From positions 124,001-188,000 of the forward strand of contig LSRY02000031.1 of the NCBI GenBank assembly GCA_001643675.2: DNA of 64,000 bases. Reading direction: 5' to 3'. The notes beneath the pieces are model-generated. The model did no database searches. It was not told where the DNA came from and was given only the letters and a program-made list of their open reading frames with translations. A program made the position numbers and the translations under genes. Shown here piece by piece: positions 1 to 64,000 of the stretch; within the stretch, counting starts at the first letter, position 1, and each line of letters starts with the position of its first letter. This DNA comes from Monocercomonoides exilis PA203. Its lineage: Eukaryota; Protista; Preaxostyla.

Positions 1-64
1 TAAGTGCTTCTCAAAAATTAACAAGTTTGCATGAAATTCACATTTTTTAGAAAAATAATAACAG

Positions 65-1396
65 GTGCATTTTGTTTTAATAATAGAAATGCTTTTAAAA
101 CTGGAAAGTTGTCCTTATGATGAAAGAAAACAGACAATTACCAAAATGTGCAGAATGGTCAGCAACATGGACAAGGAGGAATTGAAATTGGTTATTGAAA
201 ACAATATTTTCAATACAATTGAAAATATGGTAGAGAACAAAAAAATTGCATTGGAATGCTTATTTCCGTTGTTGAAAGAAATTGAATATTGGAAAGAGAT
301 GAAAAATATTTGGAGTCTTCATTTTGAAGAATCTTTGTTGTGTCAAAGATTTGAAAAGATGATTGTTGATGAAATTGAGAAGAAAGATGGAAAGAATGAA
401 AAGTTTCTGATCAATCTTTGTGAACGCTATCTTTTGCTTAATGACGTATTTTCTTCAGACTTGGCATCTATTAGCATACCTTATCTTTTTGCAGTTGCTT
501 CAAGCAAAGAGGAAAACGAAGAGATTCAAAGGGAAGTCGAGATAGTTTTATTAATAATGTGCAACTTAATAGATGCTGATGTTTGATTTCATTCGATTTA
601 AAAAGAGTAATAAAGAGTCTTTTTTATTTTGTTCAAATTTGTAATTTTTTTCTCAAAGGGTATTGAAAAAGATCTTTTTTCGAATGGACTTGCTGACTTG
701 GTCAAGTATCATAAACAGCATCACAACCTAACTCATGTTTCATACGAATCTGCTTGGATGATTTTAATTTGCCTATCTTCTTATAAAAAAGTTCATCTGA
801 ATGAGATGGATTTTGTTAAAGAAGCAATACGAGAATTGGAAGAACTCTTGAAAAGTGTTGATTGGAAGAAACAGGAAAAGGATATTGAAATGTCCAAAAA
901 CGTGTGCACAATAACAAGATGGTACTCGTCATTTGGGAGATGTTTCTTTTCCAACGAAACGTGGAAAGAAGAATGCGCAGAATTGGTTGCATTCAACGCA
1001 AAGTTGTGCAAAATAGCTAAAAAGAAGAGTGGATCTATTTCGAATTGCTGCTTTTTGCTTTATGAAACAATGATTCGGTTGAAAAAAGTGAACTTAGAAT
1101 GCTTCGTGAAAGAAGGTGTTGTTGATTCCATTTTAGAAGAAATTGTCCAATCAACACTTGAAAAGGAACTGATTTTTTACTGCTTAAATTTTTTTTCAGC
1201 GCTTTCGAAAATGCAGATATCTGGCTTTGATATTGAAAACTATGAATTGAATATTAAGAAAACGAAAAAAGAATTGTTTGTAAAGTTGGAGGAAGAAGGA
1301 TATGACGATATGATTATCAGCTTCAATGAACCATTTTTAAAGAGCGATTATTCAATCTATTTTAAAAAGATTGAAGATTATAATGTTTCACCCTGA
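65..1396 (+). CDS. Member of an expanded lineage-specific helical (ARM-like) protein family; 5' end probably outside the window; intron ~581-658
   Basis: ORFs 65-586 and 629-1396 can be joined by a GT(581)...AG(658) intron. The motifs LINLCERYLLL, EVEIVLL, YHKQHHNLTHVSYESAW, VDWKK and LEEEGYDD recur in paralogs at 5946-7309 and 40779-42780. Confidence 0.75.
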
Positions 1397-1582
1397 TTTA
1401 TTTTTTTCTGGCAAGGAATCACATTTGTCTTTGAAACAAATAACTTGAATAACTTTTTCACAAATGTTTTTGAAGATTTTGTTTTTTTATATAAATAAAA
1501 ATTATGAAGATAATTGTATTCAAGTTGATATTTTTTTCTTTACTCTTTTGATCACTTATACCACAAGCGAGACTATTTTTTT

Positions 1583-3768
1583 ATGGCTGTGGCAACACTT
1601 ATTTTTCCAGGTAAAATTTGTTTTTCATAAAATATATACATCATTAAACTTTTTTTATTAATTTTTATTGCAGATGACTCTTTGAAAGAATCATTTGCCC
1701 AAGCACAAGTGCAGAAAAACAAACGTTGGATCAAGTGTGAAATTGAGAATGAGAAAATTGTAGAAAAGGACTCCGCACCTCCTTCAAACTCTGTTATTGA
1801 TGATTTTGAGAGCATTAGAAAATTTTTCGAAGGTTTGCAAGTGCCAATTAAAGTTATCACGAAAATATGTTAATTTTTTGTAATCTTGAATTATTTAAAA
1901 ATTAATTACCAGAATTTGAAGCTTGCTATATTCTATTTCGCTTGGACATGAACGATCCAAATTCCTGGATACTCATCAGATTTATTCATGAAAGATCTCT
2001 TGTGAGAAAAAGAATGCTCTATTCGTCTTCATCAGAAAATGTCAAGCGTTCTCTGGGGATGGCATGCTTCAAGTTCAATTTCTTTGGAGTGGAGAAAGAT
2101 AGCATGACGCTTACTCGCTTTGTGGAAGATAACTTAAGCCTTCTCACAGATTCAATAAAAAATGAACTTGCATCAATTGTGTCAACAATCACATCTGATA
2201 TAATTGAAGACGAAAAAGAGAGAGAACGAATAAGAAAATTGCAGAATGAAGTCCATGAGGAGATATATTCCACCGAAGAACGTGCGAAACGGGCAGAGGC
2301 ATGCTATACAATTAGAAAATTCTTTAATTTATAATTTATTTTTATTTGATCAAATTTTATTTCTAAATTGAGCAGGCAAGAATGGAAGTACATACTGGCG
2401 GATCGTCAACGTTAGACTATCCTGTGGACGATAGCGTTGATGCTGCGTTAATGAAAATGAAGGAAGGAAAATTGAACTTTATTGAATTGGTATGCTTTTG
2501 GGAAAAAAAATTAATTTTTTATTTGAAATGGAGCAGGGGGGGGGGGGGGAATAGATTGGAAAATAAATACAGATATTATTGACTTGTTTTTTACCATTTT
2601 GTTTTTGCTTGTGTAAAGACGTATATTTGAATCGTTTAACCTTTTTTTTTATTGAAAAATTACTTTTTTTGAATTAAAATTTTATGTTTAAATGAAATCA
2701 CATTTATGTGTTTATTCTAAAATTATATTTATTTATTTATTTATTTATTTCTTATTTCCCAAAACTTTTCAATATTATATAATTTTCATTTAACTTTGTT
2801 TTATTTTTTAAATATATTTAATTTATTCTAATTATATTTTTTTTCCCCAAACCCACAATAACGCCCTCCAGTCACTCATCAATGAAAGACTGACAGCCAC
2901 CCGCGAGACAGACTGTGCTGTCAGCAGCGTCTGCTCAGCAGTCGACTCAAAATTGCCTCATTTCTATGTCTTCCCGGCACCTGCTGAGATGGTCGGGAAG
3001 AGCGGGGCTTATGGTGTGGATGTGAGGGAGAGAGAGAGAGAGAGAGAAGAAGAAGAGAGAAGAAGAGAGAAGAAGAGAGAAGAAAATGAGGGGGGAAAAA
3101 TAAATGCTTATTATTATTTTATATTCAAAAAGAAATAATTTTATTGAAATTTTTGGTTTTTTGGTTTTTGATTGAGCTTCTAAAAGCATTCAGCATTGCT
3201 TTTAGTTACAACATTTGTACAGAATTTATTGAGAGCCTTGTTATTTTCAATATTTTTTAATTTTCATTCATTTATTTTTAAAAATTTCTTCTTCATTCAT
3301 TTTTTTGATTTAATATTTCACTTTTTGTTCAAACTTTTTTATCATTCCTTTTTTTCTCTTTCATTATCGTCTTCTTGTTCTTCTTCTACAAATAATTTTA
3401 TTTTCCTTTTCTTTCTTCTTCTCTTTCATTATTATTTTTATTTCTATTAAAATTTCTATATAATATTATTAACATAATCAATCTGCAGTGTTTGTGTATT
3501 CGTGTCCAACAGGCTGCCCTGTCCGCTCTCGTATGCAATATTCAATGGGAAAAGGATCAACCATCGACGTCATCAAAAAGAGAGGAATAAACATCATCAG
3601 AACTGTATGCTTATTTATCGTGATTGTTATTTTTCTTAATTTGCTTTTTCATCCTTTCTTTCATCCTTTCTTTCTCTTTCTCTCTCTCTTTCTCTTTCTT
3701 TCTTTTCCTCATATTCTTCCTCTTTTTACTTTTTCCTCTTCCTCTTCCTCTTCCTCTCTTCATCTCTC

Positions 3769-3799
<31 letters not shown>

Positions 3800-4117
3800 C
3801 TTTCTCTCTCTCTCTCCATCCAGATTGAATCCCAACAAGCAGAGTTAGATCTGACTGAAAAGAGCATTGCAGATGAGCTCTCAACTGTGTCTGTGTCTCC
3901 TTCTCCTTCTCCTTCCTTCCCGTCTTCTTCGCCTCCTCCCTCTGAAAATGACTACATGGACAAGCCTTCCATTCAGAAAACTGGCAGAACTCAGACAAGA
4001 ACTATTAGTTTGATGCATTTTGCATTTATTTTATTTTATTTCTTTTATTTCTTTTTTTTTTTTCTTTCTTTTTTTTCTTCTCTTCTTATCTTTTCTTATC
4101 ATTTATATTTTTTTCCC

Positions 4118-4159
<42 letters not shown>

Positions 4160-4591
4160 AAACAATATATCCATATTTATTAATATATTTCTATGTATAT
4201 ATTTATCTTAATATTTATCTTTCCATTCCTTATTCATTCACATCTGTCAGCACGTGTCCGCCCATCAGCTACTCATTCCACCAGCTCTTTTGCCCGCAGC
4301 TCGTTCCGCCCATCAGTCAAAATCCCTCTGAAAAGCTCTCCTTCTCCTTCTCCATCGCCTTCTTCTTCCTCTTCTTCCTCTTCCTCTTCTGCTGTTGCTG
4401 AGCAGAAAGAGACAGAAACTGAGGAAAAACCAAAGGAAGAGACAAAGGAAGAGATAAAAGAAGAGGTAAAGGAAGAGAATGAAGAGCAGACACCTGCAAA
4501 AGAGAATGAGGAGGAGCAAATGATACAAACTGAAGAAGGGAATGCGGAACAAGAAAAATTACAAGAAGAAACTGATCCTCTTTCAGAGTAA
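1583..4591 (+). CDS. TWF: Twinfilin-like actin-binding protein (two ADF-H domains plus an extended acidic tail), multi-exon
   Basis: Hand-spliced exons: 1583-1610, 1674-1832, 1913-2298, 2376-2489, 2872-3021, 3488-3604, 3824-~4007, ~4250-4591. They give RWIKCEIENEKIV...ACYILFRLD...SWILI...VRKRMLYSSS...FFG (ADF-H 1), the linker LDYPVDD...LNFIEL, and PHFYVF...VFVYSCP...VRSRMQYS (ADF-H 2), matching twinfilin architecture. Confidence 0.85.
3028..4155. repeat. (GA)n/(CT)n microsatellites in twinfilin introns
   Basis: GA-rich run at ~3028-3085 and CT-rich runs at ~3655-3815 and ~4121-4155. Confidence 0.9.
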
Positions 4592-4817
4592 ACAATGAGA
4601 AATCGTATTTGAATATTTGAAAATGGACTATTGTTTTTTATTTAATATTTTTAAATGCGCAAGCAATTGTTTGTTTGCTTATTATTTTATCTCACTCTTA
4701 TTCTAAACTCAGAGAGACTTTGAAAGTCAATTCACATTTATTGTAAACATTTTAATGATTAACCATTATTTAAAGTTTTGAAAAATAAATAAAAATTTGA
4801 AAAACATTTGGCAAAAG

Positions 4818-5510
4818 ATGCTGCAAGACACTCTCAAAGAAATACAGCTTATAGCAGGTTTTTATTTTTCTATATTATAATAATTTAAACATTTTGTATG
4901 TAATTTTGCACCTACAGAAGCACAACAAATTTGTGATGAATTAAGGAATTGCATTGAAGAAATGACTAGATCAATGCAAACCTTGCATTTTGAAATAGAG
5001 TCAAAAAAGAAAAAAGTAATTGATTGCAAATCGGATGTTAATGTTTTGCAGGAGCACCTTTCATTTGTTAATGAAGAAATATTGAATAAAACAAAAAAGA
5101 TAGATGATATGAATTTAGAAGTTGAAACCCTAACACATCAAAAGAAATCGTTGCAAAAACAATATGATGATCTTTCTTTGTGCATCAAATCAAATGATGA
5201 GATTATTGATGAAATGAAGCTTCAAATTTCCAATGAACTTTTAAAGGTTACATCTCTTCCAGAGCAACAATCGCAACTTAAATCACGAATAACTCAACTT
5301 GATAAAGACATTCATCAGGAACGAATTAGAACAAAGCAATTGGAAAAACAAATTCATTCTAATCAATTAAGTATTCAGGCTTTGAATTCTGCGTTTATTT
5401 CAATTTCGGAGCAATTGTCAAAAACTTTACCAAAGAAGCACATTTCAAGCAATGCAAAAAAAGCTTTAGAAAGAGCTAAATTTGTTTCGTCAAGAATACA
5501 AAATACTTAG
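4818..5510 (+). CDS. Coiled-coil hypothetical protein, two exons
   Basis: ATG at 4818. A GT-AG intron at 4858-4917 joins in frame to ORF 4962-5510. The sequence is heptad-rich (L/Q/E/K). Confidence 0.7.
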
Positions 5511-5945
5511 CATTAAAGAATAGAAAAAACAAAGTTATTGTTTCTAACTTTTGAGTTGAAAAGTGTTATATAAAGGATTTTAACAACTGCTTTTCACTTT
5601 TTGTTTTATTGTTTATTTTTAACTTGATTTGTTTTCTATACACAATTTTCAAAAAATTCTATTCGATCAATCAGTCCCATTGCAACATATCTAATGAAAT
5701 AAATCGGATTTTTGTGTTGATATATCTTTTTAATTGTGTAAATACCCAAATGAATGATGTGAGCAGGGATATTTTCATGTATATTTATGGTTTTTGTTTT
5801 ACGTCAATTTCTTCTGTTTAAATTCATACGAATTTTATATGAATGATTTAAATGTGATTTATTGAATGGCACAATCTTACAAAATAACGGAATATGAGTA
5901 TAACCAAAAGGGTCACTTTTGCGCAGTTGTTTATAATTTGATATC

Positions 5946-7309
5946 TTGTGTATTCCGTTGCTTGAAAAAATTTTTTTATTATTGAATTGCTTTTTTTGCA
6001 GGAAGATTGCAATAAAGAAGTACAAAAACTATAAACGCTTGAAATTAATGGACCAATGGAGGAAATGGATGAAAAAATTATTCAATTCTATATTTACGAT
6101 ATGGCTGTTCGATAGGATGAATAAAACAATTGAGAAAGAGGAATCATCGACGAGGAATGCGTGTTTATTACTGAAGAGCTTGGGGCATTGCGCCATTCTG
6201 AAGAATTTATGGAACCTGGATTTTATACTATCATCATTGAGGTCTAGATTCGAGAAGATAATTATTTGTGAAAATAAAAAGAAAGAAGGAAAGGATATCA
6301 ATCTTCTTGTTGATCTTTGCGAATGCTGTCTTTTGCTTTTCTACAATCTTGACTCTGAAGAAGTATCAATATGTGTGCCTTGCCTTTTGAAGGTTGCGTT
6401 GAACAAGAAGAAAAACATAGAAATTCAAAGAATAGTGGAAATGGCCTTGCTGTCTTTGAGCCTAATTTATCAGTTGGATGTGTGATTGATTTATTAATCA
6501 GATTTCTGTTCATTTAGTGATGTTTTTTTTTATTTTATTATTTTTGATAAGGAAGTGGAACATAAAAAATTTTTGCGTGAAATCAAAGAAATTGTGCTAT
6601 ATCATCAGAAACATCATAATCTGACTCATCTTGCTTATCAATCAATTTGGCTTTATTTTACCTTCAGATTGGACTTTGACAAAAGCTTTAAGAAAGAGTT
6701 TGTGATTGAACTTCATTTTTTGAGAGAGGCAAAAAGTGAACTGGAAAATTTTATGAAATGTGTTGATTGGAAGAGAAAAGAAGAAAAAGAAAAAGAAACG
6801 AAAGAAGAGATTGTTTTGAAGAGATAGATCACATCATTGAATCGTAATTTTTACAAATCCAAATTGTGGAATGAAGAATATGCTGGGCTAATTGGCAGAA
6901 TTGTTCAGGCATATCAAGCAGTGAAGGATAATCACAGTGAAATTCACGTTAGTTGCCTTTCTTCATTCAAAAATGTATCAGATAAATAAAACGTGAAATT
7001 TGATGACAAATTGAAATGAAGAGTAATAGATAACATTTTGGAGGAGATACAGAGTCCAACGTTGGATGGCAAAATTGCAATTTCATTCTTGATATTTTTA
7101 ATGAAAGCTTTGAAGCCATTTAAAGAAAAGGAGATTTACGAAGAGGAAAAAATGAAAAGAAGAGTTGAAAAGGAAAGTGCATGAAAAGATGGTGGAAGAA
7201 AGACGAAGATTTCATTGTGTGTTTTCATGGAATATTTGTTTTTCTTAACGAAGAAAATGATGATGATAAATTATCGTTCGATATTTCTAATTTTCTTGAA
7301 AATGCTTAA
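5946..7309 (+). pseudogene. Disrupted member of the expanded helical protein family
   Basis: Same motifs as the paralogs (LLVDLCECCLLL, ICVPCLLKVAL, YHQKHHNLTHLAYQSIW, VDWKRK), but with a premature stop at 6825-6827 and further stops/frameshifts downstream. Confidence 0.75.
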
Positions 7310-8475
7310 ATATTGAAAACACATTTATTGTGACTCAAATTTTTCATTTTTTCCATTTATTTCTTCATTTCGATAAATTGAAAACAGCTGGTCTAATGTT
7401 TTTAAATATTATTTTATTAATTTTTAGAAAACGAATTAAAAAGGAAAAAGAAGAACCTTTAAATGTTCACAATAATGAGAAAGGAAGATTCAAGTAAGAT
7501 TTGATTTCTGAGTTGCCTTTTTATTGCGTCCGCCACTTCAATCTCGCCTGAAAGATACTGATTATCAATTGTTCCTACGCATACCAAAATATTCACATCA
7601 AAAGTTATGCCCACATTTTTGTTCATTTTCATTATTGCTTTGCTTTCACTGTTTTGAAATATTTGTTGAAAAAGAAAAATTATCTGAATAAGCAAGATAT
7701 AAATTCGGATCCATCAGCAAATTCCATTTTTATCTATTGTCCTGATCTGCCTGACAATTAAAATCACATATGCGCCAAGTGTTACTGACTTGTTTGAGTT
7801 GAGATAGTAGAGTTTTGTTCGTTTATCGCAGGATAAAAATGATAAGTCGATAATTAATGTTCTTTCTGATGAAATCGAAATTGATAATGTGTAGTGAAAG
7901 GATTTTGAATAATTTAACTTTGTATTTAGAGCGTTAAAAAATCAATAGTGAATCGTTATTGAAGGCATTTGATGTATCAGCATTTTATCCAGTTATTCAT
8001 CTGACAGTTCATTTTAAACCTTCAAATATGTTAGCAAAAATTAATTTGGAACAGTCCGGAATAAATATTTCGCTTGAAAACTTTCTGTGCTTTGTGCACA
8101 ATAAAAGTTGAATTTTTATCATTATTGAAGAAAAGGAAATTCTCGAACAAAATGTTTGTGATTAACGATTTTTCATTATAATTTTGCAATCCGCAACGAC
8201 TCTTCACAGCTTTCATGTGTTAATTTTCCAAATAGATATATCTCTTTTGATTGTTAAAAAAACAAACTTCCTGTTAGGTGCGAAAATAAATGAGATATTT
8301 CAAACAAAAATGAATTGCAATTCTGTTTATGCCAAGTCAGTATTCCATTTCACTATGTTTATTTTGTTGAACAAAACGAAAATTTGTAATGTCATGTTGT
8401 TTTTACAATTAATATTTATTTTTTCTAAAAAAAAGACTGATATAGTAAAAATAAGAAATGTTATGGTTGATATTA

Positions 8476-8556
8476 TAATTCGTAAAGAACAAACAAAACG
8501 ACAACACCTCTTGTTATGGGAGTAGGAGCCTATATTAAGGGCTCTGTCGCTTACCA
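8476..8556 (-). repeat. DIRS 3' inverted terminal repeat
   Basis: 8503-8556 is the exact reverse complement of 12798-12851; the outer part 8476-8512 is complementary to the ICR. Confidence 0.9.
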
Positions 8557-8741
8557 AATGAAGTGAAAACGGTGGATGAGAAAGAAAACGAAAAAAAATT
8601 GAAGAAAATTAAAGTAAGGTTAAATTGTGCAAAAAACAAAGTGCACAGAGGTTGTTGTGGCACGAAATGTGCAAAATAGGAAAGGTTAAAACTTATTATT
8701 ATAAAAGCAAAGGGTGGGAAGAGTTTACTCGTGGTGGGACA

Positions 8742-8843
8742 AAGAGGTGTTGTAGTTTTGTTTGTTCTTTACGAATTAAAGAACAGAGTACCTTAATTCT
8801 CCAGAACAAACGATCAACTACAACACCTCTTGTTATGGGAGTA
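8742..8843 (-). repeat. DIRS internal complementary region (ICR)
   Basis: 8742-8778 is the reverse complement of 8476-8512 (1 mismatch). 8776-8843 is the reverse complement of 12830-12897 (2 mismatches). The two halves overlap at TTA 8776-8778. Confidence 0.92.
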
Positions 8844-8859
8844 TAAGTAGTTGGGATTG

Positions 8860-11800
8860 TTATCTGTCAGCCTGAATGTGTCTTATTTCACTTGTCTGAA
8901 TTGTTCTTATCGTTGTAAGCTCAAATCTGCTGCAATCCTTAGTCATTTCTTCTGTCTGTGGGTTTGGGTCTCGAGTGTTCAAGTCCTTGGTGAGTTCGGG
9001 AGGAGGCTGCTGTTGGAATGTGATATTCGTTGGTAGGCAGGTTGTTAGGCCAGGTGGGCTGGCTGTTGGTGGCGGAGCTAGCTGAGGTGCGGAAGATGGG
9101 CTGAATCGCGTTAGGGACGTTTGGTTTTCCTGTTGGGGTGCTATCAGTGCGTGGGCCATACTGGATGCTAGGTTGGTTCTGAAGTAAGATCTCGTGGGGG
9201 TGTGCGCTGTTGGTGATAGGCGTGCGTGTCTGGCTATTAGCACTTCCGGTATTCCCTTCAAGGTTAAAGCTGAGATGGCTGCATGCTTGATCGTGTAAGG
9301 TCTGAATTCCTGTGGGATCCCCACTTGTGTCATTCCAAGCCTCGCTTGTCTCCTGATTCCTGATGTTTTAAGTGGAGTGTGGTGATTTGTATTCAGCAAG
9401 AAGGTGTCTCTTGACTCGTATGTTCTACGAACTCTCTCCCAAAGGCAATCTACTGCTCTTGCAGGGCAAATCCTTTCGTCTGTCTCACTTAAGAAGGGGA
9501 TTGTCAAGTAGCTAGGTGGAATTGAGGTTTTAAGGTGCGTGTAGATGTGGATGGCATCATTGTTGAATATAGATTTGCTCATGAAGAGTAGCTCAAGCTC
9601 GTGAAAGCGGCAGGCTGTAAACAGGACACATAGTAAGATACACTTCACTGAAAGTTCGAAGAAGGATAGGTCCGTGTTGCATGGTCGTGAATTGTAATAG
9701 TCAAACACCAGTGATGGGGACCACATGTATGTGAAAGGTCTTCTCGGAACGTGTGAACGGTGAAACGAGCGGAAGATTGTCTTTATGATTGGTATTTGCC
9801 CAATATCCTCTCCGTAACTTTGCCTGGAGAACAGGGACACCGCGGATCTCGTGGCACACAAGCAAGTGTAGGGGAATTTTTTCTCCTTCAGCTTCACAAA
9901 GAGCATGGCGCATCTTCTGCACCACTCTCCAAAGTCACTCGGAAACTCTCCACAATTTTCCTCTGTCCAAATCTGTCCAAAATGTGCAAATCCAAAGGTG
10001 TCGGCTGTCCATGTTGAAGGTGAAACACTGTTCTTGGTCTCTGCGATCAGTGATTGAGGAACTCCGCATTTCTGTAGGCTGCTGATCCACCACTGTTCAC
10101 CTCTTTGTGCCACCAGTTGAGTCTTGCTGCTAAGTAAGGTCCCGGTGGGAGTGATGCTCCCGACCTCTTCATTCCTGGGCCTGCCCTCAGTATTTTCCTC
10201 GAATCGCTCCATCTCAAGTAAGATGTCGTCATCTCTCTCAGAAGAGGTGTCCAGACCTGGAACCTCCAGGCTGGAAGAAGAATCACTGCTCTCGCGTGTT
10301 CTTCCTGTATCTTCTTGAGGCAAGGAAGAATCAGAGGGACTGGTGGATGAACTAGCGTCACCGCTCCTTTCCAATCTGCTTGAAGTCCGTCCTCCAGCTC
10401 TGGACTTCCTGGTCCAAACCAAGTCATTGCTTTCCTGTTTGTGGCGTTTGCAAAGGCGTCCTGTTCGACTGTAAGATCCAACTGATGTTCCAGCTCTTTT
10501 AATGCTCCGTTTGTGATTTCGTAGTCTCCAGCGCGCTGTAGCCTTGAGAGTGCGTCTGCTGTCGTGTTCTTTGTTCCCGGTAGGTGAACAGCCTTCATCT
10601 GAATGTTCCATTCTGTTATCGTCTTTCGGATTTTCCTCAGAAGAGAGAGAAGATTCGCTCCCGCTGCCCAGCGATTGATGTCGTAGACCACCGTCGTGTT
10701 GTCTGATCTTAGCAGGATTGTGTGTATGTGGCGCCCCAGGATAAGGGGAAGGAAGTGCTTGAGGGCCATTAAGACAGCCAACATCTCCTTGAAGTTGGAG
10801 GATTGGCTGATAAAAGCCTTGTTGAAAGGTTGGTGAAAGTGGAACAGAGAGCTGCCTATTCGGAGGGTTGCACCACAGGCCCGAGGTGAAGCATCGGTTG
10901 TCAACGTCGCGTCTGGAATTGCAAACGATATCCAAGGTCTTTCCTCCTTCTCTCTCAGTCTCGTCTTCCATCCATGAATCTGCTTGATGATCGAGGGGTT
11001 GACTCTCATCGTCGTATTCCATCCTTCCTTCTTCACTGCTCTGTTGAGAGCCCTGTATAATCTGTTCATTTGAAGCGAAGCGTCTCTGATGGCGAACCGT
11101 GTGGCGCTGATGAGACCTACAAACGATGCAAAGCTCTTGGTCTTGACCTCTGAGTTTCTCCTTGCAAGTCTCATCCACCGTTTGCACTCCTTCCTCAAGG
11201 ACCTGCATCTCTCCCGCTCCAAGCTGACTGTACCTCTCTTCGTCCTCCATGTCCATCCTAGATAGTCGAATGTCTGTCTCGGCTGCAGCCTGCTCTTGTC
11301 GAAGTTGACCAACAGTCCAAGCCTTCCAAGCCATGCGGTTATCTCCTTCATTGCTTTCTGAAGCTTGTTCCGGTCTTGATGCAGCAGTACGATGTCGTCC
11401 AAATAAGCTAGGCAGCGCAGCCCCCATCTGTGTCGTATTTCTTGTGCGACCTTCCTCATCAAACGTGTGAAAATGCGTGGCGCGTCCTTGTAGCCGAAGG
11501 GCATCCCTCTGAAGGCGTATGTTTTGTCTCTGAGAGTGAATGCAAGAAAGGGAATGAAAGAAGGGTGAACAGGAATTAGAAAGAACGCCTGTGACAAATC
11601 TATTGTTGTAGCGTAGTCCTCTTTTTGAAGTAACTTCTCCAGAGTCCTGTGATCTTCCATCTTGAAGTGTGTTTCTTTCACTGCGCTGTTGAGAGGTCTG
11701 CAGTCCAATATCTGCCTGTATTTGCCGTTCTTCTTCTTGACGAAAAACAGCGTGTTGAGACATCTTGCTGAACCTGGAGGAAGCTGAACCAGGATCCTCG

Positions 11801-12081
11801 TCGCTAGGCCTTCCTGAACCCACTTTGCGCATTCTTCTTCCTCCTGCTTGGTGCCACGGAAGCCTCTCCCAGCATCCACCTCCTTCTTCAAGCGATCTCT
11901 TGCACACTTCCCCCTCCAGATTGGTTTGATTCCTTCTCGTATAACGCTGTGTACACCCAATGAATCCCATTCTTCCGCGGCCAGCTGAGTCCGCCCTCCT
12001 ACAACTTTCTCCTCCAAGCTCCCGGTGCTCTGGGTGGGCGGGCAACTCTCTGTGACGTTCTGCTTGACCTTCCTTCTGCAC
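8860..12081 (-). CDS. DIRS tyrosine recombinase ORF; YR domain in the C-terminal ~400 aa; N-terminal part overlaps pol in another frame; first ATG at 11970
   Basis: Motifs LFTACRFHEL (R), HLKTS (K), ICPARA, YTIKHAAIS (HxxR position) and PTRSYF (Tyr). Confidence 0.85.
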   Translation of the reverse strand: MQKEGQAERHRELPAHPEHRELGGESCRRADSAGRGRMGFIGCTQRYTRRNQTNLEGEVCKRSLEEGGGCWERLPWHQAGGRRMRKVGSGRPSDEDPGSASSRFSKMSQHAVFRQEEERQIQADIGLQTSQQRSERNTLQDGRSQDSGEVTSKRGLRYNNRFVTGVLSNSCSPFFHSLSCIHSQRQNIRLQRDALRLQGRATHFHTFDEEGRTRNTTQMGAALPSLFGRHRTAASRPEQASESNEGDNRMAWKAWTVGQLRQEQAAAETDIRLSRMDMEDEERYSQLGAGEMQVLEEGVQTVDETCKEKLRGQDQELCIVCRSHQRHTVRHQRRFASNEQIIQGSQQSSEEGRMEYDDESQPLDHQADSWMEDETEREGGKTLDIVCNSRRDVDNRCFTSGLWCNPPNRQLSVPLSPTFQQGFYQPILQLQGDVGCLNGPQALPSPYPGAPHTHNPAKIRQHDGGLRHQSLGSGSESSLSSEENPKDDNRMEHSDEGCSPTGNKEHDSRRTLKATARWRLRNHKRSIKRAGTSVGSYSRTGRLCKRHKQESNDLVWTRKSRAGGRTSSRLERSGDASSSTSPSDSSLPQEDTGRTRESSDSSSSLEVPGLDTSSERDDDILLEMERFEENTEGRPRNEEVGSITPTGTLLSSKTQLVAQRGEQWWISSLQKCGVPQSLIAETKNSVSPSTWTADTFGFAHFGQIWTEENCGEFPSDFGEWCRRCAMLFVKLKEKKFPYTCLCATRSAVSLFSRQSYGEDIGQIPIIKTIFRSFHRSHVPRRPFTYMWSPSLVFDYYNSRPCNTDLSFFELSVKCILLCVLFTACRFHELELLFMSKSIFNNDAIHIYTHLKTSIPPSYLTIPFLSETDERICPARAVDCLWERVRRTYESRDTFLLNTNHHTPLKTSGIRRQARLGMTQVGIPQEFRPYTIKHAAISALTLKGIPEVLIARHARLSPTAHTPTRSYFRTNLASSMAHALIAPQQENQTSLTRFSPSSAPQLAPPPTASPPGLTTCLPTNITFQQQPPPELTKDLNTRDPNPQTEEMTKDCSRFELTTIRTIQTSEIRHIQADR
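10047..12017 (-). CDS. DIRS pol: reverse transcriptase, RNase H and DNA N6-adenine methyltransferase-like domain
   Basis: RT motifs FFVKKKNGKYRQILDCRPLN, IDLSQAF, MPFG and YLDD. RNase H motifs TDAS, EMLAV, SDNTT and ADALSR. MT-like segment DAFANATN...DGLQADW...VHPP...ILLPAW. Confidence 0.95.
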   Translation of the reverse strand: MEEKVVGGRTQLAAEEWDSLGVHSVIREGIKPIWRGKCARDRLKKEVDAGRGFRGTKQEEEECAKWVQEGLATRILVQLPPGSARCLNTLFFVKKKNGKYRQILDCRPLNSAVKETHFKMEDHRTLEKLLQKEDYATTIDLSQAFFLIPVHPSFIPFLAFTLRDKTYAFRGMPFGYKDAPRIFTRLMRKVAQEIRHRWGLRCLAYLDDIVLLHQDRNKLQKAMKEITAWLGRLGLLVNFDKSRLQPRQTFDYLGWTWRTKRGTVSLERERCRSLRKECKRWMRLARRNSEVKTKSFASFVGLISATRFAIRDASLQMNRLYRALNRAVKKEGWNTTMRVNPSIIKQIHGWKTRLREKEERPWISFAIPDATLTTDASPRACGATLRIGSSLFHFHQPFNKAFISQSSNFKEMLAVLMALKHFLPLILGRHIHTILLRSDNTTVVYDINRWAAGANLLSLLRKIRKTITEWNIQMKAVHLPGTKNTTADALSRLQRAGDYEITNGALKELEHQLDLTVEQDAFANATNRKAMTWFGPGSPELEDGLQADWKGAVTLVHPPVPLILPCLKKIQEEHARAVILLPAWRFQVWTPLLREMTTSYLRWSDSRKILRAGPGMKRSGASLPPGPYLAARLNWWHKEVNSGGSAAYRNAEFLNH

Positions 12082-12787
12082 GTATGCCTCCTTGGGAGGT
12101 CGGGTTCCGAAAAGACTGAGTTCTTGTGCGTTGTGCTCTGATGATTGCCTCTCTTCTTGTTTTCCTTGCTTCTAGTAATGGTGTGATCTTTGCCAGTTTG
12201 TCGCTGGAAACGAGGGGGTCTTCCTGGTCTTCTCTGAGAGCGCGGGCCGCATCAAACCCAAACTCGGCTTGAATTCTTGTGTGGCGTGCCTCCTGGAGCG
12301 CTGCAACAATAAGAAGCATTGCGTCTGATGTCCTCTCTTTCCTGGCTTCACCTTCTAGGCGAGACATGATCAAGGCCTTTAATGCGGGGATTAGATATCT
12401 TTCCACTCTGTAGCCGCTGGAATCGAGCGCGTCCTTTTGCCAATTTGATGATCTTGCATGAGGGTGAGTTCTGGCTGGGATAAATGGTGTGCAAGCCATG
12501 GATTCATAATGTTCAACTGTTGTCGCTACGTCTGCGGAATCCATGTGGAGATCAAATACAGAAGAATTGATGTTATCGTTAAATAAGGCGGCACAAAGCG
12601 AAGAAAAAGACGGAGCTTGGTTATCTGTCAAATCTGTCGGAGCTGGTTGTGAGGTCGCTGGGAATTGGTCGGAAGCAAGTGAACTGCTTGAGGGGGTAGG
12701 CTGAGATAAGCCCACGCCGCCCGTTGATCCGCCGAGGGTAAAAATACCGCTCAGTCCCGATGCAGGTCCAGCAGTCGATACTTCCAT
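11999..12787 (-). CDS. DIRS ORF1 (gag-like)
   Basis: The first ATG after the 5' ITR is at 12787. The ORF occupies the gag position and has a basic C-terminus. The upstream extension of the track ORF (to 12946) runs through the ITR and beyond the element. Confidence 0.75.
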   Translation of the reverse strand: MEVSTAGPASGLSGIFTLGGSTGGVGLSQPTPSSSSLASDQFPATSQPAPTDLTDNQAPSFSSLCAALFNDNINSSVFDLHMDSADVATTVEHYESMACTPFIPARTHPHARSSNWQKDALDSSGYRVERYLIPALKALIMSRLEGEARKERTSDAMLLIVAALQEARHTRIQAEFGFDAARALREDQEDPLVSSDKLAKITPLLEARKTRREAIIRAQRTRTQSFRNPTSQGGIRAEGRSSRTSQRVARPPRAPGAWRRKL

Positions 12788-12797
12788 GTCAAAGATC

Positions 12798-12897
12798 TGG
12801 TAAGCGACAGAGCCCTTAATATAGGCTCCTACTCCCATAACAAGAGGTGTTTTAGTTGATCGTTTGTTCTGGAGAATTAAGGTACTCTGTACTTTAA
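12798..12897 (-). repeat. DIRS 5' inverted terminal repeat (contains a TATA-like TATATTAA on the element strand)
   Basis: Pairs with 8503-8556 and with ICR 8776-8843. Confidence 0.9.
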
Positions 12898-12969
12898 AGA
12901 AAAGAAAAAATTGGCAATTTAGAAACAAAACAGTGCACCTTTTCATTTTGGTTCTTTTTTAAACTTAAT

Positions 12970-13264
12970 AACCTCCCTGACTTCGTGTGACGTCAGTGAC
13001 TAAGTGACGTCAGTGACTTATCAAAATTCCGATTTTGATGATCACGTCAGTGAAATTTTCATTATGGAAATATTTATGAAAGAATAAAATTTTTTTGGTT
13101 ATTAAGAAAAGGATTTAAAAAATATTAATTAAAATTAAAATTTATGACAAATTTAAAACTATTACCATCTTTTTATGGAATAATTATCTCTGACGTAAAA
13201 TTTTTTTTCACGTCCGTCAAAAATCAAAAGAATCACGCCAGAAGTCAGTAAGTCACACAGGTTT
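12970..13264. repeat. Dispersed repeat (possible MITE) with TGACGTCA palindromes
   Basis: 12978-13048 matches the reverse complement of 54926-54979, and 13195-13263 matches the reverse complement of 46680-46750. Confidence 0.6.
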
Positions 13265-13459
13265 ATGGTTTATTTATTTATTGAAAAAAAAAACATACAT
13301 TTTTTACACTTTTGGTGAAAAAGTCTTTTTTGATCAAGTTTTATAAAAATTAACAAAATATAAAAGAACGAATAAATAAATTTAAAAATATAATGATAAG
13401 AATCATAACTTGTTGAACAAAATAAAATATTTTCGAATAAATTGATAGATATAAAAATA

Positions 13460-13716
13460 TGTGTGATAATTTTTGAAATCCTAACTTTTTTCGGGGTGTT
13501 GGTTTCAAAGATTGTCAGTTTTATAAAAGAAAATATTAAATAAAAAGTGAAAAAGCATGATAATTGTTTTTAAAAACAAATGGTTTTTCGGAATCAAAGA
13601 TTATAATGTATTCAATTAGCCTTTTCACTTTTCAATGTTCATTTGATTTTATTCAAGATCATTTTTCAAACAGAAAATTTTGTTTGAAAAAATATGATTT
13701 CAAAAATAATCACCAA
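13460..13716. mobile_element. ~257-bp MITE, TA-flanked (copy A)
   Basis: About 21-bp imperfect TIRs (TGTGTGATAATTTTTGAAATC / GATTTCAAAAATAATCACCAA) with TA on both sides. A homologous copy lies at 32663-32920 in opposite orientation. Confidence 0.7.
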
Positions 13717-15020
13717 TATATAATGTGTTTATTCTTAATAGTATGCAATGTGTTTTATATTCTTGAAGTTGAAACATCATCACCAAATTCCTGCACCAGC
13801 AGTTCAGTCCACAGATAAAGAAAATGATATTTCAAAAAATGAAGGAGTCACAATAATTAATGATAACAACTTTCATTAACTCTTCTTTTTCTTTTTCTTC
13901 TTCGTTTTGCATTCCCATTCAGCTTCTTTCTTATCCTCCATTCATCTTTCTTCTGTTCTGCTCTGCTTCATCAAAATTCCCCATCTGAAAATATATCCCA
14001 TGTCATCTTCTTTTATCTCCTATATTTTCCTCATTAATCTTTCATTACGCAATTTATCGCTTCTCAAACGAAAAATAGATCTTGTTAAGCTTTTTCTGTG
14101 AATTCGCTTCGTTCATTTTTTATCTTCTCTATGCAGCCAGCTCCCTCTTCCTCAACCACATCTTCATCGCCAGTCTCATCTTTAACAACCTCAGCATATT
14201 CTATTTCACCTCCCCCACAAACACCCTCTCACATAACTCCTTCAACAAGTCCAGCTGTCACATGAGCAACGACATCTTGATTCACAAAAACCAACAAACT
14301 TAATGAATTGAAGGATTTTCTTGATATAAAGATCTGCCAGTTCTGTGTGATCGAAGAGGTGATAAAAAGAAGAAAAAGAGGGAGGAGGAGGAGAAGAAGA
14401 AGAAGAAGATGATGAAGAAGAAGAAGAAGAAGATGAAGAAGAAGAAAAAAAAGAAGAAGAAGAGTTGGGAGAAGAAATAGAAGAAGAAGAAAAAGAAGAA
14501 GAGAAAGAAGGAGAAAGAGGAGGAGGAGAAGAAGAAGAAAAAGAAGAAGAAAAGGAAGAGGTACGGATTCTTAATGAAGGATCATTGCATTTGATGTTTT
14601 AGAGGATGATCGATGAGAATTTATATGGGAGCTTGCGGGAATATCTGGCTGCTGTGACGGTGGTGGGGGCGTTGTTGGAACAGTGTGCCGAGTGTGAGAG
14701 GATTGTGGGGGAGCCAGTTGTGGAAGGGATGTTGCAGCTAGACGGGAAGATAAGCATAAAGTTAATTTTGGAGAGGCTGTTTGAGAGGAGAGAGAAGAGA
14801 AGAGGAGGGTACGGAGGAGGCTGTTTTGCATCAGATGGTGCATTGCTGCATTTTGAAAACAGATCCAACAAAAAGCGATGAAATTTAAAGATGAAATGAC
14901 GGAAACCAAAGTGTGGATTAGATGAATGAACAAACAATTGAGTTTTGTTTTGCAAAAAGAAATCAAATGTTTTTGCAAGATGAAAACATTAACGGACTTG
15001 ACAAAATTGAAAATACATAT

Positions 15021-15456
15021 GGGTCATTATTTTTCATATCGTAACTTTGTTCGAAGAAAGATCTTTTTTTTCATAATTGTGGTATGAGCAATTAAAAGCT
15101 CAAATATGTGTTAATAAGTGAAATGTGAATGAAGTGTGAAGGAATTATTGAAAAATAAGTGAAATTGAGAAAATCTTGAAAATACCATTATAACATTTAA
15201 TTTTTTAGTTTTTATTTATATCAAAATTATGTTGCATAACATCTCCCTTCAAGCTCAGTTATTGAATATTTTTGATTAATATTTGAGTATGATTTAATGA
15301 TTTAACTTTTTTACATGATTGGTATGAACTATCATCAAAAAATGAATGAATGATTGATTTATATAATTTTTAGTGAAATTATGAGGTTTATAAATTTATG
15401 TATTGTTATTTAAAACTTTATTAATGTTATGGACGAACATTTTATTTAGGACGAAT
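15021..15456 (+). repeat. Left 436-bp TIR (duplicated copy)
   Basis: Reverse complement of 23372-23807. Confidence 0.9.
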
Positions 15457-16016
15457 AGTAATGTTTGAGAGATGCAAAATGTGTAGGAAAGTTAATGTTT
15501 TGTTTTTCAAATGTTGTCACAAGTAATTATTTATTTTTTAGGTTTAATCATAATTAATACGTATTATCATTTCGAACATTTTTGATAAAAAATGAAAAGA
15601 AACCGCAATGTTATATTAATCAGTCCTTTTATTTCTCATCAATTTTTGTTTTTTCTTCATTTCAAACATTGGGCTTTATTGTTTCCATTGAAAATGATAT
15701 TATTTTTGAAATTTCCACTTCGTTTTTCACTGAAATAACATTAATTTGTTCAATCTTTGAAGAGATCTTCATGTTTTTGATAAATTCGATAGAAGAACTT
15801 GTAAAACATAACACGTAAATTTGATTTCTTATTAAATATATAATTATCTTTAGCAATTTCATATTTTTCATTTCTATTTCCCAGTGTACAGGTGAAATGA
15901 AGAAAAAGAAAAAACTAAAAAAGTGAAGAAAAATATGTAATATCAATGAAAGCCAAAAAGAATCAGTCTAATTGCAAAGCTTCATTTTTTCACAAACATA
16001 AAGCAAATTTATTGTT

Positions 16017-16402
16017 CTAATTCAGTTTGCTCCAGATGTCTGAAAAGTTAACAAAAAACCTTCCTCCATCGTTTCTTGCTTTGCATTTCTGGAACTCGCA
16101 CATGCTGATTCTGAAACATGTTGAAATCGAATAGGTATTCATCCATCCTCCATAATAATTTTTTGCTGTCCATGCATTGAACGAATTGTTCTCAATCTTG
16201 ATGGAATTTATTGAAACGCAAAAAATTCCTCCACCATCATAATATGCATAGCAATCATTAAATGAACAAAACTTCACTGAAAGTGTTCCTGATGTCTTGC
16301 TATACATGTAAATCGCTCCGCCATTTGAAGTTCCATCTGTGTAAGAATTACTTGTCCCAGTTGTGCTTGACCCATTCCACACACACCAAGTGAATGAATT
16401 CG
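16017..16402 (-). pseudogene. Fragment of a GGA-repeat surface-protein gene (copy 1)
   Basis: Translates to FTWCVWN...GGAIY...CSFNDC...GGGIF...CEFQKCKARNDGG, with an abrupt junction at ~16402. Confidence 0.75.
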
Positions 16403-17842
16403 CCCCATTGTCTGTCTGATTTTGTCTCCCTGGTTTCGACGGATTCCCTTCACTCCCACTGACTGCAACATTCTGAGAGCGATTGCATCTGGCAAATGAG
16501 GTGTTCGAGGCATCCAGGGAAGATGATGAGCTGCTCAGTGAAGGGGCAATGCCCGCATCATAAACTTCTTTGGATCCTTAACTGACACAACCTCAGTTTT
16601 CTGCTTTTGCCTGTCTGAATGCAATTTCTGTTGTGTTTGTCTGATGTTGCTTTGATTTGAGCTGCATTGTTTGTTTTTTGGACGGCAGATGAGTCCTGTC
16701 TGGGCATTTGATTGAAAAACTGTGAATGTGCAAGAGTTTTCGGTAACTGTTGAGGAGAAACTGCATTCAGTGCTTCAGAAAAAGGATGCAATTGAAAAGA
16801 AGAAAGAGAAGTTGTATCTGTTGAAGAAATATGAGATTGAGACTGAGACTGAGACTGAGATTGAACCTGAATTGAAGCTGACATTAAAGAAGAAGAAAAA
16901 AGAAGGTGTTGAAGATGGAGCAAAAGAAGAAGCGAAGGACAAAGAGAAAGAAACAGGCACAGCTTGAGTATTCCGCGGAGGATAATGCGACGACATTGTT
17001 AAAGGATGTGTTGAAGCAGACAATTCATTACTGGACAAACAGGAAGAGAACGAAGAGCTTGTTGGATGTGTCGAGAGACGGACAGCGAACTGAGTGGGAG
17101 TGATATAAGGAGAAGTGCTGGAAAGAGAGCATGCGAAGAGATGTGAAGAGGAAGGAGTGGAAGAAACAGGAGAAGGAGAAGGAGAAGGAAATGGAGACAA
17201 AGAAGGAGAAGGAGAAGGAGACGGTGAAGAAGAGGAAAGACCAGACTAATAATGAGCCGAGGAGAAGTGAAGAGAAGAAGTGGAAGAGGTGGAGGAAGGA
17301 GAGAGAGGAAGCGAGGGATGTTCAATAGATGGGACAGAAGCATCTTGCAGGCGGCTAAATTGCCCTCTCTCTGAATAACTTGTGCTCTGCTGATTTGACA
17401 CTAGCTGCATCAGAAGAAAAAACAGAAGAAGAAGAAGAAGAAGCAGAAGAAAAAGAAGAAATGGCTGAAGGAGAAGAGGCTTGAAGAGAGAAATGAGAAG
17501 CATTTGGAGAAAAGATTGGAGAAGAAGAAGGGGTTGGAGAAGGAAATGATGAAGTTAACGGAGAATGCGGTTTGTCAAATGCAGAAGAAGAAGAAGAAGA
17601 AGAGATTTGAGAAGCGGAAAGGCAGGCGTGAAAGATACTGGATGTGCGGAAGACGGTAAAGCAAAGCCATGCTACATAATTTTACTTGTACTTCCCTTCA
17701 ATCCTCCGTCACCACCACTACCACCACCACCATCAGCAGTATTACCACTTCCGTTGTTGCAATGCTCTCCTGTTCTGCCTCCTCCAGCTCTTCCGTTGGA
17801 AGTGTGCTTGTACACATAATAACTTCTTCATTCTCCTATCGG

Positions 17843-18330
17843 CTACCCCCTCTGCCTGTTTCCGTACCTCGTCACAAACTGATACCCAAAGTGCATCCGC
17901 TCCTTCTTCACCAGTATCGAAAAGCCAGCAATCGTCCTGGAGAATGGATCCAGTAGCAAGAATGCGAGTGAAGTGATGGTGAGTGTCCTGTCCCAGCCAT
18001 CAGCGCAGTGAGCAAGTACATTCCACCCGCCTTGAACTGCTTGTGCGACTTCGAGTGCAGAAAGCAGGAGCACCTGGATGCTCTCCAGCCAGCGTGATAG
18101 CTGTAACAGAGCGTAGAAGACATCGGCATCGATCTCGCGTTGCGCCCACGCCACACACGCAGCACGCATAGAGCACATGCACGTGCTCATGGAATGGAGG
18201 TTGGGGATTGCAAAGTTTCGGCACTCCGCAAAGGGATAGTTTGACTCGGATTCGGATCCGCTGAAGATGAATGACTGGCCCACGGAATTCAGTTTCGGGC
18301 GGAGGTCGAGGATGAGAAGGCGATCTTTGA
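17843..18330 (-). pseudogene. Myotubularin-like phosphatase fragment (copy 1)
   Basis: Motifs LLILDLRP..N, NYP, IPNLHSM, VLAHCADGWDRT (myotubularin CX5R signature) and LLDPFSRTIAGF. Confidence 0.85.
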
Positions 18331-18634
18331 CGGGAGGGGCAGAGGAGAAAGCAACGGGGGAAGAGGTGGTGGTGCTTTAGGTAGTGAGTGGATAAGGAGG
18401 CAATGAAGAGGAAAAAGAAGAAGAGGAAGAAGAGAAAGAAGAGGACGAAGAAGAAAAAGAGGAAGAAAAAGAAGAGGAAGAAGAGGAAGAAGAGTAAGAA
18501 GAGGAAGAAGAGGGGTTATGAAGAGGTGAATGAGAAGAAGAAAGAGAAGAAGAGGAAGAAGAGGAAGAAGAGGAAGACGAAGAATATGAAGAAGAAGAAG
18601 AAGAAGAAGAAGAAGAAGGAAGATGAGGAAGAAA

Positions 18635-21600
18635 GAGAAGAAGAAGAAAAAGAAGAAGAAAAGGAAGAGGTACGGATTCTTAATGAAGGATCATTGCATT
18701 TGATGTTTTAGAGGATGATCGATGAGAATTTATATGGGAGCTTGCGGGAATATCTGGCTGCTGTGACGGTGGTGGGGGCGTTGTTGGAACAGTGTGCCGA
18801 GTGTGAGAGGATTGTGGGGGAGCCAGTTGTGGAAGGGATGTTGCAGCTAGACGGGAAGATAAGCATAAAGTTAATTTTGGAGAGGCTGTTTGAGAGGAGA
18901 GAGAAGAGAAGAGGAGGGTACGGAGGAGGCTGTTTTGCATCAGATGGTGCATTGCTGCATTTTGAAAACAGATCCAACAAAAAGCGATGAAATTTAAAGA
19001 TGAAATGACGGAAACCAAAGTGTGGATTAGATGAATGAACAAACAATTGAGTTTTGTTTTGCAAAAAGAAATCAAATGTTTTTGCAAGATGAAAACATTA
19101 ACGGACTTGACAAAATTGAAAATACATATGGGTCATTATTTTTCATATCGTAACTTTGTTCGAAGAAAGATCTTTTTTTCATAATTGTGGTATGAGCAAT
19201 TAAAAGCTCAAATATGTGTTAATAAGTGAAATGTGAATGAAGTGTGAAGGAATTATTGAAAAATAAGTGAAATTGAGAAAATCTTGAAAATACCATTATA
19301 ACATTTAATTTTTTAGTTTTTATTTATATCAAAATTATGTTGCATAACATCTCCCTTCAAGCTCAGTTATTGAATATTTTTGATTAATATTTGAGTATGA
19401 TTTAATGATTTAACTTTTTTTACATGATTGGTATGAACTATCATCAAAAAATGAATGAATGATTGATTTATATAATTTTTAGTGAAATTATGAGGTTTAT
19501 AAATTTATGTATTGTTATTTAAAACTTTATTAATGTTATGGACGAACATTTTATTTAGGACGAATAGTAATGTTTGAGAGATGCAAAATGTGTAGGAAAG
19601 TTAATGTTTTGTTTTTCAAATGTTGTCACAAGTAATTATTTATTTTTTAGGTTTAATCATAATTAATACGTATTATCATTTCGAACATTTTTGATAAAAA
19701 ATGAAAAGAAACCGCAATGTTATATTAATCAGTCCTTTTATTTCTCATCAATTTTTGTTTTTTCTTCATTTCAAACATTGGGCTTTATTGTTTCCATTGA
19801 AAATGATATTATTTTTGAAATTTCCACTTCGTTTTTCACTGAAATAACATTAATTTGTTCAATCTTTGAAGAGATCTTCATGTTTTTGATAAATTCGATA
19901 GAAGAACTTGTAAAACATAACACGTAAATTTGATTTCTTATTAAATATATAATTATCTTTAGCAATTTCATATTTTTCATTTCTATTTCCCAGTGTACAG
20001 GTGAAATGAAGAAAAAAGAAAAAACTAAAAAAAGTGAAGAAAAATATGTAATATCAATGAAAGCCAAAAAGAATCAGTCTAATTGCAAAGCTTCATTTTT
20101 TCACAAACATAAAGCAAATTTATTGTTCTAATTCAGTTTGCTCCAGATGTCTGAAAAGTTAACAAAAAACCTTCCTCCATCGTTTCTTGCTTTGCATTTC
20201 TGGAACTCGCACATGCTGATTCTGAAACATGTTGAAATCGAATAGGTATTCATCCATCCTCCATAATAATTTTTTGCTGTCCATGCATTGAACGAATTGT
20301 TCTCAATCTTGATGGAATTTATTGAAACGCAAAAAATTCCTCCACCATCATAATATGCATAGCAATCATTAAATGAACAAAACTTCACTGAAAGTGTTCC
20401 TGATGTCTTGCTATACATGTAAATCGCTCCGCCATTTGAAGTTCCATCTGTGTAAGAATTACTTGTCCCAGTTGTGCTTGACCCATTCCACACACACCAA
20501 GTGAATGAATTCGCCCCATTGTCTGTCTGATTTTGTCTCCCTGGTTTCGACGGATTCCCTTCACTCCCACTGACTGCAACATTCTGAGAGCGATTGCATC
20601 TGGCAAATGAGGTGTTCGAGGCATCCAGGGAAGATGATGAGCTGCTCAGTGAAGGGGCAATGCCCGCATCATAAACTTCTTTGGATCCTTAACTGACACA
20701 ACCTCAGTTTTCTGCTTTTGCCTGTCTGAATGCAATTTCTGTTGTGTTTGTCTGATGTTGCTTTGATTTGAGCTGCATTGTTTGTTTTTTGGACGGCAGA
20801 TGAGTCCTGTCTGGGCATTTGATTGAAAAACTGTGAATGTGCAAGAGTTTTCGGTAACTGTTGAGGAGAAACTGCATTCAGTGCTTCAGAAAAAGGATGC
20901 AATTGAAAAGAAGAAAGAGAAGTTGTATCTGTTGAAGAAATATGAGATTGAGACTGAGACTGAGACTGAGATTGAACCTGAATTGAAGCTGACATTAAAG
21001 AAGAAGAAAAAGAAGGTGTTGAAGATGGAGCAAAAGAAGAAGCGAAGGACAAAGAGAAAGAAACAGGCACAGCTTGAGTATTCCGCGGAGGATAATGCGA
21101 CGACATTGTTAAAGGATGTGTTGAAGCAGACAATTCATTACTGGACAAACAGGAAGAGAACGAAGAGCTTGTTGGATGTGTCGAGAGACGGACAGCGAAC
21201 TGAGTGGGAGTGATATAAGGAGAAGTGCTGGAAAGAGAGCATGCGAAGAGATGTGAAGAGGAAGGAGTGGAAGAAACAGGAGAAGGAGAAGGAGAAGGAA
21301 ATGGAGACAAAGAAGGAGAAGGAGAAGGAGACGGTGAAGAAGAGGAAAGACCAGACTAATAATGAGCCGAGGAGAAGTGAAGAGAAGAAGTGGAAGAGGT
21401 GGAGGAAGGAGAGAGAGGAAGCGAGGGATGTTCAATAGATGGGACAGAAGCATCTTGCAGGCGGCTAAATTGCCCTCTCTCTGAATAACTTGTGCTCTGC
21501 TGATTTGACACTAGCTGCATCAGAAGAAAAAACAGAAGAAGAAGAAGAAGAAGCAGAAGAAAAAGAAGAAATGGCTGAAGGAGAAGAGGCTTGAAGAGAG

Positions 21601-22755
21601 AAATGAGAAGCATTTGGAGAAAAGATTGGAGAAGAAGAAGGGGTTGGAGAAGGAAATGATGAAGTTAACGGAGAATGCGGTTTGTCAAATGCAGAAGAAG
21701 AAGAAGAAGAAGAGATTTGAGAAGCGGAAAGGCAGGCGTGAAAGATACTGGATGTGCGGAAGACGGTAAAGCAAAGCCATGCTACATAATTTTACTTGTA
21801 CTTCCCTTCAATCCTCCGTCACCACCACTACCACCACCACCATCAGCAGTATTACCACTTCCGTTGTTGCAATGCTCTCCTGTTCTGCCTCCTCCAGCTC
21901 TTCCGTTGGAAGTGTGCTTGTACACATAATAACTTCTTCATTCTCCTATCGGCTACCCCCTCTGCCTGTTTCCGTACCTCGTCACAAACTGATACCCAAA
22001 GTGCATCCGCTCCTTCTTCACCAGTATCGAAAAGCCAGCAATCGTCCTGGAGAATGGATCCAGTAGCAAGAATGCGAGTGAAGTGATGGTGAGTGTCCTG
22101 TCCCAGCCATCAGCGCAGTGAGCAAGTACATTCCACCCGCCTTGAACTGCTTGTGCGACTTCGAGTGCAGAAAGCAGGAGCACCTGGATGCTCTCCAGCC
22201 AGCGTGATAGCTGTAACAGAGCGTAGAAGACATCGGCATCGATCTCGCGTTGCGCCCACGCCACACACGCAGCACGCATAGAGCACATGCACGTGCTCAT
22301 GGAATGGAGGTTGGGGATTGCAAAGTTTCGGCACTCCGCAAAGGGATAGTTTGACTCGGATTCGGATCCGCTGAAGATGAATGACTGGCCCACGGAATTC
22401 AGTTTCGGGCGGAGGTCGAGGATGAGAAGGCGATCTTTGACGGGAGGGGCAGAGGAGAAAGCAACGGGGGAAGAGGTGGTGGTGCTTTAGGTAGTGAGTG
22501 GATAAGGAGGCAATGAAGAGGAAAAAGAAGAAGAGGAAGAAGAGAAAGAAGAGGACGAAGAAGAAAAAGAGGAAGAAAAAGAAGAGGAAGAAGAGGAAGA
22601 AGAGTAAGAAGAGGAAGAAGAGGGGTTATGAAGAGGTGAATGAGAAGAAGAAAGAGAAGAAGAGGAAGAAGAGGAAGAAGAGGAAGACGAAGAATATGAA
22701 GAAGAAGAAGAAGAAGAAGAAGAAGAAGGAAGATGAGGAAGAAAGAGAAGAAGAA
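18635..22755 (+). repeat. Tandem duplication, copy 2
   Basis: The ORF track is duplicated. The junction microhomology GAGAAGAAGAA occurs at 14526, 18635 and 22745. Confidence 0.95.
20128..20513 (-). pseudogene. Fragment of a GGA-repeat surface-protein gene (copy 2)
   Basis: Same translation as 16017-16402. Confidence 0.75.
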
Positions 22756-23140
22756 TAATACGATGGCGATGAAGATAAAGGCATCAACGAACGTGGTAGC
22801 ATCGCCTGTTTTGTCTCTTCGGAATTAAGTCCGCATGCTTCATAGCTCCTCCATTCCTTTGCAACCATCCTTCCAAATCTCCTCCTTTCCATCGCTCTTT
22901 CGCACAACACATTCCTCCTTTTCCCTCTTCTCTCCTCTTCTTGCCGCTACAACGCCTCACAGAATCTGTTGGCGTATTCATCATTGTAACAGGAATTTAA
23001 TTTAACTTTGCCACCTTCTCCATTTCTCATTCAACTTTCCTTCTTCTCAACATCTCTTTCTTGCCACTGCCTAGCGCTCAAAAATCTTGCAACCACACCA
23101 ACCTCCATTTCAGCCTCCCATTTCCTCCTCCCATTTCTTG
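21953..23140 (-). pseudogene. Myotubularin-like phosphatase fragment (copy 2, with upstream sequence)
   Basis: Contains the HCADGWDRT motif. The upstream GC-richer, frameshifted coding-like sequence extends to ~23140, where an intron-like T-rich tract begins. Confidence 0.75.
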
Positions 23141-24499
23141 CAGAATACAAACAAAACAAACAAACATACAAATCAACATATAAATCAACAACCAAATAAA
23201 TAAATAAATAAAAAAATAATGAGGCAAACATCAAACAGATTATATGAATCACAACTTTCCTCCTTTATTCACATCCTCTTTGGAATTATGTCACTTTCAT
23301 CATAAAGTCCATTAACATCATTTTCGTTTTTAATTTCTTTTCAAGTTTCATTGCTTCTCTTTAACCTCTCGATTCGTCCTAAATAAAATGTTCGTCCATA
23401 ACATTAATAAAGTTTTAAATAACAATACATAAATTTATAAACCTCATAATTTCACTAAAAATTATATAAATCAATCATTCATTCATTTTTTGATGATAGT
23501 TCATACCAATCATGTAAAAAAGTTAAATCATTAAATCATACTCAAATATTAATCAAAAATATTCAATAACTGAGCTTGAAGGGAGATGTTATGCAACATA
23601 ATTTTGATATAAATAAAAACTAAAAAATTAAATGTTATAATGGTATTTTCAAGATTTTCTCAATTTCACTTATTTTTCAATAATTCCTTCACACTTCATT
23701 CACATTTCACTTATTAACACATATTTGAGCTTTTAATTGCTCATACCACAATTATGAAAAAAAAGATCTTTCTTCGAACAAAGTTACGATATGAAAAATA
23801 ATGACCCATATGAATTTCATTATAATTTGAAGCCATGAAACATTATCAATTAAGAAAGTCAACAAAGAAAATTGAAAATTATAATTATATTTTAAATTTT
23901 TATATAGTTGAAGTCATGATTGATCTTTCTTTTTTCTGATCGAGAAATATTGTATAAGTGAAATTCATGCTTTTAACAATATGCTGTATCAAACAATAGT
24001 TAACGACAATCTTTATTTCAATTTGAAATAATGTTTGATATATATAATTTATAACTTTGAATGTTAATCAAGAAAAAAAATTTTCAACAATCTTTATTCA
24101 TGTTGAGCAGTTTCTTTTATAATAATTGAATAATTTGCATCAAAAAAGAAATTACTATTTGTTTTTTATTATTGTTTCAGAATAGTATCATTGAGTCTGC
24201 AATAAAACTATCAGAACACAAAACTTAATTTTCTTTAGCAAATGCAAATTAATCGTTTGTCCTGAAAAACTTCGTCCATTCACTCATCTGCACTTTCACG
24301 AAATCTTTTAGTCACACACACTTTCAAAGCATTTCTTTTTCCTTTCGTTGTTGAATGAATCATCAAATTTTCGATAATGTCCGAGTCAAAAATTATCAAA
24401 ACTGATTTGTCCACTTTTTGTCCTCAACAGAAATTCCTTTTTTCATTGTCATTCTTAATCCTTGCCAAGCATCTTTTCAATAATTTTTCATGATACACA

Positions 24500-24830
24500 C
24501 ATTCAAACAAATTCGTCACATTTTCTCTCCTTCTCTTATTGGAATATTCCTTCTCCTCGCATCTCAATATTCGTCAACAGTGAATTATGTATCAGGTTCC
24601 CAATTATCTTTGATGAGAAACTGTCCGCAATAAACAGTAATTGTCAATTGATTCTCTTTCCATGGATTCATCCATTCTTGTTGCAGTATCAGTGTGTCTC
24701 TGATCTAAATAACATACTCTTGAAATTATGATTTAACATAAAAACTTTTTCCGAACAATTGTTCAGAAGTTTCGAATGCGCTGTATGGATATAACTCACG
24801 TCGAATGAATTCAGCTCCTTCATCTTTCGC
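24500..24830 (-). pseudogene. Possible heavily decayed pogo-like transposase remnant
   Basis: Fragments NKNG*I / QQEWMN and LLFIADSFSS resemble the DDE_1 motifs NxxGWM and LLxxDxxSS; there are many stops. Confidence 0.25.
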
Positions 24831-25340
24831 TTTCAATTGTTAACGTAATTGTTGAAAATGAATAATGGAACCCTCTTTGAAGCACAGAGTAATAGAATCT
24901 AAGCTCCATCAATTTGATTGTCTCCTCGTTCGAAAAAGCATTATTTCATTGACAAATTTCGAGGAAAAAAATTATGAACTATATGTCCTTCAATTCTTTG
25001 TTTTCGAGCAAAAAAATACATATTCGATCACCAGCAAATATTCTGTGATAGCTTTCTTTCTAACAGAATGAACGAAAATATCGAAATAGAAACACATCAC
25101 ATCGATCTCCCAAATAATGTGATGAAAATCTATTTAACAAATCCAGAACGATCTTTTATGAAAACTTGTTATTCTCAACTTTGCAACAAGGCTAAAGTTG
25201 TTCATTTGAAAAAACGTTTCCAAGAATGATAATATTTTTTCGTCTTTTTGAAAAGCGAAAATGAATGTCAATAACGAAAATCTGATATTTTTTGTATTAA
25301 GCTTTAATAAAAAGTCTTTTCTCTGTTCAGATAGCAATCC

Positions 25341-28300
25341 TTAATTAAAGGAATACATTTTCGAAGGATTGAATCGAACAACCCCTTTACATTCAACAAC
25401 AGCACCCCCATTCCCTTCAAGTGCTTGAGCAAATCGGATTTTGTCTGGCTCCCCATTTGTTCCTTCCACCTTCATCCCATTCACATTCATTTCACTCCTC
25501 ACATCACAAATCCCCCGAATGGCAATCGACTCAACTGATGAATTGCTTCCCAGATTCACACCATAATCAACCGATCCACATGGATACTCCAACAGTCCAC
25601 ACACAACCACATTGTTTCCTCCTCTTGCAACAAGCACACTCGTTCCAATAGATTTCCAGAAATAGATCAGTGGGATTGCACACTCCTTGTTTCCTCCATC
25701 ATATCCTCTCATTGAGTCTTCAGTTAGCATTTCCAGTCTATCTTTCACAAACGGAAGAGTTTCATTCTTGATGCTGCTGATCAGCGATGGAGATGAAATG
25801 AACAGATCCTTCCCATATTTCGCATTGTTTGGCTTCTCAGATGAAAAAACTGGTGAGGATATCACAAACTCTGCCTTTCCTTCTTCTTCTTCTTCTTTCA
25901 GGATCTTCAGCTTTATTCCTCCTCCATATCCAACACTTCCCTCTTCATATGGTGCTGTGCAACAATAAAACGAACACATATTAATCAAAAGATTCGTTTT
26001 TGAAGATGCCTCACAAAAGAGTGCACCTCCTCCAATTTCAGTTCCCTCCTCTCCAGCAATAAAACATTCTTCGAATGTGCAGTCATTTATTTCCACTTTG
26101 TGATCATCTCCATCATTATCATTCTCGTTCGTAATGCTGATGCATCCTCCACTTCCCTTCGAGCGAGTAATCAATGAAAATGTGCAACCAGATATCTCTT
26201 CGATATTTCCGTTGTGGCACGCAACAACACATCCATCAACAAATGAGATTTCTCCAAAATTGCTGTTCGTCATATTCATCGAAGGCACACTTTCAGCATT
26301 CCCTTCAACAATGAAAAACGAAAAACCCCATTTGGCAATACTTTCTGATCCAAACTCAATCACCTCCACAACTCCTCCAACAGCCTTCACAAACACAGTC
26401 GAAATAGTCTCAGCGCCTCCTTCCATCCCACATTTGCTCGGTGTGAGCTTCCCTGAACAGCACTCAAACACACTCTCATGATATGTCAGCGACTTCTTCA
26501 AAGAAAATACAACACCAGTCACAGATACAGAAACTGTGTTTTTTATCAATCCACTTTGCGTTCCCTCTTTCTGATCACAAACATCACACTTCATCTCATC
26601 CTCTTTGGATGCAATGCTCCATTCATTCAAAGTCAACCCCAGTTCCTCCTCAAAGATAAATGGCTCAAGAAGAGCAACATCCTTTTTCTTCCCTTCAAAG
26701 TGGATTGTGGCTGCCTTCGAAATGGATGAACACGGAAACTCCTCAAATCCACACTTCGAGAAATCATGGCTCAATGATCCTCCTCCCACAAACACTGGTG
26801 CTGAAAAGTTGTTCCACAAATAGACACACAGTGGAATTGGAAACGATTCATTCGATGTTGACCTCTCAAACCCATTCAGCCTTATCAAGTCACTCGTATC
26901 AACTCCAAATCCAATCGATGTTCTGATAATCACATTTGATAGATCATAGGAGTTAATGAAGATTTCTTTCCCCTCTCTGGCATCACATTCGGAAAATGAA
27001 ACATCCCTCAAAATGAATGAGCTTGCCCCATCAGCCAAATGAAGATAAATCCCTCCCCCATATCCACACTCTCCATCTGCTGTTTGCCTTGCCTTGCAGC
27101 TCACAACTTGAAATAAACCACTTTCATCATTTGAAGTTTTTCCATTCACTTTGTTCGCATTCGTCATGTTCCCCACAGCGAATCTCGATCCTTCTCCCAT
27201 CTCAACCCACAACCCTCCTCCATTTCCTCCTTCGCTCTCACACCCACACATCATCCCTCCAACAACCTCCAGTGCACAATCTCTCCCAAGCGTGCATTCC
27301 ACTGCTCCCCCATTTTCTCCGTTCCCTCTGAATCCATTCATCGTATTGTTTGACAATTTCATCAATCTCACTGAGTTTGTGCAAATCACTCGAATCGTTC
27401 CTGTTGATGGTGAATCTGTTTGTGAAGATGCTTTCGCTGAAAATTTTGAATCCTCAATTGTGACAGATGCTCCATTCTCCGCAACAAGCAAAGCACTCTT
27501 TGTCTCCGAATCAGCTCCCTCAATCACCATAGAAGTGAATATTCCAGCAGCACTGCCTCCCTCAAGGCAAACCAATGGATAATGCCCAACAACATGAGAC
27601 AAGACATTCAACAATGAAACAGAAACCTCACCTGCTGATATGGACAAAAACACATAACATAACGCTTATTGTGAGTCTTGAAATGTCAGAGAGCAGCTCT
27701 CAAGTGAAAATGAATTTGATGTGGAACTGAAGAATGCTTTGTGATTTGCGAGTGCAGATGGAACAGAGAAAACAAGTGAACTCACATTTGCATTTGCACT
27801 CACTGTTATCAAACTTTCTTTCACCCCATTCTGCTCATTCCTCACCTCCCATCCACTGTTCCCATCATTCCCTCTGATTGTGTGTTTAAAGGAGTCAAAT
27901 GTCAGCTCCTCTTCCATCGCAATCATCCCATCAACAACAATCTTCTTTTCATCTTCTTGCATTTCCAAAGAATGATTCAGAGTCTGACAGGGAAATTCAG
28001 CATATCCACAATGGGAGTGATCAAATGCACCAACATTACTTGCAACAATCTCTTCTGGAATTGGAATCAAATAAACACACAGCGGAATTGGAACAGTTTC
28101 ATCCCCATCATCGAATCCTCGGATTTTGTTGATCGTGGAATTTGATGCTGTCAATGAAGTGATCTTCCCACTTGTTGCAGTTGACTCCAGATCGATCGAG
28201 TCAACAAAAATGTCACTTCCCCATCTGGCCCTGTTCACTTCAAATGCTGATGAAATCAGAAAGTCTGCACTTGTATCTTTCACTTTCAGCCCAATCCCAC

Positions 28301-30568
28301 CTCCTCTGCCTTGAATTGTTGAGGCATAACAGTTCGTCACAACGCCTCCTTTCACATTCAATGAACTTCCACTTCCCATTTCAACCATCATTCCCCCTCC
28401 AAACTCACAGTCTTCATTCCCACACCCATCAATCGTGCATCCATCAAGAGTTACAGAATATGACCCTTCACTCATACTCATCAGAGATGATCCTGCTGTT
28501 GTTCTCACGATGTTGCTGAACACACAGTTATTTAAAGAAAATATAACTGAGGATTCTTGAGACAGAGATATCACACTCGTGGTGCTGAATGTTTGTTCCC
28601 ATCTCACATCTTGCATCTTCAACTCTCCCCCTTCCAGTTTCACAAGTGAGTTTTGAATGCTCCTCTCTTCTGAATGAGTTGCGCCCATCGATATGTTCAT
28701 TCTCTTCACATCCATCAACCCACTTCCCTCAACATCAAACAGAATGCATTGTCTGTTGTTTTCAAACGATGTGTTGTGGATCACAGATAGATCACTCACA
28801 CTCAATTTCCCGGTTCCAACACAAAACAGACTCAGTCCATTTCCCTCAAATTTTGTTTCAATGGATGAACCATCTGGAGAAACACCATTCACGGTGATTG
28901 TTTTCTCCCCAACATCAATACCTTTTCCTTCCACAACAGTTCCACTCAACACCTTGATTTCCTCCACAAATCCTTCAATCATTTGAGACAGGCAATGGCT
29001 GACTGTGAGACATGCACAACTTTCATTCAACCCACAGCTGAATGTGTCTGTTGCATTTTCCTGTGTTTGAACGGAAGCAACAAATCTGCTTCTTCCTCCT
29101 TCATTTGGAAGCCAATTACTTTTATCTGTTCCATTTATATTAAATCTCACTCCTTCTGTTCTTGTCGAATAACAGGAAACAATTTGAGAGTCGGTTTCGT
29201 TGTCAAATTGATAAATGCCAATTCCTGTGGCAGCACTATTGTTGTGGAAAAAGCAAAACCACAAAAATTTACCATTATATTCATCTGTCCTGATACTGAT
29301 GGCTCCACCAGAACGAGCTGAATAGCAACCTTGAAAATGGCAGTTTCTCAAAACTATTCTGTCAACTGCAAACCAATGAAGAAAGCCTCCACCGTCACCA
29401 TCTCTTGAATTATGCGAGCTGCAATTTTTGAAATGACAATTCAAAACACAATCTTTTGTAAATAAAGTTTTTGATTCCAAAATTCCAAGTCCTCCAGCAT
29501 CATTTCCACTCCATCCATCTTTGAATAAACAGTTTTCAAAAAATACTTGAACTTTCATTCCTTCTATTTCTGCTCCAGCCCCTCCAAAATCATTTGAAGA
29601 GATACAATAGCACTCAACAAATGTTGAATGTTTCACAGTGCATTCTCCAATTTTCAAAGCAAATATTCCACCTCCTCTTGTGGATGTCGCATTACATTTC
29701 ACAAATGATGAATTCTCAACAGTAAGTGTTGCACTCGAATTGTCATGCACATAAAGTGCACCGCCACATGAAGCATTGCATCCAATCCATTCAGCGTTCG
29801 TGAAGTTGAGAGACTCAGTGGTTGACTGTCCGTCTGTGTTCCTCACTTTCCTATCCACTCTTTCGTTGCGATAAAATGTGCAATTGTTGCATAATAATGA
29901 ACCAGATCCTTCTGTTCCACTCGCAATCCCTCCCTCAAGCACATTCATCGATCTTTCAACATCGCAATCCTCCATTGAACTCATCTTCATCATCCTCTCT
30001 TTTCCGATTTGCATTTTCTCTATTTCACCATATTTCTTTGTGATATTAACAAATCTGCAGTTTTGGATTCCTTCAAAACTTCCTGAACCATCTCTCAAAA
30101 AACTGCCTCCACTCCCACAAAACACAACATCCTCAAACTCACTGTTTTTCACAAACAACGAAGACAAATCACCCCCTTCCATCTTCACCACACTCTCCAT
30201 CATTCCACATTCCTGACCATTCCCAATTCCCAAAGTCGTGTTTATCAGTGAGCATTTCCCTCCATTCCTCACATAATTCCCATTCCACTCATTGTTTCTC
30301 ACAAACACACCCCCCTCAACCTGCAGCAATGATCCTGCTCTTATTTCAAACATCACACAATTTCCTGACTTTCAAGCAACATTCCCTTCAATTCAACTGA
30401 CGAGTTGTGTATTTCGCAGAACATCCGAACAATACTTCCTCTCTCCAAAATACCACTCTTTTCCATTCCACGAACATTGAAAGCATCATATTCATTTCTC
30501 GATCTATCGTTTTTGTCTTTTCCACAAATAATTGAGAACAAACATGAAAGAAAAACGAAGTGAATCAT
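25341..30568 (-). pseudogene. Large GGA-repeat / CG-x(n)-PC modular surface (adhesin-like, beta-helix-like) protein gene, disrupted
   Basis: Signal-peptide-like start MIHFVFLSCLFSIICG at 30568, a frameshift at ~30365 and an in-frame TAA at 27666-27668 between two same-frame ORFs. Modules GGG(I/L)..., PIPL.Y and CG....PC repeat. It ends abruptly with no membrane anchor. Confidence 0.8.
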
Positions 30569-32662
30569 TGTTTCAATGATGATTATGGGTTTTTGAACCC
30601 AAATTTCTGATAATATCCCATAATCTTGCAGAATTAAAAATATATTATTTCCTGCATATGTTCCATTTTCCAAATCCAATTCTCTGCTTTTATCTCCATT
30701 TTTCTGAACCATTCAATTTGAATATTAATTCCAAAAAACTGCCATCTTCAATTGATTTCTTGCTTTTTTCTTCAATATTTTTGAATTTAACCTTTCCCAA
30801 TAAATTCGGTTTGAATGAAATTCCTCATCCACTCAGCTCCTTTTTCGTTAAATTATTGGATAATATCTGATATCTTCATATTTTCTTCACATAATTTTTA
30901 ATATTCCTGAAAATACAAGTGGAGATAAAAAAAAATATCAAAAAAATGATGAAAATGAAAATTTCCACACCAAGAGATAAATCTGGCTATTCAAAAGCTG
31001 AGCATTATTGCTTTTGCTTCATTGAATAATATTTCTTCAACTCTTCACCATGCCTGCAAATCCTCCTTTTCTGGCACGTCTTTCCATGGAATTTCTTTTT
31101 CCCTATTTTTCAAAAGAGAAATTGATTTTTGATTCAATATCCTCTGTTTTTTCTCTTTTCTGATTTTTCTTCATTTTCTACATCTTTTGATCCTCGTTTT
31201 GCTTTCATCTATTGCATATCTTCCCTTTTTCAAGTCTTCTTCTTCTTCTTTGAGGCATTCAATGTTTTCCATCAGAATTTGCATTTTCCTGATGATTTAA
31301 ATTGCAGATTTATTTTTTGTTCAATCTCGATTCAGTTCATTCTTGAACAGTAATCTAACGAAATTCTGCCTTTTTCAGATATTTTCCTGTTCCTTCAAAA
31401 ATTCTTCGATTCAGCCTTTTCTCGCCTTTATTGAGCATTGGCAATAACTATTTTATTTCATCAGTTGAGATTTGTGGATTGATCAATCATAGAAACTGCT
31501 CTTTTCCAAAAAATAATTTCCATATTTCCATTTTTGCTATTGACCCTTTACGTTATTCACAGCTTTGTGCAATCAGAGAAGGATTTGAGAGTCTCTGTGA
31601 TTAATAATCAAAATAATCCATTTTCTGATGATTGAATAAAACGCCTAAAATACACATATAAAAAATAATTTTGTAAAAAGAAAAACTCAAACATCCAATT
31701 CATTTGGCTTTTCCCGTTGTTTTTGTTCTGGGCCTGTTTTCTCTTCAGATTCGAGTCTGACAATGCAATCATTTCTTTTGCATTTTCGGTCCAAATACAT
31801 TCTTTCTGAAACAAATGAATATGGTTAAAAAGAAACGAAAATAAAAACAAACAGTTATTCCAAATATGTCTATTTTGTTCTTGTAACACGTCGAATGGCC
31901 TTAGTGAATCATTTTATGAAAAGAAGTCATCCAGTCATTCATATCGCATTGATTAGGTGTAAAAGTGGAGTTTCTGCAAAAATATTATTTCTTGAACAAA
32001 AGGGACAGTGAATAAAAACATTTATGATTCATTTGCCTTCAAAATGAGTAATTTTCTGTGAATTAAAATAACTGAAACAAACTGAAAATTCCCTCTTCAT
32101 GCACATGAAAATGAAAAATAAATAATTCTTTGTACAGGCTTCATCATGAAACATTCCTCAACAATTTTATAAAACTCCTGAAAACGAGAAAGAGAAAATG
32201 CAGGAATTCTGATATTATAATGGGAAATTCGATTTTTCAAATAACATTTATTAACATATTTGCAATATATTATAGTTTGTGAAACGATGGATAAAATATG
32301 AATATATATTTTATTTCATTTGGTTCAAAACTTTTTAAAAATCGATGGAAAATATCCGTCAGAAATGTTTTTCGAAGAATGGAAAAATTTAAATGAATTG
32401 CAAAATAAATAGGATGTGAAAATTAGTATATTTTCCTTTGAATAATATATCAGATCTATTTAAATCCTAGTATGAATATTTTTTTTAGTCTCAGGTTGCT
32501 AGGTGAAAACCACTTTTCAGAATATGAAAAATGATTACAAAAATCCATGAAGAAAAATTTATAGGGTAGTTTTTTCATCCGGACATTTTTTTTATCGTGA
32601 CAAAAATTTTCGTTATGAATTATTTCTTTTCTCTTTTTGGATATTTTATCAAATTTTTGATA

Positions 32663-32920
32663 TGGGTAATTATTTTTGAAATCATATTATTTCATTCATA
32701 ATTTTCGAACAGAAAATTTGCATTGAATATCAGTGAACGAACACTGAAAAGTGAACAGGCTTATCCAAGAAATGTTTTTCTTTATTTCAGCTCAAAATTT
32801 TTGTTTTTGAAACTGGAATAATGATATTCTCAAATGAATTCATAATCTTTTGTCAGTGACAAACAAACTTAGAAAAACCAACAACCCGAAAAAAGTTTTA
32901 ATTTCAAAAATAATCACCCA
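32663..32920. mobile_element. ~258-bp MITE (copy B) nested in the pogo element
   Basis: TIRs TGGGTAATTATTTTTGAAAT / ATTTCAAAAATAATCACCCA with TA flanks. It shares ACTTTTTTCGGG.TGTTGGTTT with copy A. Confidence 0.75.
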
Positions 32921-33197
32921 TATTTAAGGAAAAGTCAGAAATTTGAATTTCAGATATAATTACTACACCTAATCTCTGATTGGGGGAAAGATGGGGGATT
33001 AGCTCCTCCATCTCTGATTAGTGCCTCCCCAGAGAAGATTAGGTTATAGCAAGGGGGCTTGTTAAGTTTGAATTTAAACGAAAAAATTTGTTCAAATTTT
33101 TATTCATTTCAAGAAAATTTCTTTTTATAAATAAAAATAAGATCATTACCAGAATTTTTTTGTTATGAGTGTTATCAAAAATAAAACAAAACAATGA

Positions 33198-34725
33198 TTG
33201 ATAAACATTAGACATCAAATGATGGCATTTGATTATATAATAATAGAAAATCGTTTAGAGCGGATTGCAACTATTGCATTATATAAAAAGGCAAAAATAG
33301 TGGATGCAGCGTTTCTACACGAGTTCAGCCGTTCAGCCATTAATAGAGCAATTACCGCATTGAAAAACAAAAGAAGAATAAGCAAAATAGGTCACTCAGA
33401 GCTGCTGAAAGATGAGGAAAAGAAAACAGTTGAGCTAGTTATTCGTTGCGAAAGTTCAAGCAGAGTGACTATTTCTGTTTCTCAAATGAAACAATTGGTT
33501 TGCTTTTTCATTCATAAACAGATTAAATTTTATTGTTATCTTTTTACAGATGGAATCTGTCATTTCTGATAGACAAAAAACCCTATTCGAAGAAAAAAAA
33601 GAAGAAGTTGAAATTTCCATATCATTGCCCTACTCATTCATTAAAAGAAATCCACACCTCAAAGTATCTTTTCCACGAAACGTTAATATTCAGCAATAAG
33701 CTGTATCAAATAAACAGACTCTCCAGCCTTTCTACGAACTTCTTCAACATCTTCATAATACAAACGAATATTCTTCTTCATTGATATTTAATACCGACAA
33801 ATCTTCCCTTCGCCTTTCAGATACCACTTTGAAGCTTGTTGCGCATCCTTCAGATTCACCAGCAGAATTTAACAAAACTCCAATGAACATTCCAAACGCC
33901 ACATTATGCGTGGCAGCTGCTGCAGACAGTTATTCTTTGAAAAGTATCGTATTATGGCTTTCAAAGAAGATTCCAGCCGAATTGCGTGTGATGCTCAGCT
34001 CGTCAATAAATATCTGGGAAGACAACGATGGCTGGATGACTGATGCAATATTAAGAAGATAGGAAGAAGATTTTCACCTTCCAGGAATCGTAGAAAGACG
34101 AACTCTTTTGAACAAAGATGTGGAAAAATGCCTTCTTCTGCTGGACTCTCATCCATCAAGTGTTCAGCCAGACATTTGGTGAAAATTCTCTGATACCTCC
34201 ATAGATGTGGTGGCTTTCATCCCTCACAGCACACACCTCACTCATCCTCTCGACCGTGGAGTTTTTGCAGTCTTCAAAAAATGTTAAAACACAAAATATG
34301 TCGTTCCTTCTTCTTTATCTGTCTCTCTTCGAAGAAAAGCAATTGTAGATGCTCTTCCCTAGCCTCTACAAACAGCATTATTGCTTGAAACAATTGTTTC
34401 TTCGTTTATCAAAAGTGGAGTATTATCAAGTCAATGGCATGCTGTTCTTTCTATATTGCCTGATGAGCCTTCTGTAACATTGAAGAAAAAAAGCCACAGA
34501 TTTGGTTTTCATGGAAAAATAATCACCGATCAAGATTTTTTGGATGAATGGAGAAATCAAAAGAAAATGAAAGTAGAGAAGATAATGAATGATGATAATG
34601 GAAAAACTGTGGAAAAAAAATTGTTTGAGGATGAAAAACATAAGAAAATGAAGATTATACGAAAAAAGTGTTCTTTGATGATAATTCTGGAGATGAAAGA
34701 AAACAAGAAAATTCCAGAAAAATAA
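33198..34725 (+). pseudogene. pogo/DDE_1 transposase pseudogene
   Basis: HTH-like N-terminus; motifs IFNTDKS, NDGWMT, LLLLDSHPS and PHSTHLTHPLDRGVFAVFK; several stops and frameshifts; probable intron ~33498-33549. Confidence 0.85.
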
Positions 34726-35535
34726 TCAAAAGAGAGTTGATTGACTATATTTATTTCTATTGATTTTTTTTTTAAGAAACAAACATGCTGTAGTGAAATA
34801 TAAATTTTTTTATTTTTTTATTCCCATATAAAAAAAATATCCGGATAAAAAAACCACCCTATAATGGATTGTTTTTTTGATCTGTGGTAATTTTTCAGAT
34901 CTTTTCACACATATATTTGCATTAATAAAAAAAACAGAACTTTTCAATCCTTCATTGTGAAGATATTTTCAAAATATCTATCTAAATATATATCTTAATT
35001 GAAAAATAAAAAATCAGAAAAAATGAACAAGTGGATCAACTGAATATATTTCATCCAAAAATCGTCATCAGTGATATAATGCTTCAATTCATCACTGATT
35101 TTTGAGTAATCTTGTTGTCACTTATCAAAGTTTTTTTCCTACGTGCTAATTTGGATGAATATGAAACAAAAGTTACATGGTTTTCGCAACTTCAATTTTC
35201 AAAGTTGCTTGTCAACAACTTATTCAACAATACATTTGCAATGCCATATAATGATGATTGTGACATGAAAAAAACTTAAATAAAAAATCCTCAAAAACAA
35301 ATTATTCTTCACAAATCTTTCAAAAATAATTTTCAAAATATTTATTAATTTTTTTTTTAATTTTTTTTTAATTTTTTTTTTTAATTTTTTTTTTTTATTT
35401 TTATTTTATTTTATTTGTATTCTTATTTTTATTCTTATTTTTATTTTTATTCTTATTTTTATTTTTATTTATTAATAATGATTATATTTTTATTTTTCAT
35501 TTTTCGAAAAGAAATTTCGAGCCCATTCGTTAGAT

Positions 35536-37773
35536 TCAATTCACAATTTCAATGTAATATTCCTTGTATCGATCAGCTACAAGTCTGAATTCTCCTTTGC
35601 CTATCACATCATTTCTCTCTTGTACTAAGATGCCCTTGCAGTCAATTCTATTAAAGTCAGCATTTCGTAATACGTAGTGTAACCTTATCAGATTGAAGAA
35701 ATTGTTTAAAGATTGCAGCGCAGTTTGTGAGAATTGTGTTTCTCTGGATATTTTTTTTTCATTTTCGCGTAACTCATTTGCCTTTATCATGCATCTGCAT
35801 CCTTTTGCAAATTCCACGATATATCGTGGAGATAATTTCAACTCTGGGAATGAACAGTTAATTCGGTCAACATCTGATTGAGAAATTTCTTCTTTAACTT
35901 CTTCAATAGCCTTTTTATCTGCTGAATGATTGCTGGATGAACAGCTGCTCGATTGGCATTCCTGTTTTCCACTTAACAGCAATCCCAAAATATTTGAGAA
36001 AATATAAGATCCGCTTTTGGACTTCATCGTTAAAAATGCATCAATTTTATTGATTCCCCATTCCACACAATCAACCCCGAACCTCAATACAGAACCAATT
36101 AAACAAATTCTGCTCAAAGTTGATTTCTTGAAGAATTCTTTTGCATATGTTTCCCATGTTTCAGCTTCCCAATGATATTCACTTTGTATAACAAGTTTCT
36201 CTTTGATTGTATCTTCGAGATTTTTATTGAACTGAGTTTCTAAAATATCCATGAGCTCCTTATCGGAAAAACCTTCATCATCTGCTCTTTTATCAAATCC
36301 TTTCGCTTTTTCCTTAATGTGAATTTTGATATCATCTATATATCTTGCCACATTAGCTTTTTCAATGTAAAACAATTTTCGTGTTGGGCTATCAATAATA
36401 AGTTTGCATTTGCTAATTTTCACACCAAGAATTGGTTCTGTCTCTGATGCAAACTTGATTTTGTATTGAAATGCACATTTATTCAGGAATTTTCGCAGCT
36501 GGCTCATTGCAGTTAGCTCCTCCAAAGAATTATCTTGCAAGCATCTTTCAAATGCTTCCAATATGATATTAGCTCTGCCTGTCATCAGGAAAAACTCTTC
36601 TTTGCTTGATAAAGAAACACTATATTTCATGTCATTTTCAGCACTTCTGAGGCGTTCACACAAAGATTCCATCTTCTCTATTGTCGTAAGTTCTCCAAAT
36701 TTTTTTGAATTGACAAAGTCATTGAAGTTTTGCAATTCACCCCTGTTGACACTTTCTATTTTCACTTTATTCGATTCCTTTTCAAAATAGACAATGCACA
36801 TCCTGCTCTCCTTTCCGCAGTCACATCCATAATGTTCCATGGCTCTGTTTAAAAGTGAAATTGATCCTGCTAAATTTATTGACTGATCAATAACAGGCTG
36901 ATATCTCCTTTCCAGCGTTTCATAGTTCTCCCTAAGTTTTGTATTTTGATAAATTGCATGGAAGCGAGCAAAGGGAACAAACAGTTTCGCAATGTGCCAT
37001 TCTGGAATGATATTGTGATAGTCCTTTCTTTTTTCAAATTCATATGCTTCATAAGGATAATCATATTTCTGTTCGGATTTATCTCTTAATTGTTTTTCAT
37101 AAGCATTTTTCAAGCTTTCTTCTGCTTCCAAGCATTTAATATTTCTGTTGAGTAGTTTTTGCAAAAATCTTTTCATTGGTAACAGTGAATCGTTGAGTCC
37201 TATAAAGCATTCTTTGTCCTTATGGATAGTATCAACACAAGGAATATATTCATCTGATGTAATATGCAAGGGTTCACTTGCCTCAATTTTGCTTTCTCTA
37301 TCTGACGTTGAAGAGGGTCTTTTGCATTCCAAGGAAAATCTTTGCAATTTTATGAAATCGTCTGGATATTCATGTAATACTTTGATTTTTGTAATATCAT
37401 TTGCGATTTCTTTCAAAAGATTCACTTTTTTACATTTTAAAAATACATCAATCGGACGATTGAATTTGTTGCTAACAAATTCGACAAAAAGGTTAAGATC
37501 AGATAATAGCTTTTCGGTTACAAATCCCTTTCTTAAATCCACTTTCAGCGAATCGACTTTTCTTAAGATCTGATTTTGATCATCATGTTCTAATAATGAG
37601 AATGTTTCTTGAAGGCGAAAAATAGCACTGTCCTGCATGCTAGGTGGAATGCATAGATTTAATACGTTTGATTCTGAAAACTTTTGTGCGACTTTCATTT
37701 CAAAACCAAAAATTTGTGTTACCATATTAAATAACTTAACGCCCACAATAAAACATTCAGGAAATATCAACAA
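35536..37773 (-). CDS. Hypothetical protein, 745-aa uninterrupted ORF of unknown function
   Basis: A 2.2-kb open frame in AT-rich DNA with globular/helical composition. No motif was recognised, and the true start may be in an upstream exon. Confidence 0.8.
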   Translation of the reverse strand: MLIFPECFIVGVKLFNMVTQIFGFEMKVAQKFSESNVLNLCIPPSMQDSAIFRLQETFSLLEHDDQNQILRKVDSLKVDLRKGFVTEKLLSDLNLFVEFVSNKFNRPIDVFLKCKKVNLLKEIANDITKIKVLHEYPDDFIKLQRFSLECKRPSSTSDRESKIEASEPLHITSDEYIPCVDTIHKDKECFIGLNDSLLPMKRFLQKLLNRNIKCLEAEESLKNAYEKQLRDKSEQKYDYPYEAYEFEKRKDYHNIIPEWHIAKLFVPFARFHAIYQNTKLRENYETLERRYQPVIDQSINLAGSISLLNRAMEHYGCDCGKESRMCIVYFEKESNKVKIESVNRGELQNFNDFVNSKKFGELTTIEKMESLCERLRSAENDMKYSVSLSSKEEFFLMTGRANIILEAFERCLQDNSLEELTAMSQLRKFLNKCAFQYKIKFASETEPILGVKISKCKLIIDSPTRKLFYIEKANVARYIDDIKIHIKEKAKGFDKRADDEGFSDKELMDILETQFNKNLEDTIKEKLVIQSEYHWEAETWETYAKEFFKKSTLSRICLIGSVLRFGVDCVEWGINKIDAFLTMKSKSGSYIFSNILGLLLSGKQECQSSSCSSSNHSADKKAIEEVKEEISQSDVDRINCSFPELKLSPRYIVEFAKGCRCMIKANELRENEKKISRETQFSQTALQSLNNFFNLIRLHYVLRNADFNRIDCKGILVQERNDVIGKGEFRLVADRYKEYYIEIVN

Positions 37774-38329
37774 TTTCGAAAAAACTCACTATTTTGTCCG
37801 ACACTTTTCCAACTTAACTATCACTATGAATGGTTCATGATTATGCAATTAAAAAATGTTTCGTATACCCATAATTAAAATAGCATTTATATTGTTTTGG
37901 ACAAACAGAACTTTTTGAGAAATTGCAGGGGAAAATATGTGAAAGGTATTACGGAGATCTTTGTTTTTATTTAGAAAAACAATGGATAGGGAAAGAAGCT
38001 AAATTGATTTGTCTTTGCTGTTGGTGAAGATTTGATATTATCTACGAAAGTTTGCTATTAGTAATTGCATCTACGTGAGGAAAGGTAACTCATTCAAACA
38101 GAAATTGAAAGAAGTGGAGAGAAATTGGAGATACACAAAATTCATTGAAATGTCAAGAAATTGGAAATAGAAAAAGAAGGTGCAAAAGATTTTGAGAAGA
38201 AAGAGGAATTATCATTGAAAAGTGCAGAAGAAAAAGAAGAGAAATATGTTTTCTTGAGCATTTCTATCACAGAAATCATATGTTTATAAGTTTGATGATG
38301 CATTAATAACGCTTCGAGAGGTGATGAGG

Positions 38330-38910
38330 TGGATGGGAGGCGACTGCTGGCTATCGATTGCGCTAGTGAGAAAATACGTCGCTGTTTGATTTGCGCCGTT
38401 TCACATGCTCAATGAAAAGGATTAATAATTAGAGAGGCGAAACCTAACAATATATTGAGTCTGTCAGCGAAAAGAAGTCAGATCTCATCTCATTCAGCTT
38501 TGTTTGATCAATTTTCTTTTTCTTCTTTTGTTCATTCAGCGATAAACCCAGGGCTTATACGAGCGAAGTTTGGAACTGGGGTTTCTTTACTACATATCTG
38601 TGCGATAAAGGCTCTGCTGTCTCTGTCACAAAAGGGAACAGAGATTCAAGCTCCTTACAAGTCATCCCGCTTCTATCGGAGTGTGGAGGCGATTCTGAGT
38701 TGTGCAGTAAGACAGAAGGCAGATATCTTGTCGATGAAGTGCATTGCGTTTGTTCTGGCGACTGGACAGGTTCTGTTTCCGGGGAAGGCAAACAACGAGA
38801 TGCTAAAGCGGATTTCAGGAGGCAAAGCGAATGCTGCGGAACAAGCCGAGGACAAAGGGAACGAGCAGAAAGCGAACAGACGCTTTGGCGATAGTATGAA
38901 ATTCATTTGA
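38330..38910 (+). pseudogene. PRP4/DYRK-like CMGC protein kinase pseudogene
   Basis: IIREAKPNNIL (HxDxKPxNIL), YLCDKGSA (KLCDFGSA), PYKSSRFYRSVEAIL (SRFYRAPE) and LATGQVLFPGKANNEML; catalytic residues are lost and there are frameshifts. Confidence 0.75.
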
Positions 38911-39393
38911 AACATTTTTTGATCCGGTTGAGGAAGCGAAGGCCACAAAGACGATTGTCTATTAGAAACCTTCATTTCCTATTTGCAAGATGCTGTTTGA
39001 TGATGTAAATCTTTCTCTTCTCTCTGATTCTTCTGGTATGAGCACCTTCTGAACAGTTAGCATGCAAACGAGAGAAGGCGAACCGCTGCTAAGCGGACTT
39101 GTATCACTCATTGAAGGCTGCCAGAGTATCAACCCATATAAAAGCATTACCATAAAAGATGCTATTCATCTCCTGTTTTTTTGCCAAAGCGCAATGCACC
39201 AGACGAATCAGCAAAAGAAGATAGCAATAAATAAAAATACTGTTTCTGGAACGGTATTTGCTTCTTCTTCTTCTTCTTATATTTATTCTTCAAATTCTTT
39301 TTTTTTTTTTTCACTTCAATTTCTTCATTTTCTCACAACCATTCAGCTAGCAACATTTCTCGCTTCTCCTCTTCTTCACCTCGACTATCATCG

Positions 39394-39461
<68 letters not shown>

Positions 39462-39606
39462 TTCTTCTTCTTCCTCTTCCTCTTCCTCTTCCTCTTCCTC
39501 TTCCTCTTCCTCTTCCTCTTCCTCTTCCTCTTCCTCTTCCTCTTCCTCTTCCTCTTCCTCTTCCTCTTCCTCTTCGTCTTCGTCTTCATCATCATCATCT
39601 TCTTCT

Positions 39607-39644
<38 letters not shown>

Positions 39645-39798
39645 TTCCTCTTCCTCTTCCTCTTCCTCTTCCTCTTCCTCTTCCTCTTCCTCTTCCTCTT
39701 CCTCTTCGTCTTCATCATCATCATCTTCTTCTTCTTCTTCCTCTTCCTCCTCTTCATTTCTTTCTCCTTTATTTTCATTCATCTTCACGCCCGCCTCT

Positions 39799-39836
<38 letters not shown>

Positions 39837-39862
39837 TTCCTCTTCATCTTCTTCTTCTTCTT
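39394..39862. repeat. Compound microsatellite (TTTC)n + (CCTCTT)n/(CTT)n
   Basis: Directly visible polypyrimidine tract of ~470 bp. Confidence 0.95.
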
Positions 39863-40588
39863 TCCCATTTCAAAGCCGTTTTTGTCCTCGTCTGATAATC
39901 CGTCCAATCAAAGAGGATTTATCAATGCTTTCCCTTTCTTAAGTCATCGCTTCCATGCACAATGTGGAAGAGAGATGCGATACACAATCACAGCTTCTTA
40001 TGGCTCCGCTGTGAAATTTATGCCAATTGGAACATTCAAAGTGATCAAGTGCATAAAGCAGACATAAGGAAAATTAGACAAAGAAGTCAAAGAATATTAT
40101 GTTGGTGAATGACAATCAAGCAGATAACAATCAAAATGAAGAAAATGCGCAACCAAGCAAGCTTAAAACGCATTTACTGAATTATTTTCTTCAGTTTCCA
40201 AAGCCTCGCTCACCACTCTTTCATCCCCCAAGACAGAAGAGGCGTGTTGTGAACTGTATGACCACAAAAGGCACATCTGTTTGAGACAGCCGGATTTGAT
40301 AGGAGAGAGAAGCTTAAGTCAAAGAAATAAAAAAAGTTTGGAGTGAAACAAAAGAAATTGGGGAAAAAATATTATTTTTTATTGAAGCAGAAAGAGATAC
40401 AAAAAAGGAAACAAGGAGAAAAATTATTGGAAAAAAGAAGCAGAACGGAGGAGATATTGAAGATATTTAAGAATCTTAAAAATGATGAATTCGGAATTTT
40501 TTTGTAACAATCCATCCGAAGAAGATTTTTGATGAAGAGTTGAATGCAACTGGACAAAAGCCTGAAGCTTTCTTTATTTTATTTTATT

Positions 40589-40619
<31 letters not shown>

Positions 40620-40778
40620 TTTTGTTTGTTTGTTTGTTTGTTTGTTTGTTTCATTTCAACAAAGTGAATAAAAAATCATCAGAAAAAAACATGCATATGA
40701 ATGTTGAATTTGAAATGGCACAAAAAGAAAAGTAAAAATATAAAATTTAAGTTACAAAAATTTGTGTGTTTAATGTTA

Positions 40779-42780
40779 TTACGCGAACACAAAATAGTCT
40801 TCCAAGTCTGTTGAAATATCAGCTCCAAGAACAAAATCATAAAACGGAAGATCATTATAAAAACTAGTGATAACATCTTCGTATCCTTCTTCTTCCATCT
40901 TTTCAATTAATTCCTTTTGTGCTGCTTTTCTTCTTGATTCCTCAATTTCTAATTCCTCCTTTCCTTTCAATCTTTCTGTCATCATGAAATTAAATTTCAA
41001 ACATTTCTGTGTAAATCTATCTTCCAGCGTCGCCCAGCTCATTTCCTCCAAAATCAGATCAAATGCTCCCCCCTTCAGCAAGCCATGATCATTCACATTC
41101 GACAGTTCAGCCATTGACTTGAATAGAGAAATACAAACTCCAAAAATTTCTCTTTCTGTCTCTCTTGTAGTTCTGCAAAGCCTGACAAGGCAACGAATTA
41201 ATTCAACATTTTCGTCATTTAACAATTCAATGTGCAAATAAATGAAATCCAACAAAGTGATCCATCTATTTATAATTTCCACTTCGTACATTTCGTTTCC
41301 CTTTTTTTCCTCCTTTATCTTCTTCCAATCTACACACTCCCTCAGTTCATCCAACTCTCTCGCAGCTTCTCTTACAAAATGCAGTTCATCCAACACAATT
41401 GTCCCCAAACTTGTATCATTATAGTAGCTGTACATTAAGAATTTCCATGCCGAATGATAGGCGAGTCGCGTCAAATTTCTATTTTCCTGGTGATATTGGA
41501 TTATCTGTTTGATTTCATTCAGATACAGCTCTTTTGGAACTTTCTAATAAAAATCGAAAAAAATCAATAGCTTCAAAAAGGAAATAGAAGTGTTCAAACA
41601 ATATATTTGTTAATGTTGCTCAGCGCCAGCAAAGCTATTTCCACTTCTTTTTGTGTTTCCTCATCTTCTTCTTTCTTCAATGTAGCTTTCAGAAGGCAAG
41701 GCACGCAAATTGAAAGTAATACAGATGAGAAGTCATAATCAAGAGTTAGACAGCATTCGCAAAGATCAACAAGAAGCTTTTCATCTTCTTCTTCTTTTTT
41801 CTTCACTTCTTCTTTAATCATCTTCTCAAATCTTCCGCATAGCAAAGATTGTTTAAAATTTGATTCTAATTCGGATTTTACAACATGGAAGTATCCAACT
41901 TGCTTCAGTAACATAAGAGCTGTTTTCATCGTTAATTTCTCTCCCTCGATCATTTGGTTGATTTTGTCGAATGCTTCTTTACTGAAAATTGAATAAAGTT
42001 CAAATGCATCAATTTCATTCATCAGTTTATTCATTTCTTCAATTTTTTTTCTCTGCTCCTCTTCACTGCAACGTCCCAGTTCAAAAAGCAATTCTGAAAA
42101 TAAAGAAAAGAAAAAAATAATCGAATTTCTAAAGAACTCTTCGCGAAAAGATACAAACGATTCGCTTTTGCAGTGGTCGTCATCTCCTCAATTTTTTCTT
42201 CATGCTCTTCATGCTCTTCATGCTCTTCATGCTCTTCAGGCTCTTTCGTCTCTTTCGGCTCTTTCGGCTCTTTCGTCTCTTTCTGCTCTTTCGATTCTTT
42301 CGGCTCTTTCGTCTCTTTCTGCTCTTTCGATTCTTTCGGCTCTTTCGATTCTTTCGATTCTTTCGGCTCTTTCGTCTCTTTCTGCTCTTTCGATTCTTTC
42401 GGCTCTTTCGATTCTTTCGATTCTTTCGGCTCTTTCGTCTCTTTCGATTCTTTCGGCTCTTTCTGCTCTTTCGTCTCTTTCGATTCTTCCGGCTCTTTCG
42501 TCTCTTTCGTCTCTTTCGATTCTTTCGGCTCTCTCGATTCTTCCGGCTCTTTCGTCTCTTTCGATTCTTTCGGCTCTTCCGGCTCTTTCTGCTCTTTCGG
42601 CTCTCTCGATTCTTCCGGCTCTTTCGTCTCTTTCGATTCTTTCGGCTCTTCCGGCTCTTTCTGCTCTTTCGGCTCTCTCGATTCTTTCGTCTCTTCTCGC
42701 TTTTTCTTTTCTTCTGGCTCATCCTTCTCTTCCGGTTTTTTCGTCTCTTGAGTCTCTTTTGCTTTGCGTTGCACCAGATC
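40779..42780 (-). CDS. Helical-family member with an N-terminal charged tripeptide-repeat extension; introns ~42095-42159 and ~41544-41599
   Basis: Family motifs LFELGRCSEEEQRKKIEEMN, LLVDLCEC, ICVPCLLK, YHSAW and MEEEGYED. The repeat exon reads into MTTTAKAN and splices in frame. Confidence 0.75.
42200..42700 (-). repeat. 9-bp-unit coding minisatellite (KEP/KES/KET/KEQ/EEH)
   Basis: Units such as AAAGAGCCG, AAAGAATCG and AAAGAGACG are arranged in higher-order blocks. Confidence 0.9.
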
Positions 42781-44149
42781 TGAAAGAGAAGTTGAAAAAA
42801 ATTTAAAATAAAAGGCATTTTTCAAAGAATTCAAATATAACTATAGTAACACACTTTTTATAGCTTTAAATACACCATTTTTCTTAGCTTTGTGAAACTA
42901 ATTGATGAATGAAAATTGTTTATTTTTCATTTACACAAAAGACAAAATATAAGTAGAGAGAAAAAAATAAATTGGAGTAAAAACATTGCAAAGTCATTAA
43001 AGTCTCTGCGTTCACACAATTCTATTCATTGTTTGATTTTTGACAAGAAAATTCGAAGATAATTTGCTATCAATTTATTTTCTAAAAATGTTATGGCTGC
43101 TTAAAAATGGATTATTTTTTTTAAAAATAATTCAAACGTATTAGATACAATGCAGATTTGATCACATAATTCAAATTGAAATATTAATTAAAAATTTTGG
43201 GGGTAATTTAAAATACATCTGTTCATTTGAATTGACTGGCTTATTTTTAAAATCTTTATCCAATTTTTAATTAAATGTTCAAAACTTGAAAAAGAATAAC
43301 ATTAAATAATTAACATTAAAGATTGATATAAAATACTGAAGTTTATTTTGATTTTCTTTTAGAAAAAAATTTGATCTTTCAATAATCTTCTTCGAAAAAA
43401 TTAAATAATTCAATAATTCATTTGAAATGCTTTTCTTTCTCATGCAATCGAAAATATGAGCTTTATAATGCGAGTGTGCATGTCTATCACAATTAAAAAT
43501 TCATTTTTCCCAATATACAAATCATAAAAGCTTCTGAAAACTTTCAGTTTTTTTCTTCGCAATTGTGAACTGTTTCTTTAAAACTGAAGCACCAACAACA
43601 ACTTCTGTTCCATTATGCTCAGTCATCATTGGTAATTACTGCTTATTTCGTTCTTAGCAACAGCAATTTTCAAACAATATTGTTTTTCATTTTTCACCTT
43701 GCTGAAAAACAATGTTAAAAATCATTAACGAGAAATATATAATACACTGAATGTTAAAAGGTATATGTGGTTCTTTTTCAAAATTTCGTTTTGAGTATTA
43801 AACATTTCTATTTTTGACAAAATTTTCTTTTTCGATATTTATCTTCTTTTTTAGCCGATTACACAATTTTCTTTCGTGCCTAAAGCACAGAAAACCTTTC
43901 ATATGTGGATGCTCAAAAATTTGATGCATTTTTATCCTTAGAATTACTTGCAAATTCATATAAAATAATTTTAATCACACAATTTATTCTCTCTCGTCCT
44001 TTTCTTCAATTATCTTTCCAACTCACTCAAAACACCATCGACTGTTCAATCTTCCCTTTTAACAACACCTCTTCCACTTCTCTCTCGCGTTCAATTCATC
44101 TTTTTTTCACCAAACACGCTCTTCATCAAATGCTGCTGTAATTCATGTG

Positions 44150-45780
44150 GGAAATGAATCACAACGAGATATACAGGAAGATTGACTTCATTCTATGCAA
44201 GTAGCCATTGCTTTGAGTGGTGTGTACGGGAATAATCAAGATGTGGATCATGTGATGGAGATGATCAAAAAGTGAGTTGCACAAATGCAAATCTCACAAT
44301 CACTTCTTTTTCATTCAACAAATATCATTCAAATGATCATGGAGGAACAATACGTTGCGATTACCTGCTGAAAATTGACATTATAAAATCCAATTTCACA
44401 AGTTGCACTGCTCTGCATGGAGGAGCCACTTGCATAGCTTATCCACAATCCAATTCTTACTGGTCATTCTCAGATAACAGAGTGGAAAGTTGTTAAATAA
44501 CTGATTGGTGTGGAACGGGTTGGCATTTTGCGCTACAAACTATTTCAACAAGTGCACAATTCCTGTTTTCCAAATGCAAGTGTATCGCAAATTCCGGTGG
44601 TGATTCTGCTTGCTCTTTAACATTTGCAAATCCACCAAACAATAAACCGAATCAGTTTTTGATTGATGATTGCCAATTTATAAATAATAAATTGACTGCA
44701 TCTGCCAATTATGGAGGAGCTGCTATTTATTTTCAGTCAACTTATTCCTGGATGAGTGGTGCAAAATTCATCATATTCTGCTTCTTCGATGGCAACACTG
44801 CCAAAAATGACAGAGGGAATGATGTGTTCTTTAATTGAAGCAGCATAACCCAATCTCCGTTTGAGAATTGTGGATCAACAACCCTATCGAAAAGAGTTTG
44901 GAACAACAACACAGCTGATAATGAGACTGTCAACAGCTGGCTCCCTCTTATTACAACATACAAAATTGTTGCAAGTAATGGAACTGACGCTCATCTCTGC
45001 GGAATAACACAACTTAGACCATGCGCCACAATAGAATATGCTCTTTTGTACATGACAGATACCAAAGAGACCTCTCTCACCCTCCTCGGCTCAACTTTTA
45101 TTCCTGCTCAAACACTCACATTCAGCGCAACTGACTCAAAAATTACAGGAAATGGAACAGATCCCACCACCATTGCTTCAAGTAGTATCCCTCAACCAGC
45201 TTCTTCTTCTTCCTCCTCTTCACCAGATCCATCTGCCTCGTCTGCCCTCTTCCAACAAACGCAGGGCTCCCTCACAGTTTCTGCCCTCGCCATTACCCAC
45301 AACTCCTCAAATCCCATCACCCCCATCCTCTTCCACCTCTCCGGTAACTCCCCTTCGCTCAACCTCAACACAACCACCATCACCGGAACAACCTCCATAA
45401 CAATAAAAACACCCCTCTTCTTCCTCACTGCTGGCTCCCTCGCCCTCAACCACACAGCAATCTCCAGTCTCCCCCTCAACAGCCAAAGCATCTTCCACCT
45501 CACCTCCCTCACCGCTCCCCTCACCCTCAACTCCTCCAGCATCACCGATATCATTTCCACTGCCACCCCCACCAGCTGTGTCCTCTCCTCTGCCACCTCC
45601 ACTGCCCTCTCCTTCTCCCTCACCAACCGCACCATGGCAAATATCACCTCAGAACAGTTGAGCCAACAAACTGCCACAGATGGCGGGTGCATCTCATTCT
45701 CCTCATCTGCATATGTCAACCCGTTTTCGGTGAGCAACACCATCTTCTCCACCTGCTCTGTGAGCGAAAGGAAAACGGAT
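44150..45780 (+). pseudogene. GGA-repeat/CG..PC surface-protein pseudogene
   Basis: FEWCV, DHGGTI, YGGAAI, FCFFDGN, CGITQLRPCATIEYAL and a Ser/Thr-rich beta-helix-like region; multiple stops. Paralogous to 57710-58549 and 48560-48778. Confidence 0.8.
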
Positions 45781-47009
45781 ATCGAGAAAATAAAGGAGGA
45801 AAAAATTGAAGAGAATGTGGGATGCTTCTGAAAACAGAAGCGAAGGTACAAAGAAGATTCGCTATTCTTTGAAAAGAAAAAGAACAGAAATATTGATGAG
45901 GATGAGTTTGAAAAGGAAGAAAGAAATGATAACGAAAATAAAGAAGATGAGTGAAGTAATAAGAAAGAGAGAGGCTTAATTTAAGAAAAAGAGATAGATC
46001 ATTTTGAAATTATGAGATTACGACAAAAAAAGAATGATCGAAAAAATGAAAGGAAATAAGGAAAAAGGAAAAAGGAAAAGGAAATATATCTGCGATTCTG
46101 TAACTGCAACATTTAAGTACAATGTTTATTGTGATTATGGATTCTGTATAATGAAACACTCGCATAAAACAAATTAATTCATCAGAATTTTCAGAATATT
46201 ATTGTTTTCTTTTTATCATTTAAGCAAAAACGATAAAAATTATCTTTAAAGTGAATTATTCTTCACATAAACCTCGAAACAAATAGTAATTTCACTTTAT
46301 ATGCAAATTGTTTATTTAACATTTATTTAATTTATACTTGCTTTCACGCTTCCGTATTATTATCAAAATATCTTTTGAAAAACTGTCAAAAAAGGTTTGA
46401 TTTTTCTTTTATTTACACTTTATTTTTGTGAGTGTTTTTTGATTGTTTTATTTTCATTTCCCACAATTATTATTAATTTGAATGATCTTTTCTAATTTGA
46501 ATAAGGATGGTGATTTTTAATTTTTGGCCTTTAATTTGAATTAAGTGGTCTTTATTCAAATTAACATAGGTTTATAAAAAAAACCTCCATTAATTCAATT
46601 TTCCCAATTTAATCTGCATTGTATCTATTGACTAAATGAGAGATCAACTGGCATGTATTTTATAAAGTATTTGCAACAAAACCTGAGTGACGTACTGACT
46701 TTTGATGTAATGTTTTTGATTTTTGACGGAAGTGACAAAAAATTTCACGCAATTAAAATAGATACTTTTAAATTTGAAAATTTGTTTCTTATTGGTGAAA
46801 TAATGGTATATGCTGAAAATATGGTGATGCTATAATTCCTTTATTTCTTGTATATAGCAATTGTTAATACCGTATAATGTTGATTTATGCATTTCTTTTT
46901 TATCGGAAATGAGTGTGTGATGTGAGGGGGAGGGGGGGGGGGAGGGGGGGGAATCCTTTAAAAACGAAAATATAATGGGAAAAAATAACAAAATTAATAT
47001 TATAAATTT

Positions 47010-48077
47010 TTAGGGTTCGTAATCAGAAGTTTTTTCTTCTTCTTGTGAAAGGCCCGATGTTTCTTCATCGCTGTTTTCATTATTGATTATGTCATCGATT
47101 GTTGGCAATTCTTCTTCGCTGTTTTCTGAATCATTTTCCACTTGCTCATGTTTTTCATTTTCTATCTCGTATTCACTGACAAATTCCAAAATTTTCAAGA
47201 AATTGTATTCTTTCGAGTCTTTAACCAAAACCATGGCAAGGTGATCTGCAATTAGGGACTTTCGAACTCCGTACGGGGGAAATGCTTTTCGCAAAGTTCC
47301 CCATAAACCTTTGATGGTGTTTGTGCATGCTTTTGTAACCGGGTCAACAAAATTCCTTTTGTGGCAGACTGTTCTGTGTTCATATCCTAATGTATTTAAG
47401 CATTCGTATGCCTTCCACTCATCGCTCATGATGATTGTTTCAGGCTTAATGTATTCAAGAATAATTGGAAGGAGCGTTTCTTTTGTTCTGTTTGGGACAA
47501 TCATCACAAATCGAGGTCCTGCTCCTCCACCGTCAAGCCTTTCCACTCCGCCAAACAACCGAATTTGCTCTTTTCTTCTTCCCCTTCTATTCTTTCTTCT
47601 ACGCCAGACAGCCTCATCTATTTCGATAATTTTTCCTTTTCCTCCAATATGTATTTGCTTTGAATTCCATATCTTCATGCACACTACCCTCAAAACGCTA
47701 GCCCAAAATGCAACTGTATTGCGATTAATGCCAATCAATTCTGCAGTTTTGTTAAAAGAAATTCCAACCCACTGTAACAAAAGTGTTCTTTAAGTTTTTC
47801 CCAACCCTATTTTGCTTTTTGAAAACACAGTCCCATCAAAAACAGATTTTTTGATTTTGCAGTGAGAATAGTTCCAATATCTGTAGTTTTTATCGTTCAT
47901 TTGGATTGTCATCCGTCTTCGGCATTTCTTGCACACAAAAACCTCGCCTTTGAAAAAAACCATGTAAAACCAATCCCACGTCAAATCTTCGTTGTGAAAA
48001 ATGACTTATAACTCACTCGTCGAGCATATCTCTCTTTCTGGAGCTGCCATCAAATGGGTGATTTTTTTTGACATCAT
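47010..48077 (-). pseudogene. Merlin / IS1595 (ISXO2-like) DDE transposase, disrupted
   Basis: N-terminal CKKC/C Zn-ribbon; motifs IEIDEA, FGGVER, VPNRTKETL, IMSDEWKAY, HRTVCH..NFVDP and TNTIKGLW (catalytic E appears as K). Stop near 48006 and frameshift near 47790. TIRs were not found. Confidence 0.9.
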
Positions 48078-48559
48078 AAAAAAAGATGAAAAATCGAAAA
48101 AATAAAATCTATAGTGGTATTTATTGATCATAAAAAATAAATGTATTTTTTCAAGTCTTTAGCTTTTATTTCTGTTATATATATTTGTTTTATTTATTAA
48201 TGTTAAAAAATACATACCTCTTTAATGTTTTTGATTAAAAAGGATTTTTACGATCAGGTTTCAAAAAAAAAAATTGAAAAATCAATCTTTAAAAGGAAAA
48301 TAGATATTTCTAAACTGGAAAAACAAAACATTGAAAAGAAAAAATTGAAAAGAAAAAATTGAAAAGAAGAACAGAAAAGAAGAACAGAAAAGAAGAAAAG
48401 AAAACAAAATTATTTAGACAAATTTGACATTAATTATTATTTTTCTTTTTTTTCCCTCACCTTTGTATAGCCAACAAATCTCCGTTCATTTTATTCGATT
48501 CATCAGATTTATCAAACATAAACAGATAAAGTGGAATATTGGATTAAGCCAAATTCAAA

Positions 48560-48778
48560 AGCTTGTTCCCTCACATTTCTCTGATTAAAATTGTTGCAAA
48601 CAATGGAATTGATGCTGATGCATGTGGCAGACACCAACAGATCCCATGTGCCACAGTGGAGTGTGCTCTCAACGGATTCATTTCCCTCCTCCAAGACGCC
48701 TCCCTCACCCTCCTCACCTCAACATTTGTTCCAACTCAAATACTCACTTTCGAAGCGGTTAACACTAAATCACTTTGA
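48560..48778 (+). pseudogene. Short surface-protein gene fragment
   Basis: KIVANNGIDADACGRHQQIPCATVECALNGFISLLQDA is close to the translation of 58357-58470. Confidence 0.8.
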
Positions 48779-49454
48779 CAATGAACTTTTTCTAATTTCT
48801 ATATTATTTCTTTCATTTTCTTATTTTCACCATTATCCATATCATAGAAAAATTCATAATCTTTCAAAGCATTTCATTTGAGGAATATATCATCATTTAT
48901 TTTTCAAGGAGCATGATATCAGCACAGATTATATTATTTCTTTGTCATTTTTTCATCCAATTTCGCTTCTTCATCCAATGAAAATTACGTTCGTTGAAAA
49001 ACAGTAATTATCGTTCTCATTTCTTCGGTCATATCAGAAAGTTCTTCAAAAACATTTATTTCCTCAGCATACATATTTCAACATGCTTGTATCCGATTCA
49101 CTTAACCGCCTTTTATAAATTCTCTTTAAATAAGCCTTTTCTTCAAAATTGATTTTCTTCCTCATTTCATTTTCAATAATTTGTTGTGATTTTGTAGTTG
49201 TGAAATCTGCCGAAGATCATTTTGGAACCCATCCATTTCATAAAAGAATTGTTTCAAAGCTCTTTCTGTTTTCACTGCAAATGCTTCAGCTTCCAAATGA
49301 AAAAGTCAGATTCGTTCTCCTTCCTTTGATGAATGTCTTCTGATCTGATATTCCAGATCAAAATTATTCATTTCATTGACGTGTTAGGTTGGTTGAAATT
49401 CTATTTCAGAATAAATAATTATCTGTGCTTCTGAATAGGAATGAAAGACGAGGC

Positions 49455-52223
49455 CTAATGATGAATTTGACGTGTGCTGAATGAAAGAGAAGGAGATGAA
49501 GATAGAGCAGGAAGTGAGAGAAGAGAAAGAGAGCCAGGAGAAGCAGAATTAGCAGAAGATGGATGTACAGCTTGAGAAAAGAGGGAAGGAGATTGAGATA
49601 TTCTGAGAGAAGGAAAAGATTGCTGTTGGATGTTCATAAACAAGGACGAATTGACAAGTGATGAAGTACAATGAGAAAGAGGATGAAGAGCAATATTTGT
49701 ATTTGCTGCAAAATCAGCAGCTGAATCAAAAGGAGCAACAAAATTGAGTGTAGGGTATTTCTGCATCAGATCCATCTCCATTGAATTCTGCGACATGAAG
49801 AAAGACACCAACTTTGAGAACGACAGAGCATCTCTTCGTTCAGGAACACTGCTCTGATTGAATGTTCTAATCCCTTTCTCCTTCTGAAACAGCAGAGGTG
49901 ATCCTTTCCCTGCTCCTTTCCTTCCCTTTCTGTGTGTTTCTTCTGCTTCCTCTTTGTCTGGCCACCAGCCTTTCTTCTTCATCCCCCTTCCTCTTCGCAG
50001 ATCCGCCCTGCTCTGCCTCAGCCCACTCTTCAGCGCACTCATCTGATCCAGCTGCGTTCTTGTCTGCCTCGAGTCGACTGCTGCATACACAGGCACTTTC
50101 ATCATCTTCCACACAAATTGCCCAGTTTCCTCGCTTTTAATGCGAACATAGCGGCAAGACACATCCAGTTCATCGCTCAAAGCTTCAAAGTCAGAATTAA
50201 CAAGGTTATTCAATATGCAGTCCAATTTCCGCTCTCTTGTTAAAAATGGCGTTTGGCTTTCTTTCACCTCTTGCTGCGCCTCACTTGCCATTTAATTCTC
50301 CTTCTGGTTGGTCGGCGTGCCTGTCTCAAGGTGTGGTTGTAGTATTCATTGGATGCTGCAAAACAGATTCTTGTCTTTTTCTTCTTTCTCCATTTTTCTG
50401 CTCTCCCGCTTTTCTTTCTCATTCATCTTCTTCTGTATCTCCTGCTTTTTCATCAGCGGAAGCAGTTTATCTCTCTGATAATCAGATTCCAATGAACTGA
50501 ACATGATCTTTGCTTCTTCATCGTCCACTTTCCCTTTCTCGTTCTGAAGCTCATCTTGCATCGCCCTTGTCACTTCTCTGTTGAAATTCTTCATCCCCAT
50601 CACGCCCAATATCACCACTCCTCCTCCTCCTCCCGCTCCACCTCCTCCAACAGCAGGTGATAGCTGTATTGTTGATGCACCAACAGCTCCTCTTCCCATC
50701 TCCATCTCTTGACTGTCCACAATCAATGCTCTCCCTCCGACTCCTCTCCATCCTCCGTCAATTCGCTTCCCTCGTGTAAAGTGTATCGTTCCAAAGTTTC
50801 CTCTTCCTGAAATTTATTGTTTAGGCTGTGAAGAAGGAAATGGTGAAGGAGAGGAATTTGTTGCTGCTTTTGATGTTGTTTTTGCTGTGCTCGTGATGAA
50901 AGTGGATCTGTTTTGGCTCATTGGAATGTATTTCGTCTTTTCGGCCGTTTCTTATTGATTCTTTGGTGTTTGTATTCTTTTCTGCTTTTTTTTTGTCTTT
51001 GCTTTTGAAGCAACTTCTTTGGGGTTGTTCATTAAATCCTCCAATATCACTTCTTTGTCCTCATCTTTCGCGTTATCTTCATCGCCTTCAACTTCTTCCT
51101 TTTCTCCAGATTCTTCGCACAACGCTCCACCATCCGAAATTATGCAAACAGTGTAAGCACATCAAATATATCCGGCTATGGAACAAAATATTGCATTTTC
51201 CTTCTTTTTCTGCTGTTGCATCATCCTCTTCATCTGCTGCTCTTCTTATGTCAGGAATAAGTTGCGAAAAAATCAACGCAACGAGGAAGAAGAAAATAGT
51301 GAAGAGGGCAATGACTTTGGGGCTGCTTCAACTTGTGCACAACGGTTGATATAGCATCGGATGAGGAGAGTGTGTATTGCTCTTATGCGGAGAGCCATTG
51401 CAAACTCAGAGCGATGGGGTGGTTTTGGATGGAGAGAGAGGTCAGTTTCTGCTGGAGAAGATGAGGAAGATAAAGATGAAGGAGAGGGTGAAGGAGATGA
51501 TTGAGGAAGAGAAAGAAAAGATTCGTTTTGCATTGAAGAAGGAGATGTGCCTGTTCCTGTGCCAATGCCAGCAATTGAACGAGTCAAAAAGGTTTATATT
51601 GAATTTTGATTGCTTTTTCTCAGTCTTTGTCTTTGAGGCACATAAGACGAATTCTGAAGAGTTGCTTCTTATGGGGGAAGGATCACAGGAAATGGCAGAC
51701 GCGGTGCATGTTTTCTTTTGAAGTCTACTATGATTTCTTCGATTTCTGCTTTTTCGGCTCTTTCTTGTGAAGAATTCACTTCTGACTGTTCGGATGAAGA
51801 AAAAGATGAAGATGACAAGTTTTTTATTTTTTCTTTCTCGAAGAATTTAACTGTTGCTGCTTTTGATGACAATGTTGAAGAAGAAGAAGAAGAAGAAGAA
51901 GAAGCAATATTTGACTAAAGTAGATTTTGTGTATTTTTGGCTATGCGATTCATAACAGGCGTGCTTGTAGCTGAATAAGCAAGTGAATTGTGAGAAGGCG
52001 AATTTTGTGTTTGCAAACCGAGAAATGAGGAAGATGGTTGATTGAATGAAGGAGGATTATAAAAAGAAGAGAAAGAAGTAGAAGAGGAAAAAGAAAAAAG
52101 GGTTGAGAATTGTGAAATCAGTCGAACGATATTTACGATGTTGAGAATAATTTGCGTGATGTTGTTGATTGGCCAAAATGTCTCATTTGATGTATAAACT
52201 TCAGATTGGTTTGAAAAACTCAA
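49455..52223 (-). pseudogene. Fragmented large low-complexity hypothetical gene
   Basis: A chain of minus-strand Ser/Pro/Glu-rich ORFs with coding-like GC content, broken by stops and frameshifts; no domain recognised. Confidence 0.45.
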
Positions 52224-53964
52224 TCACAATATTTGTGACAAACAGATTTTTGAAAATCAATCTTGCTGTATTTCTTCAAAGTCAATTCCCTTTCTTTTTG
52301 CGATTTCCTCTCCATTCCTCTCAAAAATAGAAAACATTAATATTTCTTAATTTCCTTCCTCTTCCATTCCCCTCTTCCATTCAGCTCACAAACTTCTCAG
52401 AAAATATCAATCCCCTCCTTTTCTTCTCTTTCCCTGTCTCTTCCATATAACATTCTTCTCCTCTCAAAAATTACCCCTCTTCCGATCTAACATTTCGCAA
52501 TTGTCCTCTTCTTTCAAGCTTTTGCCCCCCTTTCCTTCTTTTCAAAATCCATATCTCCCATCAACAATAATCACCTTCTTTATCGTCCCCAACTTTTTCT
52601 CTATATATTTACTATATATTTTCCTCCGAATCTCCACCCACTCTTTCCCACCCCTTTGCCTCAGAATTTCTTTCATTCAAAAACCCCTCTTGAAATATAA
52701 ACATTCCGTAAAACTCTCAACCCCCACCCCCTGCCACAAAAAATATTCTTCCATCTCTTCTCTGCCCCATATTCCACCTGTGCAAGGTGTTGATGAGATA
52801 GACATCAAATACTTCTTTTGGTGGTTGAGAATATTATTAAAGGAGATGATCATGACAAAAATAGAAAAAACACATCCTGACAGGCAACACAATGTGTACT
52901 GGCTGAAAAGACCCTCCAGTGAGATATATGAAATGTTATGTGGAGAAGGATGAAACGTTGCATTCAACCATTCTGAGACTGAAATGAAGAGATTGATTTA
53001 TTTTTGGAATGATGATGGCTGTAGAAATGAGTGTGCTTGGCAAAAAGCAGTCGAAGAGCGGTTTGGTCTTTATTTATTTTTCTTTATATGAACATTTATC
53101 TGTTGATGTTTTTGTGTTTCTTTCAGGGCAGGAGGTGGAAATGAATGAAAATGAGAAAAAGCTGGATATCGTGTTATGCAGAATTGACATCGAATTGGGA
53201 GAGAGAATTCATAGAAAGTCCACAGGACAGAGGGATTGAGAAGGAAATTAGAGATGTTAATTTCTTTTGAAGCAGTTGGATTTATAAAACAAACAAAAAC
53301 CTCTTCTTTTCGAGAAAAGAAGAAACATTTAAAGGAGAAAAGGATATTAGAAAGGACGATATGTTAGTCAGCGCAAGATCTGTGTAAATTTATTGATTCA
53401 ATTCACAATTTTCAATATCAACGAATCAATTTTTTTTCTTTTTCAATAACAATATGAAACACATTTTTTAATTTGCAATTGTTATATTCCATTCTCGTAA
53501 TTATAGTTATCATGTTTTTGAAATCAGTTAACTAAAGTTTTATAATGTATTTCGAATTATCGATATTTTTGAATAAATTTCTTATATTTTTTTCAAAATT
53601 TGTTAGAAAAACGATTGGAAACAAATTTATTTCAACAAACAATAAATAACAACAATATATTTAACTATAATTTTATGTATTTTCATATAAAGAGTATCTC
53701 ATCAATCCCACCCTTAATGAAAATTTTTTATGATCAAACGTCGGAATTTTTTATGATATCAAAAAAAATCACCCAAATTAGAAAATTGAAGATCACATAC
53801 CATTAATTGTATAATTTAATGTATTGATCTAAAACTTTGTGATTTTTTATTTCCACTCAGAACAAACTTCGATCAATATCTTTTGCTATTATTTCCTTAT
53901 TATTTGTTTAACATTTGTTTTAACCTTGTTTTTTTCAATTATTCACATTCCCGTATAATAAGTA

Positions 53965-54814
53965 CACCAAAAATTATTCAACATCGAAAAAGTTTAATTC
54001 AAAATCGAAAAACTTTAATTCAAAATCGAAAAAGTTTAAAACAACATCGAAAAAGTTTAATTCAACATCGAAAATTATTATTCGAAATCGAAAAAGTTTA
54101 ATTCGAAATCGAAAATATTTAATTCAACATCGAAAATCCTTAATTAGCAAAAATTTTGAAAAAAATTTGAAAATTCAAACTCATGTCAGTTTCTTTTCTT
54201 TCAGTTATTGATCTGAGAAATTTGTCAATTTCAATTAGAAAAACATTTTCTCATGCTTTTTTCGTGTTTAATTGTGTGAAATTGAGTATATAGGATAAAA
54301 CTGAGTTATAATAAAACTCTTTACATATGTTCAGGAGATTATAAGGAATTTTCGAAAAAAATAAAAGTGATGGGATAGTTCATGATCTTGTTTTGTGCAC
54401 AAAAAGGCAGAAATTTATCTCATTTATAGAAAACGAAATGATTTGAATTTTATTCATTGCATTGGAAACTGATAAAATAAAACATTTTCAATCTTCACAA
54501 CGAGAAAAGAATCGATTGATATCAGTCTATATCGTAGAAAAAAGTCGTTCAAAACGAAAGAAAAACATTTCCAATAAATAAACAAAAGTTATTATCAACA
54601 TTTATGTTAAAGAAAATATTTTGGTAATGACTTGAATTGAAATTCTGAACAAATTATCTTCTTTTTCGATTTTGAATTAAACATTTTCGATGTTGAATTA
54701 AATATTTTCGATTTCGAATTAAACTTTTTCGATGTTGTTTTAAACTTTTTCGATGTTGAATTAAAGTTTTTCGATCTTGAATTAAACTTTTTCGATGTTG
54801 AATGATTTTTGGTG
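53965..54814. mobile_element. Foldback-like element (850 bp) with TIRs built of 21-bp tandem repeats, TA-flanked
   Basis: CACCAAAAAT...ATTTTTGGTG termini with TA at 53963-64 and 54815-16. There are 8 left and 7 right units of TTCAACATCGAAAAAGTTTAA. Confidence 0.85.
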
Positions 54815-57360
54815 TATATGCCGAAATAATTTCAAAATATTAACTTTTTTTTTATTTAATAACCAATTTTGAAAAAAAAGATAAATATTTTGAATGAAAT
54901 TTTTCCATTACTCATTATTTGGTGTCGTGATCAGTAATATCGGAATTTTGATACGTCACTGACGTCACATGAAGTCAGTTAAGAGATATTTTCAAAAAAA
55001 AAAAAAGAAGGAAAGATAAACAGTTTTATAACGAAACTAAACTATTGCGGCAATATGCCTTTAACTTTTTTGAAAAGCCAATGTGACTTACGGAGAAAAG
55101 TTTTTTTTCAGGAAAAAAACTTTTTTTGAAGTATCACCACAGATCAAAAAAATAAAACCATAATAGTTGGTGAAGTTCATTGAAAATTATAAAAATCAAC
55201 AGTTAACTTCGTTTTTCATCAAAAATATATTTTTTTACCCCTGGAAAAGAAATTTCATAAAATTAAAAAAAATGCAAACGATCAAAATAAATCTGTTTTT
55301 TCTCAACTTGCATTTATTTGCTTTGAAAAAAGAGCACTTTTCAAATCAAGATATTTTGAGTTTCATTTGAACATGAGATTTCATATCGAACAATATGCAG
55401 GTTTGCACAAATTTTGCATTTATTCAATTCTAAAATTTTTCCAAGTTAGAATTGCGCAGAAAATATATGCTATCCAACAATCGTTTCTAATAAAAACTTA
55501 TTCATTCAAAGATATTTAACATTAATTAAATGTTTCAGCCAGAAATGTATTCTGCAAAAAATTCTTTCATTTCAATTATTCCTATTCACCTTTTTTTGAA
55601 AAGAATGGCAATTGCATTTTCTTCTGCACAATTTGTGTGGGTAACAAAAGATTTAAAGGTTATCCTGGATACTTACTAATTATTTTATTAACTTCAGTTT
55701 CCTTTTTTGTTACCAAAGCATGTCACTAAACTTCGCTGTGTTGAATTTGACTCTTCTGCAAACAGTACGACAACAATCTCGTCTCTTCTTTTTCTTCTAA
55801 AGCTTCATTTCATTCATCCTGGTCACCACCTTCATCGTGTTCTGCAACTTTCACTTCTTCCACCAATTCGACAACTTTCACTTCCTCCTCTTCTTCTTCC
55901 TCGTTAGTTTTTTTTGAATGGAGTCTGAGAAGTTTCTAAATTGCAGGCAGAACTGCGTACAAGGTTTTGGTTTTTTTTTCCTGAAGCGAAAAGGAAGCGA
56001 AGACGGGATAGATGGGATTTGTATTTCGAAAAAAACTATATTTGGGAAAGAAAAAAAGAAGAAAGTCATAAAGAACAATCGTTGCAAAAAGGCATGGACA
56101 TATTTTTGAATACGCAACTTTTCATTCATTGCTTTTTTAATGTTATTAAGATTTTGCAAGGATGTTTAATGACAATGGTTGAACAAGGAATATGGAAAGA
56201 GTGCGTATTGGATTTACTAAAGAAGTCAGGATATAATAATTGGAAAGGCGTATAGAGGAAAGAACAGGTGAAAATATAAAAGAAAGGAAAGAAAAATGTT
56301 TTTCTAAAGGTATTGGAAGGCATTTACGATGAATCTTGTAAAAAGCTAAAAAAGAGGGAAACAAAAATTGATGATGTGGCAGAAGAAGAAATTTAACAAA
56401 AAGCTGAGAGGAAAAAGATATTTGACGGGAAGAAGAAGATATTTATTATCATTTGACTGTATGAGACGATTTGAGTGAAATGGAAGAAAAAGTGAAAAGT
56501 GAAAACACAATTTTGAGGGATATTTGAAGATGAGTCAAAAGAAAGGAATAAATGAAAGAAAAGGAAGAAAAAGAGAAAGAGGAAGAAAAAGAAGATGAAG
56601 AGGAGGAGTATGACAACGCCAATGACGATGTTTGTGGAGAAATCGAAGGATCGATCACATCCAATGCATTCTTAAAGGATAGCAGCATGTTGTTGATTGC
56701 CATCTCCATTGAACTCAGAACTTATAAGTGTTGAGCTAAAGAAGCAAATAATTGTGGCACATAGAAAGATGTAGCTTCTCTTCCCTCTTCAATGCTATTG
56801 TATCGTGAAACTGCATCACTTACAGCACGTATTCAAGCAGCACCCGAAAGTAGATCGCCACTTCCACCTCGTTCTTCCCCGGCTGCAGCCTCACATTCAC
56901 CGCCAGCAGCTGTTCCGTCTGGAATAGCGTACGCCACCCTTCTTTCCTCCCCACTTCCGTCTGCACCGCATCCATCAGCCGCTTCAGCCCTGCCCCTGCA
57001 CCTGCACCTGCCCCTGCAGATACCCATGCCGATACCCACGCAGACACCCCCACTGACACCACCAAAAGCACCTGCACCTGATCATCCAGCTCCTGTTAAC
57101 CATCTTTTCATCTGAGCTGTTCCATGATAGGAATGGAGGAGATCTGCACATGGAAGCATCGCACACATCTGCATGTATTACGCACAACATGAAGAAATCG
57201 TTGTTCTGGAACATCTCAAGCACCGATTCAAACGATGGCAGACCGAACCGCCGCAGCTGGCTCTCATCACTGAAGATTCGAAGCGAAAGCACCATCGGCA
57301 TCTTCATTTCCTTCTCCATCTTGTTCATCTTCTGCCTCACAATTACATCCACTCCTCCTA

Positions 57361-60278
57361 GGCATAAGTGTAAAAAAACACCTCCTCCAATTTCACGATT
57401 TCATTCATGATAATAAGTGGTAATAAATAACATAAAAAAACAACACTTTTGGGTGGAGCAGTTTTTTTCGATTTCAACACAAAAGATCAAAAATAAATAT
57501 TTGTGATCTGTCCCATTATTAAATTTTTATTTCAATATTTTTTGCATAAAATTTTAATGCTCGTGAATTGAATGTTGATCTTTGGATTTGATAATGCAGT
57601 ACTTAAAAACTTAACAAATGAGGTTTGAAATTTACACTTTATTTCTGTATTTAAACGCTATTTTATTAGTTTTATAAAATGTGATTTTGGAAGAGACTTC
57701 TTGTTTGCTCAAAAATTGTTCAATCAATGATCATGGTGGAGCAATATGTTGCGATTTCCTTCTTAACATAGACATTATAAAATGCAATTTCACAAGTTGT
57801 TCTGCTTTCCATGGAGAAGCAGCTGCTATATAGTGTACTCAAACAAATTCTGTTTGGATGTTCTCAGAAAACAAAGTGGAAAGTTGTTCAATCACAAACT
57901 GGTGTGGAACTGGTTGGTATTTTGCGATTGGCGGTTTTCCGTCAAATGGTCAATTCTATTTTCCAAATGTTGGTGTATCGCAAATTCTGGTGGTGATTCA
58001 ACTGGTTCTCTCACATTTCATTGGCCTCCACAAAATAAACCAAGTCAATTTTTGGTTAATGATTGCCAGTTCATAAAGAACGAATTGACAAGTTCATCAA
58101 CTTCCTATGGTGGCGCTGCTCTATGTTGCACAAACACCTTCACTTGGATGAGTGGAGTTAAATTCATCACATTCTGCTTCTTCGACTGTAACTTCGCTTC
58201 TGGTGGTAAAGGGAATGATGTGTTCTTTAACGGCAGCAACATAACTCAATCCCCATTCGAGAACTGTGGCTCAACAACCCCAACAAAAAGAGTTTGGAAT
58301 AGCAGCACAGCTGACAATGCTGTGTGTAACAGCTGGCTCCCTCTCATAAGCCAGAACAAAATTGTTGCAAATTACGGAGAAGATGTCGATGCATGTGGCA
58401 GAACCCAACAGACCCCATGTGCCACCATCGAGTATGCCCTCAACGGCTTTATTTCCCTCCTCCAAGACGCCTTCCTCGCTCTCCCCACCTCAATATTTGC
58501 TCCCACTCTAACGCTCTCTTTCGTTGCAACCGATGCAGAAATTTCTTAAAATGGAACAATTGCTCTTTCATTTGAATCTTCATGTAATGCCCATTGACAT
58601 TACTCATGTTCATCGTCATATTTTCTTCTTATCTTTTGCCTCTTTCTCTTCTTCTTCTTCTTCTTCCTCTTCCTCTTCCTCATCATCGATCTCTTCTCCA
58701 CCTTGTTATCTCCTCTACTCTCATTCAGATCTTCAATACTCCTTCTTCGACTTTTTCGTGATCTTCTGTTTTCTCCTGTAATCTCTCTCTTCTCATTTAA
58801 TACCCACTTTCATGAGTATTGGCTCTGTCCTCTCCATCGAAAACCCTTTTTTCAGAGCAAAATTCGTAATTCGCACAGGTTCCACCTGGCTAAAAGAAGC
58901 CATATGCCTGTGAGTCATTGAATTCAACATCAGAAAGAAGTCCCTCCCACCCTTCAAACTCTTCAAGCACATCCTCAGAAGCTCCTTAAGAAGAACCAAC
59001 TTCGCAAAGAAAGTCAACTATGGTGGACTCCTTAACTGAATCTTAAACATTCACGATTCTACAAGACTTATCCACACTTGCCTCGTCACTGCCGAACTAC
59101 CTCGCAACAATGAAATCGTCAGAGCATTCGTAATACCTCGTTAACGACTTGAACCTCCTTCCTTATTCGCACTTTAACAACTTTCTCTTCTGAACAGCTG
59201 TTTTTTACAAACAAACATATACAAGTTCGCTTCATGTTTTTATTCTCCACATTTCATAAAACAAAAATAGTCTATTTTTATAATATCATCTATTTGATCA
59301 GAAAAAGAAATTGATAAAGAGACAAAAAAGTTGAAGCAAAAGAAAGGAAATCAAAAGAATGCTATCAGAAAAGATGAAAATATGAAAAAGATAGACAAAA
59401 TGATATTGTTTATGTTATGGTTTGTTTTTCTGTTTTGATATATAAAAATGTGTCAATAGGTGTTTCAAATAGCTCATTTTTGTTGTTTTCTTGAGGTTTA
59501 AAAAAGAAAACATTCTTGCATTACATCAAAAAAACAAAAAATGCATCATTATTTTCTGTTTGTGAACATGAAATATTTTCGTATTTTTAAAAGTTTTACT
59601 TTTTTAACATTTGAACTTTATGCCACATTAAAAAAATATCTTGACTTTTCTTTCTTATGAAAATTCTGAAATGATTATCACTTAATAAGATGAACACACA
59701 CGACTGAGATGTGCAAATAATCATATAACATAAACGTTCATTTTCCCTTATTCAAACACAACAATTATAATTGTCTTTATTTCAAAGTTATTGCTCACCA
59801 GTTTTAAGATTGCAAAACAAATAAACAACGATTTTAATAGTTTAAAAAAGACCAAGAAAAAATCAAATACTTAATTTGACATTATACAAAATAAAAAAAT
59901 GGAAATATTAATTCAACAAAATTAAATGAAATTATTATTTTACAACTGTCATATAGGTGTAAGTTAGTAATCAATAGAACAGCATTGAAAAGGGAATAAA
60001 AACTGTGTGTAATCGTTATAATTTATGATTTAAAAATTGTTGCGTAATTTATTCCTAAGATCAACATTCAATTCACGAGCATTAAAATTTTATGCAAAAA
60101 ATATTGAAATAAAAATTTAATAATGGGACAGATCACAAATATTTATTTTTGATCTTTTGTGTTGAAATCGAAAAAAACTGCTCCACCCAAAAGTGTTGTT
60201 TTTTTATGTTATTTATTACCACTTATTATCATGAATGAAATCGTGAAATTGGAGGAGGTGTTTTTTTACACTTATGCC
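57361..60278. mobile_element. Pack-MULE-like non-autonomous element (2918 bp)
   Basis: Perfect 222-bp TIRs at 57361-57582 and 60057-60278 starting GGCATAAG. The 9-bp TSD is CTCCTCCTA (57352-60) / CTTCTCCTA (60279-87). The interior holds host gene fragments and no transposase. Confidence 0.9.
57710..58549 (+). pseudogene. Captured surface-protein gene fragment inside the Pack element
   Basis: Collinear with ~44310-45140 (DHGGAI...ANSGGDS...YGGAAL...FCFFD...CG.T..PCATIEYAL) and truncated at both ends. Confidence 0.85.
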
Positions 60279-62249
60279 CTTCTCCTAAACATCCAAAACC
60301 ACAACAGCCACCATTGGACCGAAAGCTGTTCTTCTCAGATCTCTCACTGATCAAAGATCTCATACACTCACTTCAGCCTCCTCCTTACCCACAGCTGTTT
60401 GCTACTCCTTCAACACTTGCCCCACTCTTTTCTTTCACAGAAAGCTCTTTCTTTCTTTCGTCTGGCCCAATCATCACAGTGCCACGATCTCCGATGCTAC
60501 AGGAAAACTTCTCCTGAAACTTTTTATGCAACTTTGAAGTCAAGATCAATTTGGCTGAAGACGGAACGATCCTTCCACACACAAAAACTGGTAAAGAAGA
60601 CGAAGCAAACAACGACATCGAACTCACCAGCGAACCCGTGCTATCACCATTCACCACCCAGCACTGCTGCGTCCTAAGCTTCTTCTCCTTCTCAATCCCC
60701 ACATCAATCAGCTGTGTCTTCTTCTTCATTGCCACCAGCTGATCCTGCATCTCCTACACATCTCAGTTGCATTTCTTGCTCAGCTCCAAATTTTCCTCTC
60801 CTGCAACAAGATGATTCAGCCCTTTCCCTGAAGTTGCTCTTAAAGTTCGCCAGTTCGCTTCGAAATTTGCACGTCAGCACGAACCTCTTTCAGCAGAGCG
60901 TTTTTCTTTTAAAACCTCTTCTCATTTTTCAACTTCATCTCCTCGTTCTGATCCTTCTGCTTCCGGACATTTCGCCTCAGCCCACATTTCCCCCACATCA
61001 GCTCTTCCACCATCTCCTCGTTCTTCCAGGAAGTTCCACTCTGCATCTGCGCTTCATTCGCCTTCACAATGAAAAAACTGATCTATGAGCTGGATGTATT
61101 GAAGAAGATGATGAAAGTTTAAAAAACGAAGGAGTCAATAGTGATATGAAGATAAGAAAAGGAAAAACAAATAATTCATTCTCACTTTCTTTTCATTATT
61201 TATCTTTGAGATAAATAAGAACTCTTCATATCATTTATTAATTCTTTTTTGTTTTTGCTTAAATGCACAAAAATCTTCAAATTTTTTTTTGTCAAAATAC
61301 AAATAAGTTCTATCATAATTATTGTCGTATATTTTTGGATTCAAAAAATGTGTGAAAGTCGAAAAACTGATTTTTTGAAAATTTAAATATTAACGTATAT
61401 AAAGCATTTATCAAAATAAAAATTTGCATAATGAAATTTGATAGATAATGATTGTTATAATTCTAACAATTTTTATGTGAAACTCATTTAGTCAAAAAGA
61501 TTACAAAAGAAAATTCAAGTTGAACGTGTTGCGCTTTCATTTCTCCAAAAATAACAAATAAACTTCTTTTATTGTTACATATAGATAATGTCAATGATAA
61601 AATAATTAAAATGGAAGTGATCAAAAGCTTTCGTCTGAATAAAATGAATGAGTGAATAGAAAGAGAAATAATTACGGTTAACAAAAATAAGTCTCGGATT
61701 TAATGTGGGATAGATCAGGCTAAAAAAAAGTGATTTTTCAAAAAATTTCACCAACATCATAGTTCAATGCACAATGATATAATAAATACAATAAAAAAAT
61801 GAATAAAACATGAACAATAATTTTTCGAAAGGGAAATGTTGTTTTATTAAAAAATCATAATGGGTTGTTCCGCGGCAGATTTGAATTGCGGATTTTTGAA
61901 AAATCTGACACGGAAGGAAAAAAGTTCCCGTCACACGTAGATTTGTTGATTATTATATTAACATGGATCGAGAAGACTTATTGTCAACATTCGAATTGAA
62001 TGATGAATTCAAACTGAGCTTAAAAGATCGTAATGTGGTTTGATATTCTTTCTGATTAACTTTTTATCAACTGTTCAAACATATTTAAATATTTCTTTTT
62101 CAAGTGCACAGCATGTAAAAGCATGTGAAACCTTTGCAAATAGAGAAAGGGCATATCATCACTTTGGAGAAGCTGCAATCAACTCCAAAAAGGCAATGTT
62201 TGCCACTACGATCTCAACATAATGTTTGATTTTTTTGTTCAAATCTATC

Positions 62250-63900
62250 ACTTCATAGATAATAAACATCCAACAAATAAGGATTTAACCCTTAGCAAAA
62301 TTGCATTTGAAGTGGTAAATAATAATTTGTTTATTGGATTTTCTCCTGTTTTTCTCAGCTCATCAGATAAAAAAATGTCCCATCGTTTGTATTAGTGCCC
62401 AAATTCAACATTTGATTCAATATGTGGAATTACAGGAAGAAGAGACTCCTCATCAATCAAATTTCACAAATGCAAGTTGCTTAAGCAGAACTCAATTCAG
62501 AGATTTTTCCTTAGAACAAAAATTGGCATGGATAATAAAAGCTTTTCAGTTAATACACACAACAACCAAGTTTGCAACACAAGTTTTAAATTAATGGACA
62601 CATTCATTTTATTGGTTGGTATTTGTGACATATCTTTACCTTAAATCTTCCTGCAGTTTCCTGAACGATTTCATAACTTCTTTAATAAAAGAGTCTCGGT
62701 TTCATCCTCATTCAAAGAGAGAAGACATATTCCCCTATTAAACTGAAAAATCTATTTCAAAAATCATTCTTCAAACAAATGATTCTAAGGTAACTAATTT
62801 ATTAACAAAAATAAGAAATAAACCAATTGCAATAATGATGGACAGCGAAAAAATTGGAAACAAAAATTACACAGTTGTTGGAGTTGTGCCATTATCTTTT
62901 AATTCTGTTCCTTTGTTCTTCAATTTGTTTGAAGGCTGCTCAACTGAAAAAGATTACTTCGAACTTGGTCAGACTTTGTTGATTGAGTTTGGAAAAATTG
63001 GTTCAATTATCTGATGTTTTTGTTTTGATGGATTGAAATTGCAGGTTCAAGCACTCACATAATTGTGCCCATCTTTAAACCAGTTACCAATGAAACATGC
63101 TGACAGTCTGTCATTGTTTAATCCTATTTTCGTTCCTTGCTTGAATCATCTGGTGAATTTGATCGTCAGTCATGCGTTTCAAGATTATAAATTCTTGAAC
63201 AATGTGAGAGAAATGCTCGTAAATTTCAACACCGCATGGTATTTAATAGTCAATCGAAAAATATTGGTTCGGAAATGTCCGACTTTTATCCGAGCAAGGT
63301 GGTTGTGTTTATTTCAAATATGCAATTACATAAGGACAAACATTCAAAGCGTTCTTTTGAGCAAGTTGCTGAATGAAGGAAATATTAAAGCTGCTGGAAT
63401 AACAGAGTTTTTGCTATTTCTGATTAACTATATGCATCTCCAATTCGAAAAAGACTGCACAAAGCTATCTTTTGTATTTCCTATTTTATTGAATGCAATG
63501 AGCTTATTCTTCTATTATTCAACATTGAATATTTTTCAACAGAAAGATTGGCACAATGCAATAACAAACATTATCATTCTGCTTTTCAACTGCACATTTT
63601 CTGGAGAAAGAGGCAGTTTTTTTGCCTTTGTTTATTCCCTTTTCCAAATTTGAGTGGGAAAATATCGAAAAGGTTTGTTCACAAATTGCGAAATAATATT
63701 TTCTGAAATTTCGAAGCACCAAAGCATAATAAAGGAAAATTTATCGAATATTCCATCTTCATCAAATATGATTGAATCATTGGTCAAATCATTTCCATCT
63801 TCAAGTTATTCTCAGCCAACTTCCTCGTCATCAACGATCCCATTTCAATTATCTTCAACTCAAAAACATTCTTCTTCTTCTCTATTATCCTCTCACATTC
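62250..63900 (+). pseudogene. hAT-like transposase pseudogene
   Basis: IAIMMDSE (first D), CFDG (second D), PCLNHLVNL (CxxH) and FIRARW (TRW-like) occur in the hAT order, with many stops. The element may run past the window end. Confidence 0.7.
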
Positions 63901-64000
63901 AACAACAAATGTCTCCACTGCTCATTTCTTGTTCAACTTATATTTTATCAAATTCAATTCCGTCTATATCTTCATCTTCACAGCCTAACTCAACTGCTCC

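Follow-up and report, generated by a model that had tools for sequence, protein, structure and literature searches.

The locus raises two linked questions: which kind of transposon carries a piece of a host gene between long terminal inverted repeats (TIRs) in Monocercomonoides exilis, and whether that piece was captured by the copy in which it is now found. The window, i.e., the whole stretch of 64,000 nucleotides that was analysed on contig C27, had been described in an earlier note as holding a recently mobile, gene-capturing Pack-MULE-like element with a cargo of host gene fragments.

Architecture and insertion site of the element

The element had a length of 2918 bp (57361-60278 of the window, C27:181361-184278) and was bounded by inverted arms of 238 nt (57361-57598 and 60041-60278) with 97% identity. 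The outermost 222 nt of the arms (57361-57582 and 60057-60278) showed zero mismatches, as the identical 222-bp inverted repeats of the earlier note had indicated, and inward of them the arms diverged abruptly. Both ends of the element were GGCATAAGTG, with GG first. The features of the locus were as follows.

57352-57360, no strand: left copy of the target site duplication (TSD), CTCCTCCTA; the single copy at the empty sites marks the target
57361-57582, plus strand: left TIR, perfect over 222 nt, beginning with GGCATAAGTG, a terminus common to all family copies; imperfect pairing continues to 57598
57696-58522, plus strand: cargo, a pseudogene fragment of about 320 codons of a receptor-like kinase ectodomain, located by homology searches
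57893-58450, plus strand: replaced core of the cargo, 25% different from the closest copy as against 3.5% elsewhere
58523-60056, no strand: backbone, element-specific, AT-rich and non-coding, present in 12 family loci only
60057-60278, minus strand: right TIR, perfect over 222 nt, located by the arm alignment
60279-60287, no strand: right TSD copy, CTTCTCCTA, third base changed from C to T after insertion

The flanking 9-bp repeat, CTCCTCCTA at 57352-57360 and CTTCTCCTA at 60279-60287, matched at eight of nine positions as previously noted. Two paralogous empty sites (C25:1247781-1247811 and C34:517053-517083, read from coordinates and one pattern search) had the left and right flanks contiguous, and both contained a single 9-mer (CTCCTCCTT or ATCCTCCTT) between ACATCCA and AACATCC. 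Because the 9-mer is held once at both sites, the element is a true insertion with a real 9-bp duplication, and the right TSD copy was mutated after insertion by the C to T change. Across the junction of the reconstructed empty site ran two open reading frames, 153 and 177 codons in length, which belonged to no known family. The element is inserted into a copy of a different repeat, and a Pfam search of the ORFs flanking the insertion returned no family, which leaves this target repeat unclassified.

No transposase was found inside the element by tblastn with the family transposase, and the cargo was its only long ORF, in agreement with the earlier note on the lack of a transposase. The interior from 58560 to 60040 matched only the 12 family copies and no host genes, so the plural "fragments" of host genes in that note did not hold.

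Assignment to the Merlin superfamily and proposed mobilisation

A genome-wide search showed that the TIR was not confined to the window. At least 18 TIR pairs were found besides the element (at least 19 loci), and 12 of these sister copies were flanked by perfect 8-bp TSDs. Together with the empty sites, this confirmed a mobile TIR element and set aside the caveat of a misassembly or a one-off structure. The TSD length was 8 bp in 12 of the 13 informative copies, compared to 9 bp here. All family termini started with GG (GGCATAAGTG) and the whole interior was conserved across the family at 72-92%. Merlin elements have TIRs of 24-462 bp with terminal 5'-GG-3' (PMC8101967, citing Feschotte 2004); the 222-nt perfect arms with GGCATAAGTG at both ends conform to this, and the TSDs of 9 bp here and 8 bp in the 12 sisters fall on the 8 or 9 bp of Merlin. 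In addition, the autonomous relatives L049 and L047, which share these termini, encoded DDE_Tnp_IS1595 (PF12762) with E values of 3e-17 and 1.5e-17, respectively.

The Merlin superfamily, named in the earlier note as an alternative, was therefore preferred over its main reading of a Mutator-like non-autonomous element with a recent capture of host gene fragments. The long TIRs starting with G, the 9-bp TSD of this copy and the host gene fragment inside it would suit a Pack-MULE. However, the 8-bp TSDs of the twelve sisters depart from the family-wide 9-11 bp of Mutator, the relatives with shared TIRs encode an IS1595-type DDE and not a MuDR-type enzyme, PF10551 (the MULE domain) had no match in the 82-Mb genome, and the cargo is common to the whole family, which together make a Pack-MULE extremely unlikely. 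In the generic sense of a Pack-type element, the copy contained a host gene fragment inside a non-autonomous TIR element, and neither an identifiable parental gene nor a capture proper to the element was found.

Five copies of the family transposase were identified with 95-100% amino-acid identity, four of them with open frames. The autonomous relatives were 7-10 kb in length, with homologous TIRs, the cargo in the same position and a homologous right end (the C63 copy and the right end of L049 were read from coordinates and one pattern search). Their TIRs were identical to those of the element over the first 19 nt and 78% identical over 163 nt. The hybrid L048 carried one TIR of either type, an intact transposase and a perfect TSD (CTTAGTTC), which suggests that both TIR types work together. 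We infer that the element would be moved in trans by the IS1595-type transposase of the 7-10 kb relatives; this stays at inference because the autonomous TIRs are only 78% identical and the assembly has no autonomous copy with the exact TIR. The search for a same-TIR autonomous copy proposed in the earlier note thus yielded PF12762-bearing relatives with homologous TIRs and none with the exact one.

The Merlin transposase 10 kb away to which the earlier note had pointed (47010-47780, minus strand) was rejected as mobiliser, being only 30% identical and of a different lineage, and no termini matching it were found in the window. At least 690 Merlin candidates were present in the genome, and the nearest copy of the matching lineage was 4 kb downstream of the element, starting at C27:188301 just beyond the end of the window. 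A transposase open frame of 643 codons includes C27:195837-197066. The backbone was collinear with the autonomous elements over its first ~165 nt and last ~530 nt (~700 nt including the right TIR). A simple recent deletion derivative of an autonomous element was also rejected, since collinearity, at 60-79%, was limited to three stretches: the TIR, the cargo with a further 165 nt, and the final ~700 nt. Positions 57361-60278 very probably represent a non-autonomous Merlin (IS1595-like DDE) cut-and-paste transposon with an inherited and repeatedly overwritten host cargo.

Origin and replacement of the cargo

Nucleotide homology of the cargo to a host gene family extended over 827 bp (57696-58522), close to the ~840-bp piece of a surface-protein family seen earlier, and protein homology extended from 57678 to 58618. 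The reading frame was broken by an in-frame stop near 57840 and a frameshift near 57956-57962. The cargo was 78-82% identical over the 827 bp to giant receptor-like kinase genes, which encode MONOS_ proteins of M. exilis that have a single transmembrane segment and carry a PF07714 kinase at the C terminus. The cargo mapped N-terminal to the transmembrane segment, i.e., to the ectodomain. More than 1500 matches to the cargo were found in the genome, and the search for a parent gene proposed in the earlier note gave none above 82% identity. The left junction was located at host coordinate 1246-1248 in eight copies, whereas that on the right lay around 2076-2124.

Because the cargo occupies the same position in the whole family, transposase-bearing copies included, it was acquired by an ancestor of the whole family and is inherited baggage in this copy, which overturns the recent gene capture attributed to it. 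The opposite direction was also weighed, in which the fragment would have been a gene of the element from the start and the "host" family would be transposon-derived or transposon-spread, with nothing captured. The family is huge (>1500 matches) and coincides in part with what the genome paper lists as "unclassified repeats" (PMC8767320), and its ectodomain has no Pfam family, none being found for the cargo ORF, the cargo ORFs of the autonomous elements or 1180-aa pieces of two host genes. Nevertheless, the cargo covers only ~320 of ~3000 codons, comes from mid-ectodomain and lacks both start and end, several of its copies contain stops or frameshifts, and the full genes carry the transmembrane segment and kinase in long open frames outside TIR pairs. 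An origin as an element gene is thus very unlikely, and capture by the Merlin ancestor is retained.

Comparison with the closest copy, L032, showed that a 558-bp core of the cargo was 25% different while the remainder differed by 3.5% (144 mismatches in 570 positions of the core and 82 in 2346 outside; Fisher 8e-53). Of the 144 differing core sites, 119 had both alleles represented in other family members, and only 9 and 17 bases were private to the two cores. Transitions and transversions were equal in number (72:72), and hypermutation of the cargo was rejected, the variants being family alleles among the about 34 homologues sampled. The same decoupling of core and backbone was observed in the pairs L033/L034, L044/L045, L046/L047 and L047/L049, with core divergence of 19-28% among close copies. 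In a tree, the cargos of the elements were interleaved with host paralogs; the tree and the allele test sampled about 34 of the >1500 homologues. Since the core differs by 25% against 3.5% elsewhere and nearly all of its variants pre-exist in the family, these results indicate that the cargo core was replaced by homologous family sequence. One copy, L033, contained 415 nt of host sequence absent from the other sampled copies, and after it the end of the old cargo was repeated over 106 nt. No near-identical donor was found for either version of the cargo (best matches of 82% and 81%), and a scan in 60-nt windows against about 33 homologues gave shifting best matches with no long identical patch. 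As none exceeds 82% identity, the donors were lost, themselves overwritten, or many and short.

Independent and recurrent capture of the same host region by each copy could also account for cores that differ by 19-28% between close copies, for element cargos scattered among host paralogs, for the new host sequence in L033 and for a left junction that varies by subgroup (host coordinates 1246, 1311 and 1331). It was judged unlikely, as independent events would not reproduce identical junctions: the left junction is the same in eight copies, L032 matches the edges of the cargo and the backbone on either side at 96-100% identity, the ends of the replaced tract carry no indel relative to L032, and the homology between small and autonomous elements extends 165 nt further than the host homology does. 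A single capture with later homologous replacement explains these features better. In the proposed mechanism, the ancestor of this Merlin family would have acquired a ~0.8-kb fragment of a receptor-like kinase ectodomain, and homology-directed repair would since have overwritten it repeatedly with family sequence and lengthened it in one copy. The cargo would be the target since no other part of the element finds >1500 homologous templates across the genome. As for the molecular route, both gene conversion and excision followed by gap repair with template switching are conceivable.

Inverted arms, palindromes and comparison with known elements

The differences between copies in their TIRs were almost all mirrored in both arms, with mirrored to one-arm counts of 5:0, 8:0, 18:1 and 63:1. 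Four copies, at C48:313-319 kb, C53:494-501 kb, C91:1061-1067 kb and C91:1518-1524 kb, were situated at the centre of large perfect palindromes in the assembly, which ran from the TIRs into unrelated flanking DNA (lengths taken from coordinates and a single pattern search). As transposon ends, the outer ends of the C91 palindrome were rejected, both the GG terminus and a TSD being absent. Repair activity on the inverted arms would keep both TIRs of each copy identical and may now and then have placed a copy in the middle of a large palindrome. Arms that evolve in concert and palindromes centred on the elements point to these long inverted repeats as places where the genome is actively rearranged.

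Misassembly or polishing might in principle have produced the inverted repeat or its perfection. The assembly was built from ONT reads with ten rounds of short-read polishing (PMC8767320), and perfect palindromes such as those around the four copies are a form that assemblers can fabricate. Short-read polishing could make near-identical arms appear perfect but cannot account for 63 mirrored differences. Moreover, the same architecture was found at no fewer than 19 loci with different TSDs and flanks, the empty paralogous sites agree base for base, arms of 88-98% identity are retained imperfect in other copies, and the palindromes lie in the interior of contigs, one of them stopping after 1300 bp. 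There is hence hardly any probability of an artefact.

Gene-fragment-carrying DNA transposons are familiar from Mutator elements in plants and from hAT and Tc1/mariner elements in animals. No description of gene-fragment-carrying Merlin elements, or of such transposons in metamonad protists, was found in the literature searched. The novelty suggested for the lineage does not extend to Merlin itself, as Monocercomonoides was already reported to have over 100 Merlin copies in at least seven families, with 8-bp TSDs, GG termini and DDE_Tnp_IS1595 (PMC8101967). The element resembles these in its GG termini, its 8-9-bp TSD, the IS1595-type DDE of its autonomous relatives and the organism. The published families were described through transposase copies with TIRs of 23-29 bp, whereas the perfect TIRs of the present element measure 222 bp and enclose a host gene fragment but no transposase, and its autonomous relatives carry the fragment as well. 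The text of PMC8101967 contains neither "non-autonomous" nor "MITE", nor gene capture by Merlin elements.

Plant Pack-MULEs and animal Pack-TIRs, whose origin is preferentially ascribed to template switching during repair (PMC8277862, PMC5861414), are likewise non-autonomous, hold a host gene fragment between TIRs and are amplified by transposition. The present family differs in its superfamily, Merlin, and in its metamonad host. Instead of many different captures, it has one cargo site in all copies, transposase-bearing ones included, and the cargo stems from a 1500-member family and was repeatedly overwritten. The survey of animal elements (PMC8277862) does not use the word "Merlin" in its main text. 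Foldback and other long-TIR elements, such as Drosophila FB4 (PMC8277862), and inverted duplications mediated by inverted repeats share the long arms that are alike within each copy and often rearranged, with cargo genes amplified along with the element. In contrast, the M. exilis arms are not built of tandem repeats, a partner transposase is identifiable and the palindromes reach beyond the TIRs into flanking DNA that is unrelated to them.

More speculatively, the cargo might serve as a homology handle for continuous, possibly two-way exchange between Merlin elements and the 1500-member host family, in which the elements would both give and receive ectodomain cassettes as mobile partners and the same repair would homogenise the TIRs and seed the palindromes. 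We hold this broader reading to be doubtful; if true, transposons would help to diversify a surface-receptor family. Overall, the family cargo was inherited by autonomous and non-autonomous copies alike and rewritten by a host gene family, which provides a natural system for measuring how transposons and a large family of surface receptors interact through ectopic repair and gene conversion. The M. exilis genome consists of 35% "unclassified repeats" (PMC8767320), part of which may be explained by the Merlin cargo family.

Structure and insertion site of the element

The element, a 2918-bp transposon at window 57361-60278 with the termini GGCATAAGTG...CACTTATGCC, was real and well defined. The repeat finder returned arms of 238 nt with 97% identity, and base-by-base comparison showed that the outer 222 nt of both arms were identical, with every mismatch at positions 223-235 and similarity stopping beyond. 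The coordinates and counts that the earlier note had given were exact.

Ends of the element (window positions)
57361-57598, left arm
60041-60278, right arm
57352-57360, left flanking repeat CTCCTCCTA
60279-60287, right flanking repeat CTTCTCCTA

On either side of the element, the adjacent 600 nt had several genomic matches at 86-91%, and left- and right-flank matches met on contigs C25, C34 and C11, sharing 9 nt. When the predicted empty site was sought in the genome as a pattern, it turned up at two places.

Empty sites
C34:517053-517083, ACATCCA CTCCTCCTT AACATCC
C25:1247781-1247811, ACATCCA ATCCTCCTT AACATCC

The single 9-mer at both sites showed that the insertion hit one member of an unclassified repeat and created a 9-bp target-site duplication (TSD), whose mismatch arose later, when the right copy changed from C to T. 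The insertion target (window 56760-57360 and 60279-60880) was itself a dispersed repeat with dozens of weaker paralogues and four long ones (C25:1247202-1248390, C34:516600-517668, C58:1804854-1806045 and C11:782390-783291). Paralogues matched the left flank at 86-91% (C25, C34, C58) and the right flank at 75-91%. No family was found in a Pfam search of the target-repeat ORFs.

Family members and superfamily

The PA203 assembly, produced with ONT reads (PMC8767320), was searched over 82,301,135 bases in 101 contigs. The genome-wide TIR search and pairing proposed in the earlier note gave 41 matches, representing at least 19 paired elements, of which 15 were small (2.5-3.9 kb) and four large (6.5-9.7 kb), and a few solo or truncated ends. 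Perfect 8-bp TSDs were tabulated at twelve copies: AAAATCAT, CATTTTTG, AGGTCATC, GAAAATAA, GATTTTTC, TTCTTTTC, CGATTTTT, TCAAAGAA, AATCATAT, ATTAAAGC, AGAAAAAG and CTTAGTTC. One truncated copy on the same contig (L050, C27:916954-918581) was reduced to its right half with one TIR (element positions 1281-2918). Conservation among the small copies was not confined to the TIR: the whole 2.9-kb interior was 72-92% identical. The non-cargo backbone (58560-60040) was present at only 12 loci genome-wide and is therefore element-specific with no second host fragment, so the plural "host gene fragments" did not hold.

The superfamily is Merlin, the alternative in the earlier note, and the MULE assignment is corrected. 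Merlin is defined by GG termini, 8-9-bp TSDs and a DDE_Tnp_IS1595 domain (PMC8101967). The family had GG termini, a 9-bp TSD at the element and 8-bp TSDs at twelve of its sisters, and the large copies sharing its TIR encoded PF12762 (DDE_Tnp_IS1595; Pfam E 3e-17 in L049 and 1.5e-17 in L047); the L046 and L048 transposases were 95-98% identical to the same protein (tblastn). The translations contained the motifs EIDET, YSDMW and TIECMW, which we take to be the Merlin DDE blocks. No MULE domain (PF10551) was detectable in the genome. Among at least 690 candidate genome-wide matches to Merlin transposases, the matching lineage comprised five copies at 95-100% amino-acid identity, with uninterrupted frames in four.

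The transposase noted 10 kb away was Merlin but of another lineage, only 30% identical to that of the element family, and no termini similar to the TIR were found elsewhere within the window. The nearest matching-lineage copy (L049) started 4 kb past the element, 300 bp past the window end.

Transposases and neighbouring copy
Window 47010-47933 (-), piece of a Merlin transposase from a different lineage (PF12762, E 1e-18), transposase span 47010-47780
L049:301-10000 (C27:188301-198049), 9.7-kb autonomous Merlin that contains another, nested element of ~2.4 kb
L049:4756-4944 and 6981-7169, 189-nt inverted repeats bounding the nested element, which carries a distinct ORF of 428 codons with many GGG-x-hydrophobic repeats
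L049:7156-9066 (-), L047:5409-6689 (-) and L046:4569-5930 (-), transposases with an N-terminal CxxC...CxxC pair and a C-terminal EKEEKEM tandem array of varying copy number

Merlin enzymes have been said to be without the IS1595 zinc finger (PMC8101967).

The autonomous relative sought in the earlier note was found: the large copies were collinear with the element in three parts, which for L046 were element positions 1-295 (TIR), 419-1327 (cargo plus 165 nt) and 2226-2918. The transposase region was missing from the element and ~900 nt in the middle were unalignable. The element thus represents an old non-autonomous lineage and no fresh deletion. A hybrid copy, L048:301-6802 (C48:349895-356396), combined an autonomous-type left TIR with a right TIR of the element's type (90%); its arms were only 78% alike, its 642-codon transposase frame was intact and its TSD was the perfect CTTAGTTC. 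The hybrid argues that both TIR types are recognised together, and it is the one copy pointing, indirectly, to trans-mobilisation of the element by its relatives' transposase.

Co-evolving arms and palindromic loci

The element differed from its closest copy, L032 (C43:685596-688512), at five TIR sites, all in both arms. Mirrored to one-arm differences numbered 8:0 (L033/L034), 18:1 (element/L033) and 63:1 (element/L044). Such differences are impossible by independent mutation, so copying between the arms keeps those of one copy alike. Short-read polishing could make the 222-nt arms look more perfect than they are, but it cannot be the source of the deep co-divergence, and arms of other family copies stay at 88-98%.

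Four copies lay in the middle of large palindromes: their two flanks were inverted duplicates, identical at 99.5-100% for at least 1300-1500 bp and with no TSD, and these flanks (L007/L008, L024/L028, L026/L027, L029/L030) were unrelated between loci. The assembled palindromes would fit inverted-repeat-mediated fold-back or break-induced copying.

Palindrome-centred copies
L034, C48:314733-317999
L040, C53:~496069-499275
L042, C91:1062826-1065338
L043, C91:1519982-1522493

The two C91 loci were duplicates of each other, each arm with part of a further Merlin transposase (33% identical).

Origin and replacement of the cargo

Host-gene homology covered element positions 336-1162, and ~320 residues of a host protein aligned in two frames with one stop. 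The host family had more than 1500 candidate matches, many of them in frames that stay open for 2500-3100 codons, and its database relatives were all MONOS_ proteins of M. exilis. In annotated members a single transmembrane-like segment precedes a PF07714 kinase domain, and the cargo-like region is N-terminal to the segment; these members belong to the protein tyrosine kinases, among the largest families in this genome (PMC8767320). The left cargo junction (host coordinate 1246-1248) was common to eight small copies and the right junction to most, and autonomous copies carried the fragment at the same place, which shows that capture is older than the family.

The element and L032 were 96-100% identical in 100-nt windows except at positions 533-1090 (window 57893-58450), where identity was 70-85% without indels (mismatches 144/570 inside the core, 82/2346 outside; Fisher 8e-53). 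Among ~34 sampled homologues of more than 1500, both alleles were present in other gene-family members at 119 of the 144 differing core sites; only 9 and 17 bases were private to the two versions, and transitions equalled transversions. The core difference is therefore imported family variation, and local hypermutation was ruled out by the family alleles and equal transitions and transversions. The decoupling of TIR and core was repeated in four further pairs.

Identity of TIR and cargo core
L033/L034, TIR 96%, core 77%
L044/L045, TIR 98.5%, core 81%
L046/L047, TIR 96.5%, core 72%
L047/L049, TIR 98%, core 90.5%

In the cargo-region tree of the same sample, element copies were interleaved with host paralogs; small elements required 5 label changes and grouped together in 0 bootstrap trees. 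The search for a parent gene identified the host family but no donor of more than 82% identity in the assembly for either cargo version, so the replaced tract is probably a mosaic, or its donors have changed since. In L033:301-3858 (C2:182363-185920), ~415 nt of host sequence followed the usual cargo end, after which the old end came again as a 106-nt repeat. Sequence of this type was otherwise seen only in host genes, not in the other sampled element copies, and a host gene probably acted as template. The extended cargo lay in a 444-codon open frame. L046 and L047 also diverged in a second patch, 70-88% identical where the rest was at 96-100%, at oriented element positions 201-1000 (L046:6230-7029). 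This patch is AT-rich and non-coding and lies upstream of the transposase; being outside the cargo, it indicates that exchange between element lineages extends further.

A published study of Merlin in Monocercomonoides recognised at least 7 families, whose TSDs are 8 bp and whose TIRs are short, unlike the 222-nt perfect TIRs here, and its text has no occurrence of "non-autonomous", "MITE" or Merlin gene capture (PMC8101967). Both plants and animals have known Pack-type TIR elements, chiefly of the hAT and Tc1/mariner kinds; the main text of the animal survey never uses the word "Merlin" (PMC8277862). Overall, with the cargo at the same place family-wide, autonomous copies included, the recent capture proposed earlier gives way to a cargo that is inherited and repeatedly rewritten.
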